64,000 nt of DNA from Thermoproteota archaeon (GTDB lineage: Archaea; Korarchaeota; JAOZGF01; JAOZFZ01): contig JAOZFT010000007.1 in assembly GCA_027492035.1 (NCBI GenBank), positions 39,042-103,041 on the forward strand. Reading direction: 5' to 3'. The notes under the pieces were generated by a model. The model saw only the letters and a list, made by a program, of their open reading frames with translations, did not search any database and was not told the DNA's origin. Below are positions 1 to 64,000 of the stretch, one piece after another; positions within the stretch are counted from its first letter, which is position 1, and each line of letters begins with the position of its first letter. A program made the position numbers and the translations under genes.

Positions 1-1
1 C

Positions 2-595
2 GACGCAGCCCTTATAATTACACCCTACTTTTTTAAACTAAGCGACAAAGAAGTTTTGGAACATTACAGAGTTATTATAGAGAAAATTGATTTACCTATT
101 ATAATTTATAACGTGCCAAAATTTACAGGTTACAATTTAAACCCCACGATTGTAACTGAATTAGCTAAAGAGTACAGCCAAGTTGTGGGTGTAAAGGATT
201 CAAGTGGTTCAATAAATCAAATCTCTAGATTAGTGGAATCCGTCGGAAACAAAATTTCTGTGTTAGCAGGCACAGGTGAAACCTTTTTCCCAACACTTAC
301 ATTAGGGGGGCATGGTGGAGTCTTAGCCATAGCTAACGTAGCTCCTCACCTATGTACCCAAATATATAAATGTTTCAAAGCAGGAGAACTACAAAAAGCC
401 CAACATCTCAATTTTCGATTATTAAAACTGAATGAGTTTTTAGTGAAAAAACACAATCAAGTAAGTTGCATAAAAACTGCCTTAAACATGATGGTTGAAG
501 CAGGGGGATTACCTAGAAAACCTATTTTGCCTCCATCAATTGAAACAGAAAACAACATTTTCAAGCTTTTGAAGGAGACAGGTCTTGTAAAGTAA
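2..595 (+). CDS. DapA/NanA-family class I aldolase (dihydrodipicolinate synthase family), 5' end outside window
   Basis: Frame is open from base 2 (DAALIITPYFF...); contains YNVP and the Schiff-base motif GVKDSSG. Confidence 0.85.
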   Translation, partial: DAALIITPYFFKLSDKEVLEHYRVIIEKIDLPIIIYNVPKFTGYNLNPTIVTELAKEYSQVVGVKDSSGSINQISRLVESVGNKISVLAGTGETFFPTLTLGGHGGVLAIANVAPHLCTQIYKCFKAGELQKAQHLNFRLLKLNEFLVKKHNQVSCIKTALNMMVEAGGLPRKPILPPSIETENNIFKLLKETGLVK

Positions 596-824
596 AGTTC
601 TAAGCCTTTCCGTAAAAAGCTTTATTAAATTCAAGACGAGAAAGAAGTTATGCCGTTGTTTGCTTAGCACAGGTGGAAACTGTGTTGAATTTTGTTAGAA
701 AAAATAAATCTTTTTTCCTAATTATTCCTAAAATTCAGTAATTTTTCATAATTTATTTCCATGACAGTTAATTTGTCTAATATTTAAAAAAATAGGGTTT
801 AACTCTGAGAAGTGAGGTGCTGTA

Positions 825-1088
825 ATGTTTACCAGAAAACCTTTGTTACCCCCTACTGCAAAAAAGCTTAGAGAAGTTGAGATAGTTATTCTTGAAGATA
901 GATGTAAAGGATGTGGCTTTTGCATAGAGTTCTGCCCTAGGGAAGTGCTAAGTAAATCAGAAAAATTGAACTCAAGAGGTGTTCACCCTCCAAAAGTAAG
1001 TAACAAAGACTTATGCGTAGGTTGTGGTTTATGTGAAAAGATATGTCCTGACTTCGCTATTTTTCTTGAGGAGTGTGATCAAACATGA
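825..1088 (+). CDS. korD: 2x[4Fe-4S] ferredoxin, delta subunit of 2-oxoacid:ferredoxin oxidoreductase
   Basis: CKGCGFCIEFCP and CVGCGLCEKICPDFAI; ATGA overlap with the alpha subunit. Confidence 0.85.
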   Translation: MFTRKPLLPPTAKKLREVEIVILEDRCKGCGFCIEFCPREVLSKSEKLNSRGVHPPKVSNKDLCVGCGLCEKICPDFAIFLEECDQT

Positions 1089-2227
1089 GAAGAGACGTGT
1101 TGACAGGTGAGTACTTTACAGAAGGCGATATTGCTTGTGCAGAGGGGGCAATAGCTGCTGGTTGCCGTTTCTTTGCTGGGTACCCCATTACCCCCTCAAG
1201 TGAATTAGCTGAACACATGGCAGCAAGGCTTCCTGAAGTTGATGGAGTCTTTATTCAAATGGAGGATGAACTCGGATCTATGGCAGCAGTTATAGGTGCA
1301 AGCTGGGCTGGAGTGAAATCTATGACAGCGACTTCAGGTCCAGGGTTCAGTTTAATGCAGGAAAACATAGGACTTGCAATTATGACAGAAACTCCCTGCG
1401 TAATAGTTAATATTATGAGAGGGGGACCAAGCACAGGGCAACCTACAAAATCAGGTCAACAAGACGTTATGCAAGCTAAATGGGGGTCTCATGGAGATTA
1501 TGAAATAATTGCAGTTTGTCCTTCAACAGTGCAGGAAATGTTCGACTTAACTATTGAAGCATTCAATTTGTCAGAAATTTACAGGGTTCCAGTTATAGTT
1601 TTAGGTGATGAAATTCTTGGGCATTTAACAGAGAAGCTGGTTATACCGCAACCGGAAGAAATAGAAATTGTAGAAAGAAGAAAACCGCCAATTAAAGAGG
1701 GATATTCTTGGTTTAAGTTCAATCCAGCTTCTATCCCAGCAATGGCCAGTTTCGGTGAAGGATTTAAAGTTTACGCAACAGGTTTAACTCATGACGAAAC
1801 AGGGCATCCTGATATGTCTCCAGAAACTCAAACAAAGCTTGTCAAGTATTTATGTGATAAAGTGCGTAAGAATGCAGACAGAATAGTTAAGTACAAGGAA
1901 ATAATGCTTGATGATGCAGAAATAGCCATAATAACTTACGGTTCACCAGTGAGATCGGCTTTAAGTGCAGTGAAAAGAGCAAGGAAAGAAGGGATAAAGG
2001 TAGGCCTACTTAAGTTGTCAATTGTTTGGCCATTTCCAGAAAAAATTGTTAAGAAGGTTTCAGAAGAAGTGGATACGGTAGTGGTGTTGGAAATGAATTA
2101 TGGGCAAATTTTGCGAGAAGTTCAGAGAGTAGCTGGTTTAGAACGTGTAAAATTTCTCCCGAAATTCGGTGAAGATTTACATAAACCTGGTGAAGTACTG
2201 GAATTAGTTAGAAGGTGTAAAAAATGA
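1085..2227 (+). CDS. korA: 2-oxoacid:ferredoxin oxidoreductase alpha subunit (KorA type)
   Basis: FFAGYPITPSSE, QMEDE, TATSGPGFSLMQE, RGGPSTG. Confidence 0.9.
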   Translation: MRRDVLTGEYFTEGDIACAEGAIAAGCRFFAGYPITPSSELAEHMAARLPEVDGVFIQMEDELGSMAAVIGASWAGVKSMTATSGPGFSLMQENIGLAIMTETPCVIVNIMRGGPSTGQPTKSGQQDVMQAKWGSHGDYEIIAVCPSTVQEMFDLTIEAFNLSEIYRVPVIVLGDEILGHLTEKLVIPQPEEIEIVERRKPPIKEGYSWFKFNPASIPAMASFGEGFKVYATGLTHDETGHPDMSPETQTKLVKYLCDKVRKNADRIVKYKEIMLDDAEIAIITYGSPVRSALSAVKRARKEGIKVGLLKLSIVWPFPEKIVKKVSEEVDTVVVLEMNYGQILREVQRVAGLERVKFLPKFGEDLHKPGEVLELVRRCKK

Positions 2228-3102
2228 AAAGTACAATAAAATATGCAGCTGCACATCCATTAGACCCTTACCTCAGGAAGGGAATGATTCCTCACATTTG
2301 GTGCACAGGCTGTGGAAACGGGGTAATTCTTAACTGTTTCATTCGGGCAGTAAGAGACTTAAATATAGACGTAAATAAAACGGTAGTGGTTTCAGGGATA
2401 GGGTGCATAGGAAGAATAACAGGGTACATAAACATGGATTCCTTCCACACCACACATGGCAGACCTATTGCTTTTGCGACAGGGGTGAAACTGGCAAAAC
2501 CAGAACTTAATGTAGTAGTAATCAGTGGCGACGGTGACCTTTTTGCAATAGGTGGAAACCATTTCATTCATGCTGCAAGAAGGAACATGGACCTTTTAGT
2601 TATTTGCGCCAATAACTTCAATTATGGTATGACAGGGGGCCAATATGCCCCCACAACTCCTTTAAACGCTAAAACAATGACCTCTCCTTACGGCAACATT
2701 GAACACCCTTTCAACCTGGTTCACTTGGCTTGGGCTTCTGGTGCAGTTTACGTTGCCAGATGGACTACTGTGCATGTGACAAGGCTTCTCAAATCAATTA
2801 AGAAAGCATTGACAAAGAAGGGGTTTAGGTTTATAGAGGTAATAAGTCCATGTCCTGAAGTTTATGGTAGATACAACAAAATGGGAGACGCCTTGGAAAT
2901 AATCAAATGGTTAAAGGAAAACTCAGTAATTCAACATTTCACAGACCCAAGTAAGGCAGAGATAGAATTGGGGGGAAAAATCACTGTCGGAGAATTCGTT
3001 GAGAAAGAGAAACCAGTATATAATGACTTAATTCTACATTTGAAAAGGAGAATAAAAGAGAAACTGGAGAAGGAGGGAAAGAGGACATTAGTTAAAATTT
3101 AA
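2224..3102 (+). CDS. korB: 2-oxoacid:ferredoxin oxidoreductase beta (TPP-binding) subunit
   Basis: WCTGCG, SGIGC, HGR, GDGD...NNFNYGMTGGQ, SPCP. Confidence 0.9.
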   Translation: MKSTIKYAAAHPLDPYLRKGMIPHIWCTGCGNGVILNCFIRAVRDLNIDVNKTVVVSGIGCIGRITGYINMDSFHTTHGRPIAFATGVKLAKPELNVVVISGDGDLFAIGGNHFIHAARRNMDLLVICANNFNYGMTGGQYAPTTPLNAKTMTSPYGNIEHPFNLVHLAWASGAVYVARWTTVHVTRLLKSIKKALTKKGFRFIEVISPCPEVYGRYNKMGDALEIIKWLKENSVIQHFTDPSKAEIELGGKITVGEFVEKEKPVYNDLILHLKRRIKEKLEKEGKRTLVKI

Positions 3103-3125
3103 GCGTTTTGGAAAGGTGTTGAAAA

Positions 3126-3689
3126 ATGAAACTTGAAATTGTTATAGCAGGGTTCGGAGGCCAAGGCATCATTAAAGCTGGCTTAATAGTGGGTTCTGCA
3201 GCTTCGCTTTTCACAGGCTTAAATGCATGCTTTGTCAGATCCTATGGACCTGAAGCAAGGGGAGGAGCTTGTAAAGCTGAAGTTATAATTTCAGATGAGG
3301 AAATTGATTACCCGAAAATCGAGAAGCCAGATGTTTTAGTTGCAATGTCTCAAGAGGGTTACGAAAAATATGTTGAGAAAGTTAAAGAGAAGGGACTTAT
3401 TATATTAGATCCTGACTTAGTTGAGCCATTCAAACCTGGAAGAATCTATAAAGTACCAGCTACAAGAATAGCTGAAAAACTAGGTAAAAAGATAGTTGCT
3501 AACGTTGTAATGATAGGGGCTTTAACACCATTAATCAAGGTTTTGAAACCGGAAGATGTGGAAAACTCACTTGTTAGAAATGTTCCTCCAGGCACCGAGA
3601 AACTAAACTTGAAAGCGTTCCGGGAAGGCTATGAATACGGAAAAATTTCATTAAAGCAGAAAGAACCGGTAAGAAGAATTAATTGTTAA
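3126..3689 (+). CDS. korC: 2-oxoacid:ferredoxin oxidoreductase gamma subunit
   Basis: AGFGGQG, SYGPEARGG, NVVMIGA. Confidence 0.88.
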   Translation: MKLEIVIAGFGGQGIIKAGLIVGSAASLFTGLNACFVRSYGPEARGGACKAEVIISDEEIDYPKIEKPDVLVAMSQEGYEKYVEKVKEKGLIILDPDLVEPFKPGRIYKVPATRIAEKLGKKIVANVVMIGALTPLIKVLKPEDVENSLVRNVPPGTEKLNLKAFREGYEYGKISLKQKEPVRRINC

Positions 3690-3719
3690 GGGTGAGGAAG
3701 AAGAGGAAAAGGGGGTTAT

Positions 3720-6164
3720 ATGGAGACAAGAATAGGGGTGTATATCTGTCATTGCGGCACAAACATAGGAGGAGTTTTGGATTGTGAAGCATTGGCAAAA
3801 TTTGCTTCTAAACTTCCAAATGTAGTTGTGGCAAAAGATTATAAATACATGTGCGCTGATCCAGGTCAAGAAATGATTAAAAAAGATATTAAAGAATTTA
3901 AATTGAACAGAGTGGTTGTGGCTTCTTGTTCCCCTCGAATGCATGAACCCACTTTTAGAAAATGTGTAGAGGAGGCAGGTTTAAACTCCTTCTTTTTTGA
4001 AATGGCTAACATTAGGGAACAAGTTAGTTGGTGCCATTACGATTCACCAAAACAGGCTTTTGATAAAGCTAAGGACTTAATAAAGGCAGCTGTAGCTAAG
4101 GCTAGGTTGCTTACACCCTTAACACCTCTTAAAGTTCCAGTTGAAAAGAGAGTTTTAGTGATAGGTGGAGGAGTAGCTGGCATACATGCTGCTCTTGACT
4201 TGGCAGATATGGGGTTTAAGGTTTACCTTGTAGAAAAAGAACCAACTATAGGGGGTTGGATGGCTTTACTAGACAAAACATTCCCCACTCTTGATTGTTC
4301 AATCTGCATCCTTGGACCTAAAATGGTTGATGTAGCTAAACATTCTAACATTGAACTTTTCACCTACTCTGAAGTGTTAGATATAGAAGGGTTTGTTGGG
4401 AATTTCAAGGTTAGAATTCTTAAAAAACCAAGGTATGTGGAAGTTGATAAATGTAACGCATGCAGTGAATGCGTGAACGTTTGCCCTGTAGAGGTTCCTA
4501 ACAAGTTTGACGGTAACTTAGGTTGGAGAAAAGCAATATACATTCCCTTCCCTCAAGCTGTTCCACCAGCTTACTTGATCGATGAAGATGCCTGTTTAGG
4601 AATAACCCCTTTAGCTTGTGGCAAGTGCCAAGAAGTTTGCAGAGAAAAGGGAGGTGACGCAATCAATTTTGACATGCACCCTGAAGTGTTAGAAGTTAGT
4701 GTAGGCGCAATAATTGTTGCTACCGGCTATGAACTTTATGACCCCTCAAAAATTAAAGAATACGGTTACGGTGTTTACCAAAACGTAATTACCTGTTTTG
4801 AACTTGAAAGGTTAATAAATTCATCAGGACCCACTTACGGAAAGGTTATAAGGCCTTCGGATGGAAAGGAACCGAAAAAAGTTGCTTTTATTCAATGCGT
4901 AGGTTCAAGGGATGAAAAAGCAAATGTTTACTGCTCAGGTTTCTGTTGCATGTACACAATCAAAAACGCTATCCTTTTGAAGGAGAAACATCCTGAAACT
5001 GAAATATATATTTTTTATATAGACATAAGAGCCAATTTTAAGGGATATGAAGAATTTTATAGAAGAGCCAGGGAGGAAGGAATAATTTTCATTAGAGGAA
5101 AACCTGCAGAAATTTCCGAGAATCCTTTAACCAAAAATTTAACAATTTATTGTGAAGATTTAGGTTTAGGAAAAGTTATTTCACTTGAAGTTGATTTAGT
5201 TATTCTTTCAACAGCTGCGATACCAAGACATGGAAAAGACGAATTAGCTAGGAAGCTGAACATTGTCACAGGATCTGACGGTTTTTACCTTGAGGCCCAC
5301 CCTAAACTGAAACCTATTGATGCAGCTACTGACGGTGTTTTTCTTTGCGGGTCAGCTCAAGGACCAAAAGACATACCTTACAGTGTGTCACAAGCCAGTG
5401 CTGCAGCTGCAAGAGCTGCAAGGATTCTTTCAAAGGATTACTGGGAAATTGAACCAATAGTAGCGTACATAGATGAATCTAAATGTAGAAACCCAAAAAC
5501 AAAGTGTGGAATATGTGCAACAAAATGTCCCTATGGAGCAATAACTGTAGAGCCAAACAAACCTGCCAGAGTTGAACCTGCAAAGTGTCATGGATGTGGC
5601 ACCTGCGCAGCAGACTGCCCCGGTGACGCAATCACCCAGATGCATTTCACAGATGCCCAAATACTTTCTCAAATACACGCTATTTTGGAAGAGAACCCTG
5701 AAGAAAAAATACTTTGCTTCCTTTGCAATTGGTGCAGCTACGCCGGAGCAGATTTAGCAGGCACTTCAAGACTAACTTATCCACCCAACGCAAGGGCTGT
5801 AAGGGTGATGTGTTCAGGTAGAGTTGACAAAGATTTTGTGTTAGAAGCTTTCCGTTTAGGGGCTGGGATGGTTCTTGTCTCAGGCTGCAGGTTAACAGAG
5901 TTCGGAAGCGATTGCCACTACATTACAGGTAACGTAAACGCCAAGAAGAGAATGAAGATAGTGGAGAAAATACTTGAAAAAGCAGGAATATCAAAGGAAA
6001 GATTCAGACTTGAATGGATATCTGCATCTGAAGGAGATAAATACGCTAAAATAATTAAAGAAATGGCTGAAAAGATGAAAAAACTTGGAAAAGAGAAAAT
6101 AATTGAGGAAAATAGGAAAGCAGAGCCTTTCCTTGAAAAAATACTGAAGAAAAAAATTACGTGA
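3720..6164 (+). CDS. hdrA: Heterodisulfide reductase subunit A with C-terminal MvhD fusion
   Basis: CHCGTNI, SCSPRMHEPTF, GGGVAG (FAD), KTFPTLDCSICIL, ferredoxin motifs; C-terminal CNWCSYAGADLAG...VMCSGRV...GC...CHY is the MvhD [2Fe-2S] module. Confidence 0.93.
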   Translation: METRIGVYICHCGTNIGGVLDCEALAKFASKLPNVVVAKDYKYMCADPGQEMIKKDIKEFKLNRVVVASCSPRMHEPTFRKCVEEAGLNSFFFEMANIREQVSWCHYDSPKQAFDKAKDLIKAAVAKARLLTPLTPLKVPVEKRVLVIGGGVAGIHAALDLADMGFKVYLVEKEPTIGGWMALLDKTFPTLDCSICILGPKMVDVAKHSNIELFTYSEVLDIEGFVGNFKVRILKKPRYVEVDKCNACSECVNVCPVEVPNKFDGNLGWRKAIYIPFPQAVPPAYLIDEDACLGITPLACGKCQEVCREKGGDAINFDMHPEVLEVSVGAIIVATGYELYDPSKIKEYGYGVYQNVITCFELERLINSSGPTYGKVIRPSDGKEPKKVAFIQCVGSRDEKANVYCSGFCCMYTIKNAILLKEKHPETEIYIFYIDIRANFKGYEEFYRRAREEGIIFIRGKPAEISENPLTKNLTIYCEDLGLGKVISLEVDLVILSTAAIPRHGKDELARKLNIVTGSDGFYLEAHPKLKPIDAATDGVFLCGSAQGPKDIPYSVSQASAAAARAARILSKDYWEIEPIVAYIDESKCRNPKTKCGICATKCPYGAITVEPNKPARVEPAKCHGCGTCAADCPGDAITQMHFTDAQILSQIHAILEENPEEKILCFLCNWCSYAGADLAGTSRLTYPPNARAVRVMCSGRVDKDFVLEAFRLGAGMVLVSGCRLTEFGSDCHYITGNVNAKKRMKIVEKILEKAGISKERFRLEWISASEGDKYAKIIKEMAEKMKKLGKEKIIEENRKAEPFLEKILKKKIT

Positions 6165-6691
6165 AAGAGGAAGGGTGGAGAAAGGAATTGGAACAGGGGG
6201 AGAAATTAAGAAAATTAAAGGAAATAAAAAGAAAAGCCTTGATTTGTTTCCAATGTGGAGTATGTGTTGGAAGCTGTCCAGTCGCTTTCGTAAATGAAAA
6301 ATATAATCCAAGAAGAATCTTAAGAAACTTCCTTTTCAACCAATCCCCGCCACAGCTAAATCTAAGCAATTTACCTTGGCTATGCCTCCATTGTTATGCA
6401 TGTCTCGAAAGATGCCCCCAAAATATAGGCCTATCAGAAGTTATGTTTAAGATTCAACACCTTCAGTTTTTAAATGGAGAAATACCTTCCAGTTTCTTAA
6501 ATGCAGTTAAACAAATAATTAAAACAGGCAGGGTTTCACCTGTGACGCCAATAACGGAAAGAAGAAGGGAGCAGCTTAATCTTCCAAAAATTGAAACCGA
6601 AACAGGAGTTGAGGAACTTAAGAAAATAATTAAAGAAACAGGTTTAAAAAAACTCCTGTTCAGTCAAGAAGAGGAGAAAAGAAGTGGCTGA
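6161..6691 (+). CDS. hdrC: Heterodisulfide reductase subunit C
   Basis: CFQCGVCVGSCP and CLHCYACLERCP; lies between hdrA and hdrB. Confidence 0.88.
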   Translation: MKEEGWRKELEQGEKLRKLKEIKRKALICFQCGVCVGSCPVAFVNEKYNPRRILRNFLFNQSPPQLNLSNLPWLCLHCYACLERCPQNIGLSEVMFKIQHLQFLNGEIPSSFLNAVKQIIKTGRVSPVTPITERRREQLNLPKIETETGVEELKKIIKETGLKKLLFSQEEEKRSG

Positions 6692-7586
6692 AAGAGAAAC
6701 CGGGCACAAGTATGCTTTCTTTCCAGGATGCTTAGTAACTACAAGGCTTCCTTACATAGAAGCTGCTGTAAGGAAGTCAATGAGGAGACTTGGTGCAGAA
6801 CTGGTGGACATGCCTGAAACAACATGCTGCCCTGAACCAACCCTTACAAAAGCTTTAAATCAAAAGACATGGTTAGCAATTGCAGCAAGAAATTTATCCA
6901 TAGCTGAAGAAATAGGACTAGACATATTGACTCCATGTAACGGATGCTATGGAACATTTAAGACTGTAAATTATATCATTAAAACCAATGAAAAGGAAAG
7001 GGTTAAGATAAATGACACACTTAAAAAAGTGAATAGGGAATACAAAGGGAAAATACAAGTGAAACATGTGGTTGAAGCCCTTTACAAAGACATAGGTAAA
7101 GAAAGAATAAAGAAAGAAATCCAGAAACCCTTAAAAAACATTAAAATAGCAGTTCATTACGGTTGTCACCTTTTAAGGCCAAGTGAAATAATTCAACTTG
7201 ACGACCCTGAACAACCAACTTTCTTAGATGAATTAGTGGAAGTGTTAGGGGCTAAAAGTGTGGATTATGAAAGAAAAATGATGTGCTGTGGGGGAGAAGA
7301 TTTAAAAATCCACCCCCAAACAGCCTACTCCATTTTAAAAGAAAAATTATCAAGTATAAAAGAAGCAGATCCAGATTGTATAGTGGTTACATGTCCCCTC
7401 TGCATGATTCAATTGGATGAAAACCAAGCTTTACTTCAAAGAAGGCACCGTCAAAACTTCAACATACCTGTGTTTTATTATTCTGAACTCTTATGTTTAG
7501 CCTTAAATATTAATTTAGGAGACCAACACTTTAAACTCCACCGAATAAAAGCAGATGAAGTAGTTAAGAAAATAGTTAAAAGTTGA
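6684..7586 (+). CDS. hdrB: Heterodisulfide reductase subunit B (CCG domains)
   Basis: FFPGC, TCCP, CNGC, HYGCH, CCG, CPLC. Confidence 0.9.
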   Translation: MAERETGHKYAFFPGCLVTTRLPYIEAAVRKSMRRLGAELVDMPETTCCPEPTLTKALNQKTWLAIAARNLSIAEEIGLDILTPCNGCYGTFKTVNYIIKTNEKERVKINDTLKKVNREYKGKIQVKHVVEALYKDIGKERIKKEIQKPLKNIKIAVHYGCHLLRPSEIIQLDDPEQPTFLDELVEVLGAKSVDYERKMMCCGGEDLKIHPQTAYSILKEKLSSIKEADPDCIVVTCPLCMIQLDENQALLQRRHRQNFNIPVFYYSELLCLALNINLGDQHFKLHRIKADEVVKKIVKS

Positions 7587-7744
7587 AATTCTGCAACCGA
7601 AGAAACAGTGACACAAAACATTTTAAAGGTTTCTTCCACTCTTCTTAAAGGGAAGAAGTGAAGGGAACTCAGACCTTTCTTTCAAAAGTTTTTAAAAAGG
7701 ACACGGAAAAAGGTTCTTGAAGAAAATACGAGGAAGAAAATAAA

Positions 7745-8881
7745 GTGGAAAGCGGAAAAATAACTTTGCTTCTTGTTTCACTGTTTCACCTGCTGAATGA
7801 CGCAAACGTTTTTCTTCTACCCGCTGTTTTTCCTTTAGTTATTCAAGAATTCAGTTTATCCTTTTTCCAAACAAGTTTACTTGTCGGATGTTTAACATTT
7901 ACTGTAACTTTTTTACAGATTATGATAGGTTACTTGTCGGATTTTTTAAGCCGAAAAATACTTTTAGGCTTAGGCCTCCTTATTGTTTCTTCAGCTTCCT
8001 TCTTAGCTGCCTACTCAACCAATTTTACAATTCTTCTTTTAAGTCAAGTTTTGTTAGGAATAGGAGGAAGCTTTTATCACCCAATAGGGTACTCCTTAAC
8101 AGTTAAAAAATTCCTTAAAAGCAGTAAAGGGAAAGCTTTAGGGGTACAGAGTAGTTTCGGAGATTTAGGAATACTTCTAATGCTTACTTCCACAGGAAGC
8201 TTGGTTCATTTCTTTAACTGGAGAACTCCTTTCATTCTTTGGGGTACCTTATCCCTGATTTCTTCACCCTTATCCCTTTTTATGGAAGAAGAGAAAAACC
8301 TCAAAATAGAAAATCAGAAATTATTTTCTGAAAAAGTTTTTTTCTCCTCATTCCTGATCCTTTTCTTTATACTAGGTGGAATCTACCGGGTAATTTACAC
8401 TTATATTCCCACTTATTTAACCTTTAGAGGATTAAATATTTCACTTTCAGATTTGCTTGCTTCCTTAATGACAGTGATTGGTCTGATAGGAAGCTTGGTT
8501 TCTGGTTATTTTTCAGACAAGTTCGGGTGCTTAAAAATTTTAATTCTGAACTTTGTATTCACCGGTTTCTTTTCCCTCTTCTTAACTTGGCTGTCAAATA
8601 TCCCTTTATTAATAATTCTTGTTTTAGTTATAGGGTGGGGCGTTTATGGTGCATACCCTGCTGCCTACTCTTTATTTGCTGAGTTTTCAAATGTGGAAAT
8701 AGCAGGTTTCCTCTACGGGATCATCTTATCAATGGGTATGCTTGGAGGTACAGTAAACATTTTGATTGCTGGTTTAATAGCTGATAATTTTGGTTTGAAC
8801 CAAATATTCATTTACACAGGACTAACTACTTTATTGACATTACCCCTTTTTAAGCTACTCAAAAAACCTGTTCGGTTATAA
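7745..8881 (+). CDS. MFS transporter
   Basis: About 12 hydrophobic segments; motif A-like GYLSDFLSRK and GYFSDKFG; FYHP. Confidence 0.85.
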   Translation: MESGKITLLLVSLFHLLNDANVFLLPAVFPLVIQEFSLSFFQTSLLVGCLTFTVTFLQIMIGYLSDFLSRKILLGLGLLIVSSASFLAAYSTNFTILLLSQVLLGIGGSFYHPIGYSLTVKKFLKSSKGKALGVQSSFGDLGILLMLTSTGSLVHFFNWRTPFILWGTLSLISSPLSLFMEEEKNLKIENQKLFSEKVFFSSFLILFFILGGIYRVIYTYIPTYLTFRGLNISLSDLLASLMTVIGLIGSLVSGYFSDKFGCLKILILNFVFTGFFSLFLTWLSNIPLLIILVLVIGWGVYGAYPAAYSLFAEFSNVEIAGFLYGIILSMGMLGGTVNILIAGLIADNFGLNQIFIYTGLTTLLTLPLFKLLKKPVRL

Positions 8882-9072
8882 ATTTTCTTCTCAACGACAA
8901 CATTACAGGAAGCCATTAGTTCGAAAAAAGTAGTGAAAAAGTGTAAGGGACTGGAAAGGAATAAACTCCGAGTCTAAAAGGAAATACGCAAGTGCTTGAA
9001 GGATTAAAGGGAATTTAAGAACCCTTTAGGAATTTAAAAAAATACTTAGAAAAGTTGGATATATAGGTATGA

Positions 9073-9092
9073 ACTTATTTATATAAATAAGT
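9073..9092. promoter_or_regulatory. Perfect 20-bp palindrome ACTTATTTATATAAATAAGT with a TATA-like core
   Basis: Self-complementary over 20 nt in an ORF-free region; function inferred only. Confidence 0.35.
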
Positions 9093-10066
9093 ATGAATAA
9101 TTCTTACCATAAAATCTAACATTTTTACGGATGCCTCCTCCTCAAAATTTCACCAGGGACTAATCCCTTTAATAGGCAGCACCGACAAAGAGAAATACCT
9201 ATCGCAAGTGAAGGATTTGATAGGTAATTCTTAGTTTTAGAAAGTATCCAGGTAAATGCACTGTTTTTTACTATGAACAATTTAATTCACCTCAGAAGGG
9301 GAGAACACAAAAACATTTAGTTCTGGAAAGGAACCTACTAACTTGCTAAGCAGACGTCAGCCTCTGAGGGCAGGTGTAGATACTTTATTTTTTAGCTCGC
9401 CACAAGATTTGTAACCTAGAGTTGAATTTAAGCAAGATCTTCCGATAAAAGGGTCTATTCTTGGATAGTACAGAATTTGTTGCAGTTCCTAAAATTAAAA
9501 AACTCACTAAAACGCACTTTCACACTTTACGAATTAGTACTCTTCCATTCTCTCACGTCAAAGTTTTTCAATTCTATAATTCTATTGATACACCTAGAAA
9601 GGAAAAATTGGAAGTAGTATCAAAGAAAACTTGAGTTGCTTCTTTTTTCTCCCCACAATTTTTCGAAACAGTTTCCCTAAAATTCCAAAATCTCTTGGTT
9701 TTTATTAATGAAATGTTTAAGGTTCTTCGAGCAGCCTAGCTTTTTTTCTTAATAAAAATAGCTTCTCCAAATTTAAGTAAAAATTTTATCAAATACTTAA
9801 ATTCCTAAAGTCCTTAAAGTTTTCCTAATTGTTTTTTATAATATAAACTTTATATTCCTTATTTACTTTAAGTTCAATATGTGCAATAAGAATACCTTAT
9901 TTCTGGAATAACGGAAAATAGTCCATGAAAAAGGAGGGGGTTCGAAGGTTACAGTAGTATGAAATTAAGATTTTACTTTTTCGTATTTATTAATCTGATT
10001 TTTCACTAAAAACTAGGAAAAATTTTTAACTAACTAATCTCTCTTTTTATTAAGTTTTTTGGAGAG

Positions 10067-10567
10067 GTGAAGGTACAGTTGTTGTTAGTTGGTGAAGCGT
10101 TAGTTGGTGAAGGGAATGAAGTGGCTCACATAGATTTATTGATAGGTGACAAGGATGGCCCGGTTGGCTATGCCTTCAGCAATTCATTAGCTTCACCTAG
10201 AGAAGGGCACACTCCTTTGTTAGCTGTCTTGGAACCTAATCTTCAACCTAAACCTTCCACTTTAATTATAAATAAAGTTACAATAAAAAATTCGGCTCAA
10301 GCTGTGTTGATGTTTGGTCCTGCTCAAGCAGCAGTAGCTAAAGCTGTAGCTGACAGCGTAGAGGAAGGAGTTATTCCGAGAGACATGGCTGAAGATCTTG
10401 TTGTAATAGTTTCAGTTTTTATTCACTGGAAAGCCAGAGATAAAAAGAAAATTTACGACTACAATTACGAAGCCACAAAACTTGCAATTAAAAGAGCATT
10501 TAAGGAAGAGCCTTCAGTGGAAGAGGTTTTGTCCAAGAAAGATAAGGCCAAGCATCCATTTGCATAA
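10067..10567 (+). CDS. fae: Formaldehyde-activating enzyme (H4MPT hydro-lyase), stand-alone
   Basis: [57 protein letters not shown]. Confidence 0.93.
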
Positions 10568-10839
10568 ATTTACCTTAGTTGCCACCAACTCTTTTCCTTT
10601 TTTTAAAAACTGGGAAGAAATTTGCAGACCCTGTTAACTCTTTTTTACATTTCTATACAAAATTTTAGTTAAAAAAAGGTTTTTACATTTTAGACATGAG
10701 AATCGGGAAAATTAAATTTGTTTTCTTCCTTTTCCATGTTTTTCCACAAAAGTCCTTTTTTACCTTTTTCCCAGGATTTAAAAAGTGGAAAAATTTATAA
10801 ACAGCCTAAACAAAATCTTTAGGTGGTGGATTCTTTAAT

Positions 10840-11676
10840 ATGTCGTTTGAAATCCAGGAGCTTCCTGACATCATTAAACTAGTTATTCTACTAAGTTTCA
10901 ATAGGGAAGAGAGTTTAACAAGGTCTCAATTGAAAAATAAACTTGAACATTATTTAGAAAGAAGAGGCTCTATTGATTTAGCTGATTTAGAAGAAGCTTT
11001 AGAAGAATTAATTTCTGAAGGCCTCATTGTGAAACTTAATGGCAAATATGGTTTAACAAAGGAAGGAGTTAAATTAAGCAGTAAATGGAGGAGTCTATTA
11101 ACTAGTAGAAGCCCTATTCTGGAGTTCATTGCCGGATTAACTGATGGAGCTGTTACAGGTTTAGTTATTGTGTTTTCAGCTTTTCTAGCTCATTTAGCCT
11201 TAAAAACAGTGATTTACTCTTCTATTTTAACTTTAACTGCTGTTTCCATAACGAATTTTTCAAGTTTCTTATTAGGCGGAAAAACTGAAGATATAGCAAA
11301 TGCTCTTTCCTTCAAAACATTAGTTGAATTCAGTTTAAGAGACATCTCTGATAAAGCGGAGAGAAGAAAATCTTTCAAATTAGTTAAGCGTTTATTTTCA
11401 ATTTTGAAGAAGGAAATATCTAAAACTAACTTTTTATCTGCTGCAACAGGTGCAATTACAACTTTTGCTTCAGGTATTGTTCCAGTAGCTGCATTTATTT
11501 TTTTGAAGACACCTCTAAACATTTTCTTTTCATTGATTGCTTTAAGCGTAATAGTAGTTTTTCTAATTTACTATCGTGTCAAGAAATCTAAGGAGAAGTG
11601 GAAAACAACAGTTTCTGAAACGCTGTTAATCCTTACCCTGGCATCGATTGCTTCATTGATGATTAGTTCCCTGTAA
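10840..11676 (+). CDS. N-terminal winged-helix domain fused to a VIT1/CCC1-like membrane domain
   Basis: LEELISEGLI...YGLTKEG (wHTH wing); AGLTDGAVTGL resembles VIT1 TM1 GLxDG; 5 predicted TM helices with a cytosolic insert. Confidence 0.55.
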   Translation: MSFEIQELPDIIKLVILLSFNREESLTRSQLKNKLEHYLERRGSIDLADLEEALEELISEGLIVKLNGKYGLTKEGVKLSSKWRSLLTSRSPILEFIAGLTDGAVTGLVIVFSAFLAHLALKTVIYSSILTLTAVSITNFSSFLLGGKTEDIANALSFKTLVEFSLRDISDKAERRKSFKLVKRLFSILKKEISKTNFLSAATGAITTFASGIVPVAAFIFLKTPLNIFFSLIALSVIVVFLIYYRVKKSKEKWKTTVSETLLILTLASIASLMISSL

Positions 11677-11697
11677 ACACTTCAATTAAATATTTAA

Positions 11698-13554
11698 TTA
11701 ATTGTAGGGGTAATTCTTTTCAGATAAAGGTATTTGACGGTAGATGTAACCTAAAGGAATCCCTAGGCTCCATGCTTGGGGGTAAACTTGTTTCGCGTGG
11801 TTATTAACTGCTAACCGGTAGAAAAGCTTGTATCTAGCGTCAACATCCACATTAGGCTTAAACCTATCCCAAACGTTTTTGCATTGGCAGTAAGGATTAT
11901 GCCAGTTATCCCAGGGTACACCACCCCAGGTGTATCCCCGCAGGTCCTTGTAGGTTTCCATGTTCAGTATAATGTCTTGTTCGTAAGGGTTTGTTCTCCA
12001 TACTTTGTCTCTTGGGTTGTAATAAACTGGAAATGCATGTCCTAAAGTACCTATGATTGCTGGGACGTTAACGTAGCGAAGAAGAAGCGATTGAATATAC
12101 GCATTATCCATGCATGCACCTATGAATTTTCCTGTTTTTGTGAAGTAACTCCAGTACCATTCTATGTGGAAAGGACAACGGAATTCTCCTACAATTACTC
12201 TACCATTAACAATTATTTCTTCTGGCACATCAAAATCCACGTGTTCATTGTTGATGAAGAAATAATCATCTAGGTTTGCTGCTAACCTATCTATTTTTGT
12301 GAGGTATCTGAAAAGGTACTTCTTCTGCATACTTTTATAAGGCATGTTGATTTCTACAGGTTCATTTTCCCCCAGGAATTCTTTAACCATAAATTCCCTC
12401 CCTTTGAAGCTGAAATTTCCAGCTATTAAAAACATGAAGTCGTTAATGTTTTGTGGCCTCTTTAAAACCCCTGAATAAATGTAATGCCAGTTCCAAACAC
12501 CCCAATTGCCTGTTTTATCGGTTATTTCTTTGAAATTAGGGTAAAATTGCCCGGGAAAATCCCAAACTAATGCTATATCTGCTTCTAATGGGTAGTTTTT
12601 GGCTTGCCAGTCTCCACCGTATTTCTTTATTATTTGGTCGGTTTCAATGACAAAATCTAAAATTTTGGGGACGTAGTGCATGATCGCTACAGTTACTTTG
12701 TCATCACTTATAGTGCTAAGTGCACCGTAATCTATACTGCAGGCTAAAACAATTCGGTAATAACTTTCAGGAATCTCCCTATCTTCAACTAAATGAAGTA
12801 AAACTTGCAGTTGGGTGTTGTATCTAGGAACTTTAAAACTGAACCTACTTTCATCCGGTAAACCGTATTCGTCAATAAGGTAGAGTCCCTTCTTTACTTG
12901 GTAATCTTTTTTTGAAACATTTATAATTTGCTCTAACTGCTTTATAGCTGCCAATTCCTTAGAAGAAACACCATCCTTAATTTCCGGCAACTCAAGCAGA
13001 TCATCTGTTAAATACCCCAAATTGTAAGGAGAGGCCTTTTTTGAATATGTAATATTTAATTTTGATAGATCTCCTTCATCGACACCATCCAAAACATACT
13101 TAGAAACAAGTACCCTAAACAAGTCTTTTTTCTTAAGTGCTAACTGGAAAAATTTCTCTTCCAAACTGGAAATCTTTTTATCTTCAAAGAACAAGCCTGT
13201 TTCAAGAATCCATTGAGCAGCGTTACGGTTTTTAGATTCAGCTTTCTTGATTAAGTCAATATATTTCAATACCTCTGTGAGATTTGCTTTTTCGGAGTAG
13301 ACTTCAGGCATTTTTAACAAGCAAGGAGCCATATCACCCAAGCTAGAAGCTTTCTCAATAACTAATTTGCCATATTCATCTAAACCATTTCTTGTAAGTT
13401 CAGAGTAGTAAGGGTTGTTTGTGTATAGCCACTCCACGAATCTAGGGTTTAGTTTATAAATTCTTCCTAAAAAGGGGGTTGAATTTGCCACTGCAAAAAA
13501 GAAGATGGGAATGAATAACAGTACAAGCCACGTAACCAGCAGCAAGTACTTCAT
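11698..13554 (-). CDS. Exported or membrane-anchored protein with a C-terminal transglutaminase-like cysteine-protease core
   Basis: N-terminal hydrophobic signal/anchor; GACMDNA...LLRYVNVPA...GHAF...WRTNP. Confidence 0.5.
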   Translation of the reverse strand: MKYLLLVTWLVLLFIPIFFFAVANSTPFLGRIYKLNPRFVEWLYTNNPYYSELTRNGLDEYGKLVIEKASSLGDMAPCLLKMPEVYSEKANLTEVLKYIDLIKKAESKNRNAAQWILETGLFFEDKKISSLEEKFFQLALKKKDLFRVLVSKYVLDGVDEGDLSKLNITYSKKASPYNLGYLTDDLLELPEIKDGVSSKELAAIKQLEQIINVSKKDYQVKKGLYLIDEYGLPDESRFSFKVPRYNTQLQVLLHLVEDREIPESYYRIVLACSIDYGALSTISDDKVTVAIMHYVPKILDFVIETDQIIKKYGGDWQAKNYPLEADIALVWDFPGQFYPNFKEITDKTGNWGVWNWHYIYSGVLKRPQNINDFMFLIAGNFSFKGREFMVKEFLGENEPVEINMPYKSMQKKYLFRYLTKIDRLAANLDDYFFINNEHVDFDVPEEIIVNGRVIVGEFRCPFHIEWYWSYFTKTGKFIGACMDNAYIQSLLLRYVNVPAIIGTLGHAFPVYYNPRDKVWRTNPYEQDIILNMETYKDLRGYTWGGVPWDNWHNPYCQCKNVWDRFKPNVDVDARYKLFYRLAVNNHAKQVYPQAWSLGIPLGYIYRQIPLSEKNYPYN

Positions 13555-13861
13555 TTTTAAATCAAGCCTTCTTTTACAAAGATTAAGTTACTGTGAAAAA
13601 GTAATGACGCATTGCCCTTTAAAGTTTTTACATCCAAATATTTTATTAAAGTCTTTTAAGTTTCTATGTCTTTAAAGTGAAAGAAGGCTCTCTATAATTT
13701 CTTTTAGAAGGAGAAAATAATATTGATTCGATTTTGCAATGAAGAATTTTCTTTTTAATCTAATTTTAGCTTTGCTTTGATTTTAAGAAGAGATAAAAAT
13801 TTTTACTGCAAATACTCCCTCTGAATCGTTTTTCCAAACTTTTCAAGTTTTTGCAGGGAGG

Positions 13862-14560
13862 TTGTTGAAAGGAGTAACAAAGTTGCTGGAGGTGATTGGG
13901 ATTTCCAGTTGGGGTTTCATGCTTAAAGAGCTTGGTTTCAGAGATTATTCCTTTGTCGAAACAGTTGTTTCAACTTATTCAGGAAATATAAAGAATTTCG
14001 CGCCTATTGGAGTAGTTAAAAAGGGGAGGAATCTTTATTTAAAACTTTTTAAAATAACAAAAACCTACAGAAACATTTCGGAAAACAAGGAATGCGTAAT
14101 AAACGTAGTTAGCGACGTTGAAATATTTTATTTAGCTCTTTTCAAGGAAAAACTGGGTGTGAATAAACGTTTTCCGAATTTTTTCCTTCCTAGTTTAACT
14201 GTGGATGCACCAAGGGTGAAAGGAGCTGATGCATATGTGGAGGCTGAAGCTGAAAACTTTAAAACTTTGACTAATGGAAAAGTTGAGGTTAAGTTGAGGA
14301 TTAAATTTGTTGAAATAGTGAACCCTAGACCTAAAGTTTTCTGCAGATGCGATTTTGCAGTGATCGAAAGCTTAATTCATTTAACACGAATTCCTGTATT
14401 TGTTTCTCAAAAGAGATGGGTAGAGGCTGAGAAGCTGATTAAATTAATTGAGTACTACAAGGAGTTGGTTGAAAGAGTTTGTCCAAAGTCAGAACATATA
14501 AAAATAATGGGTAAGGTGGCTGAAGAAAATGAGCAATGGAAGAAAAAAATTGCTGGTTGA
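13862..14560 (+). CDS. DUF447-family protein (true start probably near 13919)
   Basis: ETVVST...NFAPIGV...TKTYRNI...AVIESLIHLTR; overlaps mptG. Confidence 0.75.
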   Translation: MLKGVTKLLEVIGISSWGFMLKELGFRDYSFVETVVSTYSGNIKNFAPIGVVKKGRNLYLKLFKITKTYRNISENKECVINVVSDVEIFYLALFKEKLGVNKRFPNFFLPSLTVDAPRVKGADAYVEAEAENFKTLTNGKVEVKLRIKFVEIVNPRPKVFCRCDFAVIESLIHLTRIPVFVSQKRWVEAEKLIKLIEYYKELVERVCPKSEHIKIMGKVAEENEQWKKKIAG

Positions 14561-15506
14561 CACACCTTCACGGCTTCATTTTGGGATGATTGATTTGAAA
14601 GGGGACTTAGGAAGGTTGTATGGTTCATTAGGGTTAGCGTTAAAAAAACCAGGATATAAAATAAAGGTTGAGGAAAGTGAAGAATTAACAGTAAAGGGAT
14701 TTCAAGGTAGAAGAGCCTTAGTGATACTTAAAAAATTACTTGAAAGAATGAATGTAAAAAGAAAGTTTTTGGTGAGCATTGACGAAGCTATACCTGAACA
14801 TGTGGGGTTGGGTTCCGGCACCCAATTAACTTTAGGTTTAGGTTTGGCTGTAGCGAAAGTGCTCAATATTAAAATTGACGTAGAAGAAATTGCTGCTTTA
14901 ACAGGAAGAGGGGAAGAATCAGGGGTTGGGATCTATGTTTTCAAACATGGAGGATTTGTTTTAGATGGAGGTAAGAATATAAGAGAGAAGAGAGGCATTC
15001 CTCCCTTACTTTTGAGGATTCCCTTCCCTGAGAACTGGTTCTTTATAGTTGCAACTCCGGAAATAGAGAGGGGAGTGTCTGGAATTAAGGAGAAAGAAAT
15101 TTTTAGGGAGCCATTCAAGTGGTTGAGTTCTGATTTACCAAGGAAAAAGTCACATTTACTTCTTATGAAAATGATTCCTGCATTAGTAGAGAAAGAAATT
15201 GAAGTGTTCGGAGAAGCATTGACGGAGTTTGAGAAATTGACAGGTGAATCTTTCTTACGGTTCCAGGAAGGTATTTACAGACACCCAATAATAAGGAAGG
15301 GTGTAGAGTTACTTTTAGAAAATGGTTGTGTAGCCGCTGGACAAAGCTCTTGGGGCCCCACCTTCTATGGTTTAACGGATAATTTGAAAAAAGGCAGGAA
15401 CTTAGCTAAGGCTATAAAGGATCTTTTTGCTAAAGAGAAAGTAAAAGGAGTTGTTTTTGTCAGTAAAGCACGTAATGAAGGTGCTAAAATTAAAACAATA
15501 AGCTGA
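14529..15506 (+). CDS. mptG: Beta-ribofuranosylaminobenzene 5'-phosphate (RFAP) synthase
   Basis: TPSRLHFGMIDL, GHMP motif PEHVGLGSGTQ, GGFVLDGG, GQSSWGPT. Confidence 0.88.
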   Translation: MSNGRKKLLVDTPSRLHFGMIDLKGDLGRLYGSLGLALKKPGYKIKVEESEELTVKGFQGRRALVILKKLLERMNVKRKFLVSIDEAIPEHVGLGSGTQLTLGLGLAVAKVLNIKIDVEEIAALTGRGEESGVGIYVFKHGGFVLDGGKNIREKRGIPPLLLRIPFPENWFFIVATPEIERGVSGIKEKEIFREPFKWLSSDLPRKKSHLLLMKMIPALVEKEIEVFGEALTEFEKLTGESFLRFQEGIYRHPIIRKGVELLLENGCVAAGQSSWGPTFYGLTDNLKKGRNLAKAIKDLFAKEKVKGVVFVSKARNEGAKIKTIS

Positions 15507-15558
15507 AAGCCAGAAGGGACAAACTGTTTGATCTCTTACCTCTATAACGCAGGAACTG

Positions 15559-16590
15559 TTAAGGTTTGAAACCGTTAAGTATAGCTAAGTAGATCGTGTT
15601 AGCTGTTAAATCGGCTGTTGTTCCAGGGTTCAACTTCTTTTGTTTCAATTCTTCATCTAACTTCTCTATTTCCCTCCTTCCCTCTTTAGTTTTCAGTCCT
15701 CCGAGCTTAAGAATTTCCTTTGCCCTCTTACTTACCTCGATGGAGGTTTTTAACCCCTTTTTTACAGCCTCCTTTATATCCCTCACGCCACTTCTCAAAC
15801 CTACTTTTCTAGCAATGAAAGTGTCAGGGTGGGAAGCCAAAATTTTCAAGAAAGTGTGGACAGTTGCTGTGTTCACACTCCCTGTTTCATTTAAAACTTT
15901 AAAAAATGTTTTTAGCCCTGTTTGGAAAGAAATATTCATTTTTGAAACCCATTCACGGGAGATATTGTCCCATGAACTTGAAATCTCCATTACTTCATAG
16001 AGAGTCAATTTCTCCTTCATTATTTCTTCTTTAAAATTTTCTTTGTTTATATCTGGAGCTTTAACATTTACTAATTCACCTAGGGTAGTTGAAGAAACTT
16101 CATATATGCCTTGATAAACACTTATAGTATCTTCAACTGTGGTTGAAGACACTATTTGGGAAAAGTTTTCCTTTAAATCAAGTAAACTTGCCCTTTTTAA
16201 TGAGGAGCATATTCCAACAGCAGCTGTTAAGGGTATGAAAAGCAAAATTACTCCAAGATGAGTATTACCTCCCCTATGCCAACTTTTAACTTCTCTCAGT
16301 GACCTCAAAATCAGCTCCCCTACCTTAACGCTTCTAAGTTTCTTATTTTTAATCCCTACTCTGTATCCCCTCAAAAAGGCCTCCTTCACAGCCGGGGCTA
16401 AAGCTATACTCCCAGCAATGAATTCCTCAAAAGTGGTATCTTTAAAATCACTTGTTCTGTGGATATTTCCAGGTTTTGGATAACCACTTACTTCCAAAGC
16501 TGCAGCTAACTGAGCAGCTAAAGCCACGTTTTGGCTGACTTTAGACAAGCTGCCGTCAAGAAATTTTTCGCACAGAAATAATTGTTTCAT
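15559..16590 (-). CDS. citG: CitG-family triphosphoribosyl-dephospho-CoA synthase-like protein (archaeal, H4MPT-linked type)
   Basis: LEVSGYPKPGNIHR, NTHLG, PDTFIARK, LNPGTTADL. Confidence 0.85.
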   Translation of the reverse strand: MKQLFLCEKFLDGSLSKVSQNVALAAQLAAALEVSGYPKPGNIHRTSDFKDTTFEEFIAGSIALAPAVKEAFLRGYRVGIKNKKLRSVKVGELILRSLREVKSWHRGGNTHLGVILLFIPLTAAVGICSSLKRASLLDLKENFSQIVSSTTVEDTISVYQGIYEVSSTTLGELVNVKAPDINKENFKEEIMKEKLTLYEVMEISSSWDNISREWVSKMNISFQTGLKTFFKVLNETGSVNTATVHTFLKILASHPDTFIARKVGLRSGVRDIKEAVKKGLKTSIEVSKRAKEILKLGGLKTKEGRREIEKLDEELKQKKLNPGTTADLTANTIYLAILNGFKP

Positions 16591-16814
16591 TTAAAATCCC
16601 TTTCTAAGTTTCTAGGTGGAGAAATATGCTTAAGCTTTAATAAAGCTTTAAATATGCCTCAACATGTTTGGGTTAAAAAGGTAGAGGTAAAGGTAGAGGT
16701 ACCCTTAATTTTTCTGAAAAAAGTTTCTTTAAATTTATTGAAGGTTTCTGAAGGTGAAAAAATAAAAAACTGGTTATTCTTGAAGTAGTGAAGCAGTGTA
16801 AAGGATGAAAATAA

Positions 16815-17594
16815 ATGACTGAGACCAAAGGTGGAAATGAAGTATTAGGTAATGGAAAACTAGTTTTTTATGCTTTTTTAGTGTTTATAGGTGCAATGGT
16901 TTTACAAGGCTTACTTGAAGGTTTATTGATTATATCTTACGCTTACTTACAAGGTTTAAATATCTTAACTCACACCGAAGAACTTTTTAATGTTTTGAAG
17001 AAGTTAATGAAAGTCTTAGTTTTAATTACAGATTTTGTTTTTATCTTTTCCTCATTGATGGTTTTCAGAAGAATTTATAATCCGAAAGTGAAATTATTTC
17101 CTGAGAAAAAAACTAAATTACTTCTTGGTTTAGTGGCTGCTTTTCTAGGTTTTCTCTCCGCCGTGCTGGTTACTTACCTCTTCGCTTTCATTCTTAAATT
17201 TAAGGTTCCAAAGTGGTTTGTAGAAGTTTCTAAGCCGGTAGATTTGCCAGATTTCATTTGCTGGCTTGGTATTATTTGGTTAACTGTTGGACCAGCTGAG
17301 GAACTTTTCTTTAGAGGAGTTATTCAAGAATATTTTACTAAATGGGGAGGTGAAGTCTCAGGAATTATTTTCTCGTCCCTATTCTTTGCTTTAGCCCATA
17401 CACAGTTTAATTTATGGGTTAGGTTCCCTGGCCCGTTTGTTACTAGTCTAGTTTACAGTTACTTCTATACTAAAACAAAAAGTTTAGCTCCTGTTTGGTT
17501 AGCTCATTCTTTACATGACACCATTGCTTACGCTTTGCTCTTTTTTACCTCGGTTGATCCTATTAAAATCTTAAATGTTCTTTTCTCTGCTTAG
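16815..17594 (+). CDS. CPBP (CAAX/Abi) family intramembrane metalloprotease
   Basis: AEELFFRG, FALAH, AHSLHD; multiple TM segments. Confidence 0.88.
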   Translation: MTETKGGNEVLGNGKLVFYAFLVFIGAMVLQGLLEGLLIISYAYLQGLNILTHTEELFNVLKKLMKVLVLITDFVFIFSSLMVFRRIYNPKVKLFPEKKTKLLLGLVAAFLGFLSAVLVTYLFAFILKFKVPKWFVEVSKPVDLPDFICWLGIIWLTVGPAEELFFRGVIQEYFTKWGGEVSGIIFSSLFFALAHTQFNLWVRFPGPFVTSLVYSYFYTKTKSLAPVWLAHSLHDTIAYALLFFTSVDPIKILNVLFSA

Positions 17595-19128
17595 GGTTCC
17601 TGTTAGGTCTTATCCCCCCCATCATTAAACCTATTTCCTCTATCGTAAATTCTTCCGGCTTTCCAATCCCTAAAAATTCTCCTTCATACATTACAGCTAC
17701 TCTACTGCTTAATTCTAAGGCTTCCTCTAGATCTGCTGAAACAAGCAGTATTGCTTTTCCTTGATCCCTCATTTTAAGCAGCAACTCTCTTATGTAAAGA
17801 GTTGAAGCTATATCTAACCCCCTTGTTGGGTGAGCTGCAATAATTAAGGATGGTTCTTTGCTTAACTCTCTACCCACTATTAATTTCTGCTGATTCCCAC
17901 CACTTAGGCTTCGTGCAGGTATTTTCAAGCTTGTGGTTACTACATTAAATTTTTTAATCATTTCTTTCGCGAAGTTCGTTATAGCTGACCAGTTTAATTT
18001 GCCCAGTGCCTGCGTAAACCTGGGTTCAAATTGTCTACCTAACACGCTGTTCTCTAAAATTGTGAAGTCAAGCACTAACCCATACTTTTGTCTGTCCTCA
18101 GGAATGTTTGAAACACCTTGACTGTAGATAAACTTGGGATCTGGTTTCTCTATTTTTCTCCCATTAAGGAATATCTCTCCGGTTTCAGCTGGTCTGAGAC
18201 CTGTAAGAGCCTGTAAAAGTTCTGTTTGGCCATTTCCCTCTACCCCTACTACACCAAAGATTTCCCTTTCTTTAACTTCAAACGAAACACCTTTAACAGC
18301 TGGTCTCCCGCTGTCATCCAAAACTGTTAAGTTTTTAACTATAAGAACAGGTTTCCCCACTTCAATTCTTTCTTTCCTTATTTTCAATTCTATTTCTTCC
18401 CCAACCATCATTTTTGCAAGTTCTTCAGGTGTTGCCTTGCTTGTTTCTATTCTTCCAGTAACCTTTCCTTGCCTGAGAACAGTTACTCTATCTGTTACTT
18501 CGATAGCTTCCTTTAGTTTATGGGTTATAAAAACGATGGATTTCCCTTTTTCACGCATACTTTTCAGAACTTTAAAGAGTTCTTTGACTTCAAGAGGAGT
18601 TAGAAAGGAAGTCGGTTCATCTAGTATCAACACGTTAGCGCCCTTGTAAAGGAGTTTAAGGATTTCAACCCTTTGTTGCACACCTAAAGGAAGTTTTTCC
18701 ACTGGAGTATTCGGGGGAACTTTAAGCCCTGTTTCATTCATTAAGCGTTGAAATATCTTTTCAGCCTTTTTGAGGTTTAATGTTGAGAAAGGAATCAATA
18801 ACCCTTTGCCTTTTCTCTCTAACCCAAGTATAAGGTTTTCTACGGGTGTGTACATTGGTACCAGTGAGAAATGTTGGTGAACCATTCCTATTCCGAGTTT
18901 TAAGGCATCAGAAGGGTTTTTAAAATCAACCTTCTCTCCATTAATAAATATTTCTCCTGCAGTGGGTCTAAGCAACCCCGAAAGAATTTTCATAAGGGTT
19001 GTTTTACCCGCCCCATTTTCACCCAATAAACCCACAATTTCACTTTCCCCTACACTAAAATTCACACCTTTAAGAGCCACTGTACCGTCAGGGTAAATTT
19101 TCTTTATACCTCTCATTTCAATTTTCAT
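17563..19128 (-). CDS. ABC transporter ATP-binding protein, double NBD (nucleoside/sugar CUT2 type)
   Basis: GENGAGKTT, GMVHQHF, LDEPT, PEDR, LSGGNQQK, PTRGLD. Confidence 0.92.
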   Translation of the reverse strand: MKIEMRGIKKIYPDGTVALKGVNFSVGESEIVGLLGENGAGKTTLMKILSGLLRPTAGEIFINGEKVDFKNPSDALKLGIGMVHQHFSLVPMYTPVENLILGLERKGKGLLIPFSTLNLKKAEKIFQRLMNETGLKVPPNTPVEKLPLGVQQRVEILKLLYKGANVLILDEPTSFLTPLEVKELFKVLKSMREKGKSIVFITHKLKEAIEVTDRVTVLRQGKVTGRIETSKATPEELAKMMVGEEIELKIRKERIEVGKPVLIVKNLTVLDDSGRPAVKGVSFEVKEREIFGVVGVEGNGQTELLQALTGLRPAETGEIFLNGRKIEKPDPKFIYSQGVSNIPEDRQKYGLVLDFTILENSVLGRQFEPRFTQALGKLNWSAITNFAKEMIKKFNVVTTSLKIPARSLSGGNQQKLIVGRELSKEPSLIIAAHPTRGLDIASTLYIRELLLKMRDQGKAILLVSADLEEALELSSRVAVMYEGEFLGIGKPEEFTIEEIGLMMGGIRPNRNPKQRKEHLRF

Positions 19129-19287
19129 ACTTCCTTAAACCTCACTGAAAAAAAAGAAAGATGTGGAGTCTGCTCGAGAAAAATCGGGACCTTTTTTAAA
19201 GTGAACAGTGAGTAACCATTAAGAAAATTTTTAAAACTTTTGTGGTTTTGATAACTAAATTCCTTAAAAAAGAGAGGGAGGGTAAAT

Positions 19288-20331
19288 GTGAAAGAGTATA
19301 ATCCGTTACTGCTTTCAATCGGACAATCCATTCTTGCAATTGCAATAGGTTTGTTGATAGGAAGTGCATTGATTGCTTTTTTTGGTTACGACCCTTTGAA
19401 GGCTTTTATAATGCTTTTTAAGGGTGCTTTCGGAGGACTGTCTGAAACCCTTGAAACCCTTGCATATTCTGTTCCGTTCATGCTCACAGCTATACCCTTC
19501 GCAATAGGCATGCAAGCAGGCCTTTTTAACATAGGAGCTGAAGGACAAATGTACTTGGGAGCTGTAGCTGCTGTTGCAGTCGGAGGAGCTCTTTCTTTGC
19601 CTCCTTACATTCACTTAATTTGTGCAACAGTTTTTTCAATGGTTGCCGGTGCATTGTGGGCTTATCCAGCTGCGGTTTTAAAAATTAAAAGGGGAGTTCA
19701 TGAAGTTATTTCAACAATAATGCTTAATTGGATAGCCTTCTATCTCTCAATTTATTTGATAGTTTACCATTTAGCACAACCCGGAAGAGCTGAGAGAAGC
19801 TTACCTATTCTCCCAACATCAAGGTATGCTGTTTTATATTCTGGTTCCACACTTACCACCGTCATATTTGTAGCTGTTGGTTTCTGCATCCTCCTTCATT
19901 TCTTCCTTAAGGGAACAAGGATAGGGTATGAAATGAGAGCAGCTGGCTCAAACCCTGACGCCGCCAGATACGCAGGCATAAACATTAACAAAGTCATAAT
20001 ACTCAGTTTTATCATTGGAGGCATGGCTTCAGGCTTGGCTGGTGCAAGTCAAATACTTGGCAGGCCACCTGCGTGGGCTCTCTACGCAACTCTTGGAAAC
20101 ATAGTGAACATAGGTTTTGACGGAATAGGAGTGGCGTTAATAGGTAGGAATAATCCAATTGGAGGAATATTTGCTGCTATTTTTTATGGTGCCCTTTTAA
20201 ATGGAGGGAGGTCTATGGAGTATTACGTAGGTGTACCATCCGAACTTGTCCGTGCAGTAAACGGTTTAATAGTGTTAGCTCTTGCATCACCAGAAATAAT
20301 AAGTATTGTAAGGAGGAAGATTAAGAAATGA
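19288..20331 (+). CDS. ABC transporter permease (nucleoside/BMP-associated)
   Basis: [35 protein letters not shown]. Confidence 0.9.
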
Positions 20332-21314
20332 GAAATGTGAAAGTTAAAACCTGGGCAAAAGCAGCTTCTCTAATAATTTTCTTTGCAGTTTTCTATTTGA
20401 TCCTTAAAATTTTCAATCTTAAACCTGTATCGTTGCTTGAAGCGGGACTCTTAGCCATGACCCCTTTAACTTTTGCAGCTGTTGGTGAATCAATAAATGA
20501 GAAAGCAGGCCTTGTAAACATCGGAATAGAGGGAATATTTCTGATTTCAGCTGTTGCAGGAGTTTTTGGGGCTGAAGTTTTCAATAACGGCTATGCTGGT
20601 TTGTTAGTGGGTTTGTTAGCCGGAGCTTTTATAGGTTTGATTTTAGGGGTAGTAAGTGTTTATTTGAAAGCAGATCAAATCATAGCCGGGATGGGGATAA
20701 ACATCTTTGCCCTTGGAATGGTTTCTTTTCTTTTAATGGTTCTTTGGGCTTTTCCAGGTATACATGTGTTTCCGAAAGAGTTAATGGTCCCCTCATTTTA
20801 CACAGTGATTGGCAGAGTGAGTCCTGTTACAGTATTAGCTATTATAACTGCTTTCGCTGGTCATTTTTTTCTTTATAAAACGGTTTTGGGTTTCAGAATA
20901 AGGGCGGCAGGTGAAGAACCTGAAGCAGTTGATATAGCGGGAGTGAGAGTAGACAGGATAAGAATTTTTACTTCTGTTTTAGGGGGTGCACTGGCGGGAG
21001 TAGGAGGGGCTTTTATGCCACTTTGCTGGTTCGGTGCACTTGTAAAAGAGGTTTCGGCAGGAAGAGGTTTCATAGCTCTTGCATGTGTAGTTTTTGCAGG
21101 GTTAGAGCCTCTATTATCACTAGTTGCAGCTTTTATATTTGGTTTTAGTGAAGGATTAGCTTACTCTACTGCAATCACCCCAGGAGTAAAAGAAGTAGTA
21201 CCTTTCTACTTTGTCCAAATGATCCCTTACATAACAACTTTAGCTGTTGTGACAGTAACAATAGGCAGAAAAAGATTTCCCAAAGCGATAGGGAAGCCTT
21301 ACTCTAGAGAGTAA
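20328..21314 (+). CDS. ABC transporter permease (second subunit)
   Basis: [34 protein letters not shown]. Confidence 0.9.
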
Positions 21315-21468
21315 ATGCCTTTTTTCAAAGGCGACTTGTTACACCTTACTTAAGCTGAGAATATTAAATTTTGGCATTCACTCAAAAATTAGTTAAAGTG
21401 GAAAACTTTATAAATGCGGGAGGACGCAAAGAAATTAAGGCACCTTCTTTTAGAAGTGAAGGGAGGAG

Positions 21469-22842
21469 ATGTTTTTGCATCTATTAAGAAGTTTCAAGGT
21501 TTCGCTTGCATTCTCAGCTATAGCCCTTCTTTTGTTAGCCGGCTGCCTAGGTCAACCAACGCCCACGGCCACACCTGCACCTACAGCAACACCTACCGCA
21601 ACCGTAACCCCTACGGCAACCCCCACACCTAAACCGAAACCCATCAAAATAGCAGTTGTGTCAGATATAGGAGGAAGAGGAGATTTAAGTTTTAATGACA
21701 TGGCCTTTAAAGGAGGAGAAGAAGCAGAGAAAGATTTTGGAGTCAAAATGGTTGAGTTAATAAGTAAAGTTGAAGCTGACTATATTCCAAACTTAAGGAC
21801 AGCTGCAAAAGACCCTGACGTAAAATTGATAGTTGGAGTAGGTTTCTTATTAAGTGATGCATTAGCAGAAGTTGCAAGAGAATACCCAGATAAAAACTTC
21901 GTTGGCATAGACACTTACGCACAGTCTATAATAAAGGATAAGTACCCAGGTGAGTATCCCCTACCCAATTTAATGGACATATCCTTTGAAGAACACAAAG
22001 GAAGCGCCTTAGTAGGAGCATTAGCAGCTTTATTGGCAATACACTACAACAAGCCACATGTAGGGGTAGTTTTGGGAATAGAAATACCTGTCCTGTGGAA
22101 ATTCGAAATAGGGTACAAGTGGGGAGTAGATTGGGGCATAAAATGGTATGAACAGAAATTCGGTAAAAAAGCGCCAGGAATAGGGCAGGTACCAGTTAAA
22201 TCAAGAGTGTTATGGACATACACAGGCACATTCAGTGACATAACAAAAGGGTATCTGGCATCAAAGGACATGTATGCAAAAGATGCAGTAGCCGTATACA
22301 ATGTTGCAGGCCCACTAGGTTTAGGGATTAATCAAGCCGTGGAAGAAATAGCTGCAGAGAAAAACCTTACAATGGGGCCACCGTTCTGGATTGGAGTAGA
22401 TGCGGATCAAGACTGGATAAATCCAGGCTTCGTAATCGCTAGCATGATGAAAAGAGTTGACAGAGGGGTATACTACGCCACTAAATTACTTATGGAAAAT
22501 AAATTCAGAGAGGTAGTCAATGAGACTTCAGGTGTAATGGTGCTTGGAATAGGAACAAAAGTCGCTGGAATTCCCATGGAAGGAATTTCCGTTAGTACAT
22601 TAACTGACTTGGATGAATTCATTCAAATGGGTGTAAACGCAGAGAAGCTAACTGGCAAAAAAGTTTTACCTGCCACACCTGACGAAATAAAGAGTAAAGT
22701 TAAAGCTATGCGTGAATCTGTTCCATCATGGATTTGGGATGCGGTTTCAGAGCTTGAATCAAAAATAAGAAGTGGTGAAGTGGAAGTACCAATGGTTATG
22801 ACTAAGGACCTAGTTGACCACTGGAGAGGCATACTTGGCTAA
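21469..22842 (+). CDS. BMP-family ABC substrate-binding lipoprotein with Pro/Thr linker
   Basis: Lipobox LAGC; PTPTATPAPT linker; GGRGDLSFND, IGVDADQ, SMMKRVD. Confidence 0.9.
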   Translation: MFLHLLRSFKVSLAFSAIALLLLAGCLGQPTPTATPAPTATPTATVTPTATPTPKPKPIKIAVVSDIGGRGDLSFNDMAFKGGEEAEKDFGVKMVELISKVEADYIPNLRTAAKDPDVKLIVGVGFLLSDALAEVAREYPDKNFVGIDTYAQSIIKDKYPGEYPLPNLMDISFEEHKGSALVGALAALLAIHYNKPHVGVVLGIEIPVLWKFEIGYKWGVDWGIKWYEQKFGKKAPGIGQVPVKSRVLWTYTGTFSDITKGYLASKDMYAKDAVAVYNVAGPLGLGINQAVEEIAAEKNLTMGPPFWIGVDADQDWINPGFVIASMMKRVDRGVYYATKLLMENKFREVVNETSGVMVLGIGTKVAGIPMEGISVSTLTDLDEFIQMGVNAEKLTGKKVLPATPDEIKSKVKAMRESVPSWIWDAVSELESKIRSGEVEVPMVMTKDLVDHWRGILG

Positions 22843-23131
22843 ACCTACCCCTTTCCTTTTTCTTAAAAAGTTTCAATGAAGACCAAACACTGTTTCTAAA
22901 AAGCCCATAAAGCAAATTTAATCCCTCTACAGAATCATATAAAACAAATGTAGTTACCATATAAACTAGGCTCAGAAATATAAGAAATTGGGCTGTAAAT
23001 GGAGAAGCAAAAGACAGAAACCTAACGTGAATTTAAAGAAAACGAAAGATTTTTAAAGAAAAATGTACAAGCCTAAACTTTATTAGTAAACTTTTAACTT
23101 GAATATTTTTAACTTTGTAAGGTGAAAAATT

Positions 23132-23881
23132 TTGTTAATGAACTCGTCAAAGGAAGGAAGTGCTAAGTCTAGGTTAATAGCTTTTTTGGCTATTTCAACA
23201 GCATTAGTTGCTGCAGCAACAATGGTTTTTCAGTTATATATACCCTCCACCAGAGGATATTTCAACATTGGTGAAGTTATGGTTTACACAACCGCCTTGC
23301 TTTTTGGACCCTTTATAGGAGGGTTCGCCGGAGGGGTGGGGTCTGCTTTAGCTGATGTTTTCACTGGTTACTTCGTTTATGCACCTGCAACTTTAGTTAT
23401 TAAGGGTGTTGAGGGGTTTCTTGTTGGTTTTTTAACTACCCAAAACATCCCAGGGAGCAGGAAGAAATGGTTCATGTTTACTTTCCTTCTAGCCTTGATT
23501 GTTTCATTAATTACTTATTTTGTAGGAGTTAACTTCTATGTGGGAGCTGCAGAGTTTTCTATTGGTTTATTTAGTGCTCAAACCACGTTATCAATTTTCA
23601 TTCCTGAAGTTTTCTGGGTTGTTCTTTCTGTGGTTTTGTTTTTGGTCATTGTAGTTGCAGGTTTTTTGGTGGAGCCGCAAATAGGTTGGGTTGTTTTTTC
23701 AGTGGTTATAGGGGGGGTTGAAATGGTGCTTGGTTATTTTTTGTATGAGCAGTTTGTTCTGGGTTACTATGCTTTTCTGGAGGTTCCATTTAACATAGCT
23801 CAGGCAGTAATTGGCTTAATAATTTCTATACCTCTATATAAGATCGTTAAAAAAGTAACTGAGGGAAGGGTCTCTCTTTAA
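23132..23881 (+). CDS. ECF transporter S component
   Basis: IPSTRGYFNIGE, GGVGSALADV, APATLVIKGVEG. Confidence 0.82.
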   Translation: MLMNSSKEGSAKSRLIAFLAISTALVAAATMVFQLYIPSTRGYFNIGEVMVYTTALLFGPFIGGFAGGVGSALADVFTGYFVYAPATLVIKGVEGFLVGFLTTQNIPGSRKKWFMFTFLLALIVSLITYFVGVNFYVGAAEFSIGLFSAQTTLSIFIPEVFWVVLSVVLFLVIVVAGFLVEPQIGWVVFSVVIGGVEMVLGYFLYEQFVLGYYAFLEVPFNIAQAVIGLIISIPLYKIVKKVTEGRVSL

Positions 23882-24002
23882 ACCTAGAATTCCTTATTTT
23901 TATAAATTAAAGAAACAGAAATTTCAGGGTATTTGGGTTTAAGTGAGTCTTTTAAAAGGCAACTTTACACAGTTCAAGATTTAAGTTCGGCAGGAGGTTT
24001 TT

Positions 24003-25430
24003 TTGAAAAATAACGGAGATGTTTTGAAACTTCAATGTTTAAAATGTGGAAGGGAATACCCCCTATTTCCTCCTAGGCATAAATGCGCTAAATGCGGTGG
24101 TTTATTAGAATATGTTTACGATTACTCTGAGTTGAGAGATAAACTTTTTTTTGAAGGCCCTCTTTCCCAGTGGAGGTATAGAAGTGTTTTTCCTCCTATT
24201 AATGAAAATAGAGTAGTTAGTTTAGGTGAGGGAGGTACTCCTCTCCAGCACTCAAAACGTTTAGCGGAGAAAATAGGCTTAGAAAACTTATTTTTTAAAG
24301 ATGAAACTAGGAACCCAACTTACTCATTTAGGGACCGCTGCGCCTCGGTTATGGTTTCAAATGCTTTAGATCTTTCCTATTTCTCTGTTTTATGCGCTTC
24401 TAATGGTAATTTAGGTGCGTCTATTGCAGCTTACTCGTCAAAAGCTGGTTTAGAATGTCATGTAGTTGTTCCAGCGGAAGTGGATGAAGGTAAACTTGCT
24501 CAAATGATGATTTATGAAGTTGACCTTATAAGGGGCGGATGGACGATAGAAGAGGCTATTAAAAAGGCTGCTCAGGTAGAGAGTGAAACAGGCTGGTATC
24601 AGGCAACTGCTGACTTAAATCCATTAGTTATAGAAGCCCAAAAGGTTATCTCTTACGAAATTTATGAGCAAGGCATTTCACCTGATTTCTTGGTTGTGCC
24701 TGTGGGAAGCGGTGGCACTATTTACTCTGTTTGGAAGGGGTTTAATGAACTTAAGGAGATGGGTTTAATTGATTCAGTTCCTAAGATGGTTTGTGTTCAA
24801 CCTGAAGCCTGTTCACCTGTTGTTGCTGCTTACAATAAGAAACCTGTGAAAGTCGAAAACAGGGTTAAGCCTAGAACTGTGGTTTTAGCTGTGTTAGTAT
24901 CTAATCCTGTTTATGGAGAGAAAGCTTTATTAGCTGTAGAGAAGTCAGGAGGTTCAGCTATCTCGGTTTCTGACTACGAGGTTTTGAAGGCTCAAAGGGA
25001 GTTAGCTGTTTTTGAAGGTTTATTTGTTGAACCTGCAAGTGCATCTACAATAGCAGCTGTCAAAAAACTCGTAATTCAGGGGGTGATAAATAAGAAAGAA
25101 AAGGTTGTTTGTTTATTAACTGGCAGCGGCTTAAAAGCACCCCATATACTGGAGGAGTTATCTAGAAGGAAAAGACTCGAAGGATTTGAAACAGAAACTG
25201 GTGCTAAAGAGGAAATATTGAAAATTTTAAGGGAGGAACCTAGCTATGGGTATTTGATTTGGAAAAAAATGGGAAAGAGGATAACTCTTCAAGCAGTTTA
25301 CCAACACTTAAACCAACTGGGAAGGAAAGGGTTTTTAACAAGCTACAGCATGAATGGGAGAAAGTATTTTAGAATCACAACGAAGGGAAGAAAGGCTTTG
25401 AAAGCTCTTGAGGGATTAAAAGGTATCTAA
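24003..25430 (+). CDS. Threonine-synthase-like fold-type II protein (PLP Lys replaced by Arg) with a C-terminal PadR-like wHTH
   Basis: Zn-ribbon, LGEGGTPL, NPTYSFRDR (canonical NPTGSFKDR), VPVGSGG, EPASA, LTGSGLK; C-terminal YGY...QAVYQHL...GRKYFRITTKG. Confidence 0.8.
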   Translation: MKNNGDVLKLQCLKCGREYPLFPPRHKCAKCGGLLEYVYDYSELRDKLFFEGPLSQWRYRSVFPPINENRVVSLGEGGTPLQHSKRLAEKIGLENLFFKDETRNPTYSFRDRCASVMVSNALDLSYFSVLCASNGNLGASIAAYSSKAGLECHVVVPAEVDEGKLAQMMIYEVDLIRGGWTIEEAIKKAAQVESETGWYQATADLNPLVIEAQKVISYEIYEQGISPDFLVVPVGSGGTIYSVWKGFNELKEMGLIDSVPKMVCVQPEACSPVVAAYNKKPVKVENRVKPRTVVLAVLVSNPVYGEKALLAVEKSGGSAISVSDYEVLKAQRELAVFEGLFVEPASASTIAAVKKLVIQGVINKKEKVVCLLTGSGLKAPHILEELSRRKRLEGFETETGAKEEILKILREEPSYGYLIWKKMGKRITLQAVYQHLNQLGRKGFLTSYSMNGRKYFRITTKGRKALKALEGLKGI

Positions 25431-25495
25431 AAACCTTGTTTTAAATTATTTCCTCTTTCAAAAGGTTTCAACCTTTTTTTTAAATAAAGACTGTT

Positions 25496-27064
25496 TCATT
25501 CTTGATCCGGAGAGGTTAGAGAGTAAATTTGCTCCCCTCCAATAAAAGTTGAAACAACTTTAACTTTGTTTAAAGTTTCTGGTTGGATAAATGGATCTTT
25601 AGAGAGAATTACAAAATCTGCAAACTTTCCAGGTTCAAGGGTGCCCTTGACTGTTTCACTGAAGGATGCATAACTTCCTCCATAAGTGTAACATTTAATT
25701 GCTTCCTCCATAGTTAACTTTTGAATAGGAAAGGGGGAGTTGACAGTGGAGTTTAAGCCGTAAAAAGGGTTGAAGGGCATCATATCTGAACCGAAAGCTA
25801 AACATATACCTGAGTCATAAATTTTCCTGAATGGATTCATTGATTTATATCTTTCACCAAGCCTTAATTGATAAAGTTGATTTTTACCTCCCCATCTCCC
25901 TATAAAATTTGGTTGCATGGAACAAACAACTCCTAGCCTCTTCATTACATTTATCTGTTGATCCTTAACAAGTTCTAAATGTTCAATTCTGTGCCTGAAT
26001 GAAGAGCATTTCTTATTCAAAACTTTTTTAAGTGTTTTTAGGGCTGTTTCGATAGCTTTATCCCCTATTGCATGAATAGCTAATTGCAACTTTATCTCTT
26101 TTGTTCTTTCAATTACTTCTATCAACTCTTTCTCTGAAAGCAAAAGCATGCCTTCATTATTTATTTCATCTACGTATCCTCCTTCTACTGCAGCTGTTTT
26201 TGCCCCTATTGAACCGTCAAGAAAAATTTTTAAGGCCCCTATTTTGAATGGTTCATCTCCAAAACCTGTAGAAAAACCTGTTTTTTCTAAACAATCAAGT
26301 AATTTTCTTTCAATTAGAAGATAGATCCTCAATTTTAGTTTATTCTCCTTTTTGAGTTCCAGGTATGTCTTGATGTCCCCACTATTGACATTGTCATGTA
26401 TAGAGGTTATTCCCAAAGAGTAAGCCCTTTTAATACCTTTAACAACCCATTCCTTTTTCTCCTTTATTGAAGGTTCAATTTTTTCAATTGCGTAATTCTT
26501 TGCTTCCTCCACCAAAATTCCTGTTAACTCACCTAAGGAGTCTTTTTCGACCCCAGTTAAGCTTTTAGGTAAATTCAGAAGTTCCAGCGCTAAACTGTTT
26601 ACGGTGCATAGATGGCCGTCTATTCTTTCAAGTAAAACTGGATTTTCAGGAGCAATTTTATCCAGTTCTTTCCTGTAAATAAAAGTTTTCTCAGGCCAAA
26701 TACTTTCATCCCAGCCTGAACCTATTATCCATTCTCCTCTCCTTCTCCTTTCGACTTCTTGGGAAACCCTCTCCAAAACTTCTTTTTTGGACTTAGTCAT
26801 GTTCAGGTTTAGTCTCCCTAGACCCAGGGAATACTTTATGAAATGTGTATGAGAATCTATAAATCCAGGAATTACGGTTTTATTTTCTAAATTTATTTTT
26901 TCTGTTGCTCCACTAACAGCTAAAACATCTTTTTTCTTACCCACCGCTATTATTTCTCCGTTTTCAACAGCTAAAGCATCCACTAACCCGTATCTCTGAC
27001 TTAAAGTGTAGATTCTACCATTGAATAAAACGAAACTGTTTAAACCCAATTTAAACCCCCACAA
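25496..27064 (-). CDS. Amidohydrolase 3 (YtcJ-like) metal-dependent hydrolase
   Basis: PGFIDSHTH, KIFLDGS, HAIGD, HRIEH, FGSD, GTLEPGKFADF. Confidence 0.9.
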   Translation of the reverse strand: MWGFKLGLNSFVLFNGRIYTLSQRYGLVDALAVENGEIIAVGKKKDVLAVSGATEKINLENKTVIPGFIDSHTHFIKYSLGLGRLNLNMTKSKKEVLERVSQEVERRRRGEWIIGSGWDESIWPEKTFIYRKELDKIAPENPVLLERIDGHLCTVNSLALELLNLPKSLTGVEKDSLGELTGILVEEAKNYAIEKIEPSIKEKKEWVVKGIKRAYSLGITSIHDNVNSGDIKTYLELKKENKLKLRIYLLIERKLLDCLEKTGFSTGFGDEPFKIGALKIFLDGSIGAKTAAVEGGYVDEINNEGMLLLSEKELIEVIERTKEIKLQLAIHAIGDKAIETALKTLKKVLNKKCSSFRHRIEHLELVKDQQINVMKRLGVVCSMQPNFIGRWGGKNQLYQLRLGERYKSMNPFRKIYDSGICLAFGSDMMPFNPFYGLNSTVNSPFPIQKLTMEEAIKCYTYGGSYASFSETVKGTLEPGKFADFVILSKDPFIQPETLNKVKVVSTFIGGEQIYSLTSPDQE

Positions 27065-27211
27065 CCTGAATTTAAAGCAAGATAATATTCATATCCTTAG
27101 AAACTCTTTTTCAGTTTCCTTAATTTTTAGAAAAGAAGAGGTAAGGAAAAAAGAAATTTAGATATTTTTTAATATAACACATAAGGTTATTTTACTAAAA
27201 AAGGTGTTCCC

Positions 27212-27898
27212 ATGAAGAGAAGGATACTTATAATTGGGAAGGTGCATGAGGTAGGATATAGGGCTTTCCTCTTAGGTTTAGCGGAAAGCTTTGAAGTAAA
27301 GAACTTTTTTGCTGAAAACTTAACAATTAACGGTAAACAGGCGGTTGAGGTTTTAGTTGAGGACGAAGAAATAAAGGTTAAAGATTTCATAGACTCTTTA
27401 AAAAAAAGAAAACCGGATGCAGCTGAAGTTGAAGAAATAAAAGTAGAAGATTACCAAGGGAAAGTGATGAAGAAAGAGTCATATTATAGATACTTAACAG
27501 CTATGCAATTAACAAAGATCGCAACCTATGGTGGCGAAATGATTAAAAGGCAGGATGAAACACTTGAGAAACAAGACCAAATGCTTAAAAAACAGGACCA
27601 AATGCTTGAGAAACAGGACCAAATGCTTAAAAAACAGGACCAAATGCTTGAGAAACAAGACCAAATGCTTAAAAAACAGGACCAAATGCTTGAGAAACAA
27701 GACCAAATGCTTAAAAAACAGGACCAAATGCTTAAAAAACAGGACCAAACGATAAAAGAGATAAGGGTTACGAGAGAAGAAATAAAGGGTGAAATAAGTG
27801 CTCTTAGACAGGATCTTAAAACTTATTTAGATAAAAGGATTGTTAAAATTGAGAAGGAAATAGCTAAAATTAAAGCTAGAATAGGTATGTCTAATTAA
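27212..27898 (+). CDS. Acylphosphatase-domain protein with a repeat-built coiled-coil tail
   Basis: GKVHEVGYR...AEN acylphosphatase signature followed by QDQML[KE]K heptads. Confidence 0.75.
   Translation: MKRRILIIGKVHEVGYRAFLLGLAESFEVKNFFAENLTINGKQAVEVLVEDEEIKVKDFIDSLKKRKPDAAEVEEIKVEDYQGKVMKKESYYRYLTAMQLTKIATYGGEMIKRQDETLEKQDQMLKKQDQMLEKQDQMLKKQDQMLEKQDQMLKKQDQMLEKQDQMLKKQDQMLKKQDQTIKEIRVTREEIKGEISALRQDLKTYLDKRIVKIEKEIAKIKARIGMSN
27551..27760 (+). repeat. In-frame 21-bp tandem repeat: 8 near-perfect units CA[AG]GACCAAATGCTT[AG]A[AG]AAA plus two degenerate flanking units
   Basis: Units start at 27572, 27593, 27614, 27635, 27656, 27677, 27698 and 27719; no spacers. Confidence 0.95.
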
Positions 27899-27907
27899 AG
27901 GAAAGTA

Positions 27908-28756
27908 ATGATTAAAATTTGTTTCCCTGTATTTTCTCATATTGTAATGGGTGAGGTATTCATTACAGTAATTGTAAGGTTTTCAACTGGTGTCAAAGGA
28001 CTAGATGAAATATTAGAAGGAGGAATTCCTAAAGGATTCCTTGTAGCGGTTACAGGGGAACCTGGCACAGGTAAAACAATCCTTTGTTTACACTTTATAA
28101 ATGAAGGCATCAAAACAGGCGATAAAGGTATATATGTTACGACCGAAGAATCTAGAGAATCTATCTTAAATCAAGCTAAACAGTTCAATATGGACTTTGA
28201 CAAGTACTTGGAAGAGGGAAACCTAATAATTATTGATGCTTTAATGGGCAGAAGAGAAGATGAATGGTCACTTAAAAGTTTGGACCCTGAGGAACTTGTC
28301 CAGTTGGTTATTAAAGCTAAAAAGAAACTTGGGTACGGTAATGCAAGGCTTGTAATTGACTCTATGAGTGCTTTCTGGCTGGATAAGCCGGCTACTGCAA
28401 GAAAGTATTCCTATTTTGTAAAAAAGGTTTTGAGTAAATGGAATTTCACTATCTTAATGGTTAGTCAGTACGCTATTACAACAAGTGACGCTTTCGGTTT
28501 CGGTTTGGAACATATAGCAGATGGGATCATTAGGTTCAGACGTTTCATAAGGGAGGGTAAACTTAAAAGATGTTTAATAGTTGAAAAAATGAGGCAAACC
28601 CCCCACAGTCTGAACATGTATGAAGTCTTGATCGAGGAAGGGAAAGGGTTAACCTTAAAGCCTTTAAAGGGAAGGAAAGAAGACATTGCTCTTCCTAAAT
28701 CAGTGACAAATAAGATAATTAAAGCTAAAGAGGAGAAAGAAAAGGAAATACCTTAA
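27908..28756 (+). CDS. KaiC-domain (RecA-superfamily) ATPase, PAE1156-like (true start probably a few codons downstream)
   Basis: STGVKGLD, GEPGTGKT, TTEES, LVIDSMSAFWLDKP, EHIADGII, VEKMRQT. Confidence 0.88.
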   Translation: MIKICFPVFSHIVMGEVFITVIVRFSTGVKGLDEILEGGIPKGFLVAVTGEPGTGKTILCLHFINEGIKTGDKGIYVTTEESRESILNQAKQFNMDFDKYLEEGNLIIIDALMGRREDEWSLKSLDPEELVQLVIKAKKKLGYGNARLVIDSMSAFWLDKPATARKYSYFVKKVLSKWNFTILMVSQYAITTSDAFGFGLEHIADGIIRFRRFIREGKLKRCLIVEKMRQTPHSLNMYEVLIEEGKGLTLKPLKGRKEDIALPKSVTNKIIKAKEEKEKEIP

Positions 28757-28812
28757 AAACTGTTTTTTGAAGAAGATTAAACTTATTTAACCTAAATAAG
28801 GGGCTACCTTAA

Positions 28813-29739
28813 GTGTCCAAGCTAAAATATAGTGCAATCCTTGAACATTACATGAAGTACAAGGTGTGTAAAGAAATTTATGAGTTTTCTAGGGATAGAT
28901 GGGTGGCTTTACATTGCGAGAAAGAATTCAAAAAGAAAAAAGTTTTTGTTAGGTACATTTATGCCCCTTACAAGGAACTTTTAAAAATAACCAAGCCGAG
29001 CGACATATTCGAAATCATCAACTATTACAAAGAATTGAAACCTCGAACCTTTTACGCCTCTATTTTACAATTTAAAAGAATACTTTATGTCTTCGATGTT
29101 TTAAACCCTGCAAACGTTTACTCTTGCCTGCCTACCTGGGACGTCGATAATACAATTTCTAAATTTGAAGCTACTTTAAAAGCAGCTGAAAACATTTTAG
29201 ATGCATTGAGAAAGGAAAAAGTTGAAGAGTCTGTTTTTTTGAAATGGAGCGGCGAAGGTTTACATATTCACCTTCACCCTAAAGCAATAACTAAAGAATT
29301 GAAGAAAAAGATACATCCCTTGGACGCAGCTTACTCTTTAGTAGAATACATTAAAGAAAAAGTCGCAAAGAAAATCAAGGCTGTTTCATTAAGTTACCAA
29401 GCAAATAAATTAGTTGTGGAAAACATCATCCACTCAAAAAGTGTAATAACTGCACCTTTAACTTTCCATAGGGAGCAAGATAGAATTGCGGTTTGTATTG
29501 ACCCTAGCGAAGTAAATAATTTCAGTTTAGATTGGACAGAACCAAAGAAATTCAAACATTTCTGGCATTGGAAGGAAAAATTTAAACAAGGAGAAGCAGA
29601 TAAACTGGTTTTAAAATCTTACAAAAAAATAGGTTCCTGCCCCTACAGATTTAAACCTCCAAAAAAGAAAGGGAAACCTGTAGATAAATGGATTACTGAG
29701 TTTTTGAAGACAACAGAGGAAAAAGGAAGTGACAAATAA
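28813..29739 (+). CDS. Archaeo-eukaryotic primase (AEP) superfamily protein
   Basis: Motif I WDVD, motif II SGEGLHIH, motif III-like VITAPLTFH. Confidence 0.6.
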   Translation: MSKLKYSAILEHYMKYKVCKEIYEFSRDRWVALHCEKEFKKKKVFVRYIYAPYKELLKITKPSDIFEIINYYKELKPRTFYASILQFKRILYVFDVLNPANVYSCLPTWDVDNTISKFEATLKAAENILDALRKEKVEESVFLKWSGEGLHIHLHPKAITKELKKKIHPLDAAYSLVEYIKEKVAKKIKAVSLSYQANKLVVENIIHSKSVITAPLTFHREQDRIAVCIDPSEVNNFSLDWTEPKKFKHFWHWKEKFKQGEADKLVLKSYKKIGSCPYRFKPPKKKGKPVDKWITEFLKTTEEKGSDK

Positions 29740-30991
29740 GAAGAGGTCCCTCATAGCATTAACTTTCGTAATTGTTCTCCTTACCTCTACAACCCTTTTT
29801 TACTGGTTTTCCAAGCAAAAAACGCAAATTAAAGAAGTTAATGTTAATCCTGAGTACAGGGAAGTAACTGAAAAAATATTTGAGCAAGTTTTGTCGAAAA
29901 TAGAAGCTGTCCGTGGCCTCTCACTAAACAAGAAAGTGGGTTTAAAAATAGTTGATGTTAACTGGGTTAAAAAGAACTGGGGGAAAGAATTCATTGAATC
30001 AGCCAGTAGGGATTTATTTATCGAGCAGAAAATTTATGAAGCCCTTTTTCTAATCAACGAAAGTGTAAATTTGAAAAAGATAATGTATGACGAATATTCC
30101 CTTTTCACTGCTGCTGCTTGGCAGGGAGATATTTACGTTGTAAAGGAGAACTTTAACCCTTACAAAAAAATTGATGCTGAGAAAGTTCTCGCCCATGAAA
30201 TGACCCATATATTGCAGGGAGTACATTTCATGAAACCTAAAACAGAAACTTATGACTCAAAGCAGGCATGGTCTGCCTTAATTGAAGGCGACGCTATGCT
30301 CGCTGGAGATAAATTTGTTGAGGAAGAAATTTTCAACAAATCCAGAGTATCAGCCAAAACCACAGTTAAAGTTTTTAACAACCCTTTTTTTAACCCCTTC
30401 AACTATGAAGTAATACCGGAACCTCTAATTAAACTTTGGCTTTTCCCTTACCATTACGGTGAAGATTTTGTTCTTTACCTTTACAAAAAAGGGGGATGGA
30501 AAGAAGTGAATAATGCTTACCTTAACCCTCCGCAAACTACAGAGCAAATAATTCACATTAAGAAATACTTAAAAAATGAAAGTTTCTTAAAAGTTCCAAG
30601 TGTAAAAATAAACGGTTCAGGTTGGGAGGAAGCAAGAAATGACAGACTAGGTGAACACTTCATTTACGTCACTCTCTCAACTTGGACAACTGAAAAAGAA
30701 GCTGAAAAAGCAAGTTATGGTTGGGGAGGCGACAATTTCACACTTTACTTAAACAAGAGGGGGGATTACTTTTTCACGTGGTTGATTCGCTGGGACAACT
30801 TAAACGACAGTGAAGAATTTTATCAATGTTTAACAAAGGCTCTGAGAGATGGAATAAAGGCAAAAAAATTATTAAATGGCATTTGGGGTGAGGAAGGGAA
30901 ATACATTTGGTTTAAAGAATATAAAGATAAAGTCTTAATTGCTGGTTCTTCAAACTTTGAACAATTGAAAAACTTTACGGAAATAAACTAG
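29729..30991 (+). CDS. Membrane-anchored extracellular zinc metallopeptidase-like protein
   Basis: N-terminal TM; LAHEMTHILQ (HEXXH) and downstream EGDA; FPY..G; PPQTTEQIIH; GWGGD. Confidence 0.65.
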   Translation: MTNKKRSLIALTFVIVLLTSTTLFYWFSKQKTQIKEVNVNPEYREVTEKIFEQVLSKIEAVRGLSLNKKVGLKIVDVNWVKKNWGKEFIESASRDLFIEQKIYEALFLINESVNLKKIMYDEYSLFTAAAWQGDIYVVKENFNPYKKIDAEKVLAHEMTHILQGVHFMKPKTETYDSKQAWSALIEGDAMLAGDKFVEEEIFNKSRVSAKTTVKVFNNPFFNPFNYEVIPEPLIKLWLFPYHYGEDFVLYLYKKGGWKEVNNAYLNPPQTTEQIIHIKKYLKNESFLKVPSVKINGSGWEEARNDRLGEHFIYVTLSTWTTEKEAEKASYGWGGDNFTLYLNKRGDYFFTWLIRWDNLNDSEEFYQCLTKALRDGIKAKKLLNGIWGEEGKYIWFKEYKDKVLIAGSSNFEQLKNFTEIN

Positions 30992-31123
30992 GAAATTTTC
31001 CGTTAAGTTAGTAGCCTAAAGAACTCTTCAACAGTAACTAAAAAATTTCTTAGGAAGACAGGCTGAAAAGAAAGAATTTAAATTTTTCACTTTTCTTTCT
31101 TTTTCTAATTCTTTAAAAGATTT

Positions 31124-32422
31124 TTGAGAGAGGTGTTTGTTTTGAAGATAGCTGTTGTAGGAGCAGGAATGACTCGTTTTGACAGACCTAGGAGAGAATT
31201 GCAGGAAGAACTTGTTGCTCAAGCCTTCAAAAACATGATGGAGGACTTACCTGAACTTGACATAAAGAAAGATATTTCTGCTGCTTTCTACTCTTACTTT
31301 AGCGACCACCTTGAACAGCAGCTTTGCATGCACTGGATAATCCATGACTACCTTGGTCTTTCCTCAAAACCAGCTTATAGAGTAGAGTCTGGAGGAGCAA
31401 CTCCAATAGATGCTATTATTAACGCATATACTTTCATTAGAGCAGGACTTTTCGACTTAGTGTTAGTGGCTGGGTGGGAGAAAATGGGCGAGTTGGACAC
31501 AGCAAAAGTGAATGAATTCATTGCTATGGCTTCAGACACTGACTGGGATTACCCAGTAGGAGGTTACTACTCTGGATACTACGCCACAATGGAAGTTAGG
31601 AGGATGCATCTTTATGGAGACACTGAAGAGGACTTAGCTAAGGTAAGTGTGAAAAATCACAACAACGCAACCTATAACCCCTACGCTCACTGGAGAGCAA
31701 AAAACGGGACAAAAAAAATAACCGTGGGAGACGTGTTAAATTCAAGATTAATCTCTTACCCTTACAGGATAATGAATGTGGCTGAGGTAAGTGATGGTGC
31801 AGCTGCACTTCTTCTAGCATCAGAAAAAGTGGCAAAGAAATTCACTGATACCCCTGTCTGGATAACAGGTATCGGTTTAGGTACAGACAGTATGAGGCCA
31901 GGTGACAGAACAGGCAATCCTGCCTGGGTGGGGCTTTACCCAGAAGACGAAGCAGTGTGGCCTGAAGCAGAAACTAAACCCTTATCACCTTACCCTGAAA
32001 TGGCTAACTTTGGGTCTTTCCGAGTAGCTGCTGATTCAGCTTACAAAATGGCAGGCATAAGGAACCCTTTAAAAGAATTGGATTTTGCTGAACTCTTCAA
32101 CCCTTATGACGGAGTTGAAATTTCAGCTTATGAAGACTTAAGGTTCTGTAAGAGAGGAGAAGGAAAGAAACTTGTCAGAGAAGGAACAACTGAAAGATGG
32201 GGAGAGTTACCCACTCAATTAAGTGGAGGATTATACGGCCAAGGGCATCCCGTAGGGGCTACAACAATAGGTCAAGCTGTAACTATTTTTTGGCAACTGA
32301 GGGAGGAAATCCCTAAAAAGTGGGGGTCAAGAAATGCACAGATGCAAAACCCAAAAAGAGCCCTTCTACAAGGACATGGTGGAACAGGGACACAAGCAGG
32401 AGTAATAATTTTTGAAAGGTGA
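31124..32422 (+). CDS. SCP2-type thiolase-fold protein lacking the nucleophilic Cys
   Basis: VGAGMTRF, KNH.NA..NPYA, SDGAAA, GHPVGAT; RVESGGAT where RVExACASG is expected. Confidence 0.82.
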   Translation: MREVFVLKIAVVGAGMTRFDRPRRELQEELVAQAFKNMMEDLPELDIKKDISAAFYSYFSDHLEQQLCMHWIIHDYLGLSSKPAYRVESGGATPIDAIINAYTFIRAGLFDLVLVAGWEKMGELDTAKVNEFIAMASDTDWDYPVGGYYSGYYATMEVRRMHLYGDTEEDLAKVSVKNHNNATYNPYAHWRAKNGTKKITVGDVLNSRLISYPYRIMNVAEVSDGAAALLLASEKVAKKFTDTPVWITGIGLGTDSMRPGDRTGNPAWVGLYPEDEAVWPEAETKPLSPYPEMANFGSFRVAADSAYKMAGIRNPLKELDFAELFNPYDGVEISAYEDLRFCKRGEGKKLVREGTTERWGELPTQLSGGLYGQGHPVGATTIGQAVTIFWQLREEIPKKWGSRNAQMQNPKRALLQGHGGTGTQAGVIIFER

Positions 32423-33110
32423 GGAAGCAATGGTTTTAGAAGAAAAGGTAGAATTTGACAACTCAAAATTGAATAAATGGAAGAAATGGGCTTTAAAAGG
32501 GGATATGGGAGTTAAAGGCTACAGAATTGTAGAGGGAGCCTACGGTTCAAGGGTTGACAAGATCGAGAAAAGAAGATACATGGTCGTTGAAAGACCACAC
32601 GGCGTTGTTTACCAACATAGTTACGGTTTACTCTCTAGGTTTTATGAAGGATTACTCAACAAGAAACTTTACGGCACAAAATGTCCTAAATGTAAACTTG
32701 TTTATCTCCCACCTAGAGTTCACTGCTGGAACCCGAAATGTAAACTGGAAGAAACTGAATGGATAGAAATGCCCTTAGAGGGTGAAATAGTTACTTACAC
32801 AATAATGGCCTTTGCAGCAACTCCCTTCCTTAAAGATTTACCGTTCATTTTAACTTACGTGAAAATAGGGAACTCCTGCACTGCAGTACCTCTCCAGTTA
32901 AGAGAAGTAAACCCTTTGAATGTACATGTGGGACTAAAAGTCAAAGTAAAGTTTGTAGATAAACCAAAAGGAGATTTAATGGATATTTACGTGGTGCCGG
33001 CTGAAAAACCGAAGCCACCAAAAAGAAGCAAAGAAGAAGAGGAAAGACTGAAGAAAGACTTAAAAATAGTTGAAGAATGGGTTAAGAAGCACTTTCCAAA
33101 AGAACAATAA
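32412..33110 (+). CDS. DUF35 Zn-ribbon/OB-fold protein (thiolase partner)
   Basis: CPKC...PPRVHC..PKC, GEIVTYT, VGLKVKVKF. Confidence 0.85.
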   Translation: MKGEEAMVLEEKVEFDNSKLNKWKKWALKGDMGVKGYRIVEGAYGSRVDKIEKRRYMVVERPHGVVYQHSYGLLSRFYEGLLNKKLYGTKCPKCKLVYLPPRVHCWNPKCKLEETEWIEMPLEGEIVTYTIMAFAATPFLKDLPFILTYVKIGNSCTAVPLQLREVNPLNVHVGLKVKVKFVDKPKGDLMDIYVVPAEKPKPPKRSKEEEERLKKDLKIVEEWVKKHFPKEQ

Positions 33111-33184
33111 ACTTTCATCTCCCCACTTTTTTATTAAAAAATTTGAAACATATCAAAAGGAAGAAGTTAATTAAAGGAAAGGAT

Positions 33185-33505
33185 TTAAAGCCTTAATTTC
33201 CAGATTTTGTAAATATGGTAAAGTCCATAAATAAAAAGGATTAAAAAAATTATTTCTAAGAGTTCATCCACAAAAAGAAGAGAAAAACCTAAAACAAAGA
33301 AGCGTCTTGGGTTTAAGAAACGAACTAACCTCAAAAAATCATGCGCCATAAAAACTATAGAAGCAAAGAAAATGGCAGAAAACCCCTTCTTAAAAACACT
33401 TCCACCAAAAATTTTCAGTACATATAACCCAATTACGCCTGCAATTACTCCTAAACAGAAAATTGTGAGTTCCAATATTAATCCAATACTTAGCATAGAG
33501 AACAA
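33185..33505 (-). CDS. Small membrane protein (about 3 TM), unknown function
   Basis: Hydrophobic helices; GGGGT RBS; last gene of the minus-strand cluster. Confidence 0.6.
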   Translation of the reverse strand: MFSMLSIGLILELTIFCLGVIAGVIGLYVLKIFGGSVFKKGFSAIFFASIVFMAHDFLRLVRFLNPRRFFVLGFSLLFVDELLEIIFLILFIYGLYHIYKIWKLRL

Positions 33506-33528
33506 CGTGACCCCCTTTTAAAAGTTTT

Positions 33529-33816
33529 TTAAAATGTCAAGTACCCTTCCTTTTTCAATTTTACTAAGAGCTGCTTAACCTCCTCAAAACTGAACCCCTC
33601 GATTTTACTTTGTTCTATATAGATTTCTTTCATGGTTTTTACACCGTCGATGTTTAAAATTACCCCCTTCTCTCTTTCATCCAGTTCCTTTATTGCATTT
33701 AAAAAGAAATCCATCTTCTGTAAGGGACTTACCCACACCGGAATCGCTTTTTCAAAGGAACTCATTCTTTCTTCTTCCAAACCCTTTTTCTTAACAGAAT
33801 CTAAGCCCCTGCTCAT
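33529..33816 (-). CDS. Small winged-helix-module protein
   Basis: AIPVW...ILNIDGVKTMKEI...LVKLKKEGYLTF; 4-bp overlap with the upstream gene. Confidence 0.55.
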   Translation of the reverse strand: MSRGLDSVKKKGLEEERMSSFEKAIPVWVSPLQKMDFFLNAIKELDEREKGVILNIDGVKTMKEIYIEQSKIEGFSFEEVKQLLVKLKKEGYLTF

Positions 33817-34406
33817 TTAACCACTTCAATAGGTTTCAGAGTAAGTATGTGATAAAAGACCTTTTTCTCAAATACTTCTCTTATGTCCGCCGAGAAGGGT
33901 TCACCTAAAGCTATTTCAAAAATTCCAGCTATTAACCCTGCAAAATAGCTCCAATCCTTTACTTTTAATGTTTTGTTTCCTATTCTGAAAATATAAGGCG
34001 GAGATTTCTTTAATTTACCGTTTGAAACTGTTCTATCGAATAATAAATTGAAAATCTTGATTTTAATTGTAAACTTTTCTGCATCAGCCTTAACTACCAC
34101 TACTTGACTTTGATTCCCGGTTAAATAAGATGTTAAGGTGGGAAGAGAGTTAGAGACTGTACGGAAAATTTCTTCCTTCAACTCTTTCTTTATTGTTTCA
34201 TCTAAAGCTGCTAAAGACAATACTTCTTTCCCTATCTCCCTCCCTATTTTCTTTCCGGTTAAATAAACGTAGTCTTTTAAACCTAATGAAGATATTGCGT
34301 TCTGCAATTCAACAAGCTGAATAAGAAGTATTTTAACCATTTTATCAGTTACCTTAAAGGTTTCGGCGCAGTCATCCTCTATTAAATGATTGAGAAATGG
34401 ATTCAT
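33813..34406 (-). CDS. V4R/Bet3-like fold protein
   Basis: YLTGKKIGREIG helix and YFAGLIAGIFEIALG motif typical of the V4R/H-NOX/TRAPP fold; no Zn-binding Cys in that part. Confidence 0.5.
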   Translation of the reverse strand: MNPFLNHLIEDDCAETFKVTDKMVKILLIQLVELQNAISSLGLKDYVYLTGKKIGREIGKEVLSLAALDETIKKELKEEIFRTVSNSLPTLTSYLTGNQSQVVVVKADAEKFTIKIKIFNLLFDRTVSNGKLKKSPPYIFRIGNKTLKVKDWSYFAGLIAGIFEIALGEPFSADIREVFEKKVFYHILTLKPIEVVK

Positions 34407-34456
34407 AAAATTCCCGCTTCTTTTAAGTTTTTGAAAAGAACAAATTCAAGTAAGGG

Positions 34457-35158
34457 TTACTTCTCTTTAAAAAAGGGAAGGATTTCTAACTGAGTCATGT
34501 CTTTAAGTATTAAAGTACAACCAGACTTTTTCAGTTCCTTCCTTGTCGCGTAACCTGTAGAAACAGCTATAAAAGGTATTCCAGCACTCTCCGCACATTT
34601 TAAATCTAAAGGATGGTCCCCAATAAAAACTGCCTTTTTAACCCCTAATTTTTTAAGTATAGTTAAAATTGGTTCTTTACTTGGTTTAGGAGTTTCTACA
34701 TCGTTCCTAGCCACTATTTCGTCCACATAATCTATCAAACCTGTCTTTTCTAAGGCTTTAACAGCATATTCCCGACATGCTCTTGTAACAACTCCAATTT
34801 TAAATCCTTCCTTTTTTAAATGGGCTAAGACCTCTTTTACCCCCTCAATTGATTTAACAGAAGTTAAACCTTCCATTTCGTATCTGTTCATTAAAGAGTT
34901 AATTTCTTCTTTAATATGCTGGGTTTCTATTTCCCGTTTCTGTTTTAAGTAATTCATGCCTTTAGTTATAATTTCGTAAGTAACTTCTTCCAAAGTGAAA
35001 AAATTCATAGGTACTCCTTTTCTTACAAAGTAGTTCACTAAAGCCTTCTTCATCGACCTAAAATCTATTTTTGAATGGATTAATGTTCCATCTAAATCGA
35101 AAAGAAAAGCTTCTAATTTAACTTTTGAACCTCTCAATTCGCTCAAACCCTTCTTCAA
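34457..35158 (-). CDS. HAD-superfamily phosphatase (phosphoglycolate phosphatase-like)
   Basis: FDLDGTL, VVTR, KPS, FIGDHPLD. Confidence 0.88.
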   Translation of the reverse strand: MKKGLSELRGSKVKLEAFLFDLDGTLIHSKIDFRSMKKALVNYFVRKGVPMNFFTLEEVTYEIITKGMNYLKQKREIETQHIKEEINSLMNRYEMEGLTSVKSIEGVKEVLAHLKKEGFKIGVVTRACREYAVKALEKTGLIDYVDEIVARNDVETPKPSKEPILTILKKLGVKKAVFIGDHPLDLKCAESAGIPFIAVSTGYATRKELKKSGCTLILKDMTQLEILPFFKEK

Positions 35159-35262
35159 GCAAAAACGTTAATCAATACTTTTCAGAGTTGAAAATCTTAA
35201 TTTTGTGGAGAAATCAAATTTTCCAAAAAAAGGAAGGGCTTGGGAAAGAATCCATGAATAAT

Positions 35263-36192
35263 TCATTTCTTGAAGAAGGCAAAAGTTAATTTTCCTTTCT
35301 TATACAACTCTACGTAGCCCTTCAACAGTTCCTCTTCTGAAACTTTGTTTTTAAAGTATCCACTTGTGGCTTCATAAATTTCTTTTAAATTTCTTTCGCC
35401 TGTAACTAACGCTAAGGTACCGTAAATCAAGGTTTCTTTATTGTTTAGGCTGTAGCTTTCCCTTTTTTCAAAAACAAAATTGGGAAGCAATTTAGGCACA
35501 ACATCTTCTAACTTAAAAATACGCGGTATAAATGACGAAAGTGCAATGAATTTTATATTTTCTATTATATTAATAACTAAAGGGAGATATTCAGGCTTCA
35601 ATGAGGCTTTCTTTAAACTTTCACTTGCTGATAGACTCGCAATCATAGCTGAACCATAAAAAATGTTTATCTTTACAAGAAGTTCCTTAACTTTATTCTT
35701 GATTATTACTGAAGTAAGTTCAGGTGGTTCATCCCATATTTCGTCAAGGAACTCCTTCTCAAAAAGTGAACTTACAGGTTCAGAATTCACCCATTTTTTC
35801 TCATCCAGCAAAAAAACACAAGTTTCCTTATTTAATTTATCCTTGACCATAGAAAATACTTCAGGGCTAAGTATAAGTACCCATCCTCTTTCAACAGGCA
35901 ATATTTCCATTATATCTTGTTGATCCAAATCAGTTCCCAAATAAAGGTTTAAATTGGCGTTTTCACTCCTTTCTTCATTCTCAATGTTTTCTTTAAAATA
36001 CTTCATCACCGGGCCTGAGAAATATTGAATATTTTCTACAAACGAGAACTCAGAAAGGGACTGAAGAATTTCTTTAGGTGCCTCAAATAAACCAACTATT
36101 ATTAAGGGTTTCCTGGTTAATATACAATTAATAAATTTTTCAAGGTTCCCTCTTCCAAAAACCTTTTTTAATTCAGCAAAACCCAAAAGCAT
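35263..36192 (-). CDS. Hypothetical protein: cDENN-like N-terminal region plus C-terminal wHTH module
   Basis: Intact 309-aa ORF with GAGGGG RBS; fold assignment is from pattern only (see findings). Confidence 0.45.
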   Translation of the reverse strand: MLLGFAELKKVFGRGNLEKFINCILTRKPLIIVGLFEAPKEILQSLSEFSFVENIQYFSGPVMKYFKENIENEERSENANLNLYLGTDLDQQDIMEILPVERGWVLILSPEVFSMVKDKLNKETCVFLLDEKKWVNSEPVSSLFEKEFLDEIWDEPPELTSVIIKNKVKELLVKINIFYGSAMIASLSASESLKKASLKPEYLPLVINIIENIKFIALSSFIPRIFKLEDVVPKLLPNFVFEKRESYSLNNKETLIYGTLALVTGERNLKEIYEATSGYFKNKVSEEELLKGYVELYKKGKLTFAFFKK

Positions 36193-36227
36193 CCCCTCAA
36201 TAATCCCCCTAACTTTTCTAAACCTCT

Positions 36228-36686
36228 TTAAATTCTTGGTTTCAAAATTTTATTTTTGAAACAGTAGGCTACTATTTTTGAGGCAGCGTCTTTACTTAAA
36301 AGATTCTCTTCCGCTATTTCTTTCAAAGTTTTTGAATTATCTACACTCGAAAGAAAGTCTATAGCTTCTACACCAAACGATTTAACTAATTCATCCTTAA
36401 ATCCACCAAAAAATGATTTTTCAAAATTTTCTGCCTTCTCAAGCACTACAGATTCACCTATTAAGAAAAGAACCCCTTTCTCCATTAATTTCTTAACAGC
36501 CTTCATGAATGCTTCAAAAGGAAAAGCATGTTTAAAAACGGGAGACAAGTTTTCATATAAAGCTGAAACGGTATTTAACCCATTAGAAGTCACTACTAAA
36601 ACAAGTTCTTCTAAAGAAGAAACCTTCAAGGAAGCTAATAAATCAAAGTTTCCAATGACGACAGGTGCAGCCTCTTCTAAACTCAC
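36228..36686 (-). CDS. Hypothetical protein with two wHTH modules
   Basis: SNGLNTVSALY...KKLMEKGVL and VDNSKTLKEIAEE...YCFKNKIL. Confidence 0.5.
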   Translation of the reverse strand: MSLEEAAPVVIGNFDLLASLKVSSLEELVLVVTSNGLNTVSALYENLSPVFKHAFPFEAFMKAVKKLMEKGVLFLIGESVVLEKAENFEKSFFGGFKDELVKSFGVEAIDFLSSVDNSKTLKEIAEENLLSKDAASKIVAYCFKNKILKPRI

Positions 36687-36899
36687 CCTTAAATCACCCT
36701 TTTTCCACTTTCTCTACTTGAAACCCTTTATAATGAATTTAAATGAAATGTTAGAAATAAAAATTTTTTAACTTTAAATTCCAAAACTGTTTTCAGTATT
36801 TTCTTACCTGAAAGAAAATTATTTAAATATAATTCCTTGTGAAAGTAATTTTTTGAAAAAGTTTTTCACGTTATAAGTTTAGGAAAAGGAGTTCTTACC

Positions 36900-38675
36900 A
36901 TGAACTCTGTAACAGGTTCAACAAAAATTTTTTCTGAATTAAGAAGTATATTTGAAAATTTTCCGCAACCAGTCTTGGCTTTAAATGATAAATTTGAACT
37001 AACTTATTTCAATGAAGCTTTTGAAAAGTTAACAGGGTACATTAAGTCTGAACTGTTAAGTAAAAAAATTTTCAGTCTTTTCCCAGAGTCTTATATTTCA
37101 GAAAAGAACCATTCATACTTTGCGTTGAAAAATGAAGAAAAAATACTCACGTTAAAGAAACAGGATGGAAATCTCATAACCGTAAAGACGCAAATGTTTA
37201 ATTTAAACGCTTTTCCAAGTCTTAAGTTCATTATTTTGAAAGAAACCAACACTTCAGAGTTTACATATAAAGAATTGCTTGAAAATTCGTTAGTTGGGAT
37301 ATATTTGGTTCAGGACGGGGTTTTCAAGCTTGTAAACAAGAAATTTTTAGAGATAGGGGGATATAGGGAAGAGGAAGTTATAAATAAGCCCTTTTGGTTG
37401 TTTATTCATCCACAGGACAGGGAAATCGTTAAAAAGAGGGGATTACAAAGGGAGAAAGGAGATAATGTGCCTTCCCAGTATCAGTTTAAGGCTTTAAGAA
37501 AAAACGGCGAATCAATAGACGTGGAAATAAGGGCCGTTAGAGTAAAATATAACGGAAAACCAGCCATACTTGGAAATGTACGAGACATAACTAACCTTAA
37601 AAGAAAGGAGGAGGAGTTAAGGAAACTAAAGGAATTTAATGAAATGATTATCAGAAATATGCAGGAAGGAGTAATTCTTCGAGACCTACATGACAAAATT
37701 GTTTTCGTAAACCCAAAAATAGCCGAAATAACCGGTTTTAAAGAAGAAGAACTTGTAGGTTCTGAATGGAATAAATTGTTTACATTCAGTGAATATGAAG
37801 AAGAGGGAAGCAGAAGAGACAAGGAAAGAACAAGCCGGCGTTACGAAGCGTATTTAAAAACAAAAAAGGGGGAAATGATTCCAGTGATGATTAACTCAAA
37901 CTCTCTTACAAAAGAGGGTGGGTTTCAAGGCTTCCTTTCAGTAATTGTTGATACAAGAGAAATTAAGGAAATGGAGAAGGAACTGAAAGAAGTAATTAGA
38001 GACCTGAAAAATTTCGACTTTATAATTTCCCAAGACCTAAAAGGCCCTATAAGGGCAATCAGGAACTATGCCCTTTTCTTGAAAAAGGAAATAAAGAAAC
38101 TGAAAGAAATTCCACCGGAAGTTTCATTATATACTGAAAGAATAATTAAAAACACCAAAATCCTTAATAAAATGATTGAAGACTTGCTTTACTACTCTAT
38201 TTTAAGTAAGTCACAAATGAGATTTAAGGAAGTGAATCTGGATCAAGTAATTAAGGATATACTTTTTAACCTGAAAGAAACAATAAGGGAAAATAATGCT
38301 CAAGTGATTATTAATAATCCACTGCCTAAGGTTAAGGGAGCTAAATCACAACTTTATAAGCTTTTTGAAATATTAATTTTGGATGGTATAACCTTTAATT
38401 ACAGCTCAAACCCCCTTGTTAAAATAAGTTATGTAAGAGACAATGAAGGGTTTATCTTCAAAATTGAAGACAACGGAACATTTTTAACGGAGTACCAATT
38501 AAGAAACCTTTTTAAGTCAGCAAGAGGGCTTCGTTTAGCTAAGGAGGAACACTTAAGTTTAAGCACTAATTTAGCAATTTGTAAGAGAATAGTTGAGAGA
38601 CACGAGGGGAAATTATGGGTTGAAACGAGGAGAAACAAAGGGACAACTGTTTATTTAACCTTCCCTCACCCTTAA
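36900..38675 (+). CDS. Cytoplasmic 3xPAS histidine-kinase-like protein, catalytically degenerate
   Basis: Three PAS/PAC repeats (NEAFEKLTGY, NKKFLEIGGY..IHPQDR, NPKIAEITGF); HisKA/HATPase scaffold with H, N, G1 and G2 boxes altered. Confidence 0.85.
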   Translation: MNSVTGSTKIFSELRSIFENFPQPVLALNDKFELTYFNEAFEKLTGYIKSELLSKKIFSLFPESYISEKNHSYFALKNEEKILTLKKQDGNLITVKTQMFNLNAFPSLKFIILKETNTSEFTYKELLENSLVGIYLVQDGVFKLVNKKFLEIGGYREEEVINKPFWLFIHPQDREIVKKRGLQREKGDNVPSQYQFKALRKNGESIDVEIRAVRVKYNGKPAILGNVRDITNLKRKEEELRKLKEFNEMIIRNMQEGVILRDLHDKIVFVNPKIAEITGFKEEELVGSEWNKLFTFSEYEEEGSRRDKERTSRRYEAYLKTKKGEMIPVMINSNSLTKEGGFQGFLSVIVDTREIKEMEKELKEVIRDLKNFDFIISQDLKGPIRAIRNYALFLKKEIKKLKEIPPEVSLYTERIIKNTKILNKMIEDLLYYSILSKSQMRFKEVNLDQVIKDILFNLKETIRENNAQVIINNPLPKVKGAKSQLYKLFEILILDGITFNYSSNPLVKISYVRDNEGFIFKIEDNGTFLTEYQLRNLFKSARGLRLAKEEHLSLSTNLAICKRIVERHEGKLWVETRRNKGTTVYLTFPHP

Positions 38676-38684
38676 ATGGAAAAT

Positions 38685-39272
38685 TTAAAGAAGGAAAACC
38701 AAAGCAACTAAAGGCAAAGTTACAACAGCCCAGAAGAGCTTATTCCAAGCAAAAACTTTGCTTCCATCGAGAGGGGGGATAGGGATTAAGTTGAAAAGAG
38801 CCAGCCACAGATTCACTTGGTAACCTAAGTTCCAGACAGTGTGAAAGAGAGGGATGAAAAGTTTGAAAATAAAGAAGGTTAAAGCCAACACAACATTGCT
38901 TAACGGCCCTGCTACACTTATTAATCCGTTATCCCTCCTTGAATCATAGTAAGATTCAAAGTAAACAAGGGGAGTGATGTAGACTGCTCCAGGTGCTGCA
39001 AAAACAAATATTCCCCGTGTAAGAAGGGAGAAAATCAAAGCTAAAAGCAAACCCTCAATCCAAAGTCTATATTCAGCCCAGTAACCAAGTTTTTGGGCTA
39101 TAAATTTATGGGACATTTCATGAACAACAAAACCCAGTCCTAAAGTTAACATTGCAATAAAAAAAGTTACAGCAAGCAGTTTTGGATGCATTATTGCACC
39201 TGTTGAAAAACAAAAACTTAAAACAAGCCAAGAAATAAGAATCTGCATTAATTCATTCTTGCCAAACTTCAC
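38685..39272 (-). CDS. Site-2 protease (M50) family metalloprotease
   Basis: HEMSH, AGPLSN, FNLIPIPPLDG. Confidence 0.9.
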   Translation of the reverse strand: MKFGKNELMQILISWLVLSFCFSTGAIMHPKLLAVTFFIAMLTLGLGFVVHEMSHKFIAQKLGYWAEYRLWIEGLLLALIFSLLTRGIFVFAAPGAVYITPLVYFESYYDSRRDNGLISVAGPLSNVVLALTFFIFKLFIPLFHTVWNLGYQVNLWLALFNLIPIPPLDGSKVFAWNKLFWAVVTLPLVALVFLL

Positions 39273-39289
39273 CCTTCACAACCTCCTCT

Positions 39290-40364
39290 TCATACATACT
39301 CAAGTATTGTCTTGTATTTTTCTTCTAACAGGTTTGAAACCTTAACTCCCACCAATCTTACCTTTCTCTTGTCAGTAGAAAAGTTCCTAAATAACTCATT
39401 CGCTGTGCTTTTTAAAATGTTTAACTCTTGAACATAACTTTTCAAAGTTTTGCTTTTTGAATGGGTCTCAAAATCCTCAAACCTCACTTTTACAGTTACT
39501 GTTCTGAAAAGAAGTTTTTTCTTCTTAACTTTCTTCAAAACTTCAGAGCAAAGTTTCATTAGAGTTGATAAAATCTCAAATTTATTTTTCGTATCCCTTT
39601 CAAAAGTTTTTTCTTTACTGACAGATTTGGTGATTCCCCTTTCCTCAACTTCACTTTCATCTAACCCCCTGGCTAACTTCTGAAGTTCGCCTCCGTAATT
39701 TCCTAGTTTCTCAATTAAAAGCCGAGTTTCAGCCTGAGCTAAATCACCTATTGTCTCTATTCCTAATTTTTTAAGTTTTTCAGCTGTTTTTTCTCCTATT
39801 CCCCACAAAAGTTCAACCTTTAAAGGGGATAAGAAATCTTTTACTTTTCCAGGTTTAATCACCAATAAACCATCAGGTTTACTGAAGTTTGAAGCAATTT
39901 TAGCCACTAGTTTATTGGGTGCAACCCCTATTGAGCAAGTGAGGCCCTCTTTCTCCAAAATTTCCTTTTTAATTTCCAAGGCTAACTTTTCTGCTTCATC
40001 AAAGCTCTTCACTTTTCTGGTTACATCCAGAAATGCTTCGTCAATACTTACTTGTTGAAACTTGACAGCGTACCTCCTTAAAATAGACATTATTCTCTCA
40101 GAAACTTTTCTATAAAGTTGTATGTTCACAGGCAAGTAAATTCCTTCTGGACATAACTTGTAAGCTTTAGAAATAGGCATACCCGACTTTAAACCATATT
40201 TTCGGGCTAAGTAGTTACAGGTGCTGACTACCCCTCTTCCACGTCCCTGCTTAGGGTCTGCACCAACGATAACAGGTTTATTTTTTATTGAAGGATTAAG
40301 TTTCTCCTCTACGGCAGCGAAAAAAATAATCCATGTCAACATGGAAAACAATCCTTTTCTTCAC
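39290..40364 (-). pseudogene. dinB: Y-family DNA polymerase IV (DinB/Dbh), split by a +1 frameshift at codon ~14 (pseudogene, recoded gene or sequence error)
   Basis: GTG at 40364 gives MKKRIVFHVDMDYFF; FAAVEE...SIDEAFLD...NKLVAKIAS...KPDG continues in another frame; T7 run at 40320-40326. Confidence 0.85.
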
Positions 40365-40508
40365 TGTAACCCCCTTAATTTTTCCCTTTTCAAGAAAAAT
40401 TCTTTTTAATAGTGAGGGTTTAAAATTATAAATGTTTTCCTGAGTACTTACTAAGTCCCTGTTCCATCTTTTCAAAAAATAAGGTATAGAAAAACATGAG
40501 GAGTTTTT

Positions 40509-41855
40509 ATGAGTGAGAAATATATTGTTGTAGGTGGAGGAGCTGCGGGAATGAGTGCAGCCTCCAGAATCAGGAGAATAAAGAAAGAAGCAGAAATTAC
40601 TGTTTTTGAAAAAGGGGGTTACGTTAGCCATGCACCTTGTGGAATACCATACTATATTGAAGACTTAATTCCTAAATCTGAAGACCTAGTTTTTTACACG
40701 CCAGAATTCTTCAGGAAGAAGAGGAGAATAAGTGTTCTCCTTTACACAGAAGTGAAAAGAGTAGATGTTGAAGAAAAAGAGGTTCAAGTTTCAAACGGCA
40801 AATCTACAAAGAAGTATAGCTGGGATAAGTTAATACTTGCTACAGGAGCTTCACCCTTTATTCCACCAATTAAAGGAACAGACCTTAAGGGGATTTACAC
40901 TTTACATTTAATAGAGGATGGGGTGAGGTTTAAAAAAGTTTTGAAGAAAAGTAAAACAGTGGCAGTGGTTGGTGGAGGTTACATAGGACTTGAAGTAACA
41001 GAAGCCATATGTAGGAAAGAAAAAAGGGTTATTCTTTTCGAGATGATGCCGCACGTTTTACCTGCAACCTTCGACGATGACACGGCGAAAATTATCCAAG
41101 AAGAAGTAAGGAAGAATAAAGTAGAGTTACATTTAAATGAGAAAGTAACTGAATTTCAAGGAAAAGAATCCGTTGAGAAAGTATTAACTGAGAAAGGGGA
41201 GTATCCTGTAGACGTTGTTCTTTTATCTGCGGGAGTTAAACCTAACATAAAATTAGCTAAAGAAGCAGGTTTAGAAATCGGATCAACAGGAGCTGTGAAA
41301 GTGAATAAAAAGATGGAAACAAACGTAGCAGGGGTTTATGCAGCTGGAGACATTGCTGAAACCACAAATTTAGTTACTGGAAAAAAGACCTGGGTTCCAT
41401 TAGCTCCTACAGCGAACAAAATGGGGTTTGTAGCTGCTACAAATGCTGCAGGTGGTTACTTAGAATTTCCGGGTGTAACAGGTACCGCAATAACTAAAGT
41501 TTTCAACTTGTTCGCGGGTAGGACAGGATTAACTGAAAAAGAAGCTAAGAAAGAAGGGTTTAATGTAGCTTCAGTAATGATTGAAGCAAAAACAAAGGCT
41601 CATTATTACCCCAACCGGAAACCTATTTATGTTAAACTTGTTGGTGACATGGATTCAAAAAGGGTGTTAGGTGCCCAAGTAATTGGTTCAGAAGAAGTGC
41701 TTGGAAGAATAAACGTCGTTTCCTTACTTATATCCAATGGAGGAACAGTTAAAGACTTAATTTTTACTGACCTTGGATACGCACCCCCTACATCTCCTGT
41801 ATGGGACCCCTTAATTATTGCAGCAAGGGTTCTTAGTAGGAAAATCAGTCTATAA
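40509..41855 (+). CDS. CoA-disulfide reductase / NADH oxidase-family flavoprotein
   Basis: GGGAAG, SHAPCGIPY (single redox Cys), GGGYIG, YAAGD, YAPP. Confidence 0.88.
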   Translation: MSEKYIVVGGGAAGMSAASRIRRIKKEAEITVFEKGGYVSHAPCGIPYYIEDLIPKSEDLVFYTPEFFRKKRRISVLLYTEVKRVDVEEKEVQVSNGKSTKKYSWDKLILATGASPFIPPIKGTDLKGIYTLHLIEDGVRFKKVLKKSKTVAVVGGGYIGLEVTEAICRKEKRVILFEMMPHVLPATFDDDTAKIIQEEVRKNKVELHLNEKVTEFQGKESVEKVLTEKGEYPVDVVLLSAGVKPNIKLAKEAGLEIGSTGAVKVNKKMETNVAGVYAAGDIAETTNLVTGKKTWVPLAPTANKMGFVAATNAAGGYLEFPGVTGTAITKVFNLFAGRTGLTEKEAKKEGFNVASVMIEAKTKAHYYPNRKPIYVKLVGDMDSKRVLGAQVIGSEEVLGRINVVSLLISNGGTVKDLIFTDLGYAPPTSPVWDPLIIAARVLSRKISL

Positions 41856-41978
41856 GAATATTTTTCCAAATTTCGGCTTTAGTTAAATTTTTTGACTGTG
41901 CCGCTGCCATTTAAACCTTTATATGACATTATTTTGAGCCAAAATTGATACTTAACCCAGGTGACATATTTTTTAAAT

Positions 41979-43913
41979 TTACATTTTCAATTTTTCCAGT
42001 AATTTTATTGTTTCAGGGAATCTTTTTTCTTCTTTATGGGGAATATACAGTGCTTTTAAGTATTCATTGTTGAAATTTTTATGGGCTCCAAGTTCTAAAT
42101 ACTTCACTTTCTTACTTGCTTCCTCTGCTTTATTTCTCATTTCTTTTGAAATCAAAGCTAATCTTGCACCTGTTCCAGCAGCGTTACCGATTACTTCGAT
42201 TTTTTTAAGAGGGAATTCAGGGTACATGCCAATTAGCCTTGCATTTTCTGGGTCTATGTAATTCCCAAATGCACCTGCAATTAAGACTTTATTTATTTCT
42301 TTTTCTTTTATCCCTGTTTCCTGCATTAGAAGATAGGACCCTGTATATATTGCTGCTTTAGCTTTCTGGATTTCTCTCACATCTTTTTGAGTAAAAACTA
42401 TATCTTCATTCATGCCTGTGTCCTTTTTCCAAGCAATTACGAATTCATACCCTTCAGAAGCTTTTCTTAACCTTTCTGTTTCCTTCATCATTTCCTTGTT
42501 GAATGTCCCTTTATTATTTATTAAACCTGTTTTGTAAAGATTTGCCACTATGTCCACCATGGCGGAGCCACATAAACCTATTGGTTCTGTTTCTCCTATT
42601 GTTACGTAGTCTACAATGTCTACGTTAAAAGGGTTAATATTTACTCTTTCAATCGCTCCTTCAGCTGCTTTCATTCCGTGTTTTATGTGCATACCTTCAA
42701 AGGCGGGGCCTGAGGCACAAGAGGCTGCCATCACTTGTTCTTTGTTACCTAAATCTATTTCTGTGTTTGTGCCGATATCTATAGCCATGATTTTCTTTTC
42801 AGATTCCAGAATATCAGTGGCAATTATTACTGCGACATTGTCAGCTCCCACAAACCCTCCAATAACCGGTAGAAAGTAAGTTTTTGACCGGGGATGACCT
42901 ATAATTCCTAGTTTTTCTGATTCCACCGAGATTCCACGTCTAATGACAGGAGTGTAAGGTGAAAAAGCTAAATATTGAGGCCATATGCCTAAGAAAAGAA
43001 GCTGCATACATGTATTTCCTACTAGCACGTGTTCATATATCTCTTCTTCTTTAACCCTTGCTTTTCCGCAACAATCAAGAATTAATTTATTTATTCCCTT
43101 TACTATTTCTTTTTGAAGCTCTTCCAAGCCCTTTTCACCGTTTTCGATAACGTATGAAATTCTTGAAATAACATCTTCCCCGTAAACTATTTGAGGGTTC
43201 ATTGTAGCTGAAGAAACTAATGTTTCACCTGTTTTCAGGTTCACTAGGAAACCAGCTACTTTAGTAGTTCCTACATCAACTGCGAAACCATAAATTTCGT
43301 TGGTTGTGTCGCCTTTCTCCACCGAAATTATTTCATTTCCCCGTAAAGTGACAGTCACTTCCCATTTTCCATCCCTTAAAATTTTAGGTAGGTCTCTTAA
43401 TAGAGGGAATGAAAAACGAATTCTTTCACGTGCAACTCCTTCTTTGTCAATTAAAGCGTTAATTATTCTGTCTTCATCTGAGTAAGGGCTGTTTAGAGTT
43501 GGTTTAGGCAGTTGAAGAAAATATTTTTTAACTAAGGGGTTTATTTCTACCTTTTTCTCTACTCCTTTAACTTGGAGAACCTGTTTCCTCAGTAAACTTG
43601 TTTGAGGCACTTCAACTTCAACCACTCCTTCTAAACTCTCTAATACTGCCCTACAACTCAGTCTGTACCCTTCATTTATTTCTTTGGGAGATAATTGTTT
43701 ATGTTCAAGTGGAGTCACCTTGTTTAAGTATTCTTTGCCTGAATTAACCTTTATTTTACATTTGCCGCAAACCCCCTTTCCTCCACAGATGGATGTTAAA
43801 TTAACCCCCATATCAAGTAAAACATTTAATAAAGAAACTTTCTTGGTTACTTCTTTCTCTACAGGTGGAAAAGTTGAGTAGCCACTACTGAATTTAACCC
43901 TTAAATTTACCAT
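41979..43913 (-). CDS. ASKHA ATPase with N-terminal [2Fe-2S] domain (DUF4445; RACo/AcsV-type corrinoid reductive activator)
   Basis: CGGKGVCGKC...RLSC, DVGTT, NPQ..YGEDVISRI, DIGTN, GPAFEG, GLCGS, AGAFG, GNAAG. Confidence 0.88.
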   Translation of the reverse strand: MVNLRVKFSSGYSTFPPVEKEVTKKVSLLNVLLDMGVNLTSICGGKGVCGKCKIKVNSGKEYLNKVTPLEHKQLSPKEINEGYRLSCRAVLESLEGVVEVEVPQTSLLRKQVLQVKGVEKKVEINPLVKKYFLQLPKPTLNSPYSDEDRIINALIDKEGVARERIRFSFPLLRDLPKILRDGKWEVTVTLRGNEIISVEKGDTTNEIYGFAVDVGTTKVAGFLVNLKTGETLVSSATMNPQIVYGEDVISRISYVIENGEKGLEELQKEIVKGINKLILDCCGKARVKEEEIYEHVLVGNTCMQLLFLGIWPQYLAFSPYTPVIRRGISVESEKLGIIGHPRSKTYFLPVIGGFVGADNVAVIIATDILESEKKIMAIDIGTNTEIDLGNKEQVMAASCASGPAFEGMHIKHGMKAAEGAIERVNINPFNVDIVDYVTIGETEPIGLCGSAMVDIVANLYKTGLINNKGTFNKEMMKETERLRKASEGYEFVIAWKKDTGMNEDIVFTQKDVREIQKAKAAIYTGSYLLMQETGIKEKEINKVLIAGAFGNYIDPENARLIGMYPEFPLKKIEVIGNAAGTGARLALISKEMRNKAEEASKKVKYLELGAHKNFNNEYLKALYIPHKEEKRFPETIKLLEKLKM

Positions 43914-44253
43914 TTTCTAAAACACCCCTTTAGATAGAAAAGGTTAATATTTATGAACTCGAATCTTTTGTTTACTTTTAAAACCCGAAAAACGGAAGTA
44001 CAAAAAGGGTAAATTTTGATTTTAAATCTTGTGGAAACATAAAAACGGAGAGACAGTCACGAATTTTCTTTTTTTTAAGGGGATTACAAATCAGTTCGGA
44101 AAAGAACTCAGAAATTAGTCACCGAATTGTTTTCTAAGGTTAATTTTCATGTTTTTCTCTAGTTTAAACAAAGCCTACTTTTTTAAGAAAAATTTATAAA
44201 GAACAGATTTTTTAAAGGAAAAAAATTAAAGAAAAATGAAGAGGTTTTAGACA

Positions 44254-45609
44254 ATGGGCGAAAAAATTCTTCCAAGAAAAGAAATTCTCGACCAGTACAT
44301 AGAACGAACTTTAAAATCTAAAAAAGCCTACGAAGAAGCAAAGGAATTGATTCCAGGCGGAGTTGGAAGCGGTTACAGGTACATCGTACCGTATCCTTTC
44401 TTCATTAAAGAAGCTAAGGGAAGCAAGTTTTGGGATTTGGACGGAAACGAATACATAGACTACTTAATGGCTTATGGCCCATTAATTGCAGGACATGCTC
44501 ATCCTGTAATTGTTGAAGCTGTCAAGGAACAATTGGAAAAGGGGAGTTTGTATGCTATACCTCATGAAAAAACAGTTGAGTTTTTGAGAGAACTAAAGAA
44601 ACGTTATCCCATGCTAGACATGTTCAGGCTAACTAATTCAGGAACAGAATCTACTCTTCACGCAATAAGACTTGCAAGAGCTTACACAGGAAAGGATAAA
44701 ATAGTTAAAATTGAGGGGTGTTACCACGGAATGCATGATAATGTATTAGTAAGCGTAGAACCTAGGTTAGGGGCAGCAGGCCCAAGATGGGCTCCCTCGG
44801 TTATTCCTGACTCCTTAGGCACCACCAAAGCCTCGCTTCAAGATGTGGTAGTTGCACCCTTTAACGACATAGAAGTAATGGAGAGAATATTTCAGAAACA
44901 TGAAGGAGAAATAGCAGCTGTGATTCTTGAAGCAGTAATGATGAACGGAGTAGGGGTAATTCCGCCTGTAAAGAATTATTACCAAGACTTGAGGAAATTA
45001 ACTGATGAATATAATGTGTTAATAATTTTTGATGAAGTAAAAACAGGTGCAAGGGTTGCGTATGGTGGAGCAGCAGAGCTCTACAATGTTAAGCCTGACA
45101 TTGTAACCCTGGCTAAAGCAATTGGGGGAGGTTTCTCTTTAGGTGCTTTTGGGGCAAGAAAGGAAATAATGGAACTAGTTACTCCCTTGGGTCGTTTCCT
45201 TCACGGAGGAACATATAACGCTAACCCCTTAGCAATAACTGCAGGCGTAGTTACATTGAAAAAGATAATGACTAAACAGGCTTACCGCTACCTTCACAAA
45301 CTAAATGAAGAGATGGTTAAAGGCGTAAATGATTTAATAGAAGACACGGGGATAAACGCTTCAGTTACAAGCGTAAGTCCCATGGGTTATATTTACTTCC
45401 CAGCAATGAAACCAAAGAACTACAGAGAAGCAGTTAGCCGAGTGAATATGCAGAAAACAATTGATTTCTGGTTCGCAATGTTAAACAGAGGAGTTCTTAT
45501 CTGGGCCCCGTGCCAGATGGAACAGTGGAACATCACAATGGCCCATACAGAGGAAGATATTCAGTATACACTTGAAAAAATTGATGAAGCATTTCAGCAA
45601 GTGAAGTAA
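44254..45609 (+). CDS. Class III PLP aminotransferase, HemL (GSA aminomutase)-like
   Basis: DLDGNEYIDY, NSGTE, EGCYHG, FDEVKTG, LAKAIGGG, GTYNANP. Confidence 0.85.
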   Translation: MGEKILPRKEILDQYIERTLKSKKAYEEAKELIPGGVGSGYRYIVPYPFFIKEAKGSKFWDLDGNEYIDYLMAYGPLIAGHAHPVIVEAVKEQLEKGSLYAIPHEKTVEFLRELKKRYPMLDMFRLTNSGTESTLHAIRLARAYTGKDKIVKIEGCYHGMHDNVLVSVEPRLGAAGPRWAPSVIPDSLGTTKASLQDVVVAPFNDIEVMERIFQKHEGEIAAVILEAVMMNGVGVIPPVKNYYQDLRKLTDEYNVLIIFDEVKTGARVAYGGAAELYNVKPDIVTLAKAIGGGFSLGAFGARKEIMELVTPLGRFLHGGTYNANPLAITAGVVTLKKIMTKQAYRYLHKLNEEMVKGVNDLIEDTGINASVTSVSPMGYIYFPAMKPKNYREAVSRVNMQKTIDFWFAMLNRGVLIWAPCQMEQWNITMAHTEEDIQYTLEKIDEAFQQVK

Positions 45610-45859
45610 ATGTTTTTATTTCTTTCCCATCCCTTCTTTTTAAATCTCTTTAAAAATAAATGAAAAATTATGAATAATGTTTATTTCACCTCGTGTACCG
45701 AGGAAAAACTCCATATTTAACTCTTGCTTATTTAAAAACAAAGAAGAAACGTGACAAATTTTTTAAGGAAATTAGCTTAATTTTTTATAAAAGGAAACAT
45801 TCCTTTCTTAAAAAAAGTTTCACATTTTTTACAAATGATTTTTCCGGTGGATCCCTTTT

Positions 45860-46243
45860 ATGAATTTGGAAGAGGAAATAAATAACCTTTATAAGTTAAT
45901 TTTTGAAATTTACAAAGTGTTTAACATGTCCTTACTTTTCGCTTACAGAAGAGGTAAAAAGAGGAATTTGAAAAAGGAAGAAATTGATTTAATGATAACA
46001 CCTATCTTCATTGCAAGGACGCTTTTAGGAAGTAGTTTTTTGACAAGCAAAGCCCCAAGCCGGTTCAAAAAGGAGTTAATTGAAGCAACTTTCAATAAGA
46101 AAATAAGTGAAATAGGATCAAAGGAATTGATGGATGAATTCCTTTTGGAAAAAGGGGAAGCTGAAGAAATTTTGAAAGAAATAAATCACCCAAACACAGA
46201 AATGAAAGAAGAATCCCGTCACAAATTCACAGGTTTGCTTTGA
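45860..46243 (+). CDS. Hypothetical protein
   Basis: 127-aa ORF with GGTGG RBS and typical codon usage; no family recognised. Confidence 0.5.
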   Translation: MNLEEEINNLYKLIFEIYKVFNMSLLFAYRRGKKRNLKKEEIDLMITPIFIARTLLGSSFLTSKAPSRFKKELIEATFNKKISEIGSKELMDEFLLEKGEAEEILKEINHPNTEMKEESRHKFTGLL

Positions 46244-46289
46244 AATGTATCCTCTGTGAAAGAAACTCTACAATAAAAATTGAAATGAT

Positions 46290-47024
46290 TTAATTTCTCT
46301 CTTTCATTATCTTTTTTAATTCTAAAGCATTTTTTACAGCGTAGCCGTTGAAATCATTGTTAAAATAAACAAAAACTTCTTCTACATCCATTTCTTTTAT
46401 TCTACTACCCCACAAACGCAATTCTTTTTCAGTGTAATTGTAACTGTACCACCTTTCTTTTCCATGAAAACGTATGTAGGTGAAGTCTGTAGTTACTTCA
46501 ACAATTTCAGGAAATCTAGGGGCACTAATTATACAGAAAGCAACCCCTAGTTTCCGGAGAATATTGAAAGTTTCATGATGGAACCAAGATTTATGTCTAA
46601 ATTCAACAGTAAACCTGTACTTGTTTAAGGGAAGTTGTGTAAAAAAGTTTTCAAGCAAGTCTGTGTCTCTGTGCAAACTTGGAGGTAACTGAACCAAGAT
46701 TGGACCTAAACAATTATTTTCCTTTAAAGGCTTTATCCTTTCAAGAAATAATTCACAATTCTTTGAAGCGTCCACTAGCTTCTTCACATGAGTTATCTTC
46801 TTGTTTAATTTAACAGAGAACAGAAACCCTTTCGGTACCTTCCTCACCCACCCTTTAACGTATCCAGTAAAGGGTAAATGGTAAAATGTTGAGTTTACTT
46901 CCACTGTGTCAAAAAACTTCGAATAGAAACTGAGAAAATTCTTTTTCTCCGTTTTTTCAGGATAAAAGACACCTACCCAGTGGTTATAAGACCAACCGCT
47001 GCAACCGACCTTAACAGTTTTCAA
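46290..47024 (-). CDS. DUF72-family protein
   Basis: VGCSGWSY..W, VEVNSTFY, QLPPS, EFRH.SW, YIRFHG, YFNND. Confidence 0.9.
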   Translation of the reverse strand: MKTVKVGCSGWSYNHWVGVFYPEKTEKKNFLSFYSKFFDTVEVNSTFYHLPFTGYVKGWVRKVPKGFLFSVKLNKKITHVKKLVDASKNCELFLERIKPLKENNCLGPILVQLPPSLHRDTDLLENFFTQLPLNKYRFTVEFRHKSWFHHETFNILRKLGVAFCIISAPRFPEIVEVTTDFTYIRFHGKERWYSYNYTEKELRLWGSRIKEMDVEEVFVYFNNDFNGYAVKNALELKKIMKERN

Positions 47025-47253
47025 TTCTTTTCCCTCTTCCTTATTCGAGGGAAAAATAATTTTTGAAGTAAAGTATTAAGGATTAGCATGATGTAACATA
47101 AAAACTTAAGCAGGAGATATTTAATTTGGCTGTGCTGTTCAAGAAAAGGCTGTATTTAAACATTTCATATATAGGATAGGTAATTCCCTTTCTATAGAGA
47201 AGATAGAAAAGTATATAAAAAGGTTTTTCTAAAAAAGGTGAAGGTGTCTTTCC

Positions 47254-47889
47254 ATGTATTCAAACGAAATTATTCTTCCTGAACCTAAGAAGAAGGGAGT
47301 TGTAAGTGTGGAGGAAGCAATTTTTTCAAGGAGATCGGTAAGGCAATATTTAAATAAACCTTTGAAGCTTGAAGAGTTAAGTCAGTTGCTTTGGGCTGCT
47401 CAAGGAATAACTGATGAAGAATACGGATTGAGAGCTTCACCAAGTGCTGGAGCAACTTATCCGCTGGAAATATACGTAACAGTTAGAGAGGGAGGAGTTG
47501 AAAAACTTAAACCTGGGGTTTATCATTATAACCCACATAAACATTCTATTTCAGTAATTAAAGAAGAAGATTGTAGTGCGGCTCTCTACAATGCAGCCTT
47601 GAAACAAAGTTGTGTTTTGAATGCACCTATAAATGTGGTTATCTGCGCAGTTTATGGAAGAACTACAGCCAGGTATGGTGAGAGGGGGTACAGATATGTT
47701 CACATGGAAGCTGGACATGTAGGAGAAAATATTTATTTACAAGCAGCGGCTTTAAAGCTGGAGACGGTGGCTGTCGGAGCCTTCTATGATGAAAAAGTAG
47801 CTCAAGTTTTAAATGCACCAAAAAACCATAAACCCATTTATGTTTTCCCTATAGGGCGGCGGAAAATTCAGCAGAAACATAACAGGTAA
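47254..47889 (+). CDS. SagB/ThcOx-type nitroreductase-family flavoprotein
   Basis: RRSVR, LLWAAQG, PSAGATYPLE, EAGHVGENIYL, VGAF.D. Confidence 0.88.
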   Translation: MYSNEIILPEPKKKGVVSVEEAIFSRRSVRQYLNKPLKLEELSQLLWAAQGITDEEYGLRASPSAGATYPLEIYVTVREGGVEKLKPGVYHYNPHKHSISVIKEEDCSAALYNAALKQSCVLNAPINVVICAVYGRTTARYGERGYRYVHMEAGHVGENIYLQAAALKLETVAVGAFYDEKVAQVLNAPKNHKPIYVFPIGRRKIQQKHNR

Positions 47890-47951
47890 CTGCATTACGA
47901 AATTTATTGAAAAATATTATTTTTTATGGTTTCAAATGGGCAATAAAGGGT

Positions 47952-48629
47952 TTAGGGGTGAAAAATAATCAGAGTTACTGCAGCTAGTATCTCCAATAAG
48001 TAAAGCACCAATCCTAAAGTATCCTTTTTATCCCATTTCTTCCCCTTTTCTTCTGTAAACTTTTCTACAACTTCTTCTCCACCCCTCCACCTCCATCTGG
48101 GCTGCATATAATTTGGGGCATAAACTAAAGCCAAACTCAAAGGTATTCCTCTCAATAAAGTATAAGGTAAAGCGTCCCCCAAAGGTGACCAAACATAGAA
48201 CAGCGTTGCTCTGAAAGGGATCATATGGAGGAAGTTGTCAAACATGAAAAGCCAGTAAGCAGGAGCAACTAAGTAAGCCGCAGTTACAGAGTAAAACCAA
48301 ATAAGAACATGGGAAAATTTGCTTCTACGGTACTTCCAAATTGTTTTAGCCAAAAAACAAATACCTAAGCCTGTTATGAAATAACCAAGCATGTCAATCC
48401 ATGTATCCCATGATGGAATACCTATCAAGATCGATATTATTAGTGTCACGTAAGGGCCTCCAGCAAAGGAACCAAGTACCACTAAAGTGTGGCCGAGGTC
48501 GACAACAAATGGAGGAACCCAAGGAATATTTAGGCCCAGCGCTCTCCATGCAAACGCTAACCCACCCAAGGCTGCAGCTAACCCAGCCTGTTTAGAAGAT
48601 ATTATTTTCCTTGTCTCTTTTTCAGACAT
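47952..48629 (-). CDS. Probable ECF substrate-binding (S) component
   Basis: About 6-7 TM segments; directly downstream of ecfT in the ECF operon. Confidence 0.6.
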   Translation of the reverse strand: MSEKETRKIISSKQAGLAAALGGLAFAWRALGLNIPWVPPFVVDLGHTLVVLGSFAGGPYVTLIISILIGIPSWDTWIDMLGYFITGLGICFLAKTIWKYRRSKFSHVLIWFYSVTAAYLVAPAYWLFMFDNFLHMIPFRATLFYVWSPLGDALPYTLLRGIPLSLALVYAPNYMQPRWRWRGGEEVVEKFTEEKGKKWDKKDTLGLVLYLLEILAAVTLIIFHP

Positions 48630-48664
48630 CTTTTTCCACCTTACTTTTCTCCCATTAACCTTTT

Positions 48665-49495
48665 TTAAAAAATTTTCCTCATCAAATAAAGGGTAAAATT
48701 GAAGTTACCGAGGTTTAGATACCATTGCCCAGTTATTAAAGCGAAACAGAGAAGTAGGAAAAGTGATAGAGTGAAGAGCCAATCTGTTTTTCTATATTTC
48801 ATTTCAGTTATGAATGTTCTTTTTTTAGGGTTTCTGCTGAAGCCTTTGGTCTCAATTGTTAAAGCTATTTCTTGAGCCCTTCTAAAAGCATTCATTAAGG
48901 AGGGCATAATTAGTGGTATGTAACTAAATAAAAGCTTTACAGGGTTTTTTGTGTTGTGACTGACCCCCTTTAATTCTTGGGCATTCACTATTTCTCTGAT
49001 TTCATCCATTAAGACTGGAATGTAACTGAAACCTATCGATAAGGCAACTGCAAATTCAGCCGGAAATTTTAGTTTTGTAAGAGAGGTTAACAATTGGTTA
49101 AGAGGTGTAACGTAAAGGATTGTTGTCAAAGTTGTCATTATTATTAGAACCTTAAATTCAACTCCTAAACTATAAATTAAGGCTTCTAGGTAAATGTCCC
49201 ACAAAAGGAAATGCCCTAACAAGTAGTTTTCTCCAAATTGTCCCCTGTAACCCAGCAAGTTGAAGAGGGGGTAAATTAGTAGCAGTGGAAGAATTGCTTT
49301 GTACATTGGTGACAATTTTTTCAGGGAGATTTTGGTTGTTTTCAACATAGCCAACACTGCCAAATATATGAGGAAAAGGATTGTAGGGTCCGAATATGCA
49401 ATGGCTAGGAACGTGAATACGAAATAGAGAAGAATTTTTACTCTTGGGTCTAGTTTGTGGAGGAAAGTCTCTCCTTCACAATATTCAAAAACCAT
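48665..49495 (-). CDS. ecfT: ECF transporter transmembrane component T
   Basis: LHKLDPRVK, AQELKG, IETKGF. Confidence 0.88.
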   Translation of the reverse strand: MVFEYCEGETFLHKLDPRVKILLYFVFTFLAIAYSDPTILFLIYLAVLAMLKTTKISLKKLSPMYKAILPLLLIYPLFNLLGYRGQFGENYLLGHFLLWDIYLEALIYSLGVEFKVLIIMTTLTTILYVTPLNQLLTSLTKLKFPAEFAVALSIGFSYIPVLMDEIREIVNAQELKGVSHNTKNPVKLLFSYIPLIMPSLMNAFRRAQEIALTIETKGFSRNPKKRTFITEMKYRKTDWLFTLSLFLLLCFALITGQWYLNLGNFNFTLYLMRKIF

Positions 49496-49529
49496 TTCCT
49501 TAAATTTACCTCTTCCTTGCTTCTTTCAC

Positions 49530-49649
49530 TTATTCCTTTCTCCATTTAGAGTTTCCATAATGTATCACATAAACCAGTAACGCTATCACTATAACAGCTG
49601 CTACCCAGTTCCATGGAGATGGAAGGGTGAACCAAGTTTTTTGAAGCAT
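49530..49649 (-). CDS. 39-aa single-TM peptide in the ECF operon (below the ORF-track cutoff)
   Basis: MLQKTWFTLPSPWNWVAAVIVIALLVYVIHYGNSKWRKE; GGGGTGA RBS upstream. Confidence 0.6.
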   Translation of the reverse strand: MLQKTWFTLPSPWNWVAAVIVIALLVYVIHYGNSKWRKE

Positions 49650-49668
49650 TTTACTTCTTCACCCCTTT

Positions 49669-51444
49669 TTAAATTGTTAGTAAAGTTTTGAAAAACTCAA
49701 AACCTTCTTCTGTATTTAAAATTGTCCATTTCAGCTTGTTTTGAGTGAAAAGGTTGAAGAGTTGCGAAATTTGTGGGGGTTCAATGCTTACCTTCTTTAA
49801 CAGAAACGAATTCGCGAAAACTTTTCTTGGTTCATTATCCAGCATTACCTCCCCTTTATTTAGTAAAATTACTCTTTGACAGTACTCTGCAACTAAGCTT
49901 ATTTCATGAGTTATGACAATGATTGTCTTTCCTTCCTTATTTAGTTTTTTGTAAAGGTTCATCATTTTTAAACTTGTTAAGTAATCCTGTCCAGTAGTGG
50001 GTTCATCAACTATTAGTATCTTTGGTTTCATGGTCAACACAGAAGCTACAGCCACTTTTTGTTTTTCTCCCCTGCTGAGGTAGAAGGGGTTCTTGTTCAG
50101 TAAAGGTTTAAGTTTTAAAGCTTCAACTACTTCATTCACTCTTTCATTTATTTCTCCTTCCTTTAAACCTAGATTCCGTGGCCCAAGTGCCAATTCTTCC
50201 TTCACTGTACGAGAAAGAAGCTGATTGTTGGGGTTTTGGAAGACATAACCTACCTTTGTTGAAAGAAAAGAAACGGTGGTTTTGGTGGTGTCCACTCCAT
50301 CCACATAAACTTTTCCCTTTGTAGGTTTAAGTAGACCATTAATTAATTTAGCAAGGGTTGTTTTGCCTGAACCATTTTGTCCTATTAAGCCTATGAATTC
50401 CCCTTCTCTTATTTCTAAATTTATGTTTTTTAAGGCTTCTACCCCTTTAGGGTAGGTGAAACTCAGGTTTTCAATAGTGACTACTTTCTTCCTGGAGGTT
50501 TCTTTTAAATCACTCCTTTCCTTTAATAAATGCTTTAACCAGGTTTCTTTTCTCGCCAATATTTTTTCTGGAACAACTTCTTTCTTTTTTAATTCTTCCT
50601 TTATTAATTTATAGGCTGCATCGACTGTTAAGGGAAGTTTTTCTTCAGTTATTAAGTTTTCTTTTTTCAGTTTATGAATTAGAATAGTTACTTGAGGTAC
50701 TTTTACACTGTACTGAAGCATTTCCTCCACATCATTCAAAACTTCACAAGGTTTCCCTTCCCTTTTCAATTTTCCACCATGAATAACCAAAATCTTGTCA
50801 GCTAAAGGAGCTATTTCTTCTAGCCTATGCTCCACTATTACCAATGTGCCCTTTCTCTCTTTGACCATTTTATTGATTAAGTTAAGAATTCTTTTTTTCC
50901 CGGCAGGGTCTAAGTTAGAGGTTGGTTCATCTAGAACAAAGATCTCTGGTTGCATTGTTAAAATAGAAGCTAAAGCTACTGCTTGCTGTTCCCCATACGA
51001 GAGAAAGTGAGGGTTCCTTCTCTCATACCCTTCCAACCCTGTAGAAAATGAAACTTCCTTTATCCTCTTAATTATTTCTTCCCTTGGAACCCCCAAGTTC
51101 TCAGGTCCAAAAGCCAGTTCTTCTTTTACAGTTGGTGTAACAAGTTGGCTTGAGGGATCTTGGAAAAGGAAACCAATGAATCCTGAAAAGAAACCAGGGT
51201 CATATATTTTTGTGTTATACCCTTTAGTTATAACTTCTCCTTCAAATTTTCCGTTAAAGAAGTGGGGAATTAAGCCATTAATTAATCTGCAAATAGTAGT
51301 TTTTCCAGCTCCACTGGGGCCTGTTATTAAAACAATTTCACCCTTTTTAACATTAAATGACAGATTTTTTAGAGCTGGTTCATTACTTCCTTGGTAAGTA
51401 TAAGTTACATTTCTAACTTGAACGTAACACCTTTCTTCATTCAC
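49669..51444 (-). CDS. ECF transporter fused double ATPase (EcfA-A')
   Basis: GPSGAGKTT, FQDP, LDEPT; GQNGSGKTT, FQNP, LSRGEKQ, DEPTTGQD. Confidence 0.9.
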   Translation of the reverse strand: MNEERCYVQVRNVTYTYQGSNEPALKNLSFNVKKGEIVLITGPSGAGKTTICRLINGLIPHFFNGKFEGEVITKGYNTKIYDPGFFSGFIGFLFQDPSSQLVTPTVKEELAFGPENLGVPREEIIKRIKEVSFSTGLEGYERRNPHFLSYGEQQAVALASILTMQPEIFVLDEPTSNLDPAGKKRILNLINKMVKERKGTLVIVEHRLEEIAPLADKILVIHGGKLKREGKPCEVLNDVEEMLQYSVKVPQVTILIHKLKKENLITEEKLPLTVDAAYKLIKEELKKKEVVPEKILARKETWLKHLLKERSDLKETSRKKVVTIENLSFTYPKGVEALKNINLEIREGEFIGLIGQNGSGKTTLAKLINGLLKPTKGKVYVDGVDTTKTTVSFLSTKVGYVFQNPNNQLLSRTVKEELALGPRNLGLKEGEINERVNEVVEALKLKPLLNKNPFYLSRGEKQKVAVASVLTMKPKILIVDEPTTGQDYLTSLKMMNLYKKLNKEGKTIIVITHEISLVAEYCQRVILLNKGEVMLDNEPRKVFANSFLLKKVSIEPPQISQLFNLFTQNKLKWTILNTEEGFEFFKTLLTI

Positions 51445-51646
51445 TGCTTCATTTTCTGAAATATTTTTTGAGAAAATCTCTTTTCACCCAGTTATCTCTT
51501 TCAAATAGAGTTTTTATGAAATTCAGTAAGGGAGTGATGTGGTTTCCTGATTCATCTAAAAATTTTCCTTTTTTATTTTTTTAAGAAGTTTTCTTTCAAG
51601 GATAGGTATTTACTACCGTTTTTAATGGGTTTGTGGCAAAGGATAA

Positions 51647-52125
51647 AGAGAAAAGAATAAAGCTAAAGATTTTATCTATAAATTAATATCTTCCCTTACT
51701 AAAAAGTTTGGCAGGTATGTCCATGGATTTTAGGATTTAGACAAAACTTCTGTGTTTATCGAATCGAAAGTTCATAATAGAAATGTTGCTAAAAGCAACT
51801 GGAAACAGATACAGAAGTACGTGGCTTATGAGAGTTCAGTAAAAAGTACTTAATCCAAAGAACTCTGTGAAGAGGTGTCCCAGAGGTGGGACGGTGAATG
51901 CTCCGAAAGAATAACTCGTCAATACAAGAAATGTGGATTTAAAGTAAATAGGCGATTAAATGCACCCATAAATTTATATCTTGAAATGGAGGATTCTCTC
52001 CATCCCTAGAACTTTTTTAATGAACTGATGAGAGGACTGAAGAGGTTAACTCTGCCAGGGAGTAAGGTTGATGAATTACCCCAATGAATTGAGAAAGGGA
52101 TTAAAATAATGAACACCAACGAGGT
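51647..52125 (+). mobile_element. tnpB: Degenerate, 5'-truncated tnpB (IS200/IS605 family) remnant
   Basis: Translates across stops and frameshifts as REKNKAKDFIYKL...HGF*DL...HNRNVAKSNWKQIQKYVAY / LNPKNSVKRCPRGG / KCGFKVNRRLNAPINL. Confidence 0.75.
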
Positions 52126-52157
52126 AACATCAAGGAGGTATATCATTTAAGTAATGT

Positions 52158-53711
52158 TTAAGTGTATTTTCGAGAACCCCTTGACCTTGCAATTAACGCC
52201 TGAACCCTAGCTTTTACCTTTTCTTCGTTTTTTCCTTCAATTACTAAATTAACTAACTTGTTTAAGGTTTCTAAATTGTTTCTTATTTTTATTTCGATTT
52301 CATTCGTTTTCTTTTTTTCAACAGAAATTTCTTTTTTCCTGTGTTCAATCATTCTTCGGACTTCTTCAGGTGCAGGGCCTCCAGTTACTTTCCTTAACTC
52401 AACTGAAGTTTTTGGGTTCAATGCCTCCCTTATTTCGTTAGACGAAACCATCCTTTTTGTTTTTAATCTTTTTCCTAACTGAAGAGAAACTTCTTCAACT
52501 AATTTTTCACTTTTCATACTTGCAAGGTTACCATGTTTTCTAATTAGTTCCTTCACTAAAAGATAGGCTTGCCTAAAAGAAACCCCCCTACTCACTAGTA
52601 AATTAATTAGTTCAGTGGAGGTTACGTTGCTTTGCTCAGTTACTTTAAGCATTCTTTCTTTATTCACTTGCACAGTTTTCATCAATTCAGAAGTTATTTT
52701 AAGGGTTGATTCCACTATTTCCAAGGCTTTAAACAGGGAGAGTTTAGTTTCCTGCATGTCTCTGCTATAACCGGAAGGTAAATCCTTCAAAATACTTAGG
52801 TTTTGGAAAAGGTAACCATAGATTCTGCCTGTCTTTCCCCTGATTAATTCTGCGATGTCAGGGTTCCTTTTTTGAGGCATTAAGCTACTTCCAGTGGTGA
52901 ATAGGTCACCTAATTTTATAAAGCCGAATTCAAACGTTGAAAAAAGGATAAGTTCTGAAGCTAACCTGCTTAAACTCGTCATCAATAAACTTAAGACACA
53001 TAATGCTTCTGTTTCTATTTCTCCACGGGAACTAATCACGTCTAAAGTATTTTCTTGGATTTTAGAAAAACCTAAAAGTGAAGCTGTTAACTCTCTATCG
53101 AGGGGGAGTGCTGCACCTGAAACTGCAGCTGCACCTAAAGGGTTTAAGTTTACTCTTTTTAGGACTTCATTTAATCTATTGATTGAACGAAATAGAGTAT
53201 CTACATAGCTTAAACACCAATGAGCAAACGTTGATGGTTGAGCAGGCTGTAAATGAGTGTAAGCAGGCATAATCGTTGAAACATTTTCTTCAGCTTGTCT
53301 CAAAAACACATTCATTAACTTTATTACTAAATTGATTATTTTTAAGATTTCGTCACGTAGGTACATTCTTATGTCAGTTAAAACTTGGTCGTTCCTAGAC
53401 CTGCCGAACTGAATCATTCCCCCAACTTCTAAACCTGAATCTTTTATGATAAATGCTTCGATGTTCATGTGTACATCCTCAAATTCTTCCTTAAGCTTAA
53501 ACTTTCCCTCCCTGCTCAGTTTTTCTATTTTGTTCAGGGAAATCAAAATTTTCCTTAATTTTGTGTACCTTAGTAACCCCTTAAACCAAAGCATTAAATT
53601 ATGTGATTTTAGAGTAAGTACATCATACTTTACAAGCTTTTCATCGCACCAGAGGTCCTCCCTACAGGCATACTCCCGAATAAGCTTCTCTAAATTAAAA
53701 GACAACTCCAA
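52158..53711 (-). CDS. argH: Argininosuccinate lyase
   Basis: EDVHMNIE, GRSRNDQV, YTHLQPAQP, TGSSLMPQKRNPD; adjacent to argG. Confidence 0.92.
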   Translation of the reverse strand: MELSFNLEKLIREYACREDLWCDEKLVKYDVLTLKSHNLMLWFKGLLRYTKLRKILISLNKIEKLSREGKFKLKEEFEDVHMNIEAFIIKDSGLEVGGMIQFGRSRNDQVLTDIRMYLRDEILKIINLVIKLMNVFLRQAEENVSTIMPAYTHLQPAQPSTFAHWCLSYVDTLFRSINRLNEVLKRVNLNPLGAAAVSGAALPLDRELTASLLGFSKIQENTLDVISSRGEIETEALCVLSLLMTSLSRLASELILFSTFEFGFIKLGDLFTTGSSLMPQKRNPDIAELIRGKTGRIYGYLFQNLSILKDLPSGYSRDMQETKLSLFKALEIVESTLKITSELMKTVQVNKERMLKVTEQSNVTSTELINLLVSRGVSFRQAYLLVKELIRKHGNLASMKSEKLVEEVSLQLGKRLKTKRMVSSNEIREALNPKTSVELRKVTGGPAPEEVRRMIEHRKKEISVEKKKTNEIEIKIRNNLETLNKLVNLVIEGKNEEKVKARVQALIARSRGSRKYT

Positions 53712-53874
53712 TGCACCTATTTTTAAAGTGAAAAATCAACTTAATTGAACCTAGAGAAACCCCAGGAAATAAAAAAGACTTATTTCTTTCAAAATTTTTT
53801 GTTAGGGGTGGTAATGGAAAAGAGGGCAGCAGGGCTTCTTAGTTCTTTAAAGGATAAATAGGGTTTGTAAAAAG

Positions 53875-55113
53875 TTAAAGAGTAATTTGAACTGCTTCTT
53901 TCCTTTTTGAAACTAACCTAGACATTTTTGACTGTAGCCCCCATAATTTAATGAACCCCTTTGAAAGTTTCTGGTCGAAAGTTGAGATTTCCTCATACGT
54001 CGCCAAATTCAAGTCATACAGGGCGTACTCTGATTTTCTCCCAACAACCATGGAGTGCCCTTTGTAAAGCTTCATTTTAACTTCTCCGGTAACTTTTTCA
54101 TTTACTGAATCGATGAAAGCATCCAAATCCTTTTTTAAAGGGTCAATCCATAACCCAGCATAAACAAGGAACGCCCACTCCTTATCCACTGTTTCTTTAA
54201 ACAATACTTCATGTCTTGTTGAAACATATTTCTCCAAGTCTTTATGTGCCTTTATTATTATTGTAGCTGCTGGACATTCATAAACTTCCCTTGATTTCAA
54301 ACCAACTATCCTGTCCTCCATATGATCTATTCTTCCAACGCCGTGTTTCCCCCCTATTTCGTTCAGTTCCATTATAAGTTCAACCTCGTTCATTTCTTCA
54401 TCATTCAAAGCTGTGGGTATGCCTTTTTCAAAAGTTAACTTTATTGTTTCAGATTTATCCTCTGCCTCTTCAGGTTTTTTAGTCCACTCATATATCTCTT
54501 CAGGAGGTTCAACGTCTGGTTTTTCAAGGATTCCACATTCAATGGATCTCCCCCAAAGATTAGCGTCTATACTGTATGGTGAAGAGACATCCACAGGTAT
54601 AGGTATCCCTTTCTTTTTAGCATACTCTATTTCTTGTATTCTTGTCATACCCCACTCAACTACTGGAGAAATAACCTTTATTTCAGGGTTTAAAGTTTCG
54701 ATGGTGATGTTGAATCTAACTTGGTCATTCCCTTTCCCTGTACACCCATGCGCTATGGCATCAGCTTCTTCTTTCTCAGCTATTTTTACACCCCAATTAG
54801 CTATTAGAGGCCTTGACAAAGAGGAGCTTAGAGGGTACTCCCCTTCATATAATGCATTAGCTTTAATTGCATGGTTCACATAGTTTTTAACGAATTCCTC
54901 CCTAGCGTCTATTGTGTAATGAGCCACTGCCCCAAGTTGTTTACTTTTCTCCTCTATTTCCTTAAAGTTCTTTTTCTGTCCCACATCAAGTGTAACAGTT
55001 ACCAGTTCACAGTTATATGTTTCCTGCAGCCATTTCAACATACAGGAAGTGTCAAGGCCGCCGGAGTAAAGTAAGACACATTTACTTATTTCCTTTGCCA
55101 ATTTGGTTTTCAC
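53875..55113 (-). CDS. argG: Argininosuccinate synthase
   Basis: YSGGLDTS, HGCTGKGNDQVRF, SIDANLWGRSIECG, KSREVYE. Confidence 0.95.
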   Translation of the reverse strand: MKTKLAKEISKCVLLYSGGLDTSCMLKWLQETYNCELVTVTLDVGQKKNFKEIEEKSKQLGAVAHYTIDAREEFVKNYVNHAIKANALYEGEYPLSSSLSRPLIANWGVKIAEKEEADAIAHGCTGKGNDQVRFNITIETLNPEIKVISPVVEWGMTRIQEIEYAKKKGIPIPVDVSSPYSIDANLWGRSIECGILEKPDVEPPEEIYEWTKKPEEAEDKSETIKLTFEKGIPTALNDEEMNEVELIMELNEIGGKHGVGRIDHMEDRIVGLKSREVYECPAATIIIKAHKDLEKYVSTRHEVLFKETVDKEWAFLVYAGLWIDPLKKDLDAFIDSVNEKVTGEVKMKLYKGHSMVVGRKSEYALYDLNLATYEEISTFDQKLSKGFIKLWGLQSKMSRLVSKRKEAVQITL

Positions 55114-55310
55114 CTTAAGAAATTTATCATAAAGAGAAATTCCTAGCTTGAACGTTTAAGAGTAGTTGTAGAAGCGTTCCGCTACCAGAAACTTTTTATT
55201 TCTAACGTATCAAAGAGAACAAGGAGAACTAATTGATGTTCTAACTGTAACTCTTAGCCTAATATTTGCTCTAAAAACAGACGAGGAAAGTAATAATGGC
55301 CATAACATGT

Positions 55311-56108
55311 TTAGGGTTTAAATTTTGAACTTCCAGCTCTTCTCAAGTCTATAATTAATTTCTCGATTAAACTATAAGCCTTTAACGCATCTTCCCTATT
55401 TAAAATAAAAATTGTATCAGTGTGGCATGAAATAATTTGTGTAATGTTTACGTTGTTGTTTGCTAAGACTTCTGTGATAAAAGAAATAACTCCAGGGGTT
55501 TCAATGATTGTTTCAGGACTGGAGAGTAGAATAGCGGATTGATTACCCAGTAAAACCCTGATTTCAGTTGAGTTGAAGAGTTTTTTCAAGTTTCTAATAC
55601 TTTTCACATCAACAATCAATGTGAAAGTGTCTATTCCTTGAGTTAACTGGAAAAACCTGTACTTTTCCAGGTTAGCGTAGATTTTTGATAAATTTCTGAG
55701 AAATGCTGTTTGGTCAACAGTTAAAACTGTTAAATCGTTTTTTAACTCTAAAACGCTTTCAGCAATTACTGACACAACCTTTTTCTCTAAAAAAATCAAA
55801 GAATTCCTCAATTCTTCACTATACCTTACAATAGCCATTTTAATCGAGTCTAAATTAATTTTTTTCAACCCTAAGGCTTCAGATATTTCCCTTTTCAGAT
55901 GTTCGGCTAAGGCTGTGTAGTTTACAATTCCCATTTTCAAGCAATCAGCAATGAAGGGATGAGTGTCAATTATTCTTCTAGTTGCTTCAGCAATGCTTAT
56001 TTTACCTTTCCTTACTTTCTTTTTCAACTTTAAACCCGCTATCCTCCTTAATTTAAAAAATGAAACCGTCTCACAAAAAGTCTCATGGGGGCAGAAGCGT
56101 GAATTCAT
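55311..56108 (-). CDS. Archaeal ACT-domain regulatory protein (likely start TTG near 56027)
   Basis: N-terminal helical IVNYTALA...AIVRY region; C-terminal ACT-like TPGVIS...NITQIISCHTDT; GGAGG RBS near 56045. Confidence 0.75.
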   Translation of the reverse strand: MNSRFCPHETFCETVSFFKLRRIAGLKLKKKVRKGKISIAEATRRIIDTHPFIADCLKMGIVNYTALAEHLKREISEALGLKKINLDSIKMAIVRYSEELRNSLIFLEKKVVSVIAESVLELKNDLTVLTVDQTAFLRNLSKIYANLEKYRFFQLTQGIDTFTLIVDVKSIRNLKKLFNSTEIRVLLGNQSAILLSSPETIIETPGVISFITEVLANNNVNITQIISCHTDTIFILNREDALKAYSLIEKLIIDLRRAGSSKFKP

Positions 56109-56532
56109 AATAAAAACCTGACTCGGTTACGTAATTATTGTTAACCACATTTTTTATTGAAAAAGGTACTTTCCAAGTCTGTTTATGAGAAATAGGCACA
56201 TCTACGTCTGAGACAGTGATCATCCATTGCAATGTCCGCGATTCTCCAGGTTTCAAATTCTTTATATCAAAATATGTGGAATCCATCGTTACATTTTCAG
56301 GAAGTTCAAAATCTTGTAGAACAACCTCATCTAGTTCAATTTCTCCCTTGTTTTTCACGTCTAAGGAGTAACTTAAATGGATGGTTCTGTCTTCAGCGCC
56401 AACAATTTTAACCTTTACATTTTTCAATTCAATAGACTCCTTTGGGAGAGGCACCTTTACTTGACCCATGCAACCGCTAATAAATAATAGTGTCGCGACA
56501 AGAAAGAAAACCAAGAAAAACTTCTTATACAT
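56083..56532 (-). CDS. Putative lipoprotein with an Ig-like/CARDB-like beta domain
   Basis: Signal peptide with lipobox ISGC; VKNKG...LKPGES. Confidence 0.6.
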   Translation of the reverse strand: MYKKFFLVFFLVATLLFISGCMGQVKVPLPKESIELKNVKVKIVGAEDRTIHLSYSLDVKNKGEIELDEVVLQDFELPENVTMDSTYFDIKNLKPGESRTLQWMITVSDVDVPISHKQTWKVPFSIKNVVNNNYVTESGFYYEFTLLPP

Positions 56533-56921
56533 AATTCACAACCTCTTTTGAACCTTTTTCGAAAAAGGAAGGGAAAAGTATGTATTTAAAAATTTTCCTT
56601 TTCTGTTAAATTTAAAATTGATCTAAAGGGAGGAGAAGTGAGTAAGAGGGGAGGGCTTCAGTTTATCACTTGAATTTTTCGAAATGTTAGGAATAAGTAT
56701 TGGAAGGGTTTATGTTAAGGGTCAGCTCCGGTATACTTAGTGGATTCATGCCACACATACCGTTACTTGCAACTTTTTATTCTTTTACCTCCATAATTTC
56801 ATGTTGAACAAAGGCCTCTGTACCAAGTTAAAGAAATCAGCAGCAACAGTTTCAATAGATTCCGGCTTTAAAAAATCATTTATTTTTAAAACTAGTTTAA
56901 AATTAGCTTGGGGAAAAGGGA

Positions 56922-57479
56922 ATGAATAATAGGAAAAAGTATAAGGTGGGAGTGATAGGTTCTTCTGCAAATGAAGTTTCTGAGGAAGATATTGAGAAAG
57001 TTAAGGAAATAGGTTTAACAATTGCTAGAGAAAAATGTTTCCTTTTAAGCGGTGCCTCTTTCGGTCTTCCTTATGAAGCAGTTAAAGCTGCTAAAAAAGC
57101 AGGAGGTTTCACAGTGGGTATTTCTCCAGCTTCAAACTTGAGAGAACACGTTGAAAAATATAAATTCCCAGTTGAATACTTTGACTTAATTGTCTTTACA
57201 GGTTTCGGGTTTAAGGGTAGAAACGTGGTTTTTGTGAGGAGTTGTGATGCAGTGATTATGGTTTCAGGCAGAACAGGCACCTTAAACGAATTCACGATAG
57301 CTTTTGATGAAAATAGAGTTATAGGGGTTTTAGAAAGTTCAAGAGGAGTAACGAAACTGGTTAAAGAAATAGTTAGGAATGCTTCTAAGAAAGGGGGGCC
57401 AATAATTTATTCATCGAATCCAAAAGAATTAGTGAAGAAGGTGAAAAACCACTTAGATTACCTAAACTCTACAGTTTAA
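56922..57479 (+). CDS. LOG/SLOG-family Rossmann-fold nucleotide-binding protein
   Basis: VGVIGS, SGA..G, VGISP, GRN, GRTGTLNE. Confidence 0.8.
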   Translation: MNNRKKYKVGVIGSSANEVSEEDIEKVKEIGLTIAREKCFLLSGASFGLPYEAVKAAKKAGGFTVGISPASNLREHVEKYKFPVEYFDLIVFTGFGFKGRNVVFVRSCDAVIMVSGRTGTLNEFTIAFDENRVIGVLESSRGVTKLVKEIVRNASKKGGPIIYSSNPKELVKKVKNHLDYLNSTV

Positions 57480-57589
57480 ACCCTTTTATTGAAGGAGAAA
57501 GTTTTGGTTAGGAGGAATTTTTAGAAAAACATATTTATTTATAAAAACTTACATGGACACTTTCCCCTAATCAGGGCTTTATAAGGTGG

Positions 57590-57889
57590 TTGAGTTTAGA
57601 AATGAAGATAAGTGAAATTAGGAATGGAATGAGAAATATTTCAGTTCAAGGAGTTATTTCTGAAAAAGGAGAAGAAAGAAACGTTATGACTCGGTACGGA
57701 AGAAGAAGAGTAGCTGATGCAGTAATAAAAGATGATTCAGGAGAGATGAAGCTAACCCTTTGGGAGGATCAAATAGACAATATAGAGGAAGGAGATAAAG
57801 TTGAAATAACAGGGGCTTATGTAAGAGAATTCAGAAATAACCTTTATTTAAATGTACCGAGAAGCGGGGAAATAAAAAAAATAGAATAA
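57590..57889 (+). CDS. Single-OB-fold ssDNA-binding protein (SSB/RPA-like)
   Basis: KISEI..GM.N...VADAVIKDDSGEMKLTLW...GDKVEI..AYV..F. Confidence 0.85.
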   Translation: MSLEMKISEIRNGMRNISVQGVISEKGEERNVMTRYGRRRVADAVIKDDSGEMKLTLWEDQIDNIEEGDKVEITGAYVREFRNNLYLNVPRSGEIKKIE

Positions 57890-57907
57890 AATAAGCAAGT
57901 TTGCCAT

Positions 57908-58168
57908 TTATATTCGTGAATACCTACTTAAACTCCACTTGCCTTGAAAGGAGTCTGAGGGTTCCAGTACTTGTTAGATTGGTTTCTCCATTCTGTCTGG
58001 AACCTTCTCACGAAATAGGGCAGTGCATTAGTTCAGAAATGAAAAAAGGCTTTATTTTTAAGTAAAAGCCTTTAACCCTTCCTCTGCTGCTTGTTGAGCA
58101 TTGAAGACAGCGTCAGAGTAATCTGACTTAACTAAGGAATCTTCCCTTCTTTGAAAATATTTCAACAA
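57908..58168 (-). pseudogene. HEPN-domain gene remnant
   Basis: Minus strand reads DYSDAVFNAQQAAEEGLKAF* (HEPN helix motif F.AQQAAEK.LKA); WSLSRY fragment downstream; stops and frameshifts. Confidence 0.55.
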
Positions 58169-58339
58169 CTCAAAAAATTCTTTACAACATCCAAATATTT
58201 TCCGGAATTGTATGAACAAGAAAAAGACAATTGAACAATATTTTAAAGGATTACTTGTTTAAATTTAAAAGGAGGCATCTATTCATGTAGAAAGAGTTTA
58301 TGTTGTAAAAGAGGCGGGAAAACAGGGTGAAGTAGAAAA

Positions 58340-59260
58340 ATGAAGTTTCACCTTTTCACCCTAGGTTGCCACAGGAAAATTTTTGTTTTAACTCTTATTT
58401 TTGTTTTAACAATTTCTTGTGCAGGATGTCTAGGACAAAGGAAACCGAAACATTTACCTACTGCTACGCCAACATCTTCCATTCCTGCAAAACAAGGTAA
58501 ACCATCACCTTCCACCACTCCCTTCACTACCTCCCCAACCATATACCCAAGTCCGTCAACAACCCCCACGCCTAACTTTAAAGCTTCGAACTTTACCTTG
58601 AAAGGAATTCCCTACATTTACCATAAACCAAAGAACTGGAACAAAGAAACCATAATTTTTGTGCATGGACTGGGAAAAAGCAAAGAAGTTTGGGTTAGAG
58701 ATATGGAAGAATTTGAAAAATTAGGTTACGGAACTTTCGCCTTCGACCTGCCTTTTCATGGAGAAAGAGGAAATTTTATAGGGGCTGAACAGCTTCCAGA
58801 ACTTGTAAAGGAAGGATCTGACGAAGTAGTTAAAATTGCAGATTTCCTTAGAAGTGACGGTGCCGGAAAGGTTTATTTAGTTTCAAGAAGTCTTGGAAGT
58901 ATAGTTTCAGAGGTGGCTTTAGGCAAAGGAGCAAAAATAGATAAAGCTGAGTTGCTGCTTGCTTCAGCTAACCTGAAATACATTTTCACACATGGAAATA
59001 TTAATGAAAAACCCTCTTGGCTAAACAACCAAGAAATTTTGGATGAGATAGATCCCCTTTATTTTTTACCTAAATATGGTGGAGGAATTCATTTCCATTG
59101 CGGTAAACACGATAAACTCCTCACACCTGAAGCATGCGAATTCGCTTACAATGCAGCTACTTCAGTTATTGAGAAAAAACTTTTTTGGCACGATACTGGA
59201 CACTCTATGCCTTTAAATGAGTACTTTCCGGAAGCTGCGAAATATTTTAAAGCTTCATGA
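58340..59260 (+). CDS. Lipoprotein alpha/beta hydrolase with Pro/Thr/Ser linker
   Basis: CAGCLG lipobox; VHGLG, FDLPFHGER, nucleophile elbow SRSLG, HDKLL, GHSM. Confidence 0.75.
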   Translation: MKFHLFTLGCHRKIFVLTLIFVLTISCAGCLGQRKPKHLPTATPTSSIPAKQGKPSPSTTPFTTSPTIYPSPSTTPTPNFKASNFTLKGIPYIYHKPKNWNKETIIFVHGLGKSKEVWVRDMEEFEKLGYGTFAFDLPFHGERGNFIGAEQLPELVKEGSDEVVKIADFLRSDGAGKVYLVSRSLGSIVSEVALGKGAKIDKAELLLASANLKYIFTHGNINEKPSWLNNQEILDEIDPLYFLPKYGGGIHFHCGKHDKLLTPEACEFAYNAATSVIEKKLFWHDTGHSMPLNEYFPEAAKYFKAS

Positions 59261-59286
59261 AAAAATGGAAGAAAGAAAGTGATTGT

Positions 59287-60543
59287 TCACTTCCTCTTTT
59301 TCAGAATTAAGCTTTGAGTGCAGTAAACCAAAGTGTCTGACGGAATGTTCATTGTTACAAGCGTGTTTGCTCCTATTAAGGAGTTGCCTCCTATTTTTAT
59401 TCCAGGCATTATGTTAACGTTTATTCCTGTTTCCACATTGTCCCCCATAATTACGCCGAGTTTTCTTAAACCACTTCCTACCTTCTTTCCCTTAATTTCA
59501 ACCTTTATTTCTGAATGGTCAAGCCTAAGGTTTGCAGTAATCGTTCCAGCACCGAAGTTGCAGTTGGAACCTATTAAACTGTCTCCAACATAGGTTAAGT
59601 GAGGTATTTTTGTTTTTTCCAACACTATACTGTTCTTCACTTCAACAGAAGCCCCTATTTTAACTTGATCCTCAATGGAGGTGAAAGGCCGTATATACGA
59701 GTTGGGTCCTATTTCACAGTTTTTCCCTATGTAGACAGGCCCCTCTATGTATGATCCTGACCTTACTTTGCTCCCTTTCCCTACAAAAACTTTCCCTTTC
59801 AAATAAACATTTTTTTCGATTTCTCCACATATCCTAGGTTTCATTACTTTGTCTAAAATGTATTTGTTAGCTTTCAATAAATCCCAAGGAGTTCCTATGT
59901 CTATCCATTCATTTTGCAGCTTAACCCCTATAAATTCGAACCCTTCATTAATCATTTTTTTCAATGCATCTGTTAACTCATACTCCCCCCTCTCCGTTTT
60001 ATTCAGTCTCCTTAGGTATTGGAAAATTTGAGGAGGAAGAACGTAGATTCCTGCTAAAGCAAGGTTTGATTTCGGTTTTGCCGGTTTTTCCTCAATTTCA
60101 ACAATTTTTTCATTTTTTAAAGTAGCTACCCCATACATTTCAGGTTTTTCCACTTCCACAAGTGCAATCACAGGTTTACCTTTCTCACCGTGTTTTTCCA
60201 GAATTAGGTGAATGTTTTCAGAATCTGTAACAACGTCACCGTAATAAACAAGAAATTCTTCATTAATTCTTTTCTCTAAAGGAACCAAGGCGTCTCCTGT
60301 TCCAAGCTGCTCCTTTTGTTCAACGATTTCAACAGGTATTCCTTTCCCAGCTAAGTGTCTTATTATTTTCTCCTTTAAATAAGAAACCACTACATAGATT
60401 GGTTCAATTTTGTTTACGATAAGGTTTTCTAAAGCGTAATCTAGCACTGTTTTGCCGCCTAAAGGAATAAGGTGCTTAGGTCTTGTCTCTGTTAAAGGTT
60501 TCAACCTTTCACTTTTACCTGCTGCTAAAACAACCCCTTCCAT
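59287..60543 (-). CDS. Bifunctional sugar-1-phosphate nucleotidylyltransferase/acetyltransferase (archaeal GlmU-like)
   Basis: LAAGKSERLKPLT..RPK, EKP, RGEYELTD; hexapeptide left-handed beta-helix with HLTYVGDS, GAGTITANLR. Confidence 0.88.
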   Translation of the reverse strand: MEGVVLAAGKSERLKPLTETRPKHLIPLGGKTVLDYALENLIVNKIEPIYVVVSYLKEKIIRHLAGKGIPVEIVEQKEQLGTGDALVPLEKRINEEFLVYYGDVVTDSENIHLILEKHGEKGKPVIALVEVEKPEMYGVATLKNEKIVEIEEKPAKPKSNLALAGIYVLPPQIFQYLRRLNKTERGEYELTDALKKMINEGFEFIGVKLQNEWIDIGTPWDLLKANKYILDKVMKPRICGEIEKNVYLKGKVFVGKGSKVRSGSYIEGPVYIGKNCEIGPNSYIRPFTSIEDQVKIGASVEVKNSIVLEKTKIPHLTYVGDSLIGSNCNFGAGTITANLRLDHSEIKVEIKGKKVGSGLRKLGVIMGDNVETGINVNIMPGIKIGGNSLIGANTLVTMNIPSDTLVYCTQSLILKKRK

Positions 60544-60720
60544 TCAAGCCACACTCTCCCAAAAAAGAAAAGAAAATTAAAAAATTTATCTTTTAATTTC
60601 TGCAAAGAAGTGAAAGAATAAAGTTTTGTAAAAAGGGAAAGAATTTTTTCGTTTTAAAAACATATAAACAACTTTCTATTGAAAGAGAAATGAAGTGCAA
60701 AATGAAGCTACATCAAAAAT

Positions 60721-60951
60721 TTTAAACCTGTGTGGGTTAATTCATTAGGTGCTAAATCAAGTTGCATACTTATTAAAAACCCAGGATGTAAATGTTGTAA
60801 TTGGTTCTGGAGTCTCTGTCATGCAACCAAACCTTTTCCAGCCTCTCCTGAAGAGAGACTGTGATGGAGGGAGAAGGGAGATGAAAAATTAAAAAATTTG
60901 TGGACAGGCTAAATATTTAGTGATTACTCCTCACCACCACGATCACTATTT
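60721..60951 (+). pseudogene. Remnant of an archaeal metallo-beta-lactamase-fold hydrolase (UPF0282-like)
   Basis: FKPVWVNSLGAKSSCILIK / DVNVVIGSGVSVMQP / LVITPHHHDHY across frameshifts, resembling SLGAKS...DPG...ISHYHYDH. Confidence 0.55.
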
Positions 60952-61059
60952 TTCGCAAGATAGGGGGTTTAGGTTTTAACGGCTACTGAGTACTTGGGTG
61001 AAACCCTGCAACAAATAAATTATGTAGCGTTTGTTAAAGACTTGCCTTCCTTCCCTCTT

Positions 61060-61953
61060 TTATTTAAAGTTTAATTTTTCCTGTTTTTTCCAGTTCATTA
61101 GACATAGTTCCTTATATATTTCTCCACGTAAATCTTTTAAGATTGGTGCTGAAGTTTTGTTCTTTATTCTCCTAAGTCTTTCCAAATTTATTTCTCCAAC
61201 TACTGTATAATCCTTCCCTTCCTCCCCTTCCGCTATAACTCCTTCCCGGTAATAATCTGTTGTGGATAGAATTATGGATTCCCCGGTAAACTTTAAATTT
61301 AACTCTTTTATTGTAGGGGTTAAACCAGCTGATAAGAAAACAAACCCTTGAATTTCAATTGCTCTAGCCAAGCTTGAAAACTTTAACCAGTTAAAGGCCC
61401 CTTTCCCTGGAGCCATAACCGGTGCAATTAAAATTTCAACTCCCTTTAAGGCGTAAATTCTTGAAAGTTCAGGGAACCCTAAATCGTAACAAATCAGTAA
61501 ACCTATTTTTGTCCGCGAAAACTTTATTACTTCTGGTTTGTCACCTGGGGAGAAACCCAGTTCTTTATCTAGTTTATGTAAATGAATTTTCCTATACTTA
61601 ACAGTTCCCCCTTTTGGAGAGAAGAAATGGGCAGTGTTGAAGAAGTTATTTCCCTCTTTTTCAACAGTTGTTCCAGCTAGTATGTGGAGGTTGTTTTCAG
61701 AAGAGATTTTGGAAAAGAAATCTATGTAGTCAGTGTAGTAGTTAACCAGTTTCTTAAGAACTCCTGAACCTTTAAGGAAAGAGTCAGGCTTAAATATTTC
61801 AAAAGTTAAGTACTCAGGAAAGACAAGTATGTCTACACCTTTTTTAGCTGCAGCTTCAACGTGTTTTAACACATGTTTTTTAAAACCTTCAAAACCTGTT
61901 TGGAAGAGGAATTTATATTGGGCCAAAGCAACTTTCAAAACCTCACTCACCAA
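61060..61953 (-). CDS. Carbon-nitrogen hydrolase (nitrilase superfamily)
   Basis: Catalytic triad motifs FPEY, YRKIHL, ICYD. Confidence 0.9.
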   Translation of the reverse strand: MVSEVLKVALAQYKFLFQTGFEGFKKHVLKHVEAAAKKGVDILVFPEYLTFEIFKPDSFLKGSGVLKKLVNYYTDYIDFFSKISSENNLHILAGTTVEKEGNNFFNTAHFFSPKGGTVKYRKIHLHKLDKELGFSPGDKPEVIKFSRTKIGLLICYDLGFPELSRIYALKGVEILIAPVMAPGKGAFNWLKFSSLARAIEIQGFVFLSAGLTPTIKELNLKFTGESIILSTTDYYREGVIAEGEEGKDYTVVGEINLERLRRIKNKTSAPILKDLRGEIYKELCLMNWKKQEKLNFK

Positions 61954-62497
61954 CTTTCTCCCCCTTATTTTCCTAGTTGTATGAATTAAACGTCGAGTCC
62001 ATTATTTTGTATGTTTTTGTTTTTTCTTCATGAACCCAACCTTTGTTAGGGTGTTTAATAAATTGTTGTTTTTTGCTTGTGATTGAAGCATCTTCTTCTG
62101 TTTCAAGAACTCTTTTTACCTGAAAACCATGTTAAAGATTTAACTGGTAAAACTTTTTTGGTGAGTTTCTTTAACGTTACTTCCTGACATGTCTTCTATA
62201 AAACGGTGAAGAGGGGTTGTTAATTCTTGCGAAGTCGTATGACCCAGTTAAGGCTTCGCTAAGTTAATAGTTAATGTTTCGGACTCATAGAGGTAAGTAT
62301 TCGGTTGGGAAAAATTTTTCAACCTTAAAAGTTTAAAATTATAAAAAACCTTAACTTTTAAGGCTTAATGTCTTGAAAAATGGAGGGGGAGGAGTTACTG
62401 GCTGAAGTTAACTTTTAGTTTAAACTGGAAACCTTTTTCCTATGAATTTTTAAAGAAAGTCCTTTAAGGAAGAAAGGTGTAGGAGGGAAAAAGAGCC

Positions 62498-64000
62498 ATG
62501 AAGCTTTTTGGTTATATGGGAAAAATTTTGGAAGTAGATCTCCAGAAAAGAGAAAGTAGAGTTAAAGAAGTTGATGAAGAAATTTATAAGAACTTTATAG
62601 GAGGAAAAGGGTTAGGGGTTTACCTCTTCACCAAATACTTCAACAAAGTTCATAATGCCTTAGACCCAACTAACCCATTAATTTTCACGGTGGGCCCGGT
62701 TAATGGTTTTTTACTTTCAGGCTCATCTAAACTGTGCGCTGTTTCCAGGTCTCCGTTGACAGGTTTCTATGGAGAAAGCCAGGTTGGAGGTTTCATAGCA
62801 GCAAAAATTAAGTTTGCAGGTTACGACGGAATAGTTTTTGTGAATGCTTCAAAAGAGCCTGTGTACATTGAAATAAACGAGGATCAGGTAGTGTTTCATG
62901 ATGCACAGCATCTTTGGGGAAAAGACAATTTTGAAACCCATGACACTTTAAGAGAAGATCATGGCAAAGAGTATGAAGTTTTAAGTATAGGGCCTGCAGG
63001 TGAGAAACTGGTTAAGTTCGCATGTGTAGAACACAGGAAAGGTAGAGAACTGGGAAGAACAGGCATGGGGGCTGTGATGGGTTCTAAAAAACTTAAGGCA
63101 GTGATTGTCACAGGAGAAAAAAGGGTTGAAGCAGCTTACCCTGAAAGATTAACCGCTTTCTCAAAAAAATTAAATGAAGCTGCAAAAGAAAAGTTAAGGA
63201 GTTTAACAAAGTACGGAACAATGGGAATGATGAACTTAACCAATGCAACAGGCACTTTGCCAACCAAGTACTGGACTGAGGGAGAGTTTCAAGGCTTTGA
63301 AAAAATAAATGCCCATACTTTGAAGGAAAAATACTATTTAAGGAAAGCTGCATGTTACGGTTGTAGTGTGGCATGCAGAAAAATTTCGCAAGTGAAGGAA
63401 GGAAAGTATAGAAGTGGCGAAGTAGATGGACCTGAGTATGAAACATCTTACTCACTAGGTTCTCTCTGCTACATCGACAACCCTGAAGTTATAATTAAAG
63501 CTAACGAAATATGTGACAAATTGGGAATGGACACCATAACAGCTGGAAACGTAATAGGTTTTACTATGGAGTGTTTCAAGAAAGGCATTGTTTCAAAGAA
63601 AGATTTGGGTTTCAGTTTAAAATTTGGAGACGGAGACTCAGCACTTAAATTACTGGAAATGATAGGGAAAAGGGAAGGGTTTGGAGACATTTTAGCGGAA
63701 GGAGTTAAGGCAGCATCTGAAAAAATAGGTAAGGGAAGTGAAAAAATAGCTGTTCATGTTAAAGGATTAGAGCCTCCAGGTTACGACCCTAGAGGTTTGA
63801 AAGCTGCAGCTTTAGCCTACGCTGTTTCAGTTAGGGGAGCTTGCCACCTAAGACACCTAGCCTATAGACCTGACTTAGTAGGTGAACATGCGTTTAGCAA
63901 AGAAAAGATAGACAGATTCTCCATTAAAGGAAAACCTGAAATGGTTAAAGAACAAGAGGATTTCTACGCTGTCATCGACTCAATGGTGCTTTGTAAATTT
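62498..64000 (+). CDS. Tungsten-dependent aldehyde:ferredoxin oxidoreductase (AOR family), runs off the window end
   Basis: MKLFGYMGKILEVDL, IGGKGLG, SPLTG, GRTGMGAVMGSKKLKA, GPEYET, DKLGMDTI, GACH; absent from the ORF track because no stop lies in the window. Confidence 0.92.
   Translation, partial: MKLFGYMGKILEVDLQKRESRVKEVDEEIYKNFIGGKGLGVYLFTKYFNKVHNALDPTNPLIFTVGPVNGFLLSGSSKLCAVSRSPLTGFYGESQVGGFIAAKIKFAGYDGIVFVNASKEPVYIEINEDQVVFHDAQHLWGKDNFETHDTLREDHGKEYEVLSIGPAGEKLVKFACVEHRKGRELGRTGMGAVMGSKKLKAVIVTGEKRVEAAYPERLTAFSKKLNEAAKEKLRSLTKYGTMGMMNLTNATGTLPTKYWTEGEFQGFEKINAHTLKEKYYLRKAACYGCSVACRKISQVKEGKYRSGEVDGPEYETSYSLGSLCYIDNPEVIIKANEICDKLGMDTITAGNVIGFTMECFKKGIVSKKDLGFSLKFGDGDSALKLLEMIGKREGFGDILAEGVKAASEKIGKGSEKIAVHVKGLEPPGYDPRGLKAAALAYAVSVRGACHLRHLAYRPDLVGEHAFSKEKIDRFSIKGKPEMVKEQEDFYAVIDSMVLCKF

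Follow-up and report, generated by a model that had tools for sequence, protein, structure and literature searches.

A 309-residue archaeal protein, encoded in the 64,000-nucleotide stretch of DNA analyzed here (the window), carries an N-terminal region of ~217 residues that is predicted, with moderate confidence, to fold like a DENN domain. Its gene lies beside that of a 152-residue protein built from two copies of a module that recurs at the C-terminus of the 309-residue protein; the two genes remain neighbors in a sister genus, and their products are predicted to pair through this module. DENN domains are usually taken to mark eukaryotic membrane-traffic control. Their presence in Asgard archaea was reported in 2020, in a preprint that describes them as "so far identified only in eukaryotes" (bioRxiv 10.1101/2020.10.19.343400). 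Our full-text literature search yielded no archaeal DENN domain reported outside the Asgard group, although supplementary tables might list one. If the present reading is true, the DENN fold extends beyond eukaryotes and Asgard archaea, and a bona fide example in a small-genome archaeon without the tested Asgard markers would be relevant to dating the origin of this GTPase-regulator fold.

The locus and its predicted DENN-fold region

The six genes of the locus are all encoded on the minus strand, with spacings of 23, -4 (an overlap), 50, 104, and 35 nt (Table 1). ORF translations recovered all six with the boundaries given in the first-pass annotation, as well as each peptide string quoted there. 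The source is an uncultured heat-vent archaeon with a small genome, not Asgard-like in appearance. The 152-residue protein starts at a GTG codon, upstream of which lie an SD-like GGGTGAT and a TATA-like ATTATAAA. The run of seven T residues past the 309-residue gene suggests separate transcripts, and on this sequence basis a first transcription unit may end within the spacer that holds it.

Table 1. Features of the six-gene locus, in window coordinates
Feature	Position	Strand	Remarks
152-aa protein	36228..36686	-	two tandem copies of the ~75-residue module
Module copy 1 (N copy of 152-aa protein, residues 1-76)	36459-36686	-	
Module copy 2 (C copy of 152-aa protein, residues 84-151)	36234-36437	-	
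309-aa protein	35263..36192	-	DENN-fold region (predicted) and C-terminal module copy
DENN-fold region (residues 1-217 of 309-aa protein)	35542..36192	-	AlphaFold2 model and two fold searches
Module copy 3 (C-terminus of 309-aa protein, residues 226-304)	35281..35517	-	i-E 6e-31
Spacer, 104 nt	35159..35262	-	downstream of 309-aa gene; seven-T run ~35 nt beyond stop codon
HAD-IA family phosphatase, 233 aa	34457..35158	-	Pfam HAD_2
Divergent V4R-like protein, 197 aa	33813..34406	-	sequence comparison; without the usual cysteines
95-aa protein	33529..33816	-	carries fourth module copy
Module copy 4 (residues 20-95 of 95-aa protein)	33532-33759	-	
Hydrophobic protein, 106 aa	33185..33505	-	~3 membrane-spanning stretches (predicted); orphan

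A cDENN pattern had been noted at the N-terminus of the 309-residue protein, and structure prediction bears out the call: a template-free AlphaFold2 model ranks DENN first in two independent fold searches. The model was built from an alignment of two sequences only, with a mean pLDDT of 59.3 and a pTM of 0.54; pLDDT reaches 68-83 over residues 10-40 and 100-210, and falls below 50 at 52-88 and 214-309. The central feature of DENN domains, a five-stranded alpha/beta sandwich flanked by helices, is present in this moderate-confidence model (strands at residues 30-33, 83-85, 105-108, 125-128, and 133-135), and is followed directly by helices 146-153, 157-183, 189-195, and 200-212, an all-helical, dDENN-like part. 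Among 48,161 chains searched with VIA-align, the top six are all DENN proteins (Z 13.8 to 10.2, covering 178-186 residues), headed by DENND1A (Z 13.8 over 185 aligned residues at rmsd 4.2, with model residues 1-217 on chain residues 168-366) and followed by DENND10 (12.4), folliculin (11.4 and 11.3), SMCR8 (10.7), and C9orf72 (10.2). These alignments end at model residues 211-223, d-DENN-like helices included. They begin at residue 1-2 of the model and at residues 156-345 of the target chains, past the longin part of the targets; no longin (u-DENN) domain is found in the 309-residue protein, nor in the product of the gene upstream, which encodes two winged-helix-like modules. In Foldseek, chains of DENN-protein entries make up 12 of the 15 best rows, with E-values of at least 0.01 throughout (none at or below 0.001) and TM-scores of at most 0.41.

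Could the likeness to DENN reflect convergence or a predictor's prior, the N-terminal region being some other alpha/beta domain with a helical lid (for instance a degenerate P-loop or AAA-like domain) and its neighbors unrelated orphans? We consider this fairly unlikely. Besides the low-to-moderate confidence of a model drawn from two sequences and the modest Foldseek values, it can call on the absence of sequence similarity to DENN families in a family of two members: a Pfam search of the 309-residue protein gave no family at E <= 1, DENN, Folliculin, and C9orf72-like included, and the two-sequence profile found nothing among PDB chains at E <= 10. The next structural matches are, moreover, P-loop ATPases of the same alpha/beta-plus-helical layout. 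However, the first of these non-DENN folds, the GspE ATPase, scores Z 7.8, leaving a gap of 2.4 Z units below six DENN chains drawn from four different eukaryotic complexes, and a Walker A motif is absent after strand 1 in both family members (PLIIVGLFEAPKE in the 309-residue protein, PLIIVDDFKKPEE in its sister-genus orthologue). In the complex described below, ESMFold2 also folded the 309-residue protein at pLDDT 84-90, a confidence value only.

A shared module and a predicted pair

The first-pass annotation proposed that one module occurs in four copies across three of the proteins, and alignment and profile searches agree. Pairwise BLASTP aligns the copies in register, the 95-residue protein with the N-terminus of the 152-residue protein (E 8e-4) and with the C-terminus of the 309-residue protein (E 0.006), and the latter two with each other (E 0.006). 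A 79-column alignment holds seven copies, four from the cluster and three from the sister genus, and the profile made from it matches only the 152-, 309-, and 95-residue proteins among the genome's 5139 ORFs of at least 50 residues (next E 0.067), with both domains of the 152-residue protein recovered at i-E 1.7e-28 and 9.7e-23. When the copy of the 95-residue protein is left out of the profile, that protein is the top non-training match, at full length (E 4.5e-4; next 0.019). Built from the three sister-genus copies only, a profile recovers the 152-residue protein at E 2.7e-17 and the 309-residue protein at E 3.6e-12, and places the 95-residue protein only fourth (E 0.053), after a primase subunit (0.017); its membership in the module family is thus the weakest of all. 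For the suggested winged-helix fold of the module, support is weak: the match lists consist mostly of winged-helix domains, but all scores are low. The copy from the 95-residue protein, which was the one modeled and searched, has a pLDDT of 56.7, a best Foldseek E of 1.9, and a best VIA Z of 4.9, with no chain at 5 or above.

The only sister genus encodes orthologues of 155 and 305 residues, 15 nt apart and each 41% identical to its counterpart. Beyond this one genus, no relatives of the pair were found among 1.84 billion protein representatives; the 309-residue family comprises two members in that set, and the 152-residue family two members in a 5.8-billion-cluster index. The idea that all six genes form one co-conserved complex is unsupported, because only the adjacent 152- and 309-residue genes recur in the sister genus; a lack of co-conservation was among the outcomes that the first-pass annotation had named as refuting its proposal.

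These two proteins are predicted to bind module to module. Their modeled complex has an ipSAE of 0.66 (runs 0.70, 0.64, and 0.66), against 0.00 for the best of three controls; among solved complexes 58 of 80 attain this ipSAE mark, and among mismatched pairs 2 of 110, a calibration that holds only roughly with the two-row alignments used. The runs share at least 95% of contacts, with partner pLDDT of at least 87, and set residues 235-283 of the 309-residue protein against residues 9-55 of the 152-residue protein. There is no extra conservation at this predicted interface: identical positions number 11 of 31 there versus 20 of 48 in the rest of the 309-residue protein's module; for the N-terminal module of the 152-residue protein the corresponding figures are 10 of 27 and 16 of 49.

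Neighboring genes and a two-unit proposal

Identification of the 233-residue protein as a HAD phosphatase is supported by profile searches (Pfam HAD_2, E 5.4e-33, 115 bits against a cut-off of 23.8; NCBIfam HAD-SF-IA-v1, 51.8 bits against 23.3), with motif I, DxDGT, present as FDLDGTL at residues 20-26; among the 25 NCBIfam matches listed, each specific HAD equivalog falls below its own cut-off. Its sister-genus orthologue lies on a different contig from the pair, surrounded by unrelated genes, and the phosphatase is probably outside the conserved unit. The V4R assignment of the 197-residue protein gains sequence-level support from BLASTP against a Pfam-positive V4R paralogue in the same genome (E 9e-5), from an hhalign comparison with 10 V4R proteins from the phylum (score 28.0; shuffles 12.1 +/- 2.1, with 0 of 200 reaching it), and from V4R/TRAPP leads in the ESM Atlas. 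Pfam V4R (PF02830) itself gives no match at E <= 1, and the cysteines of the C-terminal V4R motif are absent, the C before F.aG being Y and the C in E..C being V. Sequence comparison points to a divergent V4R relative that lacks the usual cysteines. A 4-nt overlap joins its stop codon to the beginning of the 95-residue gene. The 106-residue protein, whose hydropathy exceeds 1.6 in windows at residues 1-38, ~43-61, and 68-101, was not found in either of two comparison genomes (G001, from the sister genus, and G002). With these query sequences the 197-, 95-, and 106-residue proteins were not found in the sister genus, nor had their genes a match in any other genome searched, so the shared module is their sole tie to the 152- and 309-residue unit.

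The first-pass caveat about missing GTPase, longin, and roadblock genes nearby holds for the 13 neighboring proteins scanned (25.5-45.6 kb). A genome-wide search gave five roadblock matches above cut-off, and on a separate contig (C9) one Ras-superfamily GTPase gene overlaps a roadblock gene, a roadblock/MglA-type pair unlinked to the cluster; the cluster's connection to GTPase regulation is one of analogy only. Judged by the Asgard markers examined (no profilin match, no EAP30 above cut-off, and actin at only 51.6 bits), the host does not resemble Asgard archaea.

V4R domains are known to bind small molecules, and proteins that carry them are common in the phylum (35 of 43 genomes). The proteins of the cluster may alternatively be thought of as ordinary one-component transcription regulators, in which the module is a DNA-binding wHTH and the DENN-like and V4R-like parts are ligand sensors, attached to it or, for the V4R-like and 95-residue pair, split from it. 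The weak fold matches of the module do include DNA-binding winged helices (PerR, BlaI, CRP, and GntR-, PadR-, and IclR-type), MarR_2 matches residues 109-141 of the 152-residue protein, its second module (E 0.0027), and the C-terminal module of the 309-residue protein is basic (pI 9.1). Yet the other three copies are neutral or acidic (pI 5.2, 5.5, and 8.0), protein-binding winged helices (Stn1, Rpa2, cullin WHB, Roco COR) account for many of the module's top structural matches, the complex model sets two modules against each other, and the 152-residue protein consists of two modules without a sensor domain. Nor do the eight V4R proteins of 260-296 residues scanned in the phylum offer a precedent, six having an ACT domain and none an HTH; we regard this account as doubtful. 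That the cluster belongs to a mobile element, virus, or defense island is highly improbable, since, although the cluster consists mostly of orphan genes and the GC content falls as low as 0.326 at 34-38 kb (0.33-0.41 elsewhere), no PADLOC match was found at E <= 0.1 except a marginal 0.0056 on the HAD protein, none of the five non-HAD proteins has a PHROG match better than 0.028, the flanks hold housekeeping genes (a thiolase/DUF35 pair, a Dpo4-type polymerase, and a site-2 protease), and the pair is retained at 41% identity in a second genus.

We tentatively favor an arrangement of two adjacent units, a reading that is quite possible without being probable. The first, kept in the sister genus, would comprise the two-module adaptor of 152 residues and the DENN-fold protein with its third module; the second, species-specific, would comprise the HAD phosphatase, the V4R-like protein, the fourth module copy, and the small membrane protein, with the V4R-like and 95-residue genes presumably translationally coupled. 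The winged-helix-like module would serve as a protein-pairing device, joining the C-terminus of the DENN-fold protein to the N-terminal module of the adaptor, whose second, free module could recruit the 95-residue protein and, through this putative bridge, the V4R-like protein as a candidate ligand sensor. The DENN-fold domain might then act as a noncatalytic platform for a small GTPase or a roadblock partner encoded elsewhere, for example the pair on contig C9. A wider proposal is that a non-Asgard hot-vent lineage on the TACK side (Thermoproteota/Korarchaeota-like) keeps a longin-less DENN protein, linked by a winged-helix pairing module of its own to an adaptor and, in the present species, to a V4R-type ligand sensor, as a minimal sensor-to-GTPase-regulator scaffold that either predates the Asgard/eukaryote DENN radiation or was transferred out; we think it rather unlikely that this holds as a whole.

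Comparison with known systems

The 309-residue protein shares its predicted five-stranded sandwich and d-DENN-like helices with the C-terminal DENN domain of folliculin (3v42, 6nzd) and with the DENN domains of SMCR8/C9orf72 (6lt0, 7o2w), DENND1A/B (6ekk, 3tw8), and DENND10 (8p0v). Unlike these, it lacks a longin (u-DENN) domain and a linked GTPase, and its sequence shows no detectable similarity to theirs; it carries a C-terminal winged-helix-like pairing module, and its host is an archaeon that is not Asgard-like. In known DENN proteins the longin domain bears catalytic or GTPase-contacting parts, according to two papers (PMC3521125, PMC12290439). If the reading is true, 309 plus 152 residues with a predicted interface make a small testable system, which could answer what role a DENN core plays without a longin partner.

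The DENN proteins of Asgard archaea, as described by Liu et al. (bioRxiv 10.1101/2020.10.19.343400), are likewise archaeal, with a DENN-type domain in architectures unseen in eukaryotes. In Asgard archaea the DENN gene shares an operon with genes for a LAMTOR1-like roadblock and a Rab-like GTPase, and the families have many members; in the present locus the sole conserved neighbor is a tandem-module adaptor, the family numbers two, and the host does not show the tested Asgard markers. As for V4R proteins (PF02830), the 197-residue protein aligns collinearly with them, the Y..G...G helix and the F.aG.iaG..E motif at the C-terminus being among the matched parts, and departs from them in its replaced cysteines and missing Pfam match; toward the related Bet3/TRAPP fold there is an ESM Atlas lead only (0.88).

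A further parallel is offered by NPRL2/NPRL3 of GATOR1, in which, according to Zhang et al. (2012; PMC3521125), a longin domain is followed by winged-helix domains. No NPRL chain is among the 50 best structural matches of the module. Both systems nevertheless would combine winged-helix-type modules, presumed to serve assembly rather than DNA binding, with a domain of the DENN/longin world. Whereas NPRL2 and NPRL3, by the same account, retain the longin and have a central DENN that is abbreviated or absent, the 309-residue protein would present the reverse.

The gene pair and its genomic setting

The main finding in the cluster is a pair of genes that is very rarely met: one encodes a 309-aa protein with a predicted DENN fold, no longin domain and a C-terminal pairing module, the other a tandem-module adaptor of 152 aa that is predicted to bind it. 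The six ORFs picked out by the first-pass annotation, and every peptide string that it quoted, are present in the translations, confirming its observation. All six lie on the minus strand, where they encode proteins of 106, 95, 197, 233, 309 and 152 aa in coordinate order, with gaps of 23, −4, 50, 104 and 35 nt between them. The 233-aa protein, a HAD-IA hydrolase (HAD_2, E 5.4e-33), is the sole one named by Pfam or NCBIfam; HAD-SF-IA-v1 scored above its cut-off, while the specific equivalogs among the 25 NCBIfam matches listed all fell under their own. Apart from these, the sole match in the cluster with E < 0.01 was to MarR_2, covering residues 109-141 of the 152-aa protein at E 0.0027; none of the five non-HAD proteins gave a PADLOC or PHROG signal.

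Housekeeping and sensory genes surround the cluster, namely a thiolase/DUF35 pair, a three-PAS histidine kinase, a site-2 protease, a Dpo4-type polymerase and a RACo-type corrinoid activase. The kinase gene diverges from the 152-aa gene over a 213-nt AT-rich spacer; in the sister-genus genome it does not adjoin the pair, and a radical-SAM gene lies upstream instead. Further away, directly 3′ of a KaiC-like ATPase gene, stand two consecutive genes without a Pfam family, the second of which encodes a protein with an N-terminal hydrophobic stretch and a HEMTH motif. The 152-aa gene is preceded by a TATA-like box and an SD-like motif, and a scan with a sigma-70 promoter model, which is ill-suited to an archaeon, returned what shuffled sequence would be expected to give.

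Comparison with the sister genus separates the pair from its neighbors. The sister-genus genome, from the same family and 94% complete, encodes proteins of 155 and 305 aa, both with 41% identity to the matching protein of the cluster, in genes separated by 15 nt. The gene beginning 48 nt past this pair is not the HAD gene, whose orthologue (37% identity) sits on another contig between surface-protein and membrane-protein genes. With the queries used, the 197-, 95- and 106-aa proteins were found neither there nor in a further genome, G002. Conservation therefore lends no support to the proposal that all six genes form one complex. Because only the 152-aa and 309-aa genes are kept together, the HAD gene lies elsewhere, and a seven-T run follows the 309-aa gene in the window, we read the cluster as two units, a conserved pair and a species-specific set.

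The pair itself is scarce. The 309-aa protein occurs in 2 of the 41 genomes searched, the window's own included, and 1.84 billion representatives contain just two members of its family. Sequence searches with the 309-, 197- and 152-aa proteins returned only the query itself or the sister-genus orthologue; 590 pattern matches in JGI metagenome contigs included no relatives, and species-representative genomes yielded a single locus, the known sister-genus contig.

Coordinates of the features discussed (G, genomes, with G000 that of the window; C, contigs; L, extracted loci)
Location	Strand	Feature
Window 33185-36686	−	Six-gene cluster
Window 36900-38675	+	591-aa cytoplasmic histidine kinase gene
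Window 27908-28756		KaiC-like ATPase gene
Window 28813-30991	+	308-aa and 420-aa genes
L073:3-683 (G023:C163)		Protein end weakly matching the module, E 0.003
L074:1060-1695 (G020:C60)		Protein end weakly matching the module, E 0.005
G000:C17:1984-2196 (L064)		70-aa ORF
L034:32-1686; also L031, L032, L033 (G005, G004, G003, G024)		Tandem ACT + V4R fusion genes
G000:C9:183833-184822 (L083)		429-aa ORF with Pfam Actin match
G000:C9:455084-456338 (L068:3084-4338)		Roadblock and small GTPase gene pair

The DENN-like protein and its predicted partner

The first-pass annotation had proposed a cDENN domain for the 309-aa protein. By sequence there was no Pfam match, the protein's profile matched no PDB sequence, the ESM Atlas held no usable match, and a profile of the DENN-like part found no paralogue in the genome of the window (next E 0.47). 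An AF2 model built from a two-sequence alignment without templates (mean pLDDT 59.3, pTM 0.54) shows five helix-flanked strands followed by a helical part; pLDDT is 68-83 over residues 10-40 and 100-210, and low over residues 52-88 and 214-309. When this model was compared with the PDB by Foldseek, chains from DENN-protein entries—DENND1B, DENND1A, DENND10, C9orf72-SMCR8 and FLCN-FNIP2—filled 12 of the 15 top rows, at weak E-values (0.01 at best) and TM-scores of at most 0.41. VIA-align, which is independent of Foldseek and was run against 48,161 representative chains, ranked DENND1A first (Z 13.8; 185 residues aligned at rmsd 4.2, model residues 1-217 on chain residues 168-366), followed by DENND10 (12.4), folliculin twice (11.4 and 11.3), SMCR8 (10.7) and C9orf72 (10.2). 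The first fold of another kind, a GspE-type ATPase, came seventh at Z 7.8, and a Walker A motif after strand 1 is absent from both orthologues of the family. The target ranges covered the c-DENN and d-DENN parts, never the longin part. We therefore accept cDENN as the best reading of the fold of residues 1-217, on a predicted model of moderate confidence and for a protein that was found to have neither the defining longin domain nor membership of a DENN sequence profile.

Prediction of the complex suggests what the rest of the protein may do. Modeled together with a two-row alignment per chain, the 152-aa and 309-aa proteins gave a pairing score (ipSAE) of 0.66, with individual runs at 0.70, 0.64 and 0.66, as against 0.00 for the best of three controls. 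Of 80 solved complexes 58 attain this score mark, as do 2 of 110 mismatched pairs, counts that are only rough for two-row alignments. Between runs no less than 95% of contacts are shared, and the partner's pLDDT is 87 or higher. The predicted interface joins two modules, the C-terminal one of the 309-aa protein (residues 235-283) and the N-terminal one of the 152-aa protein (residues 9-55); conservation is not enriched among interface residues relative to the rest. The modeling supports a putative binding between the two proteins.

The repeated module and the V4R-like protein

The pairing module recurs within the cluster. In pairwise BLASTP the first half of the 152-aa protein, the C-terminal end of the 309-aa protein and the 95-aa protein all match in register (E 8e-4 to 6e-3), and seven copies, four from the cluster and three from the sister genus, can be aligned across 79 columns. 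Among 5139 ORFs of the window's genome, a profile of all seven found only the three cluster proteins (next E 0.067). When the 95-aa copy was left out, that protein was still the top non-training match (E 4.5e-4; next 0.019), and with the three sister-genus copies only it ranked fourth (E 0.053). Judged from these profiles, the module membership of the 95-aa protein is real, yet it is the weakest of the copies. Within the phylum's 43 genomes, strong matches are confined to the window's genome (4 copies) and its sister (3 copies). Weak matches to Rpb4, the primase large subunit, FolE2 and LeuA in the former were taken as chance, as was a match of the 152-aa protein in G002 (E 0.0043) outside every listed ORF. 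Two proteins from another family of the phylum also match weakly at their ends; one, of 211 aa with a winged-helix-like tail, is encoded directly after ftsZ, and the other ends at a contig edge. A genome-wide search additionally turned up a 70-aa ORF, assigned to no Pfam family, whose match to the 95-aa protein (E 9e-4) might make it a small and highly diverged fifth relative.

Assigning a fold to the module is harder. Scanned singly against Pfam, the seven copies had no family matched by more than one of them, and DUF4388 was not seen. Profiles of the module (calbindin 0.037, a MarR-type protein 0.18) and of the whole 152-aa protein (a pilin at 0.2) found nothing useful among PDB sequences. 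For an AF2 model built on all seven copies (pLDDT 56.7), Foldseek gave no row better than E 1.9 and VIA-align no chain with Z ≥ 5; both lists consist mostly of winged-helix domains, many of them protein-binding (Stn1, Rpa2, cullin WHB, Roco COR, MCM C-terminus). Of the earlier proposal of four wHTH copies, the four copies of one module hold, and a winged-helix-like fold is weakly supported.

The 197-aa protein, previously likened to V4R/Bet3, is an orphan in sequence searches, with Pfam V4R not reaching E ≤ 1 and COG2 the best PDB sequence match (E 0.092). Several comparisons nonetheless point to V4R: BLASTP against a Pfam V4R-bearing protein of 162 aa from the same genome (E 9e-5), a profile of 39 V4R sequences of the phylum (10.4 bits), and hhalign against ten short V4R proteins, which was collinear (residues 3-183 on 12-163) and scored 28.0 against 12.1 ± 2.1, maximum 19.5, for 200 shuffles. 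The ESM Atlas leads were V4R clusters (0.89-0.90) and TRAPP (0.88). The usual V4R cysteines are replaced. Taken together, the domain calls appear largely right. V4R proteins occur in 35 of the 43 phylum genomes, mostly as ACT-V4R fusions, and the V4R-like protein is therefore in itself no eukaryote-like trait. Fusions of ~270 aa recur as tandem pairs in the phylum's large family, several with weak XylR_N matches too.

Host and candidate GTPase partners

The GTDB phylum is represented in the collection by 43 species with genomes of 0.5-2.9 Mb. Because Njordarchaeales, whose gene content is that of Asgard archaea, can fall next to Korarchaeota, according to passages of PMC10307638, three Asgard hallmarks were checked in the window's genome, which is 93% complete. 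Profilin was not found, a blank that shows little since the control genomes were blank as well, and EAP30 had no match above cut-off. Actin reached only 51.6 bits, and an Asgard actin would be expected to score far higher. These marker checks, as distinct from a phylogeny, speak for a non-Asgard host; the archaeon that carries the two-gene unit does not look like an Asgard.

Potential partners are nonetheless encoded in the genome. Among five roadblock matches, one is a roadblock/MglB-like protein of 221 aa whose tail is long and acidic. Its gene runs into the start of the gene for a 205-aa MglA-type small GTPase, and the two are flanked by rtcB and by a DNA ligase gene. The GTPase is the sole Ras-superfamily match above cut-off in this genome, and the two genes are unlinked to the cluster.

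A term search of PMC12787533, on Korarchaeota, returned none of DENN, GTPase, roadblock, longin or TRAPP, and full-text literature searches, covering main texts, turned up no account of DENN beyond Asgard archaea and eukaryotes. In known DENN proteins the catalytic or GTPase-contacting parts sit in the longin domain (PMC3521125, PMC12290439), and the DENN module and Npr2/3 winged helices are among the subjects treated by Zhang et al. 2012 (PMC3521125). GTPase control by the two-gene unit would be an analogy; in Asgard archaea, DENN proteins and a roadblock-GTPase-DENN operon are among the features described by Liu et al. (bioRxiv 10.1101/2020.10.19.343400).
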